Assembly (NCBI RefSeq): GCF_000143415.4
Contig: NW_003314334.1
Location: 814,108 to 878,107, forward strand
Source: Selaginella moellendorffii
Lineage: Eukaryota > Plantae > Lycopodiophyta
Direction: 5' to 3'
DNA length: 64,000 nucleotides
Below are positions 1 to 64,000 of the stretch, one piece after another; positions within the stretch are counted from its first letter, which is position 1; each line of letters opens with the position of its first letter. The notes under the pieces were generated by a model. It saw only the letters and a program-made list of their open reading frames with translations. It was not told the origin of the DNA and did no database searches. The translations under genes and the position numbers were made by a program.

Positions 1-189
1 GAAACAAGTACCGGCAGCTTTTCCCATAAAGCCCGGATGGGAGATGCATGGCTTCGCCACAGAAAGTCTCCCCTCAAGCCCGGCGTCTACCTCTTCTCGC
101 TGCTCCGGAGGCCAATGTGGTACATCGGTCTCTTGTCCGAGACCTGGAATTGCATCACCACGAACTTTGTTTTCGACGTCAGTGGTCCT

Positions 190-660
190 CTATGCGCCTT
201 GCAAACTTCCCAATGAACATTTCCCAAGCTTGAGGTCATCGCTTCCCTTTACTTGCATTGTTTCCGCTGATCGGGGGTTGGCATACCACTCTGGGGTGGC
301 TCCGGCCCTCGTTGTCTCCTTTGGTGGCCCTTGCCTCCATCGGCCGGAAAGACGAGCTTCCCACTCGTGGAACTTGAGATCCGTGTTTAATGCTAATGCC
401 ATCGCTTGCTGGACCGAGCGAGGAGATAGCTGAGCTATTTCGGTTGCCATTGCGATGCTAGGTAACGTTGCATCAAAGCATCCTCCGGGATGTTGGTCAC
501 CTCGTATCTCGCCTTAAGCCACGTCTCGTTGAATTCCTGAGCGTCTGGGACTTAAATCTGTACACCATTCCGCAGAGTTTGTTGAAGGGAAGCTCTCCCA
601 CGGACTTGATGATAATGCTCCCGAATCCTTTGCTTGAACTCCTCCCAACTGGAAGCCTGG
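190..660 (-). mobile_element. Degenerate Ty3/gypsy-like Gag fragment
   Basis: Minus frame reads ASSWEEFKQRIREHYHQ..LQQTLRN..*..QEFNETWLKARYEVTNIPEDALMQRYL, resembling a retrotransposon-Gag (WEEFK..F/Y) motif. It has a stop and a frameshift, and no LTR is visible in the window. Confidence 0.5.
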
Positions 661-1554
661 TTTTACAGTCTCGATCGAGATGGGACTCGGTCTTGTCATC
701 ATAGCTCAGCTACATAGAAAATATTTAGTTTACCAGCATAACAAAGAAAAGAAAAGAGAACTTGATATACCACTACTGTATTCTCTTTAAGTGCAGCATC
801 CATCTCAAAAACGTGTAGCTTGACAATTGGGATTGTTATCATGCTTTGTGTGCCACCTCCAGACTTGCAATCGTGGAGGGTGCTCCCATTCATGTGCAGT
901 CCAGTTAACACTTTGCATGTGACACATGTCACAGCACTTTTTTCTTTCGCCTCAGGCAAATGGCCACCTCCAGAGCAAACATCAACACGATTATTGCTAA
1001 GATGTGGTTAAAAAAATAACCTTTTTACAATTAACCCCCATCAGACGGCTGCAATTGACTGGATCTGGTGGCACTCCTACAGTTCCTTTTCATGTTATTT
1101 AAATAACCTATATAGGATTACTTATTAGGGCTTGACAGCTTGGGTATGGAGATTACTAGTAGGAGCATTCCATTGTGGTGGTTCTTCTTACCTGTTTCAA
1201 TTATCATGACCTGGGCAATTAGTTTCTATGTCTTCACCATCTATATCACATTTTACTCTGCCATAAGATATTGGCAACTTGTTTGCTTCACTTGTCATTT
1301 TTATCAGTAGGGTGTGGTTTTTGCTGTGCTTGTCTTCCAGAGCTTCTTTTTTTACCTTTTCTCTTCCCTGGGATTACTGGGGTTCCCAGTCTTTTCCCAA
1401 GGAAACTATCTGTTTTCCTGCTCCCTCAGGGCAACTTCTATTCTTCAGGTGGCTATATTATTGGAGGTAATATTAGAACAGTTGTGTAAAATACTATTGC
1501 TAAACTGATTTTACAGTTATTATTGGAATCGCTACTCTCTTCCACTACAGGTGC

Positions 1555-2015
1555 TTGGTTAGTATTTTTATTGGAGCAGCTAGTGCATTAGCCAGCACAT
1601 ATGTCTCAAATCGCTCCTGGTTTATTATTTGGCAAGTTTTTTCTGCAATAGCACATTCTTGTGCAGGAACATCAGCTGTAATGAGATGGTTCATAGAAAC
1701 ACCCTGTTTTATTAGTTGGAAAAGATGGTTTTTGTCCAAATCATGGATTTGCCGACTGTCAGAGGGAAGATGACAACGTTATATGTGAAGTAATTGGTAC
1801 ATATCCTATAGGTTCTCTTTGTGTGCCAGGTTGCATACCTATCACTTTTATGTGTAGACATTATATCCAGACTGGAGGTGGGGAAATAGGATGGTGTGTG
1901 TCATGGACTCTATTGTTGTTGTGGTGTTAGTGGGGGAAATGTTAGGACGAGTTTTGATGAACAAAAGAAACAGTGGGAGAGTAGCAAATGCTTCCAATTA
2001 AATGTGTAATATTAA
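1555..2015. repeat. Unknown degenerate sequence, copy 1 of a dispersed direct duplication (copy 2 at about 2700-3058)
   Basis: Shared collinear blocks (agtatttttattggag, cacatatgtctcaaat, gcacattcttgtg, tatatgtgaagt, ggaaataggatggt, gttagtgggggaaat, gagagtagcaaatg). Copy 2 lacks many short segments. Confidence 0.75.
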
Positions 2016-2488
2016 AGTGATCAAGAGAACTTTGGGCTGGTTGAAACTAGAATTCATGTGCTGCCACAGATAATGCAAGTATTCAGAGAGTGGGTTTTTT
2101 TGGTTTGCTTAAGCAAACCTATAGGGGGACTGGGATGGTATTGGATATACCTAGAATATGCTTGGATATTCTAGGATATTCTACCATCTAACGGTTGTTA
2201 TTCATTTAGATTAATTTTGTATTTATAATTTATAAATTTTCTTAAACCTTTTCTAGTATATTCTTTTTAATTCTACCATCTAATGGTTGATATGCAATAA
2301 AATTAATCTTGTATATATGAATTACAAACATGCTTATAATTATAAACTTTATTTGATCAATTGGATTAATAAGTAATAATAACACTAGTATTAAGCAAAC
2401 CAAGTGTTACTATATGCAATGCGTAGCAATTTATTTAATATATAGCAGCATAGACTTCTGCAGTGACATTACGACTTTGCCAGTCATA

Positions 2489-2632
<144 letters not shown>

Positions 2633-3424
2633 CGGAATATCAACTTAAGACTGTTTCATCATGCTAATGTGTTTTTCCAATTATTATTAGAGTTATTTAT
2701 GCTGGTCAGTATTTTTATTGGAGTACATATGTCTCAAATATGGTTTATCATTTTGTCTGCAACAGCACATTCTTGTGAAGGAAGATCACCCATAATGAGG
2801 TGGTTCATAAAAACACCTTGTTTTCTTTTTCCAAATCATAGGGTTGCAAGTGCCCAGGTGATCACAACAATATATGTGAAGTGATTGGTGGATATCCTAT
2901 GGTTTCCTTAGGCTAGCCAGGTTTTGTGTAGACGTCGAGGGAAATAGGATGGTCTGCGTTGTGGACTCTATTGCTATTATGGTGTTAGTGGGGGAAATAC
3001 AGGTTCTAATGAACAAAAGATATGCGAGAGTAGCAAATGTTTGCAATTAAGAAATATCGAAGTATTGCAATCCAAATGAGCAATTGAACGAATTAAGCAC
3101 GTTGAGCTACAATGTTCCCGATCACACTTTCCTGACAAGCGGGGGATAGTTGTCCGCGTCACACTATACTACAACTTAAGTAAAAGAAGGAATAAACTTG
3201 TGCCAACGATTAGCACCGATTATCAGCAAACTATTGTTTGAAAAAAGCTCTAGAAACTGTCCAAGTGTCGCTTTGAGGATCCATAAACACAGAATTTTGG
3301 TCCTGAACAAGCGAATCGATTTGCTTTCTGAGGGTAAACTTAAGAAAGTGCGGACTGAAGAACGCACCGCTTATAGGTCCCTCAAAAGAAAAAGAGAAAA
3401 AAGGCATTTGAAACACATAAAATC

Positions 3425-3922
3425 TTACGGGTGTGGAAGCTTGACAATAAGCACAGGGCATTCAGCATGCTGTGCAGCATAGTCACTCACGCTTCCCAGG
3501 AANNNNNNNNNNNNNNNNNNNNNNNNNNNNNNNNNNNNNNNNNNNNNNNNNNNNNNNNNNNNNNNNNNNNNNNNNNNNNNNNNNNNNNNNNNNNNNNNNN
3601 NNAAAGCTTGTCACAAAGTACCTTATGCCCATCCACAATTTCCTTCATGTTGGAGAGAATACCACGAGCTCGCTCTTCAAACTTCTGATTCATTTCGGCA
3701 ACCCAATCCGGTGTTCCATAAAATCCCTCAACTAGAATAGAAGACAACGAAGATCATATCACAAGAACAAAAGAAAAAAAGAAACTCCCTACCATCTACC
3801 TCCGAGCGAACATGAACTAGAGTGATCGCATCGTCGCTTGAAGCCAAGTTCTCCAGGGTGAACTTGACAGCATAGGCACTCGATTCAGAGTCGTCCACCG
3901 CGATCATCAACGCTTTCCCCAT
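3425..3922 (-). CDS. Universal stress protein A-like (USP) gene, multi-exon, spans the assembly gap
   Basis: Exon 1 MGKALMIAVDDSESSAYAVKF..ITLVHV; exon 2 EGFYGTPDWVAEMNQKFEERARGIL; beyond the gap FLGSVSDYAAQHAECPVLIVKLPHP* (TAA 3425-3427), the canonical USP C-terminus. Confidence 0.9.
3503..3602. other. Assembly gap (100 N)
   Basis: Run of 100 n. Confidence 1.
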
Positions 3923-4058
3923 AACCCTACCTCTGACGCTACAGTAAGCACAGAAAAGAAATTATATATCAGCAATGTCCTGCGAGAGTAATCTAGTCAG
4001 TCTTTTTTGCGACCAGGAACAATGCTTTACCTTGTAAAATCTTAGCAGGATTTGTGCG

Positions 4059-5175
4059 CTAAACGGTAAATCGCCACAAATCTACAGCGATGTCCAGCTC
4101 TTGTTTCTTGTGGAATTTGTACAAAGATTTCAAGTCAAATCTCAACTGCAACAAAGAACTAGTCATCAGAACTAGGTGAATGCACTGAAATAACTCTACC
4201 TCGAACAAGACTTCTGCAGTTTTAGCCCCGAGGTCCTGCAGAGCTGCTCGTTTCACATGCTGCCACCAGGAAAGTCATTTCAGTATTCGTCAAAACTTGG
4301 GTTTGAAGAACCTGTCTTGTAGAGCTTTTGTGTAAAGAGTAGATGGCAGTCCGTGCGATCTGAAACAACATATAGCATCACAACCGAGGAAAAAAGGAGC
4401 TCACAGTACCTTCAGAGCTACAGACAAGAACTCCATGTCAGCTCCCTTCCTTCTAGTGCCAAACGGAGGATTCATTACGACTGTGTCTACACTGATTCCT
4501 GTAATGAGAAGTGTAACATCTATATGACGTCGGTAAGCACTTACGCGTCAAACCAAGACTCTTGACATCACACTGCACGAAATCCATGTCGATCTGATCG
4601 AAGAAAAAAGAGCCACGAGTTACTTACAAAATTAAAAAAAGAAAAGGTGCAGAAGAATAACAAGAAAAAAGAAAGAAGACCAAGAACTAGTTGTGAAGTT
4701 ACGAAGTTACAAGCTTACATACCTCAAGGTCCCGGCAGTTTTCTTGGGCAGTGTCTAAAGCCGCGAGGTCTTGATCGAAACCAATCACGTAACTACAGAA
4801 AGAAGAAAAGAAAACGTCCAGGAAAGAAACGAGAAAAGAAATGTGTACCTCGCCCCGAGCAAAGACGCAGCCACACCGAGCGTTCCACAGCCACAGCCAA
4901 GATCAGCGATGGATTTCCCACAAATATCACCAAAGTTGGATTCAGCCTGGCAAAAGAAGGAATTCGTCACGCTCACGGAGGAAAAAAGGATTTGAGAGAC
5001 CATGTACATCATCCGAGAAGCGATGTGCGCGCCAGTCGGGTATTGCTCCAGCTCGATCTGCGCGACCAGAATCCAGATTCGAGTGAGCGCATTGAGCGCC
5101 GCAAGAGCGCCATACCTTTGGAGACTGGAACTGGACGAGATGGCCGAGCTCGCTCTCTAGCTGCTTGAGCTTCAT
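4059..5175 (-). CDS. METTL5: METTL5-like rRNA N6-adenosine methyltransferase, multi-exon
   Basis: MKLKQLESELGHLVQFQSPK, LEQYPTGAHIASRM, SAM motif ADLGCGCGTLG, catalytic VVMNPPFG, YSLHKSSTR, C-terminal YKFHKKQELDIAVDLWRF; several short GT-AG introns. Confidence 0.93.
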
Positions 5176-5493
5176 CTGCGCGGCGGTAAACCCTAACCCT
5201 AGAAAAAGTTTCGCGCGCATTTTGGATTTTAAATTTGGGGCAAAAAAGTGAAAGATCGGCACGGCGAGCCAGTCGCTTCCATTGCCGGATTCCACCAGGT
5301 GCTTGGTCAATTTGGCCTATTTCCAGCGAAATTTTGCTGCTAGAGACAATCCAAACCATCTGAGCGCTCTGATTTGAATGCGCTGGGCCATGGATCGTTG
5401 AAAAGCTCCAAGCAAAATTCCATCGCTTTCCACTCTAGAGCTGGTGAATGCCGCCAGGAATTCCTAAGAGAACAGTGGAATCGATCGCTAAAT

Positions 5494-5519
5494 AGAGAGA
5501 GAGAGAGAGAGAGAGAGAG
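5494..5519. repeat. Short (AG)n run in the divergent METTL5/WD40 promoter
   Basis: About 13 AG units; telo-box-like AAACCCTAA at about 5188 and TTTGGCGC at about 5590 nearby. Confidence 0.85.
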
Positions 5520-5704
5520 GATTAAAGACGAGATAAATCGCTTTCTTTTAAGCAAATCACAGCTCGGCCTTGTCGGTGACGTGCGGTTGTTTGGCGCCAC
5601 GTCAAGGCCCCTGGACCGTAGTTAACGCCTAAACTACCGTGGTTAGGTTAGGTTTCTAGGACGGAGAAGACGATGGCGATGGCACGCCGGTAGATGCAGC
5701 AGCT

Positions 5705-8552
5705 ATGGCGGAGGGAGAAGCTCCGGACGCCGCGAGCTCCGACGGCGAGGGGCAGGAGGAGGAATTCTTCGAGACTCTCGAAGAAATCGCGACCACCTCG
5801 GGCTCCGATAGCGGTGGCAGCAGCGATGGTGAGCGTCTTGCTAGATTCAAGCTGCGGCAGCGCGGCAAGCGCCAGGATTTCGCCGCATTCCCTTCCGGCG
5901 ACTCGAAATATGCGGTGTGGAGGAGCGATCCGGCCAGCGTCGGGGAGCGTAGGGTGAGATTGCTCCAGAGAATGGGGCTGGAGGATTTCTTTGGCAGCAG
6001 GGAGCCCTCTTTCCTCACCTCCAGCCATTCCTTCCCTCCGTCGACAGCCTCCACGCCTCGGGTCTTCCGCAGCATCTCGGATCCCCTCTCGGGAGGAGAG
6101 CATTTGAGGGGAGAGTCCGTGGATCTGGATCGTCTTCGCTCTAGCGACGGCTACGAGAGCTCCAGGGACGAAGATGCCAGAAATGGGGATTTGGTCAGCC
6201 CCGGCAGCCCAATTCTCGCGGATGGAAGGTCTACCGACGCCAATGTAGATGGTCAAAGCTATACCAACAGCAGTGGCAGGGAGTTCGTGTATAGGATAAA
6301 GGATCTGGACAGCGGCAAGGAGTTTATAGTCGAGGAGCTCGGATCGGATGGGTCGTGGAACAGAGTTAGAGAGGTTGGGACGGGGAGGGAGCTGTCGCGA
6401 GAGGAGTTTGATAGTTCTCTGGGACTCTCTCCAATTGTACAGGAAATGAGGAGGGTCGACAGGGAGAACAGGAAAAAACCAGGGACTTCTTCGTCTTCTT
6501 CATCGTCTTCTTCGTATTTGCCGCTGAATGGGAAGCCCAAGAAGAAGAGATGGTTTAGCGGTTTCATGAGGCGGTCAAGCACTCCCAGTGCTGCAGCAGA
6601 GAAAGACGACGTGTCCACTACTCAGCCAAGGTCTGATGCGAGAAGACCATGGAAAATGCAGAGAATTAAGGTGCGCGTGTGCAAGAAAGCTGTAAGAGAG
6701 TTGGCGGAATTGTACATGGGACAGGAGATTCATGCTCACCAAGGTCCGATTTGGGCTCTCAAGTTCAGTACCGGCGGACGGTACCTCGCAAGTGGCGGGC
6801 AGGACTGCGTTGTCCGGGTGTGGAAGATTGTTTTATCGAGCAATCAAGTCGCCGCTAGCGCAGCGGATGGGGGGACTCACGAGGTTAGGAAGCCACCACA
6901 TCAGAAAAAGCGAGGCTCGTCAAAGACGAGCGACGATAAAGCTGGCTTGAAAGCTTTCGGGCTCGACGGTGAGCCGCTGTGCAGTCTCCATGGCCACACA
7001 GAAGATATTTTGGATTTGTCGTGGTCGTCTTCCAAGGTACCCCTGGTTCTCTTTATCTTTAGCTGCCTAACCTCTGGTTTTCTTTTCTTTTCTTTGGTTT
7101 CAGCTTCTCTTGTTGTCGTCCTCCATGGACAAGACCGTGAGACTGTGGGACGTCCGGAACCAAACGTGCCTACACGTCTTCTTGCACAAGGACTATGGTA
7201 AGGACCGAGTTGCTTGCAAACGCTTGCATTTATCTCTTTTTTTTTCCTTAAAATGCTTGCCGGCATACTGAGAATTAGTGACTTGTAATCACGCTATAGC
7301 CTTTCGTTTTGTTTTGCGAGGTAGTGACATGCATTGCCTTCAATCCCGTCGATGATACCTGTTTCCTCAGTGGTTCACTGGACGGAAAGGCGCGCATATG
7401 GAGCATCATAGAGCATCAAGTCATCGATTGGACAGACTTGCGTGACATAGTAACGGCGGCATCTTACACTCCAGATGGCACGGTATTCTTTTCACACCTC
7501 GGGTTTTCTATGAGTCGGCGTGCTAACGAATCTTCCCATGTAGTGCGCGATGATAGGCCTGTACAAAGGAACTTGCCGGTTCTACGATACCAGTGGTCCG
7601 TATTTTACTCGTAGTCGGTTCCAGTGTCGGTTTTTTAAAGCTCTCCTTTTCGTTTCAGGCAACAAACTGCAGCTCTACGCGAACGTGGATGTGGTGAATA
7701 AGAAGGGAAAGAATTTCCGTGGCAAGAAGATCACTGGCATTCAGGTTCGGTAAAGAATGAAATCTTAAATAAGAGCCCAACAGTTCTGATCCGTTCTTTG
7801 CATTTCCACAGTGTATGCCAGGAAATCCGTCTAAAATACTCATCACCTCAAACGATTCCCAAATCCGTCTGTATGACAACACGGACCTCGTCGCGAGATT
7901 TAAAGGTGCGTCATAGGAAAGCAAAAGAGATTCAACACCTGTTGATTGACACGGTCTTATGTTTTGTTTATTCTTCCAAGGATTCCGCAACATGAGCAGT
8001 CAAATCTCTGCGTCATTCAACCGAAACGGCAGCTTTATCATCAGCGCCAGTGAAGATTCACATGTCTACCTGTGGAACGTGACACCTCCCACCTCCACTT
8101 GTAGGGGCCAGCTCAAGATCAGCGAGAAGTCGTGCGAGAGCTTCTTCTCGGACAGCGTCACGGTTGCGGTCCCCTGGTCGACGGAGAGCGAAGGCAAGAA
8201 CGCGAGCGATCGCCGGGGTGCTCTAGACGGCATCTTCCAGTTGCTCAAGCAGAGCAGCTTCCCGGGGCCGTGCTTCGAGTGCCTCACCTCGACGGTGTTC
8301 CCGGTCGCCGACGATGGCTCCACCAGGTTGATGGACTCGGCAACGCTGGCGTCCAACCAGGAAGGTGGCGAGGATGGTCACTCGGCGGTGGTAAGCGCGG
8401 CCACCGGGGCCGAGGAGAGGAGCGATGTGACGAGCGTCGACGAGGAGGGGGCCGATTTCTCGTCCGCGGGGCTGGGGCTGGTCATAGTGACGGCGAGCTT
8501 GACAGGAGAGATCCGGACGTTTCAAAACTACGTGAAGGAGGCCGCGGCGTGA
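5705..8552 (+). CDS. WD40-repeat protein, WDR44-like
   Basis: [135 protein letters not shown]; GT-AG introns. Confidence 0.92.
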
Positions 8553-9149
8553 GGAAGAAAAAGAATTTTGGTCGAGCTCGGATGATGGGAACGAGATGAG
8601 CTTCTTCTTCTTCTTCGTCTTCCTCGGCCGGATGGACGAGAGCGAGAAACGAGAGAGAGCGAGAGAGAGAGAGGGAGAGCGTCGAGACAGTCTTGCCAAT
8701 CTTGCGAGACTATAAATCGCCAAAGATTCTATACGTTGTAAAGGTTTTATTTCTCTAAACAGCTTATGCTCAGTTTTGATAGATTAGCATATCCTAGTAT
8801 ATCTGACCTGTTATTAATTAACAAGCTATTGTTTATCACGTTTAGTAATTGGCAATGCAAGATTCCTGATTACTCTTCATTTCCGGCAGTTTTCATTTGT
8901 TGACCTGATGAAAACTTGATATAACCGCAATGCGTACGTTGCAATACGTTTTTGCAAAGCCCACATTGTTGTGTAAACACTATGATTTAAACAAGTCGAG
9001 ATCAACACGTACTGGTCTTTAATCGAGACACTTCTATAAAGGATTAACACTTCTATAAAGGGTCAGAGCATACGGAAAGAAAATAACACAATTTCCACCT
9101 TGCAGTCGAGTTGCGCCTTTATTTCGTTGACATCCTTTGCATTTTCTCT

Positions 9150-10249
9150 AGAAGTGGACGTGGCCGATCACTTAATAATCACCACGAATTTCAGAGCAAG
9201 TACACAATAGAATTGACGCACACACCTTTGTCCAGGGTACTGGTTCGTTGTCACATCTGACGAACAAGTAATAAGCACACTGATGCCCAAAGAGTGAACA
9301 GGATTCTTACCTTAAAGACCAATCTTTTGCCAGCATCTCTCAATTCTGTACAGTTGAAGCCCGCCTTCTTGAGGTGCGTAAGCAGAACGAACGTCTTTTG
9401 ACGACCTGCAAAACGCATTAACTCACTGCACAACACTTATTGGATAGCCTTTCAAGCAACCAACGGAGACAGCTTTGTCCGATTTCGAAAACACTTGACA
9501 TCGAACAAGTGTTTTCGAAATCAAAACAAAGCTCTCAGATCCGTTAGCTGGCTGATCATTTGTTCTTTTGTTCCCACTTCAATCTCGGCCACCACTGCAT
9601 CGAAAATGAAAGCGTCAATAAAAATGCAAACAGATCAATCTCACCTCCCGGTGTAAAGAAACCATTCTCATTCTCCATGGTCCTTATCGTCCTCGTAACC
9701 ACTTGACATGACTAAGTACTGATTGGGGCACCTTCGTCACTCTCCGCTCAGGTTGGCCAGTACCACTTCGGTTCTCTACGCTGTGATTTCTCCAAAGTGG
9801 TTCTGGCCAACTCGGGTTTTTTCGCTCTCTCGCTCTTGAAAGCCTTGTCAGGCCCGGTTCTGGTTTTGAAGGACATGGACGGCCTGGTGTAGTAGCTCCA
9901 ATCTTCGCAATTCCAATGGCTGGTACGTGTATCCATCAAAGTTTTATACAGCAGCCAAACATCAACCCCCTTCTCAGGGGTTGATCTTCGGCTGCTGTAT
10001 GAAACTTTGATGGAAGTTCACGCGGCATTTTCCACATTTCGGGCGAACCACTTCTTCAGCGGAGTCTACAGAAGAAAGAAAACGGAGATACTCACGAAAA
10101 GGAAGAAAGAAAGGAAAAAAGCTTGCTCATACCGTCACTGGGCGATCGAGCGCACCCTGGCAAAACACGCAAATGAGCTCGTCCTCATCGTCCTAGCAAG
10201 AACAGCCCCATTGATCTTCCGCTGCACTGCCCGGAGTAACATCCGCCAT
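9150..10249 (-). pseudogene. VIM/ORTHRUS (UHRF1-like RING + SRA) pseudogene
   Basis: Fragments in shifting frames: ELICVFCQGALDRPVT/TP (RING, core deleted), QPKIN, PDKAFKSERAKK, SGYEDDKDHGE, WFLYTG/SGGRD*SGNKRTN, GYPISVV, RSAYAP, YRIERCW, CDNEPVPWT, DRPRPL. In-frame TAG at 10193-10195. Confidence 0.85.
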
Positions 10250-10447
10250 AGCGCCTTCAAGCATGCATGGCAAGTGCCACAGCTGCCGCAAGGTTCCTCG
10301 CCTCGACCTCTTCCGAAGTAAAAGACAACGCTAACGCGCGCTGGAATCGCCGACGTAGAGATAGTGACGATGGATATATATTCCTAGATTCGGTGCTTAT
10401 TATCATAGCAAACTTTATTGTTGTAATTGATACGCGTTCCTTCCAAT

Positions 10448-11731
10448 TCAATTATTCTCTGGCTTTCCGCTCGGCCAAGTTTTGTTCTTCACTGGAGCGA
10501 GGATCTCCTTCACTTCGTCCAGAAGCTTTTGATCCACGCTCTCCAGCTCTTCCGCCGCTTTGACGTTGTCGTGGACTTGCTGGCTAGAACACATTCCAAC
10601 CAGCGTGGTGGCAATGTCTGGATTCGAGAGCGAGAACTTCAATGCTATCTCAGAGATGTTGTGACCCTTGAGTTTGCAGTGAGTAGCAGCCTTGGCGCAG
10701 GCTTCCTACAAAGAAAAACAAATCGAAAAGTTTCTTCAATGCTCCAACAAGAACTTGTAACTCTAGAGTACCTTGATTTCTATCTGCGCTGGATGCCACA
10801 CTGGAGGACCGGACTCCGTGAGCAGTCCCATGGCGAGTGGCGAAGCAGTGATGATCCCGACTCCCTTGTCCTTGAGGTACGGAACTAGACCCTCGAGCGA
10901 AGAGTCGTTGAGGGAATAGTGACAATATGATAAAACAACGTCGATTGTTCCAGGCTCGACTCTGTCCAAAACGTAGCGAAAGATGGCCAGTGGAAGCCCG
11001 GTGATTCCAATGAAGCGGACTTTTCCTTGTCGTTTCAAGCCAAGTAGCGCTGGGATTGTCTCGGATATCACCTGTGTAGAGTTTTATCGTTCCAGATCAA
11101 ACTTTACAAAAAGAAAAAGAAAAAAGAAAAAGAGAAAGGTATCTTACTTGATCGAGGGAGCCGAATTCGATGTCATGGCACTGGATGATGTCAATGTAGT
11201 CGAGATTTAATCGCTCCAAGCTCTCGTCGACGCTCTTGAGCACTCGCTGCGCGTTAAAGTCGAAGCCATCTCCATATCTTCCACACTTTGTGGAGAGGAT
11301 AAACTTCTCCCTGGGAATCGCCTTGAGAGCTTTTCCCAAGTTCTTCTCCGCGAGAGTATTGCCGTAGTACCTAAAGCAAAGAAAAAAAAAGAGACTCAAT
11401 CCTCTATCCATGCATGCTCGAGAATTTCTCCAAAAGGAAAGCCATGCAACGAAAATCCAATTGTATGACAAAGCTTCTTTTGGTGGAGGAAATTCACGAT
11501 CTATTCCACCGCAACAAGATCACGCAGCCAAACAGAAGAAGAATCGAATGGACTCGCAGAGAAAACTTACGGAGAAACGTCAAAGAAATTGACGCCCAGA
11601 CGAATCGCCTCGTGAACACATTCCACCGCCGATTCCTCGCTGACCGGCCCAAACACACTCCCCAGCGGCGATCCCCCAAATCCCAAAACGCTCACTTCCA
11701 GCCCCGTGCTCCCCAATTTCCTATACTTCAT
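10448..11731 (-). CDS. GalDH: L-galactose dehydrogenase (aldo-keto reductase, ascorbate biosynthesis), 4 exons
   Basis: MKYRKLGSTGLEVSVLGFGGSPLGSVFG, NFFDVSP/YYG, STKCGRY, IIQCHDIEFGSLDQ, IGITGLPL, LSYCHY, ASPLAMGLLTE, KNKTWPSG. Confidence 0.95.
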
Positions 11732-11928
11732 CGCTTCTATAAACCCTAAAACCCCCTTCCTTTATATTAAAAGCTACTACCTTTATCTTAGCAAACCTTT
11801 AAAGGCAAAATAGAATTTACCAGCATATTCTCTAGGTTTAACTTTCTTTAACCTTGTTTAATTAATATATAAGGTTTAAAGTTATATTAGACTAACTTAA
11901 CTAGAATATACAAGCATATTCGGCAGAT

Positions 11929-14900
11929 TTAAAACCTTTTCTTGGCGCCAAGCTTCGCGAACTTCACGTCTGGGTTGCGGGAGACGCCGGGCGACGAAGA
12001 GGACGAAGAGACGCTCCAGAGCGACGAAGATTGATCCTTGCCTTTGCTCGCGGCGGCGGATTTGGACGATCGCAGCAGCGGATGCTTGATCGCGCCGCCC
12101 GGGTTCTTCCCCATTCCATTCGCGACCAGCCAGCGCGATCCGGATTGCTGCTGCCGCTGGCTCCCCCAAGCTTGCTTCTTGGAAGAACTCCTGGAGGAAG
12201 AGGAGATCATGGAGCTGGGCTCGTCCACCGCGGAGCTCAGCCCCGCGACGTGGATGCCAGTCACCTTGAACTGTGGCTCGGCTTCCATCGCCGCTGCTCG
12301 ATCGTCTTCTTCCTCGTCCATAGCTCTTGCTGTTGATTCCTCCTCGTCCTCCAGCTCCGGCTCACTGTTTCCTTTGAGCGCCACTCGCTTCCACAGCTTT
12401 GGCCGCGGCGACACCATCACTCTCTCCGCCTCGACCAGCGCCATCATCGGTGCTCCAACCGGCTCGAAGTTCCTCAGTGGATCTCTCAGCTGGACGAGCA
12501 TCGCGAGCGTGAGAGTCTTTCCCATCTTTCCACCACCGCCGCTAGCACCACCTCCGCCATCACCATCGCCGCTAAGATTGAGCACCAGGTCCGCGGTAGT
12601 GGCCGCTTCATCCGCATGCGCTGCTCGGTGTGCCGCCATGACCGCCCTCGTCTTCTCGCTCGCCTCCTCGTCATCGTCCAGTCCCGCGTCCAGTCGCATC
12701 CACTCGTCCAGCGAGAGAGACATGGAGATCATCCCATCCGAGGATGGAGCTTCCAGTAGCAGCGACGAGCTTGACGATGATCCCTTGAGTAGCGGGACGC
12801 TCGCGGAGGCCTCGACCGAGTATGGAGCTTCCTCGTCCGCCATGTCGCACTGGATCTTGAGTCCTTGCATTGCCAGCTGCTCAATCTTTTCCATGGCCAC
12901 CGGCGCGAGCTCGTCCAGTGACACGAACTCTCCCGCCTCCCGCGATCGTTGAGCAGTGATCGCTTTCTTGGCCCTGGAAGGCTGATAAAGTGCCGAGGAA
13001 GAGGCTGGGATCGCAAGAGCTTTGCTGCTGCTCCCATCTTCCAGAGCTAAGCGGTTGGATTCGAGCAGCGCAGCATCATATCTGCGAGAATTAACCATCG
13101 ATCAAATGAGTCAAGGAAAGATCACTACTTCTGGCAAGCTTTCTCAGCGGTGAAAACAAGATCATTCTCGGTGGTGAAACAAGAGTAAACTACTTAAGAA
13201 AATCACGAAAAGGTGGTGGAAGAATATCAAGAATATCACGAGAAAGAAAAGGTGTATCGAGACTATCACGAGAAAGAGAGAACCACGATCAAAACCAAGC
13301 TCTCCAAGAACCATCGATCAAGCGAGCAAGCAGACACTACTTTGGACGAGGAAAACCATACCTTCGATTGCTCTCCTCCAAGCAAACTTGCCCCTCGAGC
13401 GCGATTTGCTCCACGCTCTTGCCCGTGATGTCCTCGAGCGGCATCGCCTCCATGGCCTGCGCCGCCATGCTCTCGCTCCCCGCAGCCGCAAAGTTGCGAA
13501 GAACATCCATAGCGCTCGCTCCCATGTCCGCCGGCACCACCACCGGCTTGGAGACGTGCATCACCAGCTTGCCATTGTTCTTCTTCCTCTCGCCAACACT
13601 GCTCTCGAACAGCGCCGGATCCATGGATCGCAAGCTCCCGCCATCGGCAGTGGGAACGCTGGATCCAACCCCGGGAGCAAGCGCCGGCAGCTCCTCCGCG
13701 AGCTTGGATCTCGGCACGAGAGACTGCAGTTCTTCCGGGTTGAGAGACGAAGAAGATGGTGGCGACCCGTGGAAGATCTTCTCGTCGAGACCCCACTCCT
13801 GGAGCAGCGCCTCGGCCTCGGCGTCCTCGAGCATCTTCGCGCGAGCTTTGCTCCGAAAAGCTTGCGTCGCCTTTTGGAGCTCCGACTCGGCCGCGTCCAT
13901 GATCGATGCTAGCTCCTTGTCATCGTCGTCGCTGTAGCTCCAATCCTCCGGGACGATCTTTTCGGCCACTGGCGCTCGAGCTTGCTCGACCGCTTGGCCA
14001 CCTTTGTGTTCTTGATCTTCTTGGAGCTTTGGCGCTTGATCGTCCTCCAAGCCGAATCCTTCGAGCATGGATTCCTTCTCGAATTGCTTGAGCAGTAGAG
14101 CTCGCGGAGACTCCGACTCTTCTTCTTCCTCCTCTTCTTTCCCACCGCCGCCACCATCGCCGCCACCTTCTTGGAGCATATCCAGGAACTCATCCGCGAC
14201 GATCTCATCGTCGTAGTCGTGATCGCCCACCATCTTCTCATCCGTTCCAGCTCTGTCTTTGATGTCATAATCCGCCACCTTGATCGATTTCGATTCCTGG
14301 CGAGCTGCCCAGCCCGGATTCTTGAGGCTGTCAAACAGATAGTCCCGCTCAAGCTCCTGCTTCCAGTCGTAGTCCTGCTGCTTCCAATCCATGTTCTCGG
14401 CCTCCTCGTCGATTTTCTTCCGGTCGACGGTCTCGGCCGCCCCCTCTCGATCGATTTCTTTGGATTCTTGTTCCTCAACTTGGTGTCCTTGGAGATCATT
14501 TGTAGCACCATTTTCTTCTTCGTCGTCTTCCTCCTCAAACTTATAGTCCAAGCTTTGCTGTTGCTCATCCTCTTGCTGCTCCTGTTCTTCCACTTCTCTC
14601 GGCTCGTCTGGAACACTACTCTCCTTCCGATCCATCGGTGCGATGGACCCGCTAAACTCCTCCAGCACGCTCGTCTCCACGCCCTTCTCCACAACTCCAA
14701 ACTCCGCGGCATCGTCCAGTTGCTCCACATCTTCCACAGCATGTTGCTGCTGTTCTTCCTCGCGCTCTTGGCTCCGTCCCGGAGTCCCCGGAGCAATCGC
14801 CGCATCAATCTCCGGAAACAAGGACTTCCCGCGCCGATGATCGCTCAATACTCCATCCATGGACGTCCGGGTGGTGGTGTTGGCAGTGGCGCTGGTGGCG

Positions 14901-16039
14901 GGAATGGCCTTGAAAGTTGGCGGTGGCGGTGGAAGTCCCTGCGGCCGTGGTGGCGGCGGCTCTTCCGGATCATCCAGCTTGAACTGATCCATCCCAGCGA
15001 AATCCTCGTGCTCGTTCCCGGGCTCCGACGCTGCCGGCGATCCAAAGTCCGCGACGCTGCTCGACGTCTTCTTGTGGAACTTGGAGCCGTGCGGCGAATT
15101 CGGCAGGCTGTTGAACGACCGCGACACCGCTCCGCCGCTCCGGATCGCTGGCGACTGCCCGAAACGTCCGCTACTTCCCATGATCTTGCTGCCACCGCCA
15201 CCGCTCTCCAAGATCTCATACCCGAAAGTCACCGAGAGAGAGCTCCCTTTGGCCTTGCCCGAGAGTTTGAAGCTCGTGTTCCAGGCGGTGGTGGCGGTGG
15301 GCTTGGCGGCGCCGCTGGATTCCTGCGATGGGAGTATCCGGCTGAGGTCGAGCTGGTGCTTGCCAAGATCGAGCTCCTCCACGTCCATTGCCACCACCGA
15401 GAGCGTGAAGGACTTGGCCATGTACTTGATCGTCCCGGAGGACTTGCTCTTGGATCCATAGACTGTGCATCGAAAATGGAGGATCTCCTGGAACTCGGTG
15501 CTGCCGTGCGAGGCCCTGGCGGGCATGGTCTGGACGCCAGTGTCGCGGTGGCGGAGCTGGACTTGGAGGCGAAGCCCATTCATGGAGGATGGGAGCTTGT
15601 CGATGGAATGGACGTGGGCGGAGAACTCGCAGGGGAATCGCTGCTGGCCGATGTGTGAGAGCGCGCGGAGTGGCTTCCAATTCCAGAAGCCTTTCTTGTG
15701 ATTGCCCCCGCCGGCCAGCCTCGCCGCGTCGATCTCTTCCTCCTCTGCTAACGATTCGTCCAGTTCTTTATCGCCGGTGGTGTTCTTGCGGCCAATGTCG
15801 GAGATGGAGTGCCTGGATTCCAGCGCGGAGGGATTGGGCGGAGCTTTCTGGGGACGACCCACTGCCTCGCTCACTCTCCGGCGGTGACCCATCTGATCAA
15901 ATTCGCGTCTTGGCGCTGGATTCGTGGTGGGCGCCTGGCCGATCTGGGCTTTGTACAGAGCTTGGCTCAGAGCTTCTAGTTCTTGGAGGAGAGCTCCTCC
16001 TCCTCCTCCTCCTCCACTAGGATTTTTGGAGGCCTTCAT
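11929..16039 (-). CDS. PMIR1: PLASTID MOVEMENT IMPAIRED1-RELATED protein (NT-C2 domain), 2 exons (intron 13082-13361)
   Basis: LLQELEALSQALY, FWNWKPLRALSHI, NT-C2 (LGKHQLDLSRILP, WNTSFKLSGKAKG), ESPRALLLKQFE, VSKPVVVPADMG, MPLEDITGK, SLDEWMRLDAG, LVQLRDPLRNFEPVGAPM, SGSRWLVANGMGK, RNPDV. Confidence 0.92.
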
Positions 16040-16599
16040 CAATCGATTCCCTCCTTTTCTTTCTCGATTTCTTCTGGCTCGCTCATCGATCCATGGACTC
16101 GCGATTGAAAAAAACCTCTTTTTATATTACCTCGTGAGTGGAGCTTCTTGTTCTTCTTCTTGTTTGCGCGATTTTCTTTCTATTTCTTCGCCATCGCCGT
16201 CGTCTCGCGCACTGGCTGGGAACACTCCGATAAGGGGATAAACAAGTACACGAAACAAAGGCAAAAAAATCGGCCCAAGGAAAGAAAAATGATAAGAGAA
16301 GGAGTTCTCGTGTGATTGATTGATTCCAATCCAATCTCTCAAAGGTTCGTAAATCATTAAAAAATCCATCCCCAGCTTATCTCCCCCACACATTGCCGCA
16401 AATCTCGAAAATTTTTTCTTCTTTTTGTCTTTGTTTGTTCTTGGCAGTTTGCTGCGATATTCGTGTGGTTCCCGACACTGCACCATTCCTTTTCCAGCCT
16501 TCCTTTAAGGGTTTAGTTAAAGGTTCTTAAACCCTAAACTAATATTATCAACTAACTATTCCGTACGAAAAATGTTCTTGCTCAAGGTTTTATAAAATC

Positions 16600-17253
16600 T
16601 CAAACAAAGTTAGATCGGACTTGGTCAATGCTACGCTCGTCCAAGAAGAAAGTCTTCTCGAGCACCTCGTCCGGCACCTCTGGGCGGGATCCAAACATGG
16701 ATCTTGCAATGAACTGGATTCCGGGAAGCTGGGAGTTGAGAGTGGCGATGATCTTCGCGTTGGTCCTTCCCACGTTCATCTGCCAGTGGATTAATCCGCG
16801 AGGAATCACCATGACTTCTCCCCTGTTCATCACTCGGGCAAACAGGCGATTGTCCGCGGTGACGATGGCGGCGTAGACGGTCCCTTCTTCTACGTAGACC
16901 ATCTCCGAGGCTCTGGGATGGGTGTGTGGGGGGATGATCCCTTCCGGGAGAAAATCGAGCCTAGCGATGGAGAGACCCAAAGTGTTGAGGCCTGGAAATC
17001 TCAGCACGGTCCCGAAGATGGCGCCAGAGCGATTGATGTTTGTGGTGTTGGAGGAGTTGACGATCCCGCTGTAGATGAAATCGTCCACAGTAACTGTGGA
17101 CGAGTTCGTGCACGGGAATCCATTGATCCCGGGGACAATGTTGAGATCTCCGATGCAAAAGTCCTGGAGTGGATCTGGATCGGATGAAACGACTGCGCAC
17201 ACGAAGAATGCGAGCAAAGCAATCCAGACAGCGTGAGATTTGGAGAGAGCCAT
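16600..17253 (-). CDS. Germin-like protein type A, copy 1 (intronless)
   Basis: Signal peptide, SDPDPLQDFC, germin boxes GIIPPHTHPRASE and GEVMVIPRGLIHWQMNVG. Confidence 0.95.
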   Translation of the reverse strand: MALSKSHAVWIALLAFFVCAVVSSDPDPLQDFCIGDLNIVPGINGFPCTNSSTVTVDDFIYSGIVNSSNTTNINRSGAIFGTVLRFPGLNTLGLSIARLDFLPEGIIPPHTHPRASEMVYVEEGTVYAAIVTADNRLFARVMNRGEVMVIPRGLIHWQMNVGRTNAKIIATLNSQLPGIQFIARSMFGSRPEVPDEVLEKTFFLDERSIDQVRSNFV

Positions 17254-17429
17254 AGTTGAAGAACTGGATGAAATCTTTGATCGGAGACGAGTCGATCGCT
17301 GGATTTGTGATGAAGAACCATTGCCTTGAATGATATATATACCTGGAAAACGTGATAGTACTTGGATGCTGCGCGTACACACTAATTTGGAAAGCCGAGT
17401 GAGCCACCATGTTGGAACACGAAGTTTCA

Positions 17430-18845
17430 ATCACATTTTTGGTCAAGGTCAGCGGGAAGAGTAAGTAAAAGTCGCATTTTGAATAACTGGAATATATATT
17501 TTACTTTGCTTTTAAAAACATATTTCTCACCAGCTACGAAGTTCAATGATCGATGACCAAGGTAACGTTCAATGATCGATGACGATCAATGACCAAGGTA
17601 AAGTATGCATACATTAAGCTTCGTGACCCATTGACACCCAATTGACAATGAGATTCAAACAAGCGTCCAACGAAGTATCTTTTGAAAGCATCAATGACTA
17701 ATTTTTATTCAGTGGAAGTTGTAACGTATCCAATATCTTGCTCCGAACCTCCAATGTTCATACGTGCGGATAATACCAGCGAAGCAAGCAGGTGACCCGA
17801 CCACAGCGAGCTTTGCCCAACGGACGAGTACTGGGGATCCACCTGTACAGGGGGACTGTATACGTAATGTGCTTGTAACAATACGACCACGACGTTCGAG
17901 CTCATGCAGTTGAGCTCTGGAAAGACAGTTTGGAAGAGGTGGACTCGCATCTTTTGTGTTACAAGGGATACGAGACATTGTACTACACAGAGTCGGGAGG
18001 TCGCCGGGACAGTTGAACGAGTACAAAAGTTCAAGGCAGTGAGCCGCTGTTTCTCCTATGACATCAGGAAGATGCTTGGTGACGCTGGAGAAGATTCAAT
18101 CCTTGCAATGAAATTCTTCTTTTCCTAGGCTGTCTACCACCAACCTCTAGGACTCATTCTCACTCAAGCTGATGGTAAGGCAGTCGGTGACGGTATCTGG
18201 TGCGAGATCGAGGCCGCCGCCGAGACTCGGATCAGCCACCAGCTCCCATGGTATCCTCCACTTTTGGCCGTCATGCCAGAGCATAATCGTCTGAACACTG
18301 AACATCAAACAGTTCCTCTTACACTTTCCTCATGCTTGTTCTGACTCGCCATTGCATCGATATCCTGCAACAACAATACATAAGCTGAAGAGAGCGCGAC
18401 GGAGTCGTACCTGGATAATCTCTAATTAGGATTTCTGGGATGGGAAAGCCGAAGCAGCAAGGAATGGATGGTATTACTTACTGCCTGAAGGGTCGGCAGA
18501 AGTTTTGCAAGGCATTGATGCTGCTCCAAAAGAAGAAGAGTAAGCGATCAAAAGTGAAGAGTTTCATGGGCCTGGACCCGCGAAATGTTGATATTTGCAG
18601 GAAACTCGTGTTTATTATAAAGTTTGTAGGGGAAAGTGTCTCAACTTCTTCGTATCCGAATGAAGTCTAAAATTAAAACATCTGAAGGGTCGATCTATCC
18701 ATTTATATGGGACCTTTACTGGATCTGAAGCTTTTTGCTTTTGCAAAGATGTGCAATTTTCTAGCGAAGAGGTTATAGCTCTTTGCTTTTCTGGCTATTT
18801 TCTTGATAGAATCCAGGAAAAGAATTTTATAAACGGGGCAAAATC
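17430..18845. repeat. Inter-GLP spacer with unidentified coding-like relic; inverted copy at about 32000-33400
   Basis: Near-identical reverse-complement match, e.g. ORF pieces KKKSKRSKVKSFMGLDPRNVDICRK and GDGIWCEIEAAAETRISHQLPWYP occur in both. Confidence 0.9.
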
Positions 18846-19499
18846 TCATACGAAGTTGGATCGGACTTGGTTGATGCTACGCTCGTCCAAGAAAAAAGTC
18901 TTCTCGAGCACCTCGTCGGGAACCTCTGGCCGAGATCCAAACATGGATCTTGCAATGAACTGGATTCCGGGAAGCTGGGAGTTGAGAGTGGCGATGATCT
19001 TCGCGTTGGTCCTTCCTACGTTCATCTGCCAGTGGATTAATCCGCGAGGAATCACCATGACTTCTCCCCTGTTCATCACTCGGGCAAACAGGCGATTGTC
19101 CGCTGTGACGATGGCAGCGTACACGGTCCCTTCTTCTACGTAGACCATCTCCGAGGCTCTGGGATGGGTGTGTGGGGGGATGATCCCTTCCGGGAGAAAG
19201 TCGAGCCTAGCGATGGAGAGACCCAAAGTGTTGAGGCCTGGAAATCTCAACACGGTTCCGAAGATGGCGCCAGAACGATTGATGTTTGTGGTGTTGGAGG
19301 AATTGACGATTCCGCTGTAGATGAAATCGTCCACCGTGACTGTGGACGAGTTCCTGCATGGGAATCCATTGATCCCGGGGACGACGTTGAGATCTCCGAT
19401 GCAAAAGTCCTGGAGTGGATCTGGATCGGATGAAACTACTGCGCACACGAAGAATGCTAGCAAAGAAATCGAGAGGGCGTGAGAACTGGAGAAAGCCAT
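18846..19499 (-). CDS. Germin-like protein type A, copy 2 (divergent signal peptide MAFSSSHALSISLL)
   Basis: Same mature protein with germin boxes; distinct 5' flank. Confidence 0.95.
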   Translation of the reverse strand: MAFSSSHALSISLLAFFVCAVVSSDPDPLQDFCIGDLNVVPGINGFPCRNSSTVTVDDFIYSGIVNSSNTTNINRSGAIFGTVLRFPGLNTLGLSIARLDFLPEGIIPPHTHPRASEMVYVEEGTVYAAIVTADNRLFARVMNRGEVMVIPRGLIHWQMNVGRTNAKIIATLNSQLPGIQFIARSMFGSRPEVPDEVLEKTFFLDERSINQVRSNFV

Positions 19500-19774
19500 A
19501 TCCAAGCCCAGATCGAGGAAAGAGGAAAATCTCGATATTAAGTTCTCGGAGATGAATGTACTACTGGATTTGTGATGAGAAATCATTCCCTTGAATGATA
19601 TATATATACTAGGAATTGCGACGCTACATGGATGTTTCCCATACACACAGAAGAATTTGAAAGCGAGTGAGCCACCATAATGGAACACCATCAGATTTAA
19701 GGTCAACGAGAAAAGTCAAAGCTGTCGATCTCATTGCAAGAAAAGGGCCACGGGTTTTTCGCTGGAAAATTTGG

Positions 19775-20045
19775 GCTCCAGTAATCTCCACTCCCATTGC
19801 CAAAGTGATGGACTTCCCTCCCACCATCTTGGATGTTCTTGAGGATCCTCAGCTGCGGTCCTTGTTCCACCTATCGCCTCTGTCACCAAGTCATGCCCCC
19901 AAATCATGCTCCTGGGGCAGCCAAGATCATCCAAGTGGACATAAACATAAACTTTCGTCCAGTAGAAGAACCTCACTGCCTCGTTGAAATGCTCCCGCAA
20001 TGCAAAAAGCATGCACCACGAGACTCGATTTCTGTCCGGCATTAC
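19775..20045 (-). pseudogene. Collapsed PPR-DYW remnant
   Basis: MPDRNRVSW..HFNEAVRFF..VYVHLDDLG, then EQGPQLRILKN..HHFGNGSGDYW; collinear with the 34.4-36.7 kb PPR-DYW gene but with large internal deletions. Confidence 0.75.
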
Positions 20046-20243
20046 AGGCAACAAGAATGGTCATCACAACGTCTTGGTCATGCCTTGGCCCGAATGTCGA
20101 TTTTGCTGCCTTTTTTGTTTTGGCAGAAGGACAAAATTAAAAAAACTCGTCTCATTTTTCCGATGATTTTCAATTTTCAATTTTCAATCTTCAATGTCTA
20201 CCCCGGCAATTGGAGATGCTTCTACAAGTTGGTCCCAAGATTA

Positions 20244-21330
20244 TCATTTCTCTTGTTTCTTTTTAAATTCCTCCACGTAAATCTGCTGCAAGAAGGGGGT
20301 ACAGAACTTATCCTTGTACGCATATCTCGAATCCACTTGCCTGTCGATGCTAAAGTCGCCCACAATCTCCAGATCCCTTATTAACAGCCTCACAGCATAA
20401 AAAAGCCCATGGTCTACAAAAGTGGAAATGACTGAATCCCAGTCTTCCTTTATGTCTAACAGCTTGCCAACTTCCTTCAGTGTCAAGTCGGGCGATTCAG
20501 GCCAGCGTCCGGCATGGGATCCACATCTATAAGATCACACAGTTTCGCAGTAGCAACTTCTATGCAGACCCTGTCTAGGATATTCAGCGAGTGCGGATGA
20601 TTGGCTGCATAATACTCCACTTGTTGACGTCTACACGGGTCATCAGCTATACAACGGCACCTAGAACCGAAGCCTGCTTGCACTTGTTCCTCCAAACGTA
20701 AACATCACAACCTATTAGTGACATGCAGCAAGTGAAGCGACCACAAACCTTGGTGAAGCCTTCTGTTCTTAAGACTTTGATCCTGCCCTTCCGTATTTCC
20801 TGTAGTGCATAGCATCAGACGACATCCCTAAGATCACCTTGTAGCTACAGAGAACATCCATTATCGACTCGTTGGAGGCGCTCCTTGGCATCATACCTCC
20901 ACTACACTGGGTCCAATCCCTCAACACCTTCGACAATGAATGATATCCTCGCCCAAACCCATCCGATCCTCCAGAAAAGCCTTGAGCGAAGCGAGATCCC
21001 TTACAGTGTCGGCCATGACGTTGGGCTGCTAGGCGTACGCAAAATTGAGCGCATCAATAAATAAATCAATGAGGCAACTGCTAGCTCGTTCCATAAGCAC
21101 AGTACTATGGTCTTCTTTGGAGCTGCAGTGCAAAGGAGAGAGGCAAATGCCCTGAGCCTTGCAAGATTTGTCATCGCCCTTGGCCAGTATCTCCTCTCCG
21201 GGAAGCATATCAAACCACAACAGAGCATCGGGCAAGCATACCACATTGATTGCTACCAAAGTAGGAACTTTGTTTACCTTGTGGACATCGATCAGCTTCC
21301 AGGTGGCAGCAGGTTCGAGGGTCAGCTTTG
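20244..21330 (-). pseudogene. Disrupted coding relic, possibly Crinkler-type P-loop NTPase
   Basis: Ordered fragments NVVCLPDA, DALNFAYA*, FIVEGVEGLD, KVILGMSS, EGFT, YYAANHPHSL, FCTPFL, with stops and frameshifts; no intact Walker A. Confidence 0.35.
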
Positions 21331-21608
21331 AACTCTAACTGATAGTGTATTATTAAATAAACTATCCTTAGTCAATGTTTGACTTTCTCCACCTTGACCA
21401 AAAATGTGATTCATCGGTTCCAGTATGGTGGCTCACTCGGCTTTCAAATTCTTCCCACTCTCACGAGGAGTGTGTACGCGCAGCATCCAAGTAGCATCAC
21501 ATTTTCTAGGTATATATATATCATTCAAGGCAATCGTTATTCATCACATCCAGCGATCCACTCGTCTCAAAGATTCATCCAGTAGTTCTTCCCTCTTGAG
21601 CATCAACT

Positions 21609-22262
21609 ATGGCTCTCTCCAAATCTCACGCTGTCTCGATTGCTTTGCTCGCATTCTTCGTGTGCGCAGTAGTTTCATCCGATCCAGATCCACTCCAGGA
21701 CTTTTGCATCGGAGATCTCAACGTCGTCCCCGGGATCAATGGATTCCCATGCAGGAACACGTCCACAGTCACGGTGGACGATTTCATCTACAGCGGAATC
21801 GTCAACTCCTCCAACACCACAAACATCAATCGCTCTGGCGCAATCTTTGGAACCGTGGTGAGATTCCCAGGCCTCAACACTTTGGGTCTCTCTATCGCTA
21901 GGCTCGACTTTCTCCCGGAAGGGATCATCCCTCCACACACCCATCCCAGAGCCTCGGAGATGGTCTACGTAGAAGAAGGGACCGTCTACGCCGCCATCGT
22001 CACAGCGGACAATCGCCTGTTTGCCCGAGTGATGAACAGGGGAGAAGTCATGGTGATTCCTCGCGGATTAATCCACTGGCAGATGAACGTGGGAAGGACC
22101 AACGCGAAGATCATCGCCACTCTCAACTCCCAGCTTCCCGGAATCCAGTTCATTGCAAGATCCATGTTTGGATCTCGGCCAGAGGTTCCCGACGAGGTGC
22201 TCGAGAAGACTTTTTTCTTGGATGAGCGTGGCATCAACCAAGTCCGATCCAACTTCGTATGA
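21609..22262 (+). CDS. Germin-like protein type A, copy 3
   Basis: 217-aa ORF with signal peptide and germin boxes. Confidence 0.96.
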   Translation: MALSKSHAVSIALLAFFVCAVVSSDPDPLQDFCIGDLNVVPGINGFPCRNTSTVTVDDFIYSGIVNSSNTTNINRSGAIFGTVVRFPGLNTLGLSIARLDFLPEGIIPPHTHPRASEMVYVEEGTVYAAIVTADNRLFARVMNRGEVMVIPRGLIHWQMNVGRTNAKIIATLNSQLPGIQFIARSMFGSRPEVPDEVLEKTFFLDERGINQVRSNFV

Positions 22263-22479
22263 GATTTTGCCCCGTTTATAAAATTCTTTTCTGAAAATAG
22301 CCAAGATCATCGCACACATAGATAGTGACCAATCAACAGAGAGAAAGGTTCCTTTGCTAACTTCACAGATCTCACAGAAAAAGTCTGCGTTGAATGGATA
22401 CCACTAAGAGGGTTCAAACTCATGCTGGGCGTGGTTACCTCCGCAAATCCTTTCATCAAAACCTCTCTTTTTTTCATAC

Positions 22480-23675
22480 TTTTCTGTTGCGTGTTTCATA
22501 GTTGTAGATAATTTTTCTCATGTTCTCGGGAACTCTTCTGGGGTCAAGATGCTCAACTCTTTTAACGACGTCCCTGTTGCATTTGGTGATGTCTTGGGAC
22601 TTGCTTGGAAAGAATTTGGGAACACGAGGTCTTTTAAAAGCTACTGAATCCAGCACAGCTGTGCTCTTTGTTGTACAACCAAATATGTATGATCAGTTCT
22701 GGCTGGAGAAATATCTTCACGAGCTGTATCTATTTTCTCTCTTCGTTGATGTTTTGTTCCTTGACTTTGCGTCACTCACGGTGCCAGCATGATTCGTCAA
22801 ACGCTAACTGAACTTTAATCTGAAGCGTATCTCTCTTCCAATGGAACGCTTTCTGTGTGAGTGCAATCGTTGTTTGGATCCTTTTCTTTTGTTTCGCAGT
22901 GATGGGCATCTTGTCGCAGTTGTCTACTACAGATCAGGCTATGCACCCACGGAGGATCCTTCCGAGCTGGTATATGTCAGTCATTCGTGGCTATTTCTTT
23001 ATTTTCGTTTTGTTTCGCTACAAGGAATGGCACGCGAGATTGCTGCTGGAGCGTTATAAAATTCCATGGATCTCATGCCACTTAGCTGGAACCAAAAAAG
23101 TGCAACAAGAGCTTGCCAAGCCGAATGTATTAGAAAGGTACCGCCATCCTTTTGTTTCAGCACTCCAAGGTTTGTTCAAGACAAGAAAAACGCCGCGGAG
23201 ATCATTTGTGAGTTCTTTGCGGGGCTGTGGGGCCTCAACGAAGAGAGTTACGAGATCAGCAACAAACAGCCAGAGCTATTTGTTCTAAACCCTCAATGCG
23301 AAGGGCGGTGGTGAGTTTTGCCTTTCCAAGTTTCTCTCATCGTTTTCGCGTCTCACAGGAACAACAAATATGGCAGCGCCGTGAAAGCGAAGCTACTGGG
23401 AGACGGAGGTGCCGGGCTTTCGGCTTATATCCTCATGCAGCGCATCTTCCCACCGGCGTACACGTCTTATCCCGTGCGAGGAGGCGAGTGGAGCGCCGAG
23501 AAAGCAGTCTCGGAGCTGGGAATCTTTAGCACATACCTGTCTACTCTCTCAATTTCTTGCAAGGAATGACGAAAGACAAATCGCCAACAAGGATTGTGGC
23601 TACTTGCTGAGAACAAAAGCCTCGAAAGTAGATGAGGAAAGCGTCGACACCGCTTGACAGCGTCTATCTCTAAAT
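22480..23675 (+). pseudogene. Glutathione synthetase (GSH2-like) pseudogene fragment
   Basis: [80 protein letters not shown]; retains introns, has frameshifts and deletions. Confidence 0.9.
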
Positions 23676-24076
23676 AAACAAGTGAAAAACTTAAGGGTAA
23701 ATGATAAATTTCTAACGTATAATTTCACTTCTTGAAGAGTTGCGCTTTCTCACCATTTTTTGGTGAAGGAATTTGATCTGCAATGTACTCTAGAACAAAA
23801 GCTGCTTAATTTCCAAAATTCCAAGCGTGTTTAGAGAGCTATTTTCAAAATGAGGAGACTTGTAACCTTTGACCAAAAACGTATTTCAAACTTCGCGTTC
23901 CAGATGGCGGCTAAGGGGGCGGCCGGCTCACTCGGCTTTCCAAATTAGTGTCTACGCGAAGCATCTAAGTACTATCACATTTTCGAGGTATATTTATTAT
24001 TCAAGGTAGTGGCTCTTCATCACAAATCCAGCGATCCACTCGTCTCCAATCAAAGATTTCATCCAGTTCTTCGACT

Positions 24077-24730
24077 ATGGCTCTCTCCAAATCTCACGCT
24101 GTCTCGATTGCTTTGCTTGCATTCTTCGTGTGCGCAGTAGTTTCATCCGATCCAGATCCACTCCAGGACTTTTGCATCGGAGATCTCAACGTCGTCCCCG
24201 GGATCAATGGATTTCCATGCAGGAACTCGTCCACAGTCACGGTGGACGATTTCATCTACAGCGGAATCGTCAATTCCTCCAACACCACAAACATCAATCG
24301 CTCCGGCGCAATCTTTGGAACCGTGGTGAGATTCCCGGGCCTCAACACTTTGGGTCTCTCCATCGCTAGGCTCGACTTTCTCCCGGAAGGGATCATCCCT
24401 CCACACACCCATCCCAGAGCCTCGGAGATGGTCTATGTAGAAGAAGGGACCGTCTATGCCGCCATCGTCACAGCGGACAATCGCTTGTTTGCCCGAGTGA
24501 TGAACAGGGGAGAAGTCATGGTGATTCCTCGCGGATTAATCCACTGGCAGATGAACGTAGGAAGGACCAACGCGAAGATCATCGCCACGCTCAACTCCCA
24601 GCTTCCCGGAATCCAGTTCATTGCAAGATCCATGTTTGGATCTCGGCCAGAGGTCCCGAACGAGGTGCTCGAGAAGACTTTCTTCTTGGACGAGCGTGGC
24701 ATCAACCAAGTTCGATCCAACTTCGTATGA
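24077..24730 (+). CDS. Germin-like protein type A, copy 4
   Basis: 217-aa ORF, germin boxes (VPNEVL variant). Confidence 0.96.
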   Translation: MALSKSHAVSIALLAFFVCAVVSSDPDPLQDFCIGDLNVVPGINGFPCRNSSTVTVDDFIYSGIVNSSNTTNINRSGAIFGTVVRFPGLNTLGLSIARLDFLPEGIIPPHTHPRASEMVYVEEGTVYAAIVTADNRLFARVMNRGEVMVIPRGLIHWQMNVGRTNAKIIATLNSQLPGIQFIARSMFGSRPEVPNEVLEKTFFLDERGINQVRSNFV

Positions 24731-24959
24731 CATTTTGTTTATAAAATTCTTCTCTTGGAATCTATCCAAGTTTGTCGTTGCAAAAAAATAGCCAAGAGCT
24801 ACCCCATCGCTAGAAAATTGCTCTTGGCCATATCACTCCTCGCTGATAAATGCGTGCACAAGATGCATTTATATGGCTCGAATCAGAAGAGACAAAGGTT
24901 TAACGTGGTTACCAATCCTTACAACCCATGGTCGGTCGAAATCTTCTTTTTTTTCATAC

Positions 24960-25608
24960 TTTTCTGTTGCGCAGGGCTCTGTAAATCTAGGTGTTGTTGT
25001 TCATGCACCGCTTCTTCCTTCTCCCTTTCCCGAGGCTCTCTTCCAGCAAGCTCTTAACCTTGGATCGCATTTTAACACTCTCGTGAGCTCCGACAGTGAT
25101 TTCCGCAAAGTCTGTATATTTTCTGTACTTCGATTCTTGTTGCTCACTTTTTTTTTTATCCCAAACTGCTCGACATTCGCTGGAAGGTACGACCTGAAGG
25201 CATTGTGCACGTAAGATTCAGAGTTTCCTCATTCTGATTCTACTCCTGACTTGATCTATGCATTTTAGAACATACAACTTGGAATGTAGAGATAAACACA
25301 ATCTCATCTTCTTTCGCTGGCATTGGTTCACTTGGAAGTCAGATGCACAGGTCTTCACTCATGTTTCACAGTTGTAGATAATTTTTTGGTCGTTTTCTCA
25401 TGGACGTCGTTAAAAGAGCACCCCAGATGAGTTCCCGAGCACAAGTCAGCTGTTGCATTTGGTGATGTCTTGGGACTTACTTGGAAAGAATTTGGGAACA
25501 CGAGGTAAGTGGATGCATGCTTTTAAAAGCTACTGAAACCAGCACAGCTGTGCTCTTTGTTGTACAACCAAACGAGCGGAATAGTTCTGGCTGGAGAAAT
25601 ATCTTCAC
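24960..25608 (+). pseudogene. Glutathione synthetase pseudogene, 5' part, interrupted by the copia element
   Basis: GVVVHAPLLPSPFPEALFQQALNLGSHFNTLV (GSH2 N-terminal motif) through AVLFVVQPNER..WLEKYLH; resumes at 29923. Confidence 0.85.
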
Positions 25609-25696
25609 TGAGACAAATCGGGATCAAAGCGCACTGCGCTAGCGGACAGAACAGGAAAACCCTAATGGACACGTGGCGAGGGTGTGTCGTGTAACA
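25609..25696 (-). repeat. 3' LTR (88 bp)
   Basis: 87/88 identical to 29830-29917; adjacent to the polypurine tract. Confidence 0.95.
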
Positions 25697-28600
25697 CTCC
25701 CCCCCAAACCGAAGCCACTCACCAAACCAAATCTGTCATGTAGGAGCTGAAACTGGTGTGGCCCCAACGGCTTAGTGAGAAGATCGGCTGGCATATCCTG
25801 TGTCTCGAGATGTTGGATGGCTAGGGTGCCATTGTCAACCAACTCACGTACGTAGTGAAATTGGACTTCAATGTGCTTCGAGCGGGCATGGTGGACGGGG
25901 TTCTTGGACATGGCAATGCTGCTTTGGTTGTCACACCAAGAAGTAGTGGGGCCAGCTTGTACGCATCCCAGCTCAGCAAGTAACCCTCGAGCCCAGACCA
26001 CGTTCCTGCTACCAGTAGTGAGTGCGATGTACTCTGCTTCTGCACTAGAAAGGGCCACCACAGATTGTCACTTGGAGGCCCACGTGATGGCACCTCCTGA
26101 GAAGGAAAGGCAAATGCCAGAAGTCGAGCGATGACCTTTGTTGTTGGCAAAACTAGCATCCGTGTAGCATGCTAATGATGCATCACCCCCTGAATAAGCA
26201 ATGCCATAGTCCATAGTGCCCCGGAAGTATCTCACGATATGCTTGGCAGCTTGCCAATGTATGGTGGTTGGTGATGTGTTGTACTAACTCAAGGCAATAG
26301 CTGCATATGTGATGTTAGGGCGAGTCATCAGGGCCAAATATGTGAGGCAACCAATGAGATGCCGATAGGGAGTCCCAGTGGGTAGAGACTCACCAGACTG
26401 CTCAAGTACGAGGTTGATAGCACCAACGACCATCGGGGTCTTGACAAGGTGGCAATCACACATACCAAACCGATCCAGCAAGACTTCGACTTTACGTCGT
26501 TGGCTAAGCATGTAGCCACCAGAATCAGGATCACGTGTGACTTCAAAGCCAAGAAAGTAGGAGACTTGGCCAAGGTCCTTCATCTGGAATTGCTGGCTGA
26601 GAGCATCTTTCAGAGCATCAATGGCATCGTTGTCATCACCCATGATGAGCAAATCATGAACGTAGAGGGCCACAATAACCATGCACTCAGCATGACCATT
26701 GACATACACATTGTGATCAGCATGACAGCGACGAAAGCCTTGAGCACGTAGGGTGGCATCAAATTTTTGATACCAAATACGGGAGCTCTGTTTTAAGCCA
26801 TACAAAGCTTTTCGCAATTGCTATATAGGGCCACTAGGGGTAACATCATCCTCAAAACCAGGAGGTATATGCATATAGATGTCCTCTTGCAAATCCCCAT
26901 TCAGAAATGCAGTTTTGACGTCCATATGGTGGACTTGCCATTTGCGAGTAGCTGCAAGGGCAAAAAGAGTACGGAGGCTGGCCATTTTTACAACCAGTGA
27001 GAATGTTTCATCGTAGTCAAGGCCATGGACTTGGCGAAAACCGCAAACAACCAACCGTGCCTTATAACGTACAACCTGGCCATCTTTCCCATACTTTTTG
27101 GAAAAAATCCATTTTGGATCCAAAACACGTCGTCCCGGTGGCGCTGAATCAACTGGAACATAAGTTCCGTTAACCCGAATGGAAGAAACTTCTTCCGCAA
27201 TAGCTTCCATCCAAGATGAAGCCTCAGGTCCTGAGATGGCCTCATCATAAGTCATGGGAATGCCGATGTCAACAAGGCCACAAAAGTCATCAAGCTCTGC
27301 AGCATCTGCTTCAGCATTTTCCCAGACTTTTAACGAGGGCCGACGTTCCCGGGGGTGATCAAGAACTGGCATCGGATCAGGCATGCCACGACGTCGACAA
27401 GGTGGTGAAGGTGTCGGAGGCCTGTCCTCGACTGGAGGAGCATCAGCTGGTTCAAGCATGTCCAGAAGTGGAGGATTCCCCAATGGAATCTCTGGTGGCA
27501 ACTCATGAATAGGATCTTGAGGCGGAGGCAAGAGTGGACCATCTCCCATAAGTGGGATCAAAGGAACAAGTCGAGTCTCAGCAATAAAGGAAGGATCTTG
27601 AAGAGCCTCTGTACACATGGGAAAGTCATCTTCATTGAACATGACATCAGTGCTTACAATAGCCTTATAAGATGCAAGATCCCACAACTTGTAAGCTTTT
27701 CTCCCGATAGTGTCGTCTTGTGCATATCCCACGAAGATGAATTTTTTACTCTTGGGATCTAGCTTTTTCCGAAATTGATCAGGGGTATGTGTGTATGCTG
27801 CACAACCGAAGACCCGAAAGTGGGACACATCAGGAGTAGAACCTGTCCAAAATGCCTCAGGGGTTTTTCCATCCAAAGCAGCCGTGGCAAGGCGATTTTG
27901 TACAGGCATTGCTGTGGCTATGGCCTCTTGCCAAAACATCTTGTCAAGATGTGCATCAGCTAACAAAGCACGAGCAGCATTGACAAGAGTACAATTCTTC
28001 CTTTCTGCAACACCATTTTGCTGGGGGGTGTAGCGGGCTATAGCTTGCAGGCGTATGCCTACATCACAATAAATGCCTTGAAGCTCATTGTTGAGGTATT
28101 CACCACCACCATCAACTTGAAGAGCTTTTATCTTTTGACCAAGGAGGTTTTCAACATACGCCTTGTACGTTTGAAAGGTAGCAACTGCATCACTCTTATG
28201 CATCAAGAAGTGGATGCATGTTCGACGGCTATAGTCATCAATGAATGTGATGAAATATCTTGCGCCATCGTGACTTGGCATGTCCATAGGGCCGCAAAGA
28301 TCAGAATGGACTAAGTCCAGAAGTCCAAGTGCTCGATGCTTACTCGGTGAGAAATTCCGGCGGTGATGCTTGCCTAAAACACAAGCTTCATAAAATGTAG
28401 ATGGGATACGTCGGAAATCCAAGCCAATAACAATATCTTGGGACTTCATCCGTTGAAGAGATTGATAATGAACATGATCGAGTCTTTTATGCCAAAGCTC
28501 CGCACGAGAATCTGCCTCCACAGTCTAAAAGGCCTGAACTGGGTCGACAGCAGTAATCTCATACAAGTCCCCAATGCGTGACCCACGAAGCAATTGTGTA

Positions 28601-29829
28601 CCAAGCATATGAAAGTCGCTAGAGTCAACTAAAGAGACTCCCTTTGCATCAAAGACTACCACCACATTTTGATCACATATCTTGGCGACGGACATTAAGT
28701 TTCGTCGCAAGGTGGAAACATGCATGGCACCATCAAAGGCCATGGTCCTCCCATGATCGAGTGAGAGCCGGAATTGCCCGATGCCGTCCACAGGGATGGT
28801 GGTATTGTCACCTAAATGAACACCACGTTTTCCAATGCTCGGCTGATAACACTCAAAAAGACTCTTCTTATTGCTCATAAGATTAGTACAACCAGAGTCT
28901 AAGAGCCACCAGCTTGGTGCGGCAAATGCTTCTGCATTGTAGAGCTCCCCAACAGCCTCATTTGCAGTAGCAATTCCATCACGCTCAAGCAAATTGGCTT
29001 TTGCCAACGTAGCTAGTCGCTTGACAGGCTTGGGAGCAAGGCAATCTCGAGCCCAGTGGCCCATCTCCAAGCAGCGAGCACACTGATTCTTAGCAAGTCT
29101 AGGCTTGGCACGCCCAGATGCCACGGAATTTTGCCCTTTCTGGGCATTTGCAGCTGCATGCGGTTTTGCCACCTGGGCATCACCAGAAGCCTGCGAAGCA
29201 TACATAGCCTATGGCATTTCAGCTCTCTCACTTCGCATGGCCTCAATGTTGCAAAGACTCCTCACGGCATCTGCCCAAGTCATCCCTGGTTGGAGAAGCA
29301 GGCTCTCAACTGCATTCTTCCAGCTCGCTGGCAAGGAACTGTAGAGCCACAGCCTCTGCTGCTCATCCGTGAGATAGTGCTTCGCCCCAGCAGCCGCAAG
29401 TTGTGTGAAGAAGCCTTGGAGCTTGGCAGTGTGAGGCTGGATACTGCCATTTTCCTCTAGCCTTAAGGAATCCATTTGTGAATGGATGTTGAAGACATCC
29501 ATTTCACTCTTGGTGCCATAAGTGTCACTCAGCCACTTCCAAAGCTCTGCCGCAGTGGACTTTGGAATCGATAGGGCAGCAAAGAGGACATTTGAAGACA
29601 AGCACATCGCAATACTCCCTCTAGCCTTGGAATCCCAAAGGTTCCAATCACGCACCTCAGCAGCGCTAGAGCCTGGAGCCGGCGATGACTCTGTCCCATC
29701 TACAATCCCCAACAAACCATGAAACAAGAGATAGGATTCAAGATAGATCTTGAATCCCTCAAACCCTTCTCCATCAAACTCGCGGATGGATGGCTTTCCT
29801 TCCATAGCACTATCCCAGCTCCGATACCA

Positions 29830-29917
29830 TGAGACAAATCGGGATCAAAGCGCACCGCGCTAGCGGACAGAACAGGAAAACCCTAATGGACACGTGGCGA
29901 GGGTGTGTCGTGTAACA
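29830..29917 (-). repeat. 5' LTR (88 bp)
   Basis: Followed on the minus strand directly by a tRNA-iMet-type PBS and the gag ATG at 29805. Confidence 0.95.
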
Positions 29918-29957
29918 TTCACGAGCTGTATCATTTTTCTCTGTTCGTTGATGTTTT

Positions 29958-30870
29958 GTCTACTTTCGAGGCTTTTGTTCTCAGCAAGTAGCCACAATCC
30001 TTGTTGGTGATTTCTCTTTCGCCATTCCTGCAAAGAATCTGCAAAGAATTGAGAGAGGAAAAAAGAAGAAACAGGTCTGCGCTAAAGATTCCCAGCTCTC
30101 CGAGACTGTTTTCTCGGCGCTCCGCTCCTCCTCACATGAGATAAGACATGTACGTCGGTGGGAAGATGAGGATATAAGCCGAAAGCCCGGCTCCTCCGTG
30201 CTGCTTCGCTTTCACGGCGCTGCCATAGATGGTGTTTCCTGTGAGAAGCGAAAACGATGAAGAGAAACTTGGAAAGGCTAAACTCACCACCGCCTTCGCA
30301 TTGAGGTTTTAGAACAAATAGCTCGGGCTGTTTGTTGATGATCTCGTAACTCTCTTCGTTGAGGCCCTACAGCCCCGCAAAGAACTCACGAATGATCTCT
30401 GCGGCGTTTTTCTTGTCTTGAACAAACCTTGAAGTGTGCTGAAAACAAAGGATGGCAGTACCTTTCTAATACATTCGGCTTGGCAAGCTCTTGTTGCACT
30501 TTCTTGGTTCCAGCTAAGTGGTATGAGATCCATGGACATTTTATAACGCTCCAGCAGCAATCTCGCGTGCCATCCCTTGTAGCGAAACAAAACGAAAATA
30601 AAGAAATAGCCACGAATGACTGACATATACCAGCTCGGAAGGATCATCGGGTGCGTAGCCTGATCTGTAGTAGGCAACTGCGACAAGATGCCCATCACTG
30701 CAAAACAAAGAAAAGAGAAAAGCATAATTATAAGTGGACGAAGCATATATCCAAACAAAGATTGCACTCACACAGAAAGCGTTCCATTGGAAGAGAGCTG
30801 CGCTTCAGAATAAAGTTCAGTTAGCGTTCAATGAATCATACTGGCACCGTGACTGACTCAAAGTCATGGA
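29958..30870 (-). pseudogene. Glutathione synthetase pseudogene, internally inverted 3' part
   Basis: Minus strand [49 protein letters not shown]; the terminal GVAAGFAVLDS remains on the + strand at about 30873-30905. Confidence 0.88.
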
Positions 30871-31341
30871 AAGGCGTCGCCGCTGGCTTCGCTGTTCTTG
30901 ACAGCTTTTTGGAAATAAACAAGTGAAAAACTTAAGGGTAAATGATAATTCTAATGGATAATTGAAGAGCTGCCTTTTCTCACCATTTTTTGGAATTTGA
31001 ACTGCCAGGGCAGAGGTATACACTCCATTGAGAGGAATGAATAGATTGAAAAACCAATACTAATGCTCATGCTGCTTAATTTCCAAAATTCATTTTTAAT
31101 TTTTGTAAAATACCGTTACTCAAAATGAGTGTACTTATATTGACCTTTGACCTAAAATGTAATTCAAACTTCGCGTTCCACGGGGCGGCCGTTGACTCGT
31201 CATTCCAAATTAGTGTGTACGCGGAGCATCCAAGTACTATCACATTTTCGAGGTATATATATCATTCAAGGTAATTGTTCTTCATCACAAATCCAGCGAT
31301 CCACTCGTCTCCGATCAAAGATTTCATCCAGTTCTTCAACT

Positions 31342-31995
31342 ATGGCTCTCTCCAAATCTCACGCTGTCTCGATTGCTTTGCTTGCATTCTTCGTGTGCGC
31401 AGTAGTTTCATCCGATCCAGATCCACTCCAGGACTTTTGCATCGGAGATCTCAACGTCGTCCCCGGGATCAATGGATTCCCATGCAGGAACTCGTCCACA
31501 GTCACGGTGGACGATTTCATCTACAGCGGAATCGTCAACTCCTCCAACACCACAAACATCAATCGCTCCGGCGCAATCTTTGGAACCGTGGTGAGATTCC
31601 CGGGCCTCAACACTTTGGGTCTCTCCATCGCTAGGCTCGACTTTCTCCCGGAAGGGATCATCCCTCCACACACCCATCCCAGAGCCTCAGAGATGGTCTA
31701 CGTAGAAGAAGGGACCGTGTACGCTGCCATCGTCACAGCGGACAACCGCCTGTTTGCCCGAGTGATGAACAGGGGAGAAGTCATGGTGATTCCTCGCGGA
31801 TTAATCCACTGGCAGATGAACGTGGGAAGGACCAACGCGAAGATCATCGCCACTCTCAACTCCCAGCTCCCCGGAATCCAGTTCATTGCGAGATCCATGT
31901 TTGGATCCCGACCAGAGGTGCCGGATGAGGTGCTCGAGAAGACTTTCTTCTTGGACGAGCGTGGCATCAACCAAGTCCGATCCAACTTCGTATGA
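31342..31995 (+). CDS. Germin-like protein type A, copy 5
   Basis: 217-aa ORF from ATG 31342, germin boxes. Confidence 0.96.
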   Translation: MALSKSHAVSIALLAFFVCAVVSSDPDPLQDFCIGDLNVVPGINGFPCRNSSTVTVDDFIYSGIVNSSNTTNINRSGAIFGTVVRFPGLNTLGLSIARLDFLPEGIIPPHTHPRASEMVYVEEGTVYAAIVTADNRLFARVMNRGEVMVIPRGLIHWQMNVGRTNAKIIATLNSQLPGIQFIARSMFGSRPEVPDEVLEKTFFLDERGINQVRSNFV

Positions 31996-33578
31996 GATTT
32001 TGCCCCGTTTACAAAATTCTTTTCCTGGATTCTATCAAGAAAATAGCCAGACACATGGGCTCTTTCTCAGGTGTACATTTACAAGCATAAATAAAGCAAA
32101 AAGCTTCAGATCCAGTAAAGGTTGCATATAGATGGATAGATCAAATCAAAAGAGGCATCCTTCAGATGTTTTAATTTTAGACTTCATTGGAGGTTGATAT
32201 GAAGAAGTTGAGACACTTTCCCGTCTGTAACCTTGTGTTAAAATAATAAACACGAGTTTCCTGCAAATATCAACATTTCGCGGGTCCAGTCCCATGAAAC
32301 TCTTCACTTTTGATCGCTTACTCTTCTTCTTTTGGAGCCGCATCAATGCCTTGCAAAACTTCTGCCAACGAGGAATTCGACCCTTCAGGCAGTAATCCAT
32401 TCCTTGCTGCTTCGGCTTTCCCACCGGGTATGACTCCGTCGCGCTCTCTTCAGCTTATGTATTGTTGTTGCAGGATATCGATGCAATGGCGAGTCAGAAC
32501 AAGCATGAGGAAAGTGTAAGAGGAACTGTTTGATGTTCAGTGTTCAGACGATTATGCTCTGGCATGACGGCCAAAAGTGGAGGATACCATGGGAGCTGGT
32601 GGCTGATCCGAGTCTCGGCGGCGGCCTCGATCTCGCACCAGATACCGTCACCGACTGCCTTACCATCAGCTTGAGTGAGAATGAGTCCTAGAGGTTGGTG
32701 GTAGACAGCCAAGGAAAAGAAGAATTTCATTGCAAGGATTGGATCTTCTCCAGCGTCACCGGGCGTCTTCCTGATGTCATAGGAGAAACAGCGGCTCACT
32801 GCCTTGAACTTTTGTACTCGTTCAACTGTCCCGGCGACCTCCCGACTCTGTGTAGTACAATGTCTCGTACCCCTTGTAACACAAAAGATGCGAGTCCACC
32901 ATCTCCCAAACTGTCTTTCCAGAGCTCAACTGCATGAGCTCTAACGTCGTTGTCGTATTGTTACAAGCACATTACGTATACAGTCCCCCTGTACAGATGG
33001 ATCCCCAGTACTCGTCCGTTGGGAAAAGCTCGCTGTGGTCGGGTCACCTGCTTGCTTGTGGTGTCGCTGGTATTATCCGCACGTATGAACATTGGAGGTT
33101 CGGAGCAAGATATTGGATACGTTACAACTTCCACTGGATAAAAATTAGTCTACTTCGTTGGACGCTTGTTTGAATCTCATTGTCAATTGGGTGTCAATGG
33201 GTCACGAAGCTTAATGTATGCATACTTTACCTTGGTCATTGATCGTCATCGATCATTGAACGTTACCTTGGTCATCGATCATTGGACTTCGTAGCTGGTG
33301 AGAAATATGTTTTTAAAAGCAAAGTAAAATATATATTCCAGTTATTCAAAATGCGACTTGTACTTACTTTTCCCGCTGACCTTGACCAAAAACGTGATTG
33401 AAACTTCGTGTTCCAACATGGTGGCTCACTCGGCTTTCCAAATTAGTGTGTACGCGCAGCATCCAAGTACTATCACGTTTTCCAGGTATATATATATCAT
33501 TCAAGGCCATTTGGTTCTTCATCACAAATCCAGCAATCGACTCGTCTCCGATCAAGGATTTCATCCAGTTCTTCGACT

Positions 33579-34232
33579 ATGGCTCTCTCCAAATCTCACG
33601 CTGTCTCGATTGCTTTGCTTGCATTCTTCGTGTGCGCAGTAGTTTCATCCGATCCAGATCCACTCCAGGACTTTTGCATCGGAGATCTCAACGTCGTCCC
33701 CGGGATCAATGGATTTCCATGCAGGAACTCGTCCACAGTCACGGTGGACGATTTCATCTACAGCGGAATCGTCAACTCCTCCAACACCACAAACATCAAT
33801 CGCTCCGGCGCAATCTTTGGAACCGTGGTGAGATTCCCGGGCCTCAACACTTTGGGTCTCTCCATCGCTAGGCTCGACTTTCTCCCGGAAGGGATCATCC
33901 CTCCGCACACCCATCCCAGAGCCTCAGAGATGGTCTACGTAGAAGAAGGGACCGTCTACGCTGCCATCGTCACAGCGGACAATCGCCTGTTTGCCCGAGT
34001 GATGAACAGGGGAGAAGTCATGGTGATTCCTCGCGGATTAATCCACTGGCAGATGAACGTGGGAAGGACCAACGCGAAGATCATCGCCACTCTCAACTCC
34101 CAGCTCCCCGGAATCCAGTTCATTGCGAGATCCATGTTTGGATCCCGACCAGAGGTGCCGGACGAGGTGCTTGAGAAGACTTTCTTCTTGGACGAGCGTA
34201 GCATCAACCAAGTCCGATCCAACTTTGTATAA
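33579..34232 (+). CDS. Germin-like protein type A, copy 6
   Basis: 217-aa ORF, germin boxes. Confidence 0.96.
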   Translation: MALSKSHAVSIALLAFFVCAVVSSDPDPLQDFCIGDLNVVPGINGFPCRNSSTVTVDDFIYSGIVNSSNTTNINRSGAIFGTVVRFPGLNTLGLSIARLDFLPEGIIPPHTHPRASEMVYVEEGTVYAAIVTADNRLFARVMNRGEVMVIPRGLIHWQMNVGRTNAKIIATLNSQLPGIQFIARSMFGSRPEVPDEVLEKTFFLDERSINQVRSNFV

Positions 34233-34406
34233 GATTGTCCCGTGTATAAGATTCTTTTCTCCTTGTCTTTGGAGTCTATGCAAGTTTGTTGATTGCATTC
34301 CGCTGCAAGAAAGTAGCCGCGATGAAGCAACCAGAAAAGCAAAGATGCGCTGGAAAAGCTCCTCCGCTCAGCATCGATCTCTCGAAATAGGCCGAGCAAA
34401 ATTTAG

Positions 34407-36677
34407 TCACCAGTAATCTCCGCAAGAGCACGTCCCGTTGCTAAAGTGATGGAACCGGCTAGCGTCTCTCACGGTTATAGATCGTCCCACCATCTTGGAC
34501 ACAAACTTGATAGCCGAGTGGCAATCCCCGCACACCCGCAAGTTCTTGAGGATCCTCAGCGGCGACCCTTGCTCCGTGCTTATCAATCCAAAAGCCACAG
34601 CCATTTTCTCGCTGTGGTAGTGCAGCAGCTCCTCCTTCTGCTCCTCGCCAACGTCATGCAAGATCTCCTTTGTGTCGGGAACGTAGCCAGCGTCTCGCAT
34701 TTCTCTCGCCAGCCTCTGGAGCTCCACGACGATGTCTTCGCTGCGAGGATGCGAAAGATCCCCCACCACGAAACTGTGAACTTCACTGCCAACTTCGATG
34801 TTGCTGATCCCCGGAACTTTTCTCACTCGCCTCGACTTCATCAGGTTCCGGATCATCGATACCTTGTCCCTCCTCCCGATCGACGAGTACATGTTCGAGA
34901 GAACGACGTAGGCAGTCGTGTAGCCGGGCTCCAGCTCGAAGATCTTCGCTGCGACTCTCTCAGCACAGTCGGCATGGCGGTGGAGGCGACAAGCTCCCAG
35001 CAGCGACATCCATATCACCACGTCCGGAAGAAATGGCATCGAGTTGACGAGCTCCTCGGCGCTTAGAGTTCTTCCGGATCGACCCAGGATGTCGATCATG
35101 CAGCAGTAGTGTTCTCTCCTTGGCACCATCCCAAAGTCTTGGCTGATCGAGACGAAGTGTTCCCAGCCCTCGGCCACGAGACCGACATGGCTGCACGAAG
35201 TTAGAACGCTCCGGAACGTCACCTCGTCCGGCTTGACGCCATCGAGATTCATAAGCTGGAAGACTTCCACTGCTCGATCGTAGTGCCCGTTTTGCGCATA
35301 AGCCCACACCATGGTCGTCCAGGAAACCAAGCTGCGCATCTTCATGCTTTCAAACACGCTCCTGGCGGCGCCGAGATCACCCAAGTTGACGTAAACTTGC
35401 GTGAGTGCTGTCCAGCAGACGATGGTCTTGCGCGGGATCTCGTGGAAGAACCTCACGGCCTCGTCAAAATGCCCATTCTCGGCATACGCGAGGAGCATCA
35501 CGCTCCACGAGACTGGATTCTTCTCCGGGATTTTATCGAAGATGTTCTTTGCGAGGGCGACGAAGCCTTGGTGGCCGTAAGCCTGCACCATCGCCGTCCA
35601 CGTCACCACGTCTTGATCCGGCATGGTATCAAAGATCTCTCTCGCGGTGGCCAAATCCCCTCTTTGAGCATTCACCAATATCATCGTCGTTCGTGCCACT
35701 GCGTTGGTGAAGGGGAGACGATGGAACGCCCTGTCCGATTCTTCCAGGAATCCATTCTGCGCGTAGCACAGCAGTAGATTCGTCCACGACACGAGATCCT
35801 TGGCCGGCATTCGATCAAAGATCGATTTTGCTGCCTCAATTTGCCCCTGGTGCGCGAGCGCTGTGATCATCGAGTTCCACGTCACGGCCTGGCGCTCTGG
35901 GACGCGATCGAACATAGCCTGGCAGCCACGGATCCGAGATGCCGCCACATACGCGGCGATCATCGCGTTCCACGAGACAAGATCGCGGAACTCCATCCCA
36001 TCAAACGTGTTCTTGGCAAGCTCAAGATGCCCGGACTGGGCATAGAGTGTGATGAGCGAGTTCCAAGAGACCACGTCGTGATCCGGCATGGAATCGAAGA
36101 TCTTCTTCGCCTGATCGAGATTGGAGCTCCGGATGTAGGACTGCACGACCGCATTGCAGGACACGAGATTCCACTGCGACATTCGATCGAAGAGGCTCTT
36201 GGATCTCGCGATATTCCCCTCCCTGGCAAATGCGATCACCAGTGCGTTGCAAGAACAGACGTCGCGATGGGGCATTCGATCGAAGAGCCGAGCCGCGGCG
36301 TCGATTGAACCCTGCGCGGCATAGGCGTGGATCATCACGTTCCAGGTCGCGGCGTCGCGCTGGGGGATGCGATCGAAGAGCTCGGCGGCGCTGGAGGTGT
36401 GCCCGGCGGCGCGGCTGGCCTGGATCATCATGTTCCAGGAGTAGAAATTTCGGCGATCCATGGCGTCGAAGAGTGATCGCGCGTCCGCAGCGCTGCTGCA
36501 GCGCCCATACATCTGGATGAGGAGATTCGCGAAGAAAATGTCCTTGGCGGCACTCTTGTCGGGGAAGAATCTGGCGTGCAATCGCCGGGCCTGGAGGAGA
36601 TCCTTGCCACGGCCAGCAGCCCTCACGAGATCCGCCAGGAAATGCCGCTCTTCTAGCCCTGCGATCGCAGCAGTCAT
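34407..36677 (-). CDS. PLS-class PPR protein with E and DYW deaminase domains (organellar C-to-U editing factor)
   Basis: Long run of 31-aa PPR motifs, PG box (RKVPGISNIEV), HSE..CGDCH zinc motif, C-terminal CSCGDYW; intronless; probable start MTAAIAG. Confidence 0.94.
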   Translation of the reverse strand: MTAAIAGLEERHFLADLVRAAGRGKDLLQARRLHARFFPDKSAAKDIFFANLLIQMYGRCSSAADARSLFDAMDRRNFYSWNMMIQASRAAGHTSSAAELFDRIPQRDAATWNVMIHAYAAQGSIDAAARLFDRMPHRDVCSCNALVIAFAREGNIARSKSLFDRMSQWNLVSCNAVVQSYIRSSNLDQAKKIFDSMPDHDVVSWNSLITLYAQSGHLELAKNTFDGMEFRDLVSWNAMIAAYVAASRIRGCQAMFDRVPERQAVTWNSMITALAHQGQIEAAKSIFDRMPAKDLVSWTNLLLCYAQNGFLEESDRAFHRLPFTNAVARTTMILVNAQRGDLATAREIFDTMPDQDVVTWTAMVQAYGHQGFVALAKNIFDKIPEKNPVSWSVMLLAYAENGHFDEAVRFFHEIPRKTIVCWTALTQVYVNLGDLGAARSVFESMKMRSLVSWTTMVWAYAQNGHYDRAVEVFQLMNLDGVKPDEVTFRSVLTSCSHVGLVAEGWEHFVSISQDFGMVPRREHYCCMIDILGRSGRTLSAEELVNSMPFLPDVVIWMSLLGACRLHRHADCAERVAAKIFELEPGYTTAYVVLSNMYSSIGRRDKVSMIRNLMKSRRVRKVPGISNIEVGSEVHSFVVGDLSHPRSEDIVVELQRLAREMRDAGYVPDTKEILHDVGEEQKEELLHYHSEKMAVAFGLISTEQGSPLRILKNLRVCGDCHSAIKFVSKMVGRSITVRDASRFHHFSNGTCSCGDYW

Positions 36678-36759
36678 CCGCCATGGAAGATTCCTAATTT
36701 TTGGTTCCCAAGAAAGAGGGAAATTTTTTGCTAGGGTTCTTTGTCTCGCCCTCTCTCCG

Positions 36760-38255
36760 ATGGGAGATCTTCCGCCGATTGGAGAGCGCGACAGGAAAAT
36801 CCCTTGGCCGCCCGTGGTCGTGATCGAGAATGTGGCCACGACATACGATCGGCAGCTCAGGAAGCACAGAGGTATGGAGAACAGAGAAATTCGCGCAGCG
36901 ATCGAAGAGGTGATCAAGGTCGAGGATCGGCGTTTGATTCCCTTGTACAACTACGAGGGCCAGACTAGCCGCGCGTTCTTGGTCTTTCCGAGCACCGAGA
37001 TCGGGTATGAGAATGCCGTGAGAGTCCATGATGCGTTCGCTCCTCGTCGCGAGTCCAGGAGGAATGGGCAACTCTATGGATACCTCGCTACTCCAGAGGA
37101 TATGAAGCGCCTGGATTCAAACAAGAAAGCACTCCGGAACTGGACGATCGAGAGCCTCGAGGAGAAAGTTTTGAGGCCTCGGAGGGAGGCACTCCAGGTG
37201 CGATAGAAGCTTTCTTCTTTCTTTCTTTCTTTCTTTCGTGATCTTCCTCTGTCTCAAGTTTTTTTCTTTTGCGCTGTTGTTGTAGGAGTATGAGCGCGCG
37301 AAGCAGCTCCAGATCCAACTCCAGCAAGAGAATGACGCCGCCGAGAGCGCGCTCCACAACGACAGCCAAAAGGCAGCGATTTTGCAGGAAGAGCTGGCGA
37401 GAAAGAAGGAAGAAATGGAGAAGGAGAAACGCCTCCGAAGAGAAATCAAGGAGGCACATGAGCGTGAGGTAGGATTTCGATGGGCTCTCGTTGTTTTGAT
37501 CTTGTCTTTCGTTTTCCAGATGAAGAAGCGAAGGTCACAGCTCGAGGCCCAGCGGGAGATGGTGCTCCGGAGCTGCCGCCGAGAAAACGAGGAGCTCTTC
37601 GAGAGCCTGAAGAAAAAGCGTGAGGAGACCGACGCGGAGATCGCCAAATACCAGGAGGAGGAAAAAGCTCTGCGGCAAAACATAGACTCTCGCAACAAGG
37701 AGCTCCAGTTAAGTTTTCATTCTCTGTCGAGGATACTTATGCTCTGTTTTTCTTCTTTTCTTTGATTGTTCTCAGGAAGTTTGAGAGGCTTCTCAGCGAG
37801 CAAGGCCTTCAGATGAAAATAGGAGAAAGGCTTGCGGCGCTCAAGGAAGAGCAGCACAAGAGGATGATGGCACTCAGAACTCGCTACAACGAGGAGCGCT
37901 TGCAAGTAAGTACCGCAAGTCTCATCCCTTTCCTTCCCTCATTCTTCTTTCATCTTCTCCTTGGAATTTCCAGCTCGCCCAGCAGAAGCAGGCAAAGGAG
38001 AAGCAACTCCTGGAGGAGCAGCTGCGGAAGAAGGAGGAGCTCGCCCAGTCGATCAAATCGGACGAGAAGAACGCCAAGAACGAGAACTGTATCATCTGCA
38101 TGGAGAAGTTCTCGTTGCGGCGAGGTCTCTATGGTTGCGGCCACTCGTACGTTTGCGAGGAATGCTTACCAGCGGTATGGGGGGCGAAGAAGGAATGCCC
38201 GATTTGTAGGCACCCGCAGAAAAAAATGCCCATTCTCACCCATGTTTACTCGTAA
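36760..38255 (+). CDS. XS-domain (SGS3-like) / coiled-coil / C-terminal RING-HC protein, 5 exons, about 406 aa
   Basis: Exons 36760-37197, 37286-37468, 37520-37707, 37776-37905, 37974-38255 (all GT-AG, 1221 nt, frame intact). XS motifs IPWPPVVVIEN, GMEN, GYENAVRVH, QLYGYLAT; E/K/R/Q-rich coil; CIIC-x12-CGHSYVCEEC-x10-CPIC. Confidence 0.88.
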
Positions 38256-38357
38256 ACTTAGCCAACCTTTTGGCAAGTTTAGCGCTAATATCATGCAAAC
38301 TTTCATGATACGTGGTTAGGATCAAGACAAAACTTTTATTTCTGAAACGTCGTAGCC

Positions 38358-39005
38358 TTAAGAAAACTGCGACTTAAGCTGGCGGACAATGGACTCGTCA
38401 AGGAAGAAAGTTTTGGCCAGCACGTCGTCTCTAATCCCAGATCCGAACATGGACCTCGCGATAAGCTGCGCTCCAGGGTTCTGCTGCGAGTTGAGGGTGG
38501 CGATGGCCTTGGCCGGAGTGTCGCCCACATTGAGCTGCCAGTGAATGAGCGCGCGGGGGATCACCAAAACATCGCCCTTGTTGAGGATTTTGGCGAAGAG
38601 CCTGTTGTCTTGGGTCACAAAGCCGGCGTACAAGCTCCCCTCCTCGACGTAGACGAGCTCGGACGCGAGGGGGTGCGTGTGTGGAGGAATGAGGCCTCCC
38701 ACCGCGAAGTCGAGGCGTAGGATTGCGAAGCCGAGGGTGTTGAGACCCGGGAACGTTTGCACGATGCCTGGGAAGCTGTCGGCTCCGTAAGCGTTGCTTG
38801 TGTTGGCGGGCGTGGCGAGGCTGAAAACGAAGTCGTCGATGGTGGCGGCGTAGTAGTCCTTGCATGGATAGCCGTTGATGGTGAGGTTGAGGGTGAGATC
38901 GGCGACGCAGTAGTCCTGGAGGGGATCGGGATCGGCGGAGTGGCAAGGAAGGATGACTGCTGCAAGTGCCACCATCGCCAATCGCAAGAGAATGGATGTA
39001 GCCAT
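38358..39005 (-). CDS. Germin-like protein type B, copy 1
   Basis: Signal peptide, DPDPLQDYCVAD, GLIPPHTHPLASE, KGDVLVIPRALIHWQLNVG. Confidence 0.95.
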   Translation of the reverse strand: MATSILLRLAMVALAAVILPCHSADPDPLQDYCVADLTLNLTINGYPCKDYYAATIDDFVFSLATPANTSNAYGADSFPGIVQTFPGLNTLGFAILRLDFAVGGLIPPHTHPLASELVYVEEGSLYAGFVTQDNRLFAKILNKGDVLVIPRALIHWQLNVGDTPAKAIATLNSQQNPGAQLIARSMFGSGIRDDVLAKTFFLDESIVRQLKSQFS

Positions 39006-39719
39006 GATTGAATCGGACTAATATGAAAAAGAAGAAGCTTGTGGATGGAGGGATTTGATCGTTTGATGGAGATTTATACTCTGGGTGTCGTGTTGTTTCA
39101 GCCCAGGAGAGCCTTCTTGGGTTTTTCATGCTGTAGAATCCGCGTGAATTTTCTCCTCTTGTACAGTTATATCGTGAAGAGCAACTCTACGAGTTCTGAA
39201 CAGAAACAGAGAAAGAAACCCGAGCTTGACAAAAGAGAAGATTTTTCTTCGTCTGTAACGTGGAAAGCAATTGGTGTCATCTCTCGAAGAACAAGTTACG
39301 TAGGGGGCTTTGATCGCAACAGAAAGAAACCGAGCTTGATAAAAACGTGGAAAGAAAATGACGTTTTCCTCTCTCTGTTTTTTTTTTTTTTTTTTTGCAC
39401 ACAGACAATCTGGAATATAAAGTTGGACTTGTTGTTGGCCTGCAGTAACACCACCATTATATAGTATCAAAACTTGCCGTAAACACAACCAAAGCTTCAA
39501 GTGGATGATCCACTGATGAACTTCGCCTCATATAACGTTTTATCATTGATTAAGTGTGTAAAATTTTCTGAAAAACCTTGATGCTGGTTCTCATAATGTA
39601 GATAGACAATGAAATCGCTCATCTTAAGTGGCGATTCATATATGCAGCAGCTTGAAACAAAGAATTGGCGTCGCGTTTGGCGCCAAACTTCGAATTTTTA
39701 AAATTTTAAATCTAGGTCT

Positions 39720-39975
39720 AAAGTGATCGACTTCCCTCGTGGTTATAGTTCGTCCCACCATCTTGGACGTTCTTGAGGATCCTTAGCTGCGGTCCTTGTT
39801 CCACCGCTATCGTCCATCGTCTCACATCCACTGTCACCAAGTCATGCCCCCAGAGCATGGTCCCGGGGTGGCCAAGATCCTGCAGGTGGACATAAACTTG
39901 CGTCCAGCAGAAGAACCTCACTTCCCGGCAATGCATAAAGCACGCACCACGAGACTAGATTTTCGTCCGGCATTA
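39720..39975 (-). pseudogene. Second collapsed PPR-DYW remnant
   Basis: MPDENLVSW, VRFFCWTQVYVHLQDLG, EQGPQLRILKN; homologous to 19775-20045. Confidence 0.7.
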
Positions 39976-40237
39976 ACAAGAATTTGCATCGTGCACTAGG
40001 ACAAGACTGGATGAAGAGGACTGCACCTAGAAAGACCTCCACTATATGTTGCAACCAATTAACAAATGTTCAATATAGTTTTCTTGTACACTAAGTGGAT
40101 GGTTCTTGCAGAGCCTAAATTTTTTTGAGACCTGGCTACAATCTGTTGTCCCTCTTGAATGGCAACTAGTTTTAAACCACGGTTGAACTTAAAATATAGT
40201 GTGCAATAAAACAGCCAACTTATGAAATGTAGTAAGA

Positions 40238-41925
40238 TTACCATGCATCACTGCAAGAACAACAGCCTCCTTCGAAACAGTGAAGCTGTTGACCATCTTG
40301 AACAAAGATCTTCTTTCCTTTATCTCAGAAATCACTTTTGCTGACTGCACATCCGCATGTTATTACTGACAAGAACATTTGATTTGTGAGATTCTTGAAG
40401 CAATGCATATGCAATTGCAAGCTTCTCACTATGAACACCCTCTTTGTTGCAATTGGGGTGCCAAAAGTTCTCTTCTTTCACATCTTTTGCCAGCTTCATT
40501 AACCTCGTGAGCTCACCCCGTATTTCTTTTATACTAGGATGAGATCGATCCCCCACACGAAATGTGTGCATTTTTCCACTAACTTGGACACGGCTGATTG
40601 CTCCAAGCTTCTTCAAGCCCTTCTCTGTCACCATCTTTCTCAGCCCAGCAATTTCATCAGTCCTTCCACTTTTCCCATATATAATGTATGGGGTGGCATC
40701 CATGGCAAATATCTGCTCTGCAGCATATTTTCCATGCTCAGCATTTACATGCTTCCTACAGGAAGAGAGAAATGTCATCCAAATTCTTGCATCCCGCTCA
40801 TAGGGCATCGTCTCAATAAGTCTTGGGCCTCTTCCATCCACTTCACCTTCCCAAGCATCCCAACCATGCAATCGTAATGCTCAATCCCTAGCACAATACC
40901 AAAGTCGGGTTCCATGGGCGTGAAAAATAGGCTTTTGCTCTCTTCAACATCCAAAACCTGGCTGCTTGCTGCAAGTATAGCAATGAATGTGGGTAGAATT
41001 CCATTCAAAATCATCTCATTAAAGGTTTGAATCACATATGTTTCATCCCTTATCATTGTTGATCATGGATATCCATGTTTACAATCTTTGTTAGGCATGT
41101 TGGCAAACAATGCCTTTGCATCATCATACCTCCCGCACGCTGCATACACAATGTGCATTATATTGTGTGTGACAATATCTTTGTGTTTAGATTTGTCGTA
41201 AAAAAAGTCAACTGCTGACTGAAGATGGCCGTTTTGGGCATAAGCCCACAGCATCGCATTGACTGACACCACATCCGGCTCGTCCATCCGGTCAAACATG
41301 GCCCTCGCGGAGTCAACGTCTCGGAATAGGCCTCCAACATCATCGTCCAGTGAACCACTGTTTTGTCATGCGGCATTTCCTCCAACAATTTGAGAGCTTT
41401 TGCCAAACTTTCTTTTCCACTTGCGTGACACAGTGCCTCTGAGTAGACACGTCCAAGAAATAGCATCTTTCGTGGGCATGGTGTTAAATATATTTTTCGC
41501 ATGGACTAATCGACCATTTCGTACAAGCTCCTTCATCATTGAATTCCAAGTGATCTGGTTCCTGAGCTCTTTTGGCATTGACTCAAACATCTCCTCAGCT
41601 TCTTGCAGTCTGCCAGCTTTTCCGTATGCAGAGATCATCACATTCCATGATGCTGCACTCTTGGTGTCACGGGGAATCCCATCAAACATCTCGCGAGCTC
41701 GATTAACTTGCCCGTTCTGAGCATACCCTTGGACCATTGTGTTCAATGTAACAACGTTTGCCACCTTCAGCCCATCAAAAATTCTCCTTGCCTCGTCTAC
41801 TTCCCCATAATCCATGTATGCACCCAAGAGTATGGTCCATGAGTAATCATCCTTTTCGGGCACTTGATTGAAAAACTCCTTTATCTCAACGAGTTTTCTT
41901 TTTAGCCATAGCTGCTAACATGATG
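40238..41925 (-). pseudogene. PPR-E-DYW-like pseudogene (ends CSCSDAW*)
   Basis: PPR motifs over several frames, KKLGAISRVQVSGKMHTFRVGDRSHP, HSEKLAIAY, frameshifted IFVQDGQQLHCFEGGCCSCSDAW*. Confidence 0.85.
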
Positions 41926-42250
41926 TTAAATTCTTGGCTTCCATCTTCTCGAACAATCTGCAAGTCGCTTACCCTTGTATTTTCCAAAGTCCACTACCAT
42001 TGATCCAATTCTATCACCATTTGGCTCGTGTATTTGCACATCCTTGTTTCTGGCCAAAGTTTGAATTGCTACCTCCTTCCACTCATTGTCAAGCTCTTGA
42101 CTCATCCATTTCAAGTAGTTTTCAGGTACCGATTCAGATTCCTCGTGATTAGTGCCACAATTTAAAAGCTCGTTAGAGAATTAGAAAAGCGTTGCAACTA
42201 GCTTAGATCAAGAGAAAGCTTACCACTTACCATTGCAAGTGCAGCGGCCG

Positions 42251-43856
42251 TCAACGATGGTGTGCGTAGTCGCGGCATCCTTCACCACAAAAGATGAATG
42301 CCACAAACTTCCTCCCAATGCCGTTTGCTTCGACCGTGCTTATGCCCGGAATCCTCCTCAACTTGAGTTTCTTGATCTTTCCCAGGATTTCTTTGAGCTT
42401 CTTTTCCTGCTTCGTGTTGTAGTAGATGCTGCCCAGCATGATGTATACGGTGGGGGACTTGTCATCGTCGCTCTTGAGCCTCAGAAGCTTCTCTGCTGCA
42501 ATCTCGCCGTAGACCACGTTGTCAACCATTCTTGCCGCAGAGAGAACCGCCATCCAGTTCACGGATCGTCTGGCAAACAGCTTGCAAGCTCCACGGCCGC
42601 TGCAAACTTCCCACCTCGGGCAAGGTTGATGACCACTTGGCCATAGTGCGAGGCATTCGGAACGAAGTCGAAGTCGCGTACAATTGTTCCAGGCTCTTCA
42701 CCACTAGCAACCCAGACGAGAAACGTAACTCTTGCTGGTTCGATGCCTTCTTGGATCATCCTCTGGATCGTCAAATCTGCTGCCTGGCCTGGAAAACAAG
42801 ATACAATCAGCCGAGCCGAAAAAAGAAGAAGAAAAGCGAAATGGAACTATACCTGTTGTTCTGGACATAGGCTGACGCAAGGCTTGTCCAGGTAAAGACA
42901 TCCTTCTCCTTTGCCCGTTCGAAAAGAGCTTCCGAGTCTTCAAGCAGCGGCAAACTGGAAATCATAATGTTGAACGACCTGGTGTCGATCCTATCACCCC
43001 CTCCTTCGGCGAAGAGCTTCTGTGCTCGCCAGTAATAGCCGTTCTTCACATAAACCGCGAGAAGAGCGTTGAAGGCAGCAGCATCCGGAGAGGGGATTCG
43101 CTTGTAGACATTCTCGGCAACATCAACGAGATGACCATGGGTACCAAGGCTGTGCATGAGAGACGTGTAGCTGCTTCGAATAATCGCGTCGACATATCCA
43201 TCATCGTAGCAAAAGGCCTTGAAGTACTGTGCTCTGACGTCCTCCAGGTCTGACGAGGCAACAGCAGCCTTGAGCTCTGCAATTGCAAAGTGCCTGAGTA
43301 TGGTCGTTGAGTAGCTATCCCAGCAAGGATACCGCATGAAGCAGGGGCGAGCTCCATAGAAGCTGGTAAAACAAACAGACGAAGAGTTAAAACGTAAGAC
43401 TTTAGCAAAACCGTGCTCACCTTGCATGCGCATTAAGCACGATATTCCACGGAACAGCATTTCTCGTGGTGGCTCTTTGGAAGAGCTCCAAGGCCTCGTC
43501 AGGCTTCTTGTTCACCGCGTAAGCCTGCAACATGGCGTTGTACGAGTAGCGCATTTGGAGAGGAGATGCTATTGAATAGCTTCTTCGCGTCCTCCAGCCT
43601 CCCTGCTTTTCCGGCTTCTTTGATGAGATCGTGGCACCGCTTCCGGTCGGCAGGAGCACGCAGCCGATGCGCTTTTCGCGAAGCTGGTCTGCTTCTGATC
43701 GGTAGAAGCATTCCTCGCTGGGCGCTTCCGCTTGCTTTCCACAGCGCTCTCCTTCTGGCCAGTAGGCTCAGTTTCCACCTGTGGAGCGCTTGGCTTGGAC
43801 GTTCGGTACGATGAGCTCCAAGCCTCGTAAATCTTCAGCATCAGCGCGTCCGTCAT
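42251..43856 (-). pseudogene. Divergent PPR (E-class) pseudogene
   Basis: AGRLEDAKKLF, SYNAMLQAYA, AFNALLAVYVKNG, GIEPARVTF, E-domain WMAVLSA..YIMLGSIY..RRIPGISTVE; multiple frameshifts. Confidence 0.8.
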
Positions 43857-45342
43857 CCGGGAGAAGGAAGCTTTCCTCAGCCGGCAACAAGAGTTAAGTT
43901 AGTGCGCAACCAAAGGAGAAAGATAAAAGCACGCAAAGGGAGCAAGCAAGAAAGCAAAAGAACTCAAACGCTACCTCAGCCCCTACAACACAAGAACACG
44001 AGAACATTCCGAGAGAAGAGCCCCTACTAGCGAGAAAACACGAAGAAGCCGCAAAACACACGAGAATCGAGGCAGGCCACAGAAAATGGAAGCCTCTGGC
44101 TCGAAGAAAGGAATGGTAACGCCAAATACAACAGGGGAACAAGACACGCTCGCAATCCACAGGGGAAACCAGCGCCTTTGCTCAGAAAGAAGAGCAAGAA
44201 TCCAGCCACAGCAGCGCAAGAAGTCGCAAGGGTAGTAGTAGAGGAAAATCGGAGGGAATGGAGGCTTTCGGCTCCAAAGAAGGCGCAAAGAACGCAGTCA
44301 AAACCACACGCTAGCAAATCTAAGCCACCTTGTATGTGAATCTCGAAGGATTGCCGACCTTGAGCTGGAGCAGCATGGCGTTCCTCCTCGTCGAGACGGC
44401 CCTTGCGCTGAGCATCCTGGAAGAGCTGATCGGTGATGAACGTGTAAAAGTGAGAAATTTTACCTCAGGTGGATGCATTCCCGTACGGTTCACGCCCATG
44501 GCAGCTGGATTTTTAAACCAGTGTGAAACGGTCGCGGGGAAAGTTCGAGTCCTGTATTGTAACACGATCGTCGACGACCGGTGTTCGAATCCGGGATGGA
44601 GAAAGAATGCCTGGAATGAAGCTCGTCGGCAATGGAGTGGATGGGAGACCCTTACCTTGGCGTGAGAAGGAACTCGGACCAGCTTTTACTCCTTCCTGGA
44701 ACAAGTTGGAGGCGAGCGAGCTAAAGCCAACCTCTTGGTGCATCCAAACATCTTGTATGTTCCTGCGATAAGATATGAAAATCAAAAGGAAACGAAATTC
44801 TCGCTAGTTACCTGCGACATGGAGAGACAAGCTGCCAGTGCTGACGACATTGCTCCTCACCGATCTAAATCGCAAGTGCCAGAGAGAAAGAGTATGACAA
44901 ATCCTACCTTTCCTCCGCCCGATTGCTCCCTGTCGCCAAACGATCCGAAACTACCATGCCGCGATAGCCGCAAGAGCTCATTCCGCTGGATCCTGCTCAG
45001 TAGCGCGGGGAACGTTATATTATTACCAGTTACATTTGTTAAATAAATGTAGAAGTTAAAAGTAAGAAAGAATTCTCTATTTGATTCTTTTACCACCTTT
45101 CATATAGGCCTTCGATCCTGGTGGAAAAAAATGTATAGATCCACGTGTACGGTCCGTGTGCGATTCTTCTGCCAGTTACTGAAATATCTCGAGGAATCGC
45201 AGCGGCGGCGCCTTTTGGGGTCTGACATGGAAAGAATCCCTGCTCGGCGGAAGCAGCAGGGATCGTGATGAGAGAGGCCAGCGCCAATGCTCTCCATTCT
45301 TGGAACTAAAGCCCTGGGCCGTGCCCCCGGATAATTTCCTCG

Positions 45343-45762
45343 ATGGCCTACCTCGAAGAGGGCGATTCCAAGAGCGTGGACGACAACTTAAGCCCAGGGT
45401 TGTCCGGCCAGACGATCCAGGGGAGTATGTGCTTGCTGAGAGCATACCGGGTGAATGGTCACACGAAAGCCAAGCTGCTCAACCCGAGGCCAATCTGGAT
45501 CATTTTTTATCGGGGTGTGGAGGATGTCCGGGTTTTTGTCAATCGTCCAGTCCAGACTCTCCAGGCGCTCTTGAAGCGGCTGGAGCAAGCGTGGGACGAT
45601 GAGCACATCCCGGATCGAGAGAAGTGCAACTGGTTGAGGGAGAAGATCGAGCGCAAGTATTCCAAGAAAAGGCAGATTACCATCCTCGACTGGGGGACAA
45701 AGTTTCAGAAAGAACTTAAGTGGACGGCCAAAAGGTTTGGACTGGAAGGTTGTGAGACATGA
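45343..45762 (+). other. Unidentified ORF/relic (139 aa) at the duplication junction
   Basis: Open frame with protein-like composition; its upstream frame contains stops; its TGA overlaps the ATG of the next ORF. Confidence 0.3.
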
Positions 45763-46457
45763 AGGAGCAAATCGATCGGGAGTTGCGAGCCTTGGCATCG
45801 GTATGCCGAGGAGCTCGTCAACTCGATGCCATTTCTTCCGGAGTGATGATATGGATGTCGCTGCTGGGACCTTGTCGCCTCCACCGGCATGCCGACTGTG
45901 CTGAGAGAGTCGCAGCGAAGATCTTCGAGCTGGAGCCCGGCTACACGACTGCCTACGTCGTTCTCTCAAACATGTACTCGTCGATCGGGAGGAGGGACAA
46001 GGTATCGATGATCCGGAACCTGATGAAGTCGAGGCGAGTGAGAAAAGTTCCGGGGATCAGCAACATCGAAGTTGGCAGCGAAGTTCACAGTTTCGTGGTG
46101 GGGGATCTTTCGCATCCTCGCAGCGAAGACATCGTCGTGGAGCTCCAGAGGCCGGCGAGAGAAATGCGAGACGCTGGCTACGTTCCCGACACGAAGGAGA
46201 TCTTGCATGACGTTGGCGAGGAGCAGAAAGAGGAGCTGCTGCACTACCACAGCGAGAAAATGGCTGTGGCTTTTGGATTGATCAGCACGGAGCAAGGGTC
46301 GCCGCTGAGGATCCTCAAGAACTTGCGGGTGTGCGGGGATTGCCACTCGGCTATCAAGTTTGTGTCCAAGATGGTGGGACGATCTATAACCGTGAGAGAC
46401 GCTAGCCGGTTCCATCACTTTAGCAACGGGACGTGCTCTTGCGGAGATTACTGGTGA
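45759..46457 (+). CDS. Truncated duplicate of the PPR-DYW gene: stand-alone E-DYW ORF (232 aa; gene or pseudogene)
   Basis: 45805-46457 is a near-identical inverted copy of 34407-35060; a 1-nt deletion near 45842 fuses a new N-terminus; HSE, CGDC and DYW are intact. Confidence 0.6.
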   Translation: MKEQIDRELRALASVCRGARQLDAISSGVMIWMSLLGPCRLHRHADCAERVAAKIFELEPGYTTAYVVLSNMYSSIGRRDKVSMIRNLMKSRRVRKVPGISNIEVGSEVHSFVVGDLSHPRSEDIVVELQRPAREMRDAGYVPDTKEILHDVGEEQKEELLHYHSEKMAVAFGLISTEQGSPLRILKNLRVCGDCHSAIKFVSKMVGRSITVRDASRFHHFSNGTCSCGDYW

Positions 46458-46631
46458 CTAAATTTTGCTCGGCCTATTTCGAGAAATCGATGCTGAGCGG
46501 AGGAGCTTTTCCAGCGCATCTTTGCTTTTCTGGTTGCTTCATCGCGGCTACTTTCTTGCAGCGGAATGCAATCAACAAACTTGCATAGACTCCAAAGACA
46601 AGGAGAAAAGAATCTTATACACGGGAGAATC

Positions 46632-47285
46632 TTATACAAAGTTGGATCGGACTTGGTTGATGCCACGCTCGTCCAAGAAGAAAGTCTTCTCAAGCACCTC
46701 GTCCGGCACCTCTGGTCGGGATCCAAACATGGATCTCGCAATGAACTGGATTCCGGGGAGCTGGGAGTTGAGAGTGGCGATGATCTTCGCGTTGGTCCTT
46801 CCCACGTTCATCTGCCAGTGGATTAATCCGCGAGGAATCACCATGACTTCTCCCCTGTTCATCACTCGGGCAAACAGGCGATTGTCCGCTGTGACGATGG
46901 CAGCGTACACGGTCCCTTCTTCTACGTAGACCATCTCTGAGGCTCTGGGATGGGTGTGTGGAGGGATGATCCCTTCCGGGAGAAAGTCGAGCCTAGCGAT
47001 GGAGAGACCCAAAGTGTTGAGGCCCGGGAATCTCAGCACGGTTCCAAAGATGGCGCCAGAGCGATTGATGTTTGTGGTGTTGGAGGAGTTGACGATTCCG
47101 CTGTAGATGAAATCATCCACCGTGACTGCGGACGAGTTCCTGCATGGGAATCCATTGATCCCGGGGACGACGTTGAGATCCCCGATGCAAAAGTCCTGGA
47201 GTGGATCTGGATCGGATGAAACTACTGCGCACACGAAGAATGCGAGCAAAGCAATCGAGACAGCATGAGATTTGGAGAGAGCCAT
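46632..47285 (-). CDS. Germin-like protein type A, copy 7
   Basis: 217-aa ORF from ATG 47285, germin boxes. Confidence 0.95.
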   Translation of the reverse strand: MALSKSHAVSIALLAFFVCAVVSSDPDPLQDFCIGDLNVVPGINGFPCRNSSAVTVDDFIYSGIVNSSNTTNINRSGAIFGTVLRFPGLNTLGLSIARLDFLPEGIIPPHTHPRASEMVYVEEGTVYAAIVTADNRLFARVMNRGEVMVIPRGLIHWQMNVGRTNAKIIATLNSQLPGIQFIARSMFGSRPEVPDEVLEKTFFLDERGINQVRSNFV

Positions 47286-47711
47286 AGTCGAAGAACTGGA
47301 TGAAATCTTTGATTGGAGATGAGTGGATCGCTGGAATTGTGATGAAGAACCATTGCCTTGAATGATATATATACCTCGAAAATGTGGTAGTACTTGGATG
47401 CTCCGCGTACACACTAATTTGGAACGACGAGTCAACGGCCGCCCCTTGGAACGCGAAGTTTGAATTACATTATAGGTCAAAGGTCAATATAAGTACACTT
47501 AACGGTATTTTACAAAAAATAAAAATAGAATTTTGGAAATTAAGCAGCATGAGCATTAGTATTGGTTTTTCAATCTATTCATTCCTCTCAATGGAGTGTA
47601 TCCCTCTGCCCCCTTGCGCTATGGCAGATCAAATTCCAAAAAATGGTGAGAAAAGGCAGCTCTTCAATTATCCATTTACCCTTAAGTTTTTTACTTGTTT
47701 ATTTCCAAAAA

Positions 47712-48043
47712 GAGATAGACGCTGTCAAGAACAGCGAAGCCAGTGGCGACGCCTTTCCTTGACTTTGCGTCAGTCACGGTGCCAGTATGATTCGTTGAAC
47801 GCTAACTGAACTTTATTCTGAAGCGCATCTCTCTTCCAATGGAACGCTTTCTGTGTGAGTGCAATCTTTGTTTGGATATATGCTTCGTCCACTTATAATT
47901 ATGTTTTTCTCTTTTCTTTGTTTCGCAGTGATGGGCATCTTGTCGCAGTTGCCTACTACAGATCAGGCTACGCACCCGATGATCCTTCCGAGCTGGTATA
48001 TGTCAGTCATTCGTGGCTATTTCTTTATTTTCGTTTTGTTTCG
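47712..48043 (+). pseudogene. Glutathione synthetase fragment carrying the same inversion junction as 30870
   Basis: Reverse complement of about 30583-30905; [21 protein letters not shown] on +, GVATGFAVLDSVYL on -. Confidence 0.85.
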
Positions 48044-49262
48044 TTCTTCTCGTCCGATTTGATTGACTGGGCGAGCTCCTCCTTCTTCCGCAGCTGCTCC
48101 TCCAGGAGTTGCTTCTCCTTTGCCTGCTTCTGCTGGGCGAGCTGGAAAATCCAAGGAGAAGATGAAAGAAGAATGAGGGAAGGAAAGCAATGAGACTTGC
48201 GATACTTACTTGCAAGCGCTCCTCGTTGTAGCGCGTTCTGAGTGCCATCATCGTCTTGTGCTGCTCTTCCTTGAGCGCTGCAATCCTTTCTCCTATTTTC
48301 ATCTGAAGGCCTTGCTCGCTGAGAAGCCTCTCAAACTTCCTGAGATCAATCAAAGAAAGGGAAAACACAGAGCATAAGTATCCTCGACAAAGAATGAAAA
48401 CTTAACTGGAGCTCCTTGTTGCGAGAGTCTATGTTTTGCTGCAAAGATTTCTCCTCCCTCTGGTATTTGGCGATCTCCGCGTCGGTCTCCTCACGCTTTT
48501 TCTTCAGGCTCTCAAAGAGCTCCTCGTTTTCTCGGCGGCAGCTCCGGAGCACCATCTCCCGCTGGGCCTCGAGCTGTGACCTTCGCTTCTTCATCTGGAA
48601 AACGAAAGACAAGATCAAAACAACGAGAGCCCATCGAAATCCTACCTCACGCTCATGTGCCTCCTTGATTTCTCTTCGGAGGCGTTTCTCCTTCTCCATT
48701 TCTTCCTTCTTTCTCGCCAGCTCTTCCTGCAAAATCGCTGCCTTTTGGCTGTCGTTGTGGAGCGCGCTCTCGGCAGCGTCATTCTCTTGCTGGAGTTGGC
48801 TCTGGAGCTGCTTTGCGCGCTCATACTCCTACAAAGGCTTGCGGCGCTCAAGGAAGAGCAGCACAAGACGATGATGGCACTCAGAACACGCTACAACGAG
48901 GAGCGCTTGCAAGTAAGTACCGCAAGTCTCATCCCTTTCCTTCCCTCATTCTTCTTTCATCTTCTCCTTGGAATTTCCAGCTCGCCCAGCAGAAGCAGGC
49001 AAAGGAGAAGCAACTCCTGGAGGAGCAGCTGCGGAAGAAGGAGGAGCTCTCCCAGTCGATCAAATCGGACGAGAAGAACGCCAAGAACGAGAACTGTATC
49101 ATCTGCATGGAGAAGTTCTCGTTGCGGCGAGGTCTCTATGGTTGCGGCCACTCGTACGTTTGCGAGGAATGCTTACCAGCGGTATGGGGGGCGAAGAAGG
49201 AATGCCCGATTTGTAGGCACCCGCAGAAAAAAATGCCCATTCTCACCCATGTTTACTCGTAA
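48042..49262. pseudogene. Rearranged partial copy of the XS-RING gene (exons 2-5' inverted, then exon 4-5 forward)
   Basis: 48042-48833 is the reverse complement of about 37280-38073; 48833-49262 is a direct copy of about 37826-38255; the XS exon is absent. Confidence 0.9.
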
Positions 49263-49450
49263 ACTTAGCCAACCTTTTGGCAAGTTTAGCGCTAATCTCA
49301 TGCAAACTTTCTATTGTTTCATCCACGCGATCATGCTGGAGATAAGGTCCCACGAGGGAGTTGCACGCGGTGTTCCATTTCCTCCTTCAAAGGAAAACTA
49401 TAAGCCCATGATATGTGGCAAAGGATCAAGACAACTGAAATGTCGTAGTC

Positions 49451-50098
49451 TTAAGAAAAATTCGACTTAAGGTGGCGGACAATGGACTCATCAAGGAAGA
49501 AAGTTTTGGCCAGCACGTCGTCTCTAATCCCAGATCCGAACAAGGAACTCGCGATAAGCTGCGCTCCAGGGTTCTGCTGCGAGTTGAGGGTGGCGATGGC
49601 CTTGGCCGGAGTGTCGCCCACATTGAGCTGCCAGTGGATGAGCGCGCGGGGGATCACCAAAACATCGCCCTTGTTGAGGATTTTGGCGAAGAGCCTGTTG
49701 TCCTGGGTCACAAAGCCGGCGTACAAGCTCCCCTCCTCGACGTAGACGAGCTCGGACGCGAGGGGGTGCGTGTGTGGAGGAATGAGGCCTCCCACCGCGA
49801 AGTCGAGGCGTAGGATTGCGAAGCCGAGGGTGTTGAGACCCGGGAACGTTTGCACGATGCCTGGGAAGCTGTCGGCTCCGTAAGCGTTGCTTGTGTTGGC
49901 GGGCGTGGCGAGGCTGAAAACGAAGTCGTCGATGGTGGCGGCGTAGTAGTCCTTGCATGGATAGCCGTTGATGGTGAGGTTGAGGGTGAGATCGGCGACG
50001 CAGTAGTCCTGGAGGGGATCGGAATCGGCGGAGTGGCAAGGAAGGATGACTGCTGCGAGTGCCACCATCGCCAATCGCACGAGAATGGATGTAGACAT
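49451..50098 (-). CDS. Germin-like protein type B, copy 2
   Basis: 215-aa ORF, near-identical to 38358-39005. Confidence 0.95.
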   Translation of the reverse strand: MSTSILVRLAMVALAAVILPCHSADSDPLQDYCVADLTLNLTINGYPCKDYYAATIDDFVFSLATPANTSNAYGADSFPGIVQTFPGLNTLGFAILRLDFAVGGLIPPHTHPLASELVYVEEGSLYAGFVTQDNRLFAKILNKGDVLVIPRALIHWQLNVGDTPAKAIATLNSQQNPGAQLIASSLFGSGIRDDVLAKTFFLDESIVRHLKSNFS

Positions 50099-50842
50099 GA
50101 TTGAATCGGACTAATATGAAGAAGAGAAGCTTGTGGAATGGAGGGATTTTCGTTTGATGGAGATTTTATACTCTGGGTGTCGTGTTGTTTCAGCCCAGGA
50201 GAGCCTTCTTGGGTTTTTCAGTTATATCGTGAATAAGTCTACGAGTTCTGAGCAGAAACAGGTTGAAAGAAAATGGTGTTATCTAGGGTGTCATCTCTCG
50301 AAGAACAAGTTACATAGGGGGCTTTGATCACAACAGAAAGAATCCTCGTGAATTTTCTCTTCTTATACAGTTATATCGTGAAGAACAAGTTTACGAGTTC
50401 TGAACAGAAACATAGAAAGTATAGAGAAAGAAACCCAAGCTTGACAAAAGATAAGATTTTTCTTTGTTTGTAACGTGGAAAGAAAATGGTGTCATCTTTC
50501 GAAGAACAAGTTACGTAGAGAGAAAGAAACCAAACTTGATAAAAACGTGGAAAGAAAATGATGTCTTCCTCTCTTGTTTTTTTTAAACACAGAAAATCTA
50601 GAATATAAAGTTGGACTTGTTGTTGGCCTGCACTAACACCACCATTATATAGTATCAAAACTTTCTGTGAACACAAATAATGATCCACTGATGAACTTCG
50701 CTGATTCACTGATTGTGTAAAATTTTCTGAAAAAGCTTGATGCAGGTTCTCATAATATAGTTAGACAATGAAATCGTTTTATAATGAATTCATATACGCA
50801 GCAGCTTGAAACAAAGGATTGGCGATGGCGCGCATAAGTTCG

Positions 50843-50858
50843 AGTTTGGCGCCAAACT
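50843..50858. promoter_or_regulatory. 16-bp palindrome containing E2F-type TTTGGCGC sites on both strands
   Basis: AGTTTGGCGCCAAACT 50 bp upstream of the NYN-C2H2 ATG, followed by a TAGGGTT telo-box-like motif; copy at about 39675-39688. Confidence 0.5.
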
Positions 50859-50907
50859 TCGAAGTTTTAAATTTTAAATCTAGGTCTAGGGCTTTTCTAG
50901 GGTTCTT

Positions 50908-52050
50908 ATGGCTATGGCGTCTTGCTGCTGCGTCCAGCGGCAGGTCCGGGTAAGAAGAGAATGCTGCCGGGCATCGATCGACACAGAGCAGCAGCGCTTC
51001 GCGGTGGCGACGCCGTCGAGGACGGTTTCGATCTTTTGGGATTTGGACAACAAGCCGCCGGCGCTGGCGCCCTTCACGGTGGCGATGCGGCTCAAGAGCG
51101 CGGCGGGCGCGTTTGGGTGCGTGAGGGAGACGATTGCGCTGGCCAACCGCCACGCCTTCATCCACATCCCGGAATGGGTCCGCGAGCAGCGTCGCGAGAG
51201 GAAGATCCTCGACATTCTGGAGAAGACTGGTCGGATCCAGCCGCCGGCGCCCTACGAATGCAATCTGTGCGGCCGCAAGTGCAAGACCAATCTGGATCTC
51301 AAGAAGCACTTCAAGCAGCTCCACGAGCGCGAGCGCGGCAAGAGAATCGCGCGCCTCAACCAGCTCACGGGCAAGCGCCGCGCAAAGTTCCAGTCGGCCA
51401 TCGCCGCCAAGGAGCAGCGGTACCGCGCGGCGTGCAGCGGCGGTATGGGCACGACGGCGCCGCCGGCAGCGGGGTACGGACTCGCCGCCGAGCTGCGCCG
51501 CGCGGGCGTGTCCGTACGGACCGTCTCGGACAAGCCCGACGCCGCGGACGAGGCGCTCAAGCGGCGGATGGAGGCCACGATCTTCGGGGCCGAGGGCAGC
51601 GGCGGCAGCGCAGGAGAGAACTGTGTGTGCCTCGTCTCGGACGATTCGGGATTTGGGGGCGTGCTGCGAGACGCACGGAGGAGGAGAGCTCGGACGGTGG
51701 TGATTGGGAGCTCGGGCTCTTTGCGGCGCTACTCGGACGCTTGGCTCTCGTGGGAGGATGTGATGAGCGGTCTCGGGCAAAGGGACGCCGCTCAAGCGGC
51801 CAAGCAGTGGCTCGCGCAGGACTTGCTAGCGCGAGAGCTTCTCGATGTGGAAGAACTTGCGAGCGATGGTGGCCATCGCCAAGCGCACAGCTACAGGGAG
51901 AGTGGAGAGAATGGTGGGGAGGACTTTCTCGGTTATAGATCGAGGGTCGTCTATCCAGAGTCTTACAGGGAGGAGGAAGAGTTCGAGGAGGATTTCTCCT
52001 CTAGCGATGGTGGCGACGATCAAGAGCTTTTATATAGCGATAGGTTCTAG
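50908..52050 (+). CDS. NYN (PIN-fold) domain protein with inserted C2H2 zinc finger
   Basis: IFWDLDNKPP, CNLCGRKCKTNLDLKKHFKQLH, GYGLAAELRRAGV, KPDAAD, CLVSDDSGF, RTVVIG; intronless; conserved plant family. Confidence 0.88.
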   Translation: MAMASCCCVQRQVRVRRECCRASIDTEQQRFAVATPSRTVSIFWDLDNKPPALAPFTVAMRLKSAAGAFGCVRETIALANRHAFIHIPEWVREQRRERKILDILEKTGRIQPPAPYECNLCGRKCKTNLDLKKHFKQLHERERGKRIARLNQLTGKRRAKFQSAIAAKEQRYRAACSGGMGTTAPPAAGYGLAAELRRAGVSVRTVSDKPDAADEALKRRMEATIFGAEGSGGSAGENCVCLVSDDSGFGGVLRDARRRRARTVVIGSSGSLRRYSDAWLSWEDVMSGLGQRDAAQAAKQWLAQDLLARELLDVEELASDGGHRQAHSYRESGENGGEDFLGYRSRVVYPESYREEEEFEEDFSSSDGGDDQELLYSDRF

Positions 52051-52319
52051 AATGGTGGCGAAAGTAAGATCGAGGACTACTAGTTTCTGTACAGTTGATC
52101 TATTATACTTCTCTCAGCGAGAGTTGGAGTTAAACGATTTTTTAAACCTATTGTCAACTTCGAAATCGTGCTCCTCGATCGATCGAAACTCTAGCTGGCG
52201 TGCTTGACTGGTAGTCCAGGCGGAGACTTTCGATGCTTCCTTCGTGACCATGGGGCCTCGTCATTGCTGGGAGCTTTCGATCGTGCTCTTCCCGATCGAC
52301 CGATCGACTTCCACACGTT

Positions 52320-53451
52320 ATGGACTTCAATGTTTCATCGAGGAGGAGCAGGAGTATCGCAGCAGTTTGCTTCGGATTGCTCCTCCTCGGTGCCTTGATA
52401 TGCTTCTGGAGCTACCCGAATTTCCTGATCATGAGGAACTTCCGAGTGGTGGGGATTGCCAGTGATTCCAAGCAGCAGGAGCAGCAAACTCGGATCGAAT
52501 CCATCGCCAGGAGCAGCAACTTTGTAAGTGTTCTAGCTGGGATCTTCACAGAAACCCTCAAACGTGATCTTTCTATAGAGCGTGGAAGAGCTCTGGAACC
52601 TGGACCAGGTTTTGCGCAATGCAACGATCAAGAACACCAGTACAGTGATCCTCACACCTTTGAATCAAGCGTGGGCTGCTCCAGGCAGCATGCTAGACTA
52701 CCTCTTCGAGAGCTTTCGATCGGGCGAGAACACGAGCAAGTTCCTAGACAGTTTGGTCATCGTTGCCTTGGATCAAGTCGCTTTCGAGCGGTGCCTGGTG
52801 ATCCATCGCCACTGCTTCCAGCTGCGCACTCAAGGAGTGGATTTCTCCGGCGAGAAGTTCTTCATGACGGATGACTACCTCAAGATGACCCGGAGGAAGG
52901 TTTCTTTCCTGGCCGTGGTGCTCGAGCTTGGATACAGCCTCGTTTTCACGGATGGAGATCTCCTCTGGTTCCGAGACCCCTTTCCACACTTCTCCCAAGA
53001 AGCCGAGTTTGAGGTCTCGTGCGATCGATTCAATGGCGACGAGGCCAGCCTCCACAACGGTCCCAACACGGGCTTCCTTCACGTAAAGTCGAGCAATCGC
53101 ACCGTGGAGATGTTTAAGCTCTGGCACAACGCTACCGAGATCCACGCGGAGTCCCATGACCAGGACGTTTTCAACCAGATCAAGTTCAGCGACGAGTTCC
53201 AGAGGATTGGAGCGCGAATAAGGTTCTTGCCATCGAGGATCTTTAGCTCCTTCTGCGAGAGGCCGGATGATCTCGAGAGCTTTTGCACGATGCATGCCAA
53301 TTGCTGCGTGGGGCTCCACGCAAAGATGGAGGATCTCCGGCTTGTGCTGGACGATTGGAAGCGTTTCGAAGCTCAAACCTTGGGAGAAAGAAGATCTGAT
53401 CAATCGAGGGTCTGGTTTCGAGCTCCAGATGCTTGCAAGCGGTCTTGGTGA
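52320..53451 (+). CDS. Nucleotide-diphospho-sugar transferase (GT77-like), type II membrane protein, 2 exons (intron 52524-52578)
   Basis: N-terminal TM; TVILTPLNQAWA, LVIVALD, DYLKM, LELGYSLVFTDGDLLWFRDPF, NTGF, HDQDVFN, TMHANCCVGL. Confidence 0.92.
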
Positions 53452-53464
53452 TCGAACAAATTGG

Positions 53465-53765
53465 TTTTCTCGAGATTGTTTTGTATATTTGACAAGGTTT
53501 GCTGCACAAATTGTTGAAAATGTACGCTAGAAAGAATAATACTACGTTTTCAAAGTGTATGCTATAGTTTTCACGATGGTCTTTTCGAGATTCTTTTGTA
53601 GATTCGACAAGGTTTTGCTGTGCGATCGTTGAAAATGTATGTTAGAAAGAACAATACTATAGTTTTCACGTGGCTTTCTCAAGATTGCCATGGTTTTTCC
53701 GAGATTGTTTTGTAGATTCGACAAGGTTTTGGTTATGTTAGACAGCGATGCTATAGTTTTCACGT
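53465..53765. repeat. Imperfect tandem repeat, about 115-bp unit, about 2.5-3 copies
   Basis: Recurring cgagatt.ttttgta.att.gacaaggttt and gttgaaaatgta.g.tagaaagaa.aatacta motifs between convergent genes. Confidence 0.75.
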
Positions 53766-53848
53766 GAAATCAAGACCTTCAGTCAAGGAAAACGTCCCTA
53801 CCACCTTTACGTATACAAATTTACAACGTGCTCAAGTACAAAGTCAAG

Positions 53849-55903
53849 CTAGCAGTGCGAGAAGAGAAGATACGAAGCCGAAGCTTGGGGATTGACCTCC
53901 ATGGCTTGCGCGGCTGCTCGAGCTCCACGATCTTTGTCTCGGTAGACACGGCACGCCGACAGCAAGCTCGCCCACGCGGATGACTCGGGCACGAAAGGCA
54001 TCGTCTCGAGCAAACTTTCAGCGTCGCAAAGCCTCCCAGATCTCGCGAGAGCGTCCACCACGCACGAGTAGTGATCCCGGATTGGAACAATGCCATAGTC
54101 GGCGATCATAGACACGAATTGATCGCGGGCGATTTGGATCTTCCCAAGATGGCTGCAAGCCGAGAGGATGGTGATGAATGAGACGAGATCGATCCTCACT
54201 CCGCCATCGAGCGTGGCCTCGTGGAAGAGATGAATGGCTTCCTTGTAACGCCCCGTTTGGGCATATGTTTCCATCATCAAGTTCCAGGCCGCAAGATCTC
54301 TCGTGGGCATTGCGGCGAGCACAGCTCGAGCCTCGATCACGCGGCCATTGCGAGCGTAAGCGTGCATCAAACTCGTCCAGCACTGGCAGTTCACGATCTC
54401 CTCCGGGATGCTGTCAAACGATCGCTGAGCCGAGTGGATATCGCCATTGATCGCGTAGCCGGAGAGGATCGCGTTCCAGGTGAAAACGTTCCATTTCGGC
54501 ATCTGGTGCTGGATCTTGAGCGCGTCCTCCATTCTCCCGGCCTGGCCGAGCATCGCGACCAGCAGATTCCACACTATCACGTCCCTTGCGGGCATTTGCT
54601 GGTGGATCGCCATCGCGTGGTCGACATGCCCGTGCTGGGCATAGGAGGCGGCGATCGAAGCCCAGATCACGAGATCCCACTGCGGGGTTCGATCGAAGAG
54701 CTCCTTTGCCAGATCGAGCTGCGCATTCCGGATGAATCCCGTGACAAGAGCGGTGTAGGCAACGATGTTTCTCTGCGGCATTCGATCAAAGAGAAGCTTC
54801 GCTGGGCCCAGGCCCCCGTTTTCCATCAGCCCATCAATCATCGCGGTCCAGGACACGAGATTCCACTCAGGCATCCGGGAAAACATCCTCTCGGCCTCGT
54901 CTATGAATCCATACTGGGCATAGCCTGACACTACCGTTGTCCACGAAACCAAGTTCCTCGTCGCCATCGTCTCAAACACACCTCGGGCCTCTACCAGATT
55001 CCCGATTTGCACGAAAGCTCCCACCAACGCGGTCGATAGCACGAGATCTTTCTCGGGCACAGAGTCGTAAAAGAACTTAATGTCACCAATTTTCCCATAG
55101 TTGGCAATTGCTGGTATTATAGCGGTACAAGTGATTAAATCGTGGCTAGGCATTTGATCAAACAGAGATTTAGCGTTGTCAAATTCTTCCATTCTTGCAT
55201 AGCCGGATACCATGTCCGTCCAGGAGAAAAAGCTTCGTTCTTCCATAGAATCAAACATTTGTTTAGCATTTAGCATTTGCCCACATTGGGCATATCCTCG
55301 AAGCATAGTAGTCCACGACACTCGATCGTGTTGAGGCATCCTGAAAAGCAATTCTTTGGAGTGGTTTAACTCGCCATGTCTCGCAAAGAGATTTAGAAAG
55401 CTTGTCCACACCACGAGATCCCTTCCGGGCATTCTATCAAAGAGTTCCTTGCTTGGATTGATATGCCCGAACTGGGCATACCGGAGGAAGAGCTCTTTCC
55501 ACGACGCGCTGCTCCTCCCGGGCATTGCGTCGAAGACCTGAGTGGCTCGCGAGAGATCACTGGACTGGGAGTAGATCGTGAGGAGCGTGTTCCAGGTGAC
55601 GAGAGTCCGGGGCTTGGATCGGTCGAAAGCGGCGCGGATCTCGTGTGGGTGGTCGGTCTCGGCATTCGCGGACATGGCCTTGCAGCAATGGATCGCCCAG
55701 ATGGGAATGTTGCGCGGCCTCCTCCAGTGCTGGATTCGATCGAGCGTGCTCGCATCCTGATCTCCTTGCTCTTCTTTTTCTTCTTCCACGGCTCCCTTTG
55801 CTTGATCTACTTGTAATACTGCCGCTGCCGTGTGTAGCGATTTGCTCTTGTCGGTGCTTTGTCTCGCTCGATCTAATCCATGCCTTCTAGACACAAATCT
55901 CAT
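53849..55903 (-). CDS. PLS-class PPR protein (31-aa repeat array) ending in a truncated E domain, no DYW
   Basis: Many (MP.RN/DLVSW..) repeats, HYSCVVDALARSGRL, WASLLSACRVY, stop after ASYLLFSHC; start uncertain. Confidence 0.88.
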   Translation of the reverse strand: MRFVSRRHGLDRARQSTDKSKSLHTAAAVLQVDQAKGAVEEEKEEQGDQDASTLDRIQHWRRPRNIPIWAIHCCKAMSANAETDHPHEIRAAFDRSKPRTLVTWNTLLTIYSQSSDLSRATQVFDAMPGRSSASWKELFLRYAQFGHINPSKELFDRMPGRDLVVWTSFLNLFARHGELNHSKELLFRMPQHDRVSWTTMLRGYAQCGQMLNAKQMFDSMEERSFFSWTDMVSGYARMEEFDNAKSLFDQMPSHDLITCTAIIPAIANYGKIGDIKFFYDSVPEKDLVLSTALVGAFVQIGNLVEARGVFETMATRNLVSWTTVVSGYAQYGFIDEAERMFSRMPEWNLVSWTAMIDGLMENGGLGPAKLLFDRMPQRNIVAYTALVTGFIRNAQLDLAKELFDRTPQWDLVIWASIAASYAQHGHVDHAMAIHQQMPARDVIVWNLLVAMLGQAGRMEDALKIQHQMPKWNVFTWNAILSGYAINGDIHSAQRSFDSIPEEIVNCQCWTSLMHAYARNGRVIEARAVLAAMPTRDLAAWNLMMETYAQTGRYKEAIHLFHEATLDGGVRIDLVSFITILSACSHLGKIQIARDQFVSMIADYGIVPIRDHYSCVVDALARSGRLCDAESLLETMPFVPESSAWASLLSACRVYRDKDRGARAAAQAMEVNPQASASYLLFSHC

Positions 55904-56148
55904 CCTATGAACCAAGTTGCAAGAGCTTTGAATGTCTTTGATCGTGAAGTGGGTTGACTTTTCTGGCACCGACCATTTCGCGTTAGTCAACGCCCAGTGG
56001 CTTTTGCGGCGGGGATCGTCAAGATTTCGTTCACATCCGATTCGGTGAGTGATCAAAAGATTAGAACTTGGTTCGCTTTCAAGGAATCATAGAAAGCTCT
56101 TTTTTTTCTTCACTTAGTCTTTTTTTTTTCTGTACACGCAAGGATCGG

Positions 56149-56931
56149 TCATGAAATGTGAGGCCAAAGAATCGGCTCGTCGAATGGATCCTCGTCGTGA
56201 TATTCAATGGCCGCGGCGATGCACGGGAAGGATTCGAGCGGGGCGTCGTCCAGGAGGGCCATGCAATCGTCCAGTGGGAAGCTTGGCATTGGCTGTTCAG
56301 CCGTAACCTCTTGATCGATGATCACGACATGATCATCGTGGATCGAGGGTTCTTCCCTCGGATCTACACAGCCCACACTCTTACTCTCACTCAGACGATC
56401 GCTTGAGATGTCCGTGTTGTCGGTGCTGGGAGTGTCGGTGGCGCTGATCTCCTTGCTCGAGTCTTGCTCGATCTGCTCGAAGAGAGACAATGGCTTGCCA
56501 TCGCAATGCTCGACGAGTGATCCATGGCCAGTGCTATAACTTGGAGCTGCAGCGCTCGTGGGATCGTTCGCTGGAGGAGGATTGCCGGTGCTCGAGATTG
56601 CCATGGCGTTTGCAGCGATGGCGGCAGCGGCCTGGATGGATTTGACAGTGATCCGCGAGAGGCAAGGCAGGCGCGATGGCGAGTCGGGGAAGTTGAGCAC
56701 CGCGGAGGGGCCGCGGAGGTAGAGGAGGCCAACGTCGTAGGCTCGCGCTGCCATCTCCGGCGTTGCAAAGCTCCCCAGCCACACCCGCGTCTGCGTGTGC
56801 GGCTCGCGGATCTCCGACACCCATCGCCCCCACGACCGCTTCCTCACGCCCCGGAACTTGCTGATCTTGCGATGCTGCTTCAAGCGCGATCCATCGCCCT
56901 CCTCGCCAGATCCTTGCTGCTTCAAAACCAT
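56149..56931 (-). CDS. AP2/ERF (DREB subfamily) transcription factor
   Basis: [48 protein letters not shown] motif, acidic C-terminus ending LW. Confidence 0.95.
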
Positions 56932-57222
56932 GGCGATCCGATTAGTAGAGCTTCTAGAGCTCGCGCAAAATGGGAGGAGAGAACGAGGAGAAGAAAATGG
57001 TCAAAGCTAACTGGTTTCTTCCCACATAAAGGAAGAAGAGAACAAGGTGGAAATATTGGAATATATATTGGTGGGAAGAGCACGCAAGCTCTCCCCAAAT
57101 GTAGGCCAGGTGGTCCAGAAAGTCACAACTACTTTTGTGGACAAGGTAAATTCCATGTTTGCATGTGAAAAACTACGAAGAGCATAGAGCATTGGTAATT
57201 ATATGAAAACTTAACGAGATAT

Positions 57223-57297
57223 TGTTCCCGGCGGGGTTCGAACCCGCCACCTTCGGCTCATAAGACCAACGCTCTCAACCAGCTGAGCTACGGGAAC
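57223..57297 (-). tRNA. tRNA-Ile (anticodon UAU), intronless
   Basis: GTTCCCG..CGGGAAC acceptor stem, A-box TAGCTCAGCTGG, anticodon loop CTTATGA, B-box GGTTCGAACC; TTTT tract downstream. Confidence 0.95.
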
Positions 57298-57742
57298 TCA
57301 GTGAGAGCGGTAATGTTCTTTACGTATGCCCAGAATGGGCATATGCTAAAGAATCTTATATGCCACTTGTTGAATATTCTAAGTTGCGCAAAGAGAGGAA
57401 AAAGTATTTGTTGTCACATAAAAATGAATAATTCTCTTTATACTACATATGTGGGTCTTAACTATCCTATTAAAATAAAATTTAGATTTACGTGTTTGCT
57501 TGATACTAATGTAGGAGTGCAATCTTGCCAGCTCTTCCAAATTAACAGTGTCGAATCTTAATCCATTGACGAAATCTGACCAATGCAAAGACTTCTCGGC
57601 TTCAAAGCCCAGCTACCTGTCTACTTAAAATCGTGATGATATGAAAATTGTGATAGATTGTTAAAAAAGTAAAAATGGTTTACTGTAGCTCGATGGGGGT
57701 AGAAAGTTTTCGCCCTATTGTTTGTTTGCTTGCTTGCTTGCT

Positions 57743-59541
57743 ATGGCGGATTCGAGCGGCTACCAGGAGGACGAAGGTGTCTATCGCAGCTCTCGAGCAG
57801 CAATCAGCCTGCCTGCTCATCCACACCAGAGTTTCGCAGCGTTTCTCTTCTCCGGTCCTGTTGGACACCCCTCCAATTCTTCCAAGCCACTGATTGTCGA
57901 CTCCTCGTCTGGGAGTTTTATCAGCTGCCGGGAGTTTCGCGAGCGAGTGGAGGCTGTCGCGGGCGGGCTGTGGTCGCTCGCTGGTGTTGCTCAAGGAGAT
58001 GTAGTCCTGGTGCTTCTCGGGAACACTGTACATTTTCCAGTGATCTTCCACGCTGCTCTGGCCATTGGGGCAGTGGTGACGACTGTGAATCCTGCCAACA
58101 CCGCGGGAGAGATAGATCGTCAGCTCAGAGATTCAGGAGCAAAGTTTGCGGTCACGTCACCGGAGCTAGCAGCGAAGTTGGGCGATCCAACCAGGCTCTC
58201 TGTCATTGTCTTAGTCGATGGAGAGACCAGTTGCCACGGATCCAAGTTCTTGCCGTTTCGGAAACTCCTGGAGTTCAAGAGCGGCACGGCTCCGGAGAAC
58301 CTGGTAAGGATTCGTCTCAGCGACCCGGCAGCACTGCTCTACTCCTCCGGAACCACCGGGCCGTCCAAAGGCGTCATACTGTCTCACGGGAATCTCATCA
58401 CATCCGTGACCATTCTCTCCGAGCATGAGAAGCCCTCCGTCTCCATTGCGTTGCTTCCACTCTTTCACGTCGCCGGACTCGTTGTTTCTGCCTGTCTCGT
58501 GATCCGCAAAGCCTCGACCTTGATAGTGCTCAAAAAGTTCGACTTGGTTGCCATGCTTGAAGCGATCCAGCGCTTCAAGATCACGACTTTGCCGCTGGTT
58601 CCCCCCATTGTAGTTGCGCTGATGAAGAACCCAGTATCTGCAAAATACGATCTAAGCTCAGTGACAGTAGCACGATGCGGTGCCGCACCACTTAAAAAAG
58701 AAATCCAGGAGGCGTTCCTTACCAAATTCCCCCACATCCAAGACTTCTTCCAGGTACACGTAGAAGTTTCCGCTGGAGAGAAGTTCTCATCAAAGTTTCT
58801 TTGGCTCCAGGGATTCGGCATGACTGAAACCACTGGAATGGGAGCGTTTGGAGAAGGACCACCGGGATCATCTGGGAAGCTTTCTGCAAACCACGAAGCC
58901 AAAGTTGTCGATCTCACCACCGGTAAGCCGCTTCCACCGAACTTCAGGGGCGAGCTCCTGCTTCGAGGGCCGTGTATCATGCAAGGCTACCTGAATAACC
59001 CGGCCGCCACGCTCCACACCATCGACAAAGATGGATGGCTCCACACAGGTGACATTGTGTTCTTCGATAGTAACGGGTGCCTGTTCGTGGTCGATCGTCT
59101 CAAAGAGCTCATCAAGTATAAAGGTTACCAGGTAGCTCCCGCGGAGCTGGAAGCAGTTCTTCTCACTCATCCAGCCATCGTAGACGCGGGTGTGATCCCG
59201 TAAGTTCCTCTCTTTCAATCGATCCATGGATAGATAGCTAGAAAACTCGCTGAGTTTTTCTTCTAGGTACCCTGACGAAGACGCTGGAGAGATCCCGATG
59301 GCCTACATTGTCCGCGCAGCTGGAGAGTCTCTGTCCAAGAGCGATGCCATGAAATTTGTGGCCGAACAGGTAGAGAGAAAAGAGAGAATGCCTACCCTGA
59401 GATCGATCTTTGCAGGTAGCGCCGCACAAGAGGATCCGCCGCGTAGAGTTCTTGGACGCCATACCGAAATTGCCCTCCGGGAAGATCTTGCGAAAGGATC
59501 TGATCGCTCTCGCCGCTTCTGACGCTCGCTCAAAGCTTTAA
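57743..59541 (+). CDS. 4-coumarate:CoA ligase-like acyl-activating enzyme with peroxisomal PTS1 (SKL), 4 exons
   Basis: [61 protein letters not shown], ends ARSKL*; introns 58754-58810, 59200-59266, 59370-59415. Confidence 0.93.
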
Positions 59542-60505
59542 ATGAAGTTCCTAAAAACTCGAATAAAGAACTGGAAGATTTCTTACTCTTCACCTCCTCT
59601 CACTCCATCTTTTTTTCTTCGTTTAGCTCAAGAATGCTTCTTTCTAGTGGCTCTTCGATGCCATAGCTGCATTTCTGTGATTGTGACTGACGAGCTATGA
59701 TGATCGCAAGGTAAATCAACCTCTACTATTTGCATTTATCGAGAAGCTCTTCACAATCAGCCAGATGTGGAGTCAGCTGCATGCAAGTCGACATGAGGTA
59801 GGAGAACTGATCGTTGCTCAATCCAACCAGCGAGCCAAATATGATGTTTTGTAGAAAATGTAAACGTGATCCCTTGAAATGCATACATTCCATGTTTCCG
59901 AAAATCTCCACATGCTCCAGCTTGTGGCAACCAACTTTACTTCCAATTCACACTGGTTTACCTCCAGCACAAGCTGTTTCAAGTTGCAACCCTGAATGGT
60001 CTCTCAAGTAGCTGAAAAAAACCTTCAGCTGTCAAGGGGATACAGAGGTTGCTCACAGCTGCGCCATTCCTCGAAGTTCTTGAATCAGAAAACTGTAAGC
60101 TGGTGGATTCGCAGCAGAGGCCACTTAGACTTCGCCGAGGCTTTAGAAATGAGCAAGATGCAGAAGAGCATCTCCAAAAGTGGCGTCTCTCGGTCTGATG
60201 TGCGAGAGAAGCAAGGACCCAAATCAAGCACTAGCTATTCATAACAATACCTTTTGCACCAATCTTCTGCCAACATTAAGATTGATTGCACTATCTAAAG
60301 TGGTGAAGATTTTTCTAGCAACACTCAAGTTGGAAAGATCACTTACATCATTAGTTGTCAACTTGTTTGCCAATGTGGACAAGTTCTGATTCATTCATAT
60401 GCACATTTCTCAGCTAAATGATATTAAAGGTTCCCTCAGTTTAAGTTAATCACGTTGAGGAATATCCTAGAAATATTGCTTAGATTCTCAATAAACCCTA
60501 GAAAT

Positions 60506-62409
60506 ATGGGAAGAGCGCACGGGATCAAACGGGTAGGCGCAATCCCTACATTGCTCGTCGCGATCGTCGCAATCGCCTGCATTGTCACGGCCCTCTCGTC
60601 GATCTTCTCCGCGTACCGGCCGCCGATGGACGCCGCTGTGATTCCAGGCTCGGCTCCAGATCGCTCGTTCCTGAGCTCCCTGGATCGGTTTCTGGAGCGC
60701 GGATTGGGTGCTAGGTCGCGGCTGTCCGTCCCTTGGACTGGAAGCGCCGAGGATCTGGACAGGGGTATGGAAGATCGAGCAAGATCCTCTCAGGTTCTTC
60801 GAGTTTATGTGTATGACATGCCTGAGAAGTTTACACTCCAACTCCTGCGATTGTTTCGCGATACATACAAGGAGACTGCGAATTTGACGTCGAATGGAAG
60901 CCCAGTTCATCGATTGATCGGACAGGTTTGTTTCTTCTTTCTTTTTGTTTGACAACTCTTTTGGTTTCTCTCCTTTCTTTTGCAGCACTCGATAGACTAC
61001 TGGCTCTATGCCGACTTGCTAGCACCCGAGTCCCAGCGCCTTCTAAAGTCTGTGAAGCGAGTTCTCAATCCCACTGAAGCGGACATTTTCTACATCCCTT
61101 TCTTCACGACTATCAGCTATTTTCTCATGGAGAAGCAGCAGTGCAAGCAGCTTTATAGGGTGTGCGTACTCTCTACATTCTTTTTTGAGTACGTTGGCCT
61201 GATATGTTCCTCACAGGAAGCTTTGAGCTGGGTTACAAATCAAGCGGCTTGGAAAAGGTCGGGTGGACGAGACCATGTTCTTCCAGTTCATCATCCGTGG
61301 TCATTTAAATCGGTTCGCCGGTTTATGAAAACGGCTATCTGGCTTCTGCCAGACCTGGATTCCACTGGAAACTGGTGAGCTGTGACGAGTAGCGAAGTTT
61401 TGATTTGGTAACCTCGTGTTTTCTTGCAGGTATAAGCCGGGAGAAGTCTCCCTCGCCAAAGATATTGTACTTCCTTATGTTCCCAATGTCGATGCCTGCG
61501 ATGCATATTGCCTAGAGACTTCTTGGAGCCAGAGGCATACATTGTTGTTCTTTCGAGGTCGGACAAAGCGCAATGCGGTACGCCGAGTTTTTTTCCCATG
61601 CCTTGCTGAATGCTAAGTCCTTGAAGCTGTTTGCTTGCTGCAGGGTGGAAAGATTCGAAGTAAACTTGCAGCAGCTCTTCAGAACGAAGCTGGAGTTATC
61701 ATTGAAGAAGGATCAATAGGTGAGGCTGGAAGACGGGCGACTCAAAAGGGGATGCGGAGGTATTTTCTCCTTCCTCTGTTCGATCCTCTAACCTTTACAA
61801 TCGTGGACAGCTCCATTTTCTGCTTAAGCCCCGCTGGTGACACGCCTTCATCAGCACGGCTCTTCGATGCGATAGTAAGTGGCTGCATTCCTGTGATTGT
61901 CAGTGACGAGCTCGAACCACCTTTCGAAGGACTTGTTGATTATCGCAAGGTAAATCAACCTCAAAGCCTTTTCTTCGCTGCTGAGAACAATCTTCCTTTC
62001 CAGGTTGCTCTGTTTGTTCCATCGGTGAAAACAACTGAAAAGGGATGGCTGGTGTCTTACCTGCGAGCCATTACTGCTCGACAGTTGTCAATGCTACGGG
62101 GTCATATGTTAGAGGTATGTTGAATATGGTATATCTTCATATCTTCGTTATGGATACTATTTGCAGTTTTCGAGACATTTCCAGTACTCGAGCCCTGCTC
62201 AGCAACTTGGTCCCGAAGATCTAACTTGGCAGACGGTACGCAAAATTTCTTGCACTGTCGGTGTTTGAGGCTTTTCCATTCAGGTCGCGGGAAAGCTGCA
62301 GTCGATAAGGCTGCACATCCGACGAGCACAACGCCTAGTGGATGGAGGCCGGAATGTATGCACATGTGATTGTAGATTTGCCAATGGCTCTTCCGCAGCG
62401 ATATTCTAA
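60506..62409 (+). CDS. Exostosin-family glycosyltransferase (GT47), multi-exon
   Basis: N-terminal TM, LRVYVYDMP, QHSIDYWL, WKRSGGRDH, FCLSPAGDTPSSARLFDAIVSGCIPVIVSD, final exon ..CTCDCRFANGSSAAIF*. Confidence 0.93.
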
Positions 62410-62755
62410 GCTGACTTCTTGTGTTTTCCATTCCGAGGGGATCCGGGAAATCAATGGAGAGTTGAGATGGATTTCCATATGAACTGGTACAGTTGCCTCT
62501 TTTTCTTGTTTCTGGTGCTAATTTGGTTGTACCGTCGCAGATTTTGTGATCAGAGATGTTGTGATTTTTCCATGCACCTAGAATGCACACGCGAGGATCT
62601 GGCAAAGCTATTTCTTTCAAATGGCCGCTAAGAAAGAAGTGTTTTGGTCGCCGAGAAAGAAGTTTTTGGTTCGTGTCATCCAAGTTTATGTCACAGATTC
62701 ACCGGTGGGTGTGCTTTCAGATTTTCAAATTTTTAAATCTCCCGCTTTTACAGAG

Positions 62756-64000
62756 CTATGGAATCCTTTTACCAACTCTTGGCGATCGTCCAGGACTGCT
62801 CCCTATACTTCCATTTGTCTTGCCCAGCAGCGCTCGATTCATCTTCCTGGTATCCACCGGAGAAGAGATTCCCTCTGGAGCAGCAAACTCGTGCTTCAAG
62901 CTGCCAGGTTTGATGCTCGCTATGGATTTCTCCTCGCTGCTATCATTGTGAACCTTGGCAGATTTCGCCTGGGCTTGGATCCTGCTGGGCGACGACATCG
63001 ACGAGAACTTCCGCTGGGCTTGGACTCCAAACCTCGTGTTTGGCGATCCCGGAGCGAACTTTGGCTGGATGTCGGCGACGATCTTCTTGTAAGAAGCTGG
63101 AACTTGCTGCTTACTTCTCCCGGGGCTTTGGATCACTGCCGGTAGCCTCGCAGGAGAATTACTCCCTGCCTTGGGTTCCTCCAAACTCTCCCAGGATCTG
63201 GAAGTCATCCACTGTTCCAGCCAGCTCCAACTCCAGGCAGGCTTGTCATCGTCGTCACTGCTAGAACTCGGCGGTGATGCGTCTTTGGGATACGACCTCC
63301 ATAGCTACAAGACAGTGTGGTTCCAAGGGAATAAAATTGGATTCTTTCTTCTCTTTTCTTGTTTCTTACCTGGTGTGAGAAGGCATAGGCCAGAGTGCGC
63401 TCGCGTTTCGCTGCTGCTGCGTTCTTGCTTTGAATTTTTGCGCGGATTTGATCCTTGGACAGGATGCTGTCGTCCCAATCGCCAACTTGTTCTTCCTGTT
63501 CATCCAGAGATCTTGTGATATCTTTGCCCAAAATCTCTTTCTTTCGCGGTAGAAAACGTCACCTCTTGTTTTTCTTGGTCTTCTTTTCGCTCGCCAGGGT
63601 GGTTTCGGAATCTGGCTCGCTCCAATCGTACCTGGGATTGCATCTTCGCGAAGGATTGGATGCATCGCATTGCGTGAGAGGTCTGCTTGCTCGCCGCCTT
63701 TCCATGCAGCATGGATTGGAGCCTCTGCAAGGCTTTCATCGCCTTCACTTTCTTCCTCGCCTGGTACAAAGATTCACTGATAAAAATCTCATTTTGATAC
63801 GAATTTTCTTACTGCGACCCCACGAAATGCTGCTTGAATCTTCACTGCTGCCAATTCCTCCTGGGATTTCTCCGGCGTTGGAGTGGAGTCAGCCACATTC
63901 TCTTCTAAATTCTCGGGAGAATTGGGAGGAGGAGAATTGGATGGTGGCACTATAACACATTCCTCTGTTACAGCTTCTTGCTGGGCCTCGTTTTTCTCTT
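62756..64000 (-). CDS. IQ67-domain (IQD) calmodulin-binding protein, 5' end outside the window
   Basis: EELAAVKIQAAFRG/ARKKVKAMKALQRLQ, WDDSILSKDQI..AAAKRERTLAYAFSHQ, WSWSWLEQWM. Confidence 0.9.

Follow-up and report, generated by a model that had tools for sequence, protein, structure and literature searches.

Proteins with an XS domain, namely SGS3 and the IDN2/FDM group, are central to the amplification of plant siRNAs and to RNA-directed DNA methylation. SGS3 consists of a zf-XS domain, an XS domain and a coiled coil, and IDN2 (RDM12) and its FDM/IDNL relatives have these three elements followed by an XH domain. The characterised XS domains of SGS3 and IDN2 both bind RNA duplexes with 5' overhangs, and to our knowledge the characterised XS proteins (SGS3, IDN2/FDM) are all RNA-binding scaffolds that carry no enzymatic module.

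A protein of another build was mentioned in one sentence by Morozov et al. (2018; PMC5907777), who noted that the Selaginella moellendorffii XS protein XP_002979112 is without zf-XS and has a C-terminal RING. That paper takes zf-XS as characteristic of functional SGS3 and uses XP_002979112 as a negative example, discussing it as the sole SGS3-like protein of a species without TAS machinery; it offers no family analysis and assigns no function. The paper is also our source for the report that Selaginella is without canonical SGS3 and tasiRNA machinery, and it cites an SGS3-like protein of Klebsormidium (GAQ92898). Searching the literature for XS domains in combination with E3 ubiquitin ligases and SGS3 returned nothing. 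Here we describe a gene of this architecture in a 64,000-nucleotide stretch of S. moellendorffii DNA (the window). The original prediction, made from the sequence of the window, had considered the architecture uncharacterised, which holds for its function, the architecture itself having already been mentioned (PMC5907777). In our assessment the XS-RING protein is fairly likely to be a coiled-coil, RNA-binding RING E3 ligase of an old streptophyte family that stands beside the SGS3 clade.

The gene and the parts of its product are laid out in the window as follows.

36755..38288, plus strand: approximate extent of the transcript (RNA data; stranded raw reads begin at ~36755)
36760..37197, plus strand: exon 1, codons 1-146, with the start codon, the XS domain and the post-XS linker W-x-I-E-S-L-E-E-K-V-x-R-P
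36790..37107, plus strand: part of exon 1 coding for the XS domain, aa 11-116, with an RRM-like fold (Pfam PF03468, PDB profile search, AF2/Foldseek)
37286..37468, plus strand: exon 2, codons 147-207, predicted coiled-coil helix (RNA junctions and AF2 model)
37520..37707, plus strand: exon 3, codons 208-269 plus 2 nt, predicted coiled-coil helix, with donor GTTAAG
37776..37905, plus strand: exon 4, 1 nt plus codons 271-313, predicted coiled-coil helix
37974..38255, plus strand: exon 5, codons 314-406 plus TAA, with the last part of the helix, a short linker (low model confidence), the RING and the conserved basic tail Q-K-K-x-P
38088..38207, plus strand: RING-HC, C352 to C391, with eight zinc ligands (Pfam zf-C3HC4_3, alignment)

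All exon borders are GT..AG, the introns measure 88, 51, 68 and 68 nt, and the joined exons comprise 1221 nt, equivalent to 406 codons and a stop with zero internal stops; the computed frame and borders bear out the intact gene of five GT-AG exons and about 406 aa that had been read from the sequence. The window protein is colinear with the product of SELMODRAFT_418832 (P0001, 406 aa), without indels and with 399 of 406 residues identical, the seven differences being Q32E, N121K, I178L, E181Q, E253R, A257S and K298R. We regard the window copy as an expressed, correctly spliced allele of S. moellendorffii SELMODRAFT_418832, or possibly a recent paralogue. The joined five-exon translation was used for the frame check, for the comparison with P0001 and for one row of the XS tree; domain and homology searches were run per exon, and full-length analyses were made with the database protein P0001. 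A 248-bp inverted repeat derived from exons 4-5 of the gene (37826-38073) is present nearby at 48042-49080.

The splicing of this gene is documented by RNA. Transcript contigs from two studies (X1 and X5) have all four introns removed, and a single X1 contig of 1414 nt, which spans 36600-38288, crosses all four junctions and so connects exon 1 with the exon that encodes the RING. Raw RNA-seq reads (X23 and X24) also skip each of the four introns, with 1-6 junction reads each, and their first mates map to the minus strand, the orientation that plus-strand RNA gives in most types of stranded library. Upstream, the plus-strand reads start at ~36755, the X1 contig extends back to 36600, and a divergent PPR-DYW gene starts at ~36676 (judged by eye from its ORF), ~85 bp from the XS-RING start codon. 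A candidate upstream 5' exon, suggested by a joint in the X1 contig (36539/36600), was rejected on account of 5 mismatches in 71 nt, its antisense position within the PPR gene and zero stranded reads. Searches for zf-XS (PF03470) gave zero matches in exon 1 (E up to 1) or in P0001, where the XS domain begins at residue 11, and tblastn of the zinc-motif regions of longer relatives against the 64-kb window gave chance-level matches only (E > 1). The neighbouring PPR-DYW gene, the start of the RNA reads and the tblastn result together uphold the claim that there is no room upstream for a zf-XS domain.

An XS domain near the N-terminus had been predicted, and exon 1 has an above-threshold match to Pfam XS (PF03468) of 52.2 bits (cut-off 25) at aa 11-116, covering profile positions 1-112 of 113; the corresponding score for P0001 is 50.1 bits. 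When the XS family profile was searched against the PDB, the sole match was the XS domain of IDN2 (4E8U, E 0.0017). The AF2 model (mean pLDDT 79.5) has a beta-alpha fold at aa 13-132, mostly with pLDDT 75-93, for which Foldseek returned chains A and C of 4E8U as the top matches (E 1.5e-6 and 3e-6), followed by canonical RRMs. The XS-defining residues W16, P17, P18, F76, G82, A86 and G107 show little or no variation across the family. The domain in P0001 and the window is short, being without ~26 residues that the Diphasiastrum orthologue has before the L-Y-G-Y-L-A strand, and its score is low relative to those of SGS3 XS domains (52 vs 100-120 bits); a weaker or altered form of its putative RNA binding is therefore conceivable. 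Sequence and structure searches of the PDB did not find an XS-RNA complex.

The middle part of the protein is modelled by AF2 as one helix of ~205 residues (aa 133-338). Local enrichment of heptad a/d positions in this helix was matched by 2 of 500 shuffles and global periodicity was not significant; we consider the helix to be probably a coiled coil. Homodimer prediction with two copies of aa 140-406 gave a score of 0.00, which is evidence neither way, and we therefore propose dimerisation by analogy. Exon 5 matches the Pfam families zf-C3HC4_3 (40.3 bits, cut-off 27) and zf-RING_2 (32.8 bits, also above its cut-off), and the eight ligands (C352, C355, C368, H370, C374, C377, C388 and C391) have, over aa 352-391, exactly the spacing that had been written down beforehand, C-x2-C-x12-C-x-H-x3-C-x2-C-x10-C-x2-C. 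The confidence of the AF2 model is lower here, with pLDDT 64-70 in the RING and below 50 in segment 334-349.

RING domains contact and activate the E2 through a hydrophobic residue that precedes the second Cys, an aromatic side chain of the RING helix, the Pro of C-P-x-C and a basic linchpin residue that follows the final Cys. Candidate residues for these positions are present in the XS-RING protein (I354, W382, P389 and R392) and align with the C-I-I-C ... C-P-I-C-R of RNF8. Among PDB sequences, exon 5 is most similar to the coiled coil and RING of RNF8 (4AYC), and the MEX3C RING is also among the matches. Across 11 members, from Chara to Selaginella, the eight ligands and the Pro of C-P-x-C are invariant, and the same 11 always have I or V before the second Cys, have W or F in the RING helix in most cases, and have R or K after the last Cys in nine. 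Searches for XH (PF03469) gave zero matches in P0001 or in any exon, the RING occupying the C-terminus. Pfam and the AF2 model thus agree with the predicted order of XS domain, coiled coil and C-terminal RING, and because zf-XS and XH are both absent by Pfam, the architecture is, as had been stated, neither that of SGS3 nor that of IDN2/FDM.

The suggestion that this architecture is lineage-specific did not survive a search beyond Selaginella. Full-length alignment with Diphasiastrum O6H91_11G118200 (P0003) gave 31% identity from end to end, with the same set of domains and including the shared post-XS linker W-x-I-E-S-L-E-E-K-V-x-R-P and the basic tail Q-K-K-x-P. The combination of XS, coiled coil and RING is also found in one Selaginella paralogue, three Diphasiastrum genes, two Chara braunii genes and four transcript clusters, and Pfam finds both XS and RING in the relatives. 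Klebsormidium GAQ79151 has an XS domain with a RING-like variant at its end. Given the members in Chara braunii and the Klebsormidium variant, the family dates back to streptophyte algae. It is probably present in gymnosperms too, to judge from the transcript cluster P0008, whose XS domain is ~80% identical to a Ginkgo fragment; a named angiosperm member was not found in the family census. In a long subfamily, a C-x2-C...H...H-R motif precedes the XS domain and gave zero matches to Pfam zf-XS, and it is therefore not called zf-XS here. ESM Atlas searches with P0001 and with residues 330-863 of P0028 yielded only generic XS/zf-XS clusters at 0.76, and a word-index search with the 11-member full-length alignment was swamped by low complexity (8000 candidates, 3 matches) and of no use for the census. 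The Selaginella paralogue carries the database labels 'vicilin-like seed storage protein' and 'SGS3 homolog'.

On a tree of XS domains, the XS-RING sequences form a group of 22 rows (SH-aLRT 80) with a core of 16 rows (SH-aLRT 93), and this group joins, at support 85, a clade of 51 rows (SH-aLRT 97) whose sampled members have zf-XS and XS. As the tree is a quick search on a domain of ~170 columns, the support for the family and for its sister position (80 and 85) is to be read as moderate. The window XS falls outside the SGS3 clade, the IDN2-like sequences P0013 and P0198 occupy a separate part of the tree, and Marchantia has members in both the XS-RING and the SGS3-like clades. The sequences thus point, with moderate support, to the XS-RING family as a group of its own beside the SGS3 clade.

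How such a protein might work can be proposed from its parts. The helices of two chains would associate in parallel, in the manner of IDN2 and RNF8, and the resulting dimer would carry both XS domains at one end and both RINGs, themselves dimerised, at the opposite end. By analogy with characterised XS domains, the XS end would dock on RNA, such as a 5'-overhang duplex, or on an RNA-protein particle, and the RING end, acting by analogy as an E3, would ubiquitinate proteins bound to this RNA or modify its own chain. It is reasonable to suggest, as the original prediction did, that a ligase of this kind may be recruited to dsRNA or to SGS3-type complexes.

Other readings of the locus have to be weighed against this one. 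A decaying or mis-annotated gene (a pseudogene, or a chimeric gene model with no independent function) might be suspected from the rearranged partial copy 10 kb away (48042-49311) and from the 195-aa fragment model SELMODRAFT_418831 in the reference annotation. We give this reading next to no credence and regard it as largely refuted, since the frame is open over five exons, the junctions occur in RNA from three studies and on the correct strand, the domains are intact by Pfam, and the protein aligns end to end with distant lycophyte orthologues with all RING ligands kept. It is feasible, though in our view unlikely, that the protein works as an E3 ligase but has an XS domain unable to bind RNA, an RRM-like module turned, like many RRMs, to protein binding or to some other use, and that the ligase has no link to RNA silencing. 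The absence of the ~26-residue loop of the orthologues and a score well below those of SGS3 XS domains would be consistent with such a change, and the PDB searches supplied no XS-RNA complex with which contact residues could be compared; however, the XS-defining positions are fully or almost fully conserved, the best fold match is the XS domain of IDN2, and the characterised XS domains of SGS3 and IDN2 bind 5'-overhang duplexes.

The protein could alternatively be a substitute for SGS3 that binds and protects RNA templates for RNA-dependent RNA polymerase, with a RING that would serve only as a zinc-stabilised knob for dimerisation or interaction and not as a ligase. The XS motifs W-P-P-V-V-x-I-E-N and L-Y-G-Y-L-A and the tree put the protein beside the SGS3 clade, an allele of the paralogue bears the NCBI name 'SUPPRESSOR OF GENE SILENCING 3 homolog', and the protein is treated as the only SGS3-like one in a species without TAS machinery (PMC5907777). 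We nevertheless judge this quite improbable, because XS-RING and SGS3-like lines coexist elsewhere (GAQ79151 and GAQ92898 in Klebsormidium, and both clades in Marchantia), because the conservation of the E2-contact features of the RING throughout the family is unexpected for a purely structural knob, and because the zf-XS that is characteristic of functional SGS3 (PMC5907777) is missing. The RNA-binding E3 ligase is the reading that we favour.

The locus itself is ordinary, being annotated, expressed and noticed once before, and the value of the finding is in the definition of the family and its age. A conserved, RING-bearing sister line suggests that in non-flowering plants RNA recognition may be coupled to ubiquitination, a connection so far unexplored; the family would have escaped attention because it seems to be absent from Arabidopsis and crop plants. 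The finding matters, too, for the interpretation of database names and of the report that Selaginella has no SGS3. If the RNA-binding ligase is taken further, and here we are speculating on what we hold to be a very doubtful scenario, the XS-RING proteins might be an ancient streptophyte arm of RNA silencing that flowering plants have lost, in which an RNA-docked ligase would mark proteins on the aberrant or cleaved RNAs that SGS3 also recognises and so couple small-RNA pathways to protein turnover. In Selaginella it would then be the only SGS3-type RNA sensor left, and the hairpin at 48042-49080 could give rise to siRNAs that feed back on the gene.

Set beside the known systems, the XS-RING protein shares with SGS3 an XS domain of the same sequence type (the W-P-P...I-x-N start and the L-Y-G-[YF]-L-A strand) with a long coiled coil directly after it, and differs in having no zf-XS, an added C-terminal RING, almost no N-terminal region and a shorter XS domain. 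With IDN2/RDM12 and the FDM/IDNL proteins it shares an RRM-like XS domain that runs straight into the coiled-coil helix, 4E8U being the best structural match, whereas zf-XS and XH are absent and the RING stands at the place of XH. RNF8 (FHA, coiled coil and C-terminal RING) offers the same succession of recognition domain, long coil and terminal RING, with an alignment that spans coil and RING and includes C-I-I-C and C-P-I-C-R; there, however, the recognition domain is an FHA for phosphopeptides in place of an XS for RNA, and the likeness is one of design together with general RING homology, orthology being unsupported. RNA-binding E3 ligases like MEX3C, Roquin and MKRN also unite a module for RNA with a C-terminal RING, but this module is of the KH, ROQ or CCCH type instead of XS, and the XS-RING protein differs further in the long coiled coil between its modules and in belonging to a family of plants and streptophyte algae. 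A further counterpart is XP_002979112 (PMC5907777), which is described with the same architecture in the same species and may represent this locus, its allele or the paralogue.

The gene lies on the plus strand of the window at 36760-38255, and its five exons have GT..AG borders:

36760-37197, plus strand, exon 1
37286-37468, plus strand, exon 2
37520-37707, plus strand, exon 3
37776-37905, plus strand, exon 4
37974-38255, plus strand, exon 5

When the exons were joined by script they gave 1221 nt, that is 406 codons and a TAA with no internal stops, bearing out the five-exon, unbroken frame of about 406 residues originally predicted. A search begun from the stop-free frame containing exon 1 matched Selaginella moellendorffii SELMODRAFT_418832 (406 aa), whose database record already carries Pfam XS and RING domains. 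As the window model is colinear with this protein, with no indels and seven residue differences (two fall in the XS part and five along the helix; the RING exon has none), we take the gene, on sequence comparison, to be an allele or very recent copy of the annotated one.

Each of the four introns (88, 51, 68, and 68 nt) is spliced out in RNA data. The junctions are present in two assembled runs from separate studies, and a single 1414-nt contig (36600-38288) from one of these runs, X1, crosses every one, so that exon 1 is indeed joined to the RING exon. Two raw RNA-seq runs (2026) contain 1-6 junction reads for each intron. The first mate was on the minus strand for all gene-body reads, with the reverse orientation at flanking genes; in most stranded libraries a minus-strand first mate denotes plus-strand RNA. 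Variants in reads and contigs between 36780 and 38030 (e.g., 36853 C>G, 37122 C>G, 37379 A>C, 37600 C>T, and 37859 A>G) occur in combinations that neither the window copy nor SELMODRAFT_418832 accounts for by itself, suggesting that more than two alleles or copies of the gene are expressed in the sequenced plants.

Domain searches were run exon by exon, and full-length steps on the database protein. The expected XS domain and zf-C3HC4_3-type RING were both matched by Pfam: XS in exon 1 (aa 11-116) with 52.2 bits against a cut-off of 25, and zf-C3HC4_3 (40.3 bits) and zf-RING_2 (32.8 bits) in exon 5. Exons 2-4 matched no Pfam family, and neither zf-XS nor XH was found by Pfam in the exons or in SELMODRAFT_418832. 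A profile of the XS region from two sequences had 4E8U, which comprises the IDN2 XS domain and a piece of the IDN2 coiled coil, as its sole PDB match. The AlphaFold model, produced with a 19-row family alignment (mean pLDDT 79.5), consists of a beta-alpha domain (aa 13-132), a single unbroken helix (aa 133-338; pLDDT mostly >90 to about residue 250) and a small RING (aa 350-400; pLDDT 64-70); its top Foldseek match was again 4E8U (E 1.5e-6), followed by classical RRMs. The helix is composed of 20% E, 13% L, 12% K, 12% R, and 11% Q, and its local heptad a/d enrichment was equaled in just 2 of 500 shuffles, while one global heptad register was not found along it. On this composition and local enrichment, the coiled coil is a well-founded prediction rather than a demonstrated fact.

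The RING zinc ligands are C352, C355, C368, H370, C374, C377, C388, and C391, in exactly the C-x2-C-x12-C-x-H-x3-C-x2-C-x10-C-x2-C spacing that had been read from the DNA. Four positions of a RING matter for E2 holding and activation, and all four are present here: I354, the hydrophobic residue ahead of the second Cys; W382, the aromatic one of the RING helix; P389, the Pro of C-P-x-C; and R392, the basic residue that comes after the final Cys. In an 11-member family alignment the ligands and the C-P-x-C Pro are invariant, I or V before the second Cys is constant, and nine members have R or K after the final Cys. The top PDB sequence match of the RING exon was RNF8 (4AYC), with an alignment that takes in the coil preceding the RING and with C-I-I-C and C-P-I-C-R common to both.

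A word-index search limited to the XS region identified one further protein, Diphasiastrum complanatum O6H91_11G118200 (464 aa), which has the same architecture and is 31% identical end to end; the shared features include a linker motif that follows the XS and a basic tail that follows the RING. Because the claim that the gene is lineage-specific depends on relatives being absent, an exhaustive HMMER search was run with an XS-plus-linker profile; it returned 211 matches, nine above 134 bits before a fall to 92. The following combine XS with a C-terminal RING, as verified with both a pattern and Pfam except where stated:

Selaginella paralogue: XP_024525141 / XP_024519004, 416 aa
Diphasiastrum: two short forms (453 and 464 aa) and one long form (600 or 611 aa)
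Chara braunii: CBR_g4468 and CBR_g51477
Four transcript clusters: 482, 578, 669, and 863 aa, the largest with 32 and 35 members
Klebsormidium nitens: GAQ79151, RING-like C-terminus unconfirmed by Pfam

The architecture is thus conserved from charophytes to vascular plants, and the lineage-specific claim does not hold. The 669-aa cluster is probably of gymnosperm origin, as its XS is ~80% identical to that of the Ginkgo fragment Gb_10240 and the two have an N-terminal extension in common. The census and tree placed no named angiosperm protein in the group; the library covers one representative per 50% cluster and may therefore hide family members, the query's own cluster apparently being represented by the fragment model SELMODRAFT_418831. 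The paralogue is a near-identical pair elsewhere in the genome named by NCBI "vicilin-like seed storage protein At2g18540" and "protein SUPPRESSOR OF GENE SILENCING 3 homolog," neither of which matches its architecture.

In the long XS-RING subfamily, and in a large XS-only family, a C-x2-C...H...H-R motif lies 35-44 residues before the XS, at the zf-XS position (relatives P0027 89-120, P0028 343-374, P0076 92-127, and P0095 56-89). Pfam zf-XS (PF03470) did not match this motif, which may be a divergent or ancestral XS zinc finger. The original prediction that there is no space for a zf-XS upstream of the window gene agrees with what is located there:

34407-36676, minus strand, PPR-E-DYW RNA-editing-type gene (Pfam: PPR repeats, E motif, DYW deaminase)

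The two genes are head to head with start codons ~85 bp apart, the PPR start (~36676) having been placed by eye from the ORF, so they probably share a promoter region. Stranded reads of the plus-strand RNA start at ~36755, and tblastn with the zinc-motif regions of the longer relatives found no match anywhere in the window. The XS is also right at the N-terminus in the Selaginella paralogue and two Diphasiastrum orthologues. A 36539/36600 joint in one X1 contig was rejected as part of the gene: the piece shows five mismatches in 71 nt, falls inside the PPR gene on the opposite strand and is backed by no stranded reads.

In a quick IQ-TREE analysis of 131 XS domains (173 columns), the RING-bearing proteins and their truncated relatives, among them a 237-aa XS-only model from Marchantia, formed one 22-row group (SH-aLRT 80) that contains a 16-row core with a support of 93. 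It is linked, with a support of 85, to a 51-row clade (support 97) whose sampled members have zf-XS plus XS, the SGS3 architecture, one being named "Suppressor of gene silencing"; IDN2-like proteins and a large XS-only family are elsewhere. With moderate support and a short domain, a sister relationship to SGS3 is the best current reading of the tree and not a settled one. Klebsormidium has a separate SGS3-like protein, GAQ92898 (PMC5907777), alongside GAQ79151, so the two lines coexist there. In the single paper among those searched that touches this architecture, an S. moellendorffii XS protein (XP_002979112) lacking zf-XS and ending in a RING was used by Morozov et al. (2018; PMC5907777) to argue that the species has no true SGS3. 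The predicted architecture and the uncharacterised status of the protein stand, while the architecture itself had already been mentioned in print; a literature search joining XS domain, E3 ligase and SGS3 returned no paper.

A rearranged partial copy is located ~10 kb downstream (48042-49311), and the window also has a cluster of germin-like cupin genes:

48834-48042, inverted piece, exons 2 to mid-5, 96.9% identity
48833-49311, direct piece, mid-exon 4 through the stop codon and 3' end, 99.2% identity
48042-48289 and 48833-49080, 248-nt inverted repeat, 96% complementary, 543-nt spacer
38358-39005 and 49451-50098, minus strand, germin-like genes (Cupin_1, 126 bits for both copies tested)
near 46668-47215, 31412-31959, 24147-24694, and 21679-22226, weaker germin-like copies

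The two pieces abut directly. The direct piece retains an intact RING exon; the partial copy is without exon 1, and therefore without the XS domain. SELMODRAFT_418831 (195 aa) looks like the annotation of a copy of this kind, although it also includes the final 32 residues encoded by exon 1, absent from the partial copy in the window. The inverted repeat, derived from exons 4-5 and intron 4, folds into a long stem with almost perfect pairing (MFE -658.8 kcal/mol over 1066 nt) and could, as a hairpin, give rise to siRNAs directed at the parent gene. The germin-like gene at 38358-39005 converges on the XS-RING gene, their 3' ends almost touching, and is expressed much more highly; the copy following the partial XS-RING copy is 95.8% identical to it at the DNA level, and the other four ~66%.

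The XS-RING protein is expressed; its XS/RRM-like domain is followed by a very long helix and then by a RING in which the zinc ligands and the E2-contact positions are intact. Set beside this expression and the conserved architecture, a non-functional gene is highly improbable. The protein might be an SGS3-like scaffold with a non-catalytic RING, a reading to which the tree position lends itself; given the conserved RING positions we think this improbable. Slightly less so, though still unlikely, is a ligase in which the shortened XS has lost RNA binding; the XS fold is closest to IDN2 and then to RRMs. We lean, with reservations, toward a parallel dimer with its XS pair on RNA or an RNA-protein particle and its RING pair ubiquitinating proteins there. 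The protein is a variant among XS proteins and a candidate RNA-binding E3. The family may deserve experiments; the window locus, being an annotated gene, adds nothing beyond the family picture.

This favored reading is built on two known systems. As in IDN2 (4E8U), an XS domain would be combined with a dimeric coiled coil, and as in RNF8, a recognition domain would be followed by a coil and a dimeric C-terminal RING. By analogy with both, the helix would form the parallel dimer; the XS pair would bind the sort of RNA, or RNA-protein particle, that SGS3 and IDN2 recognize, and the RING pair would ubiquitinate proteins on the bound RNA or particle.
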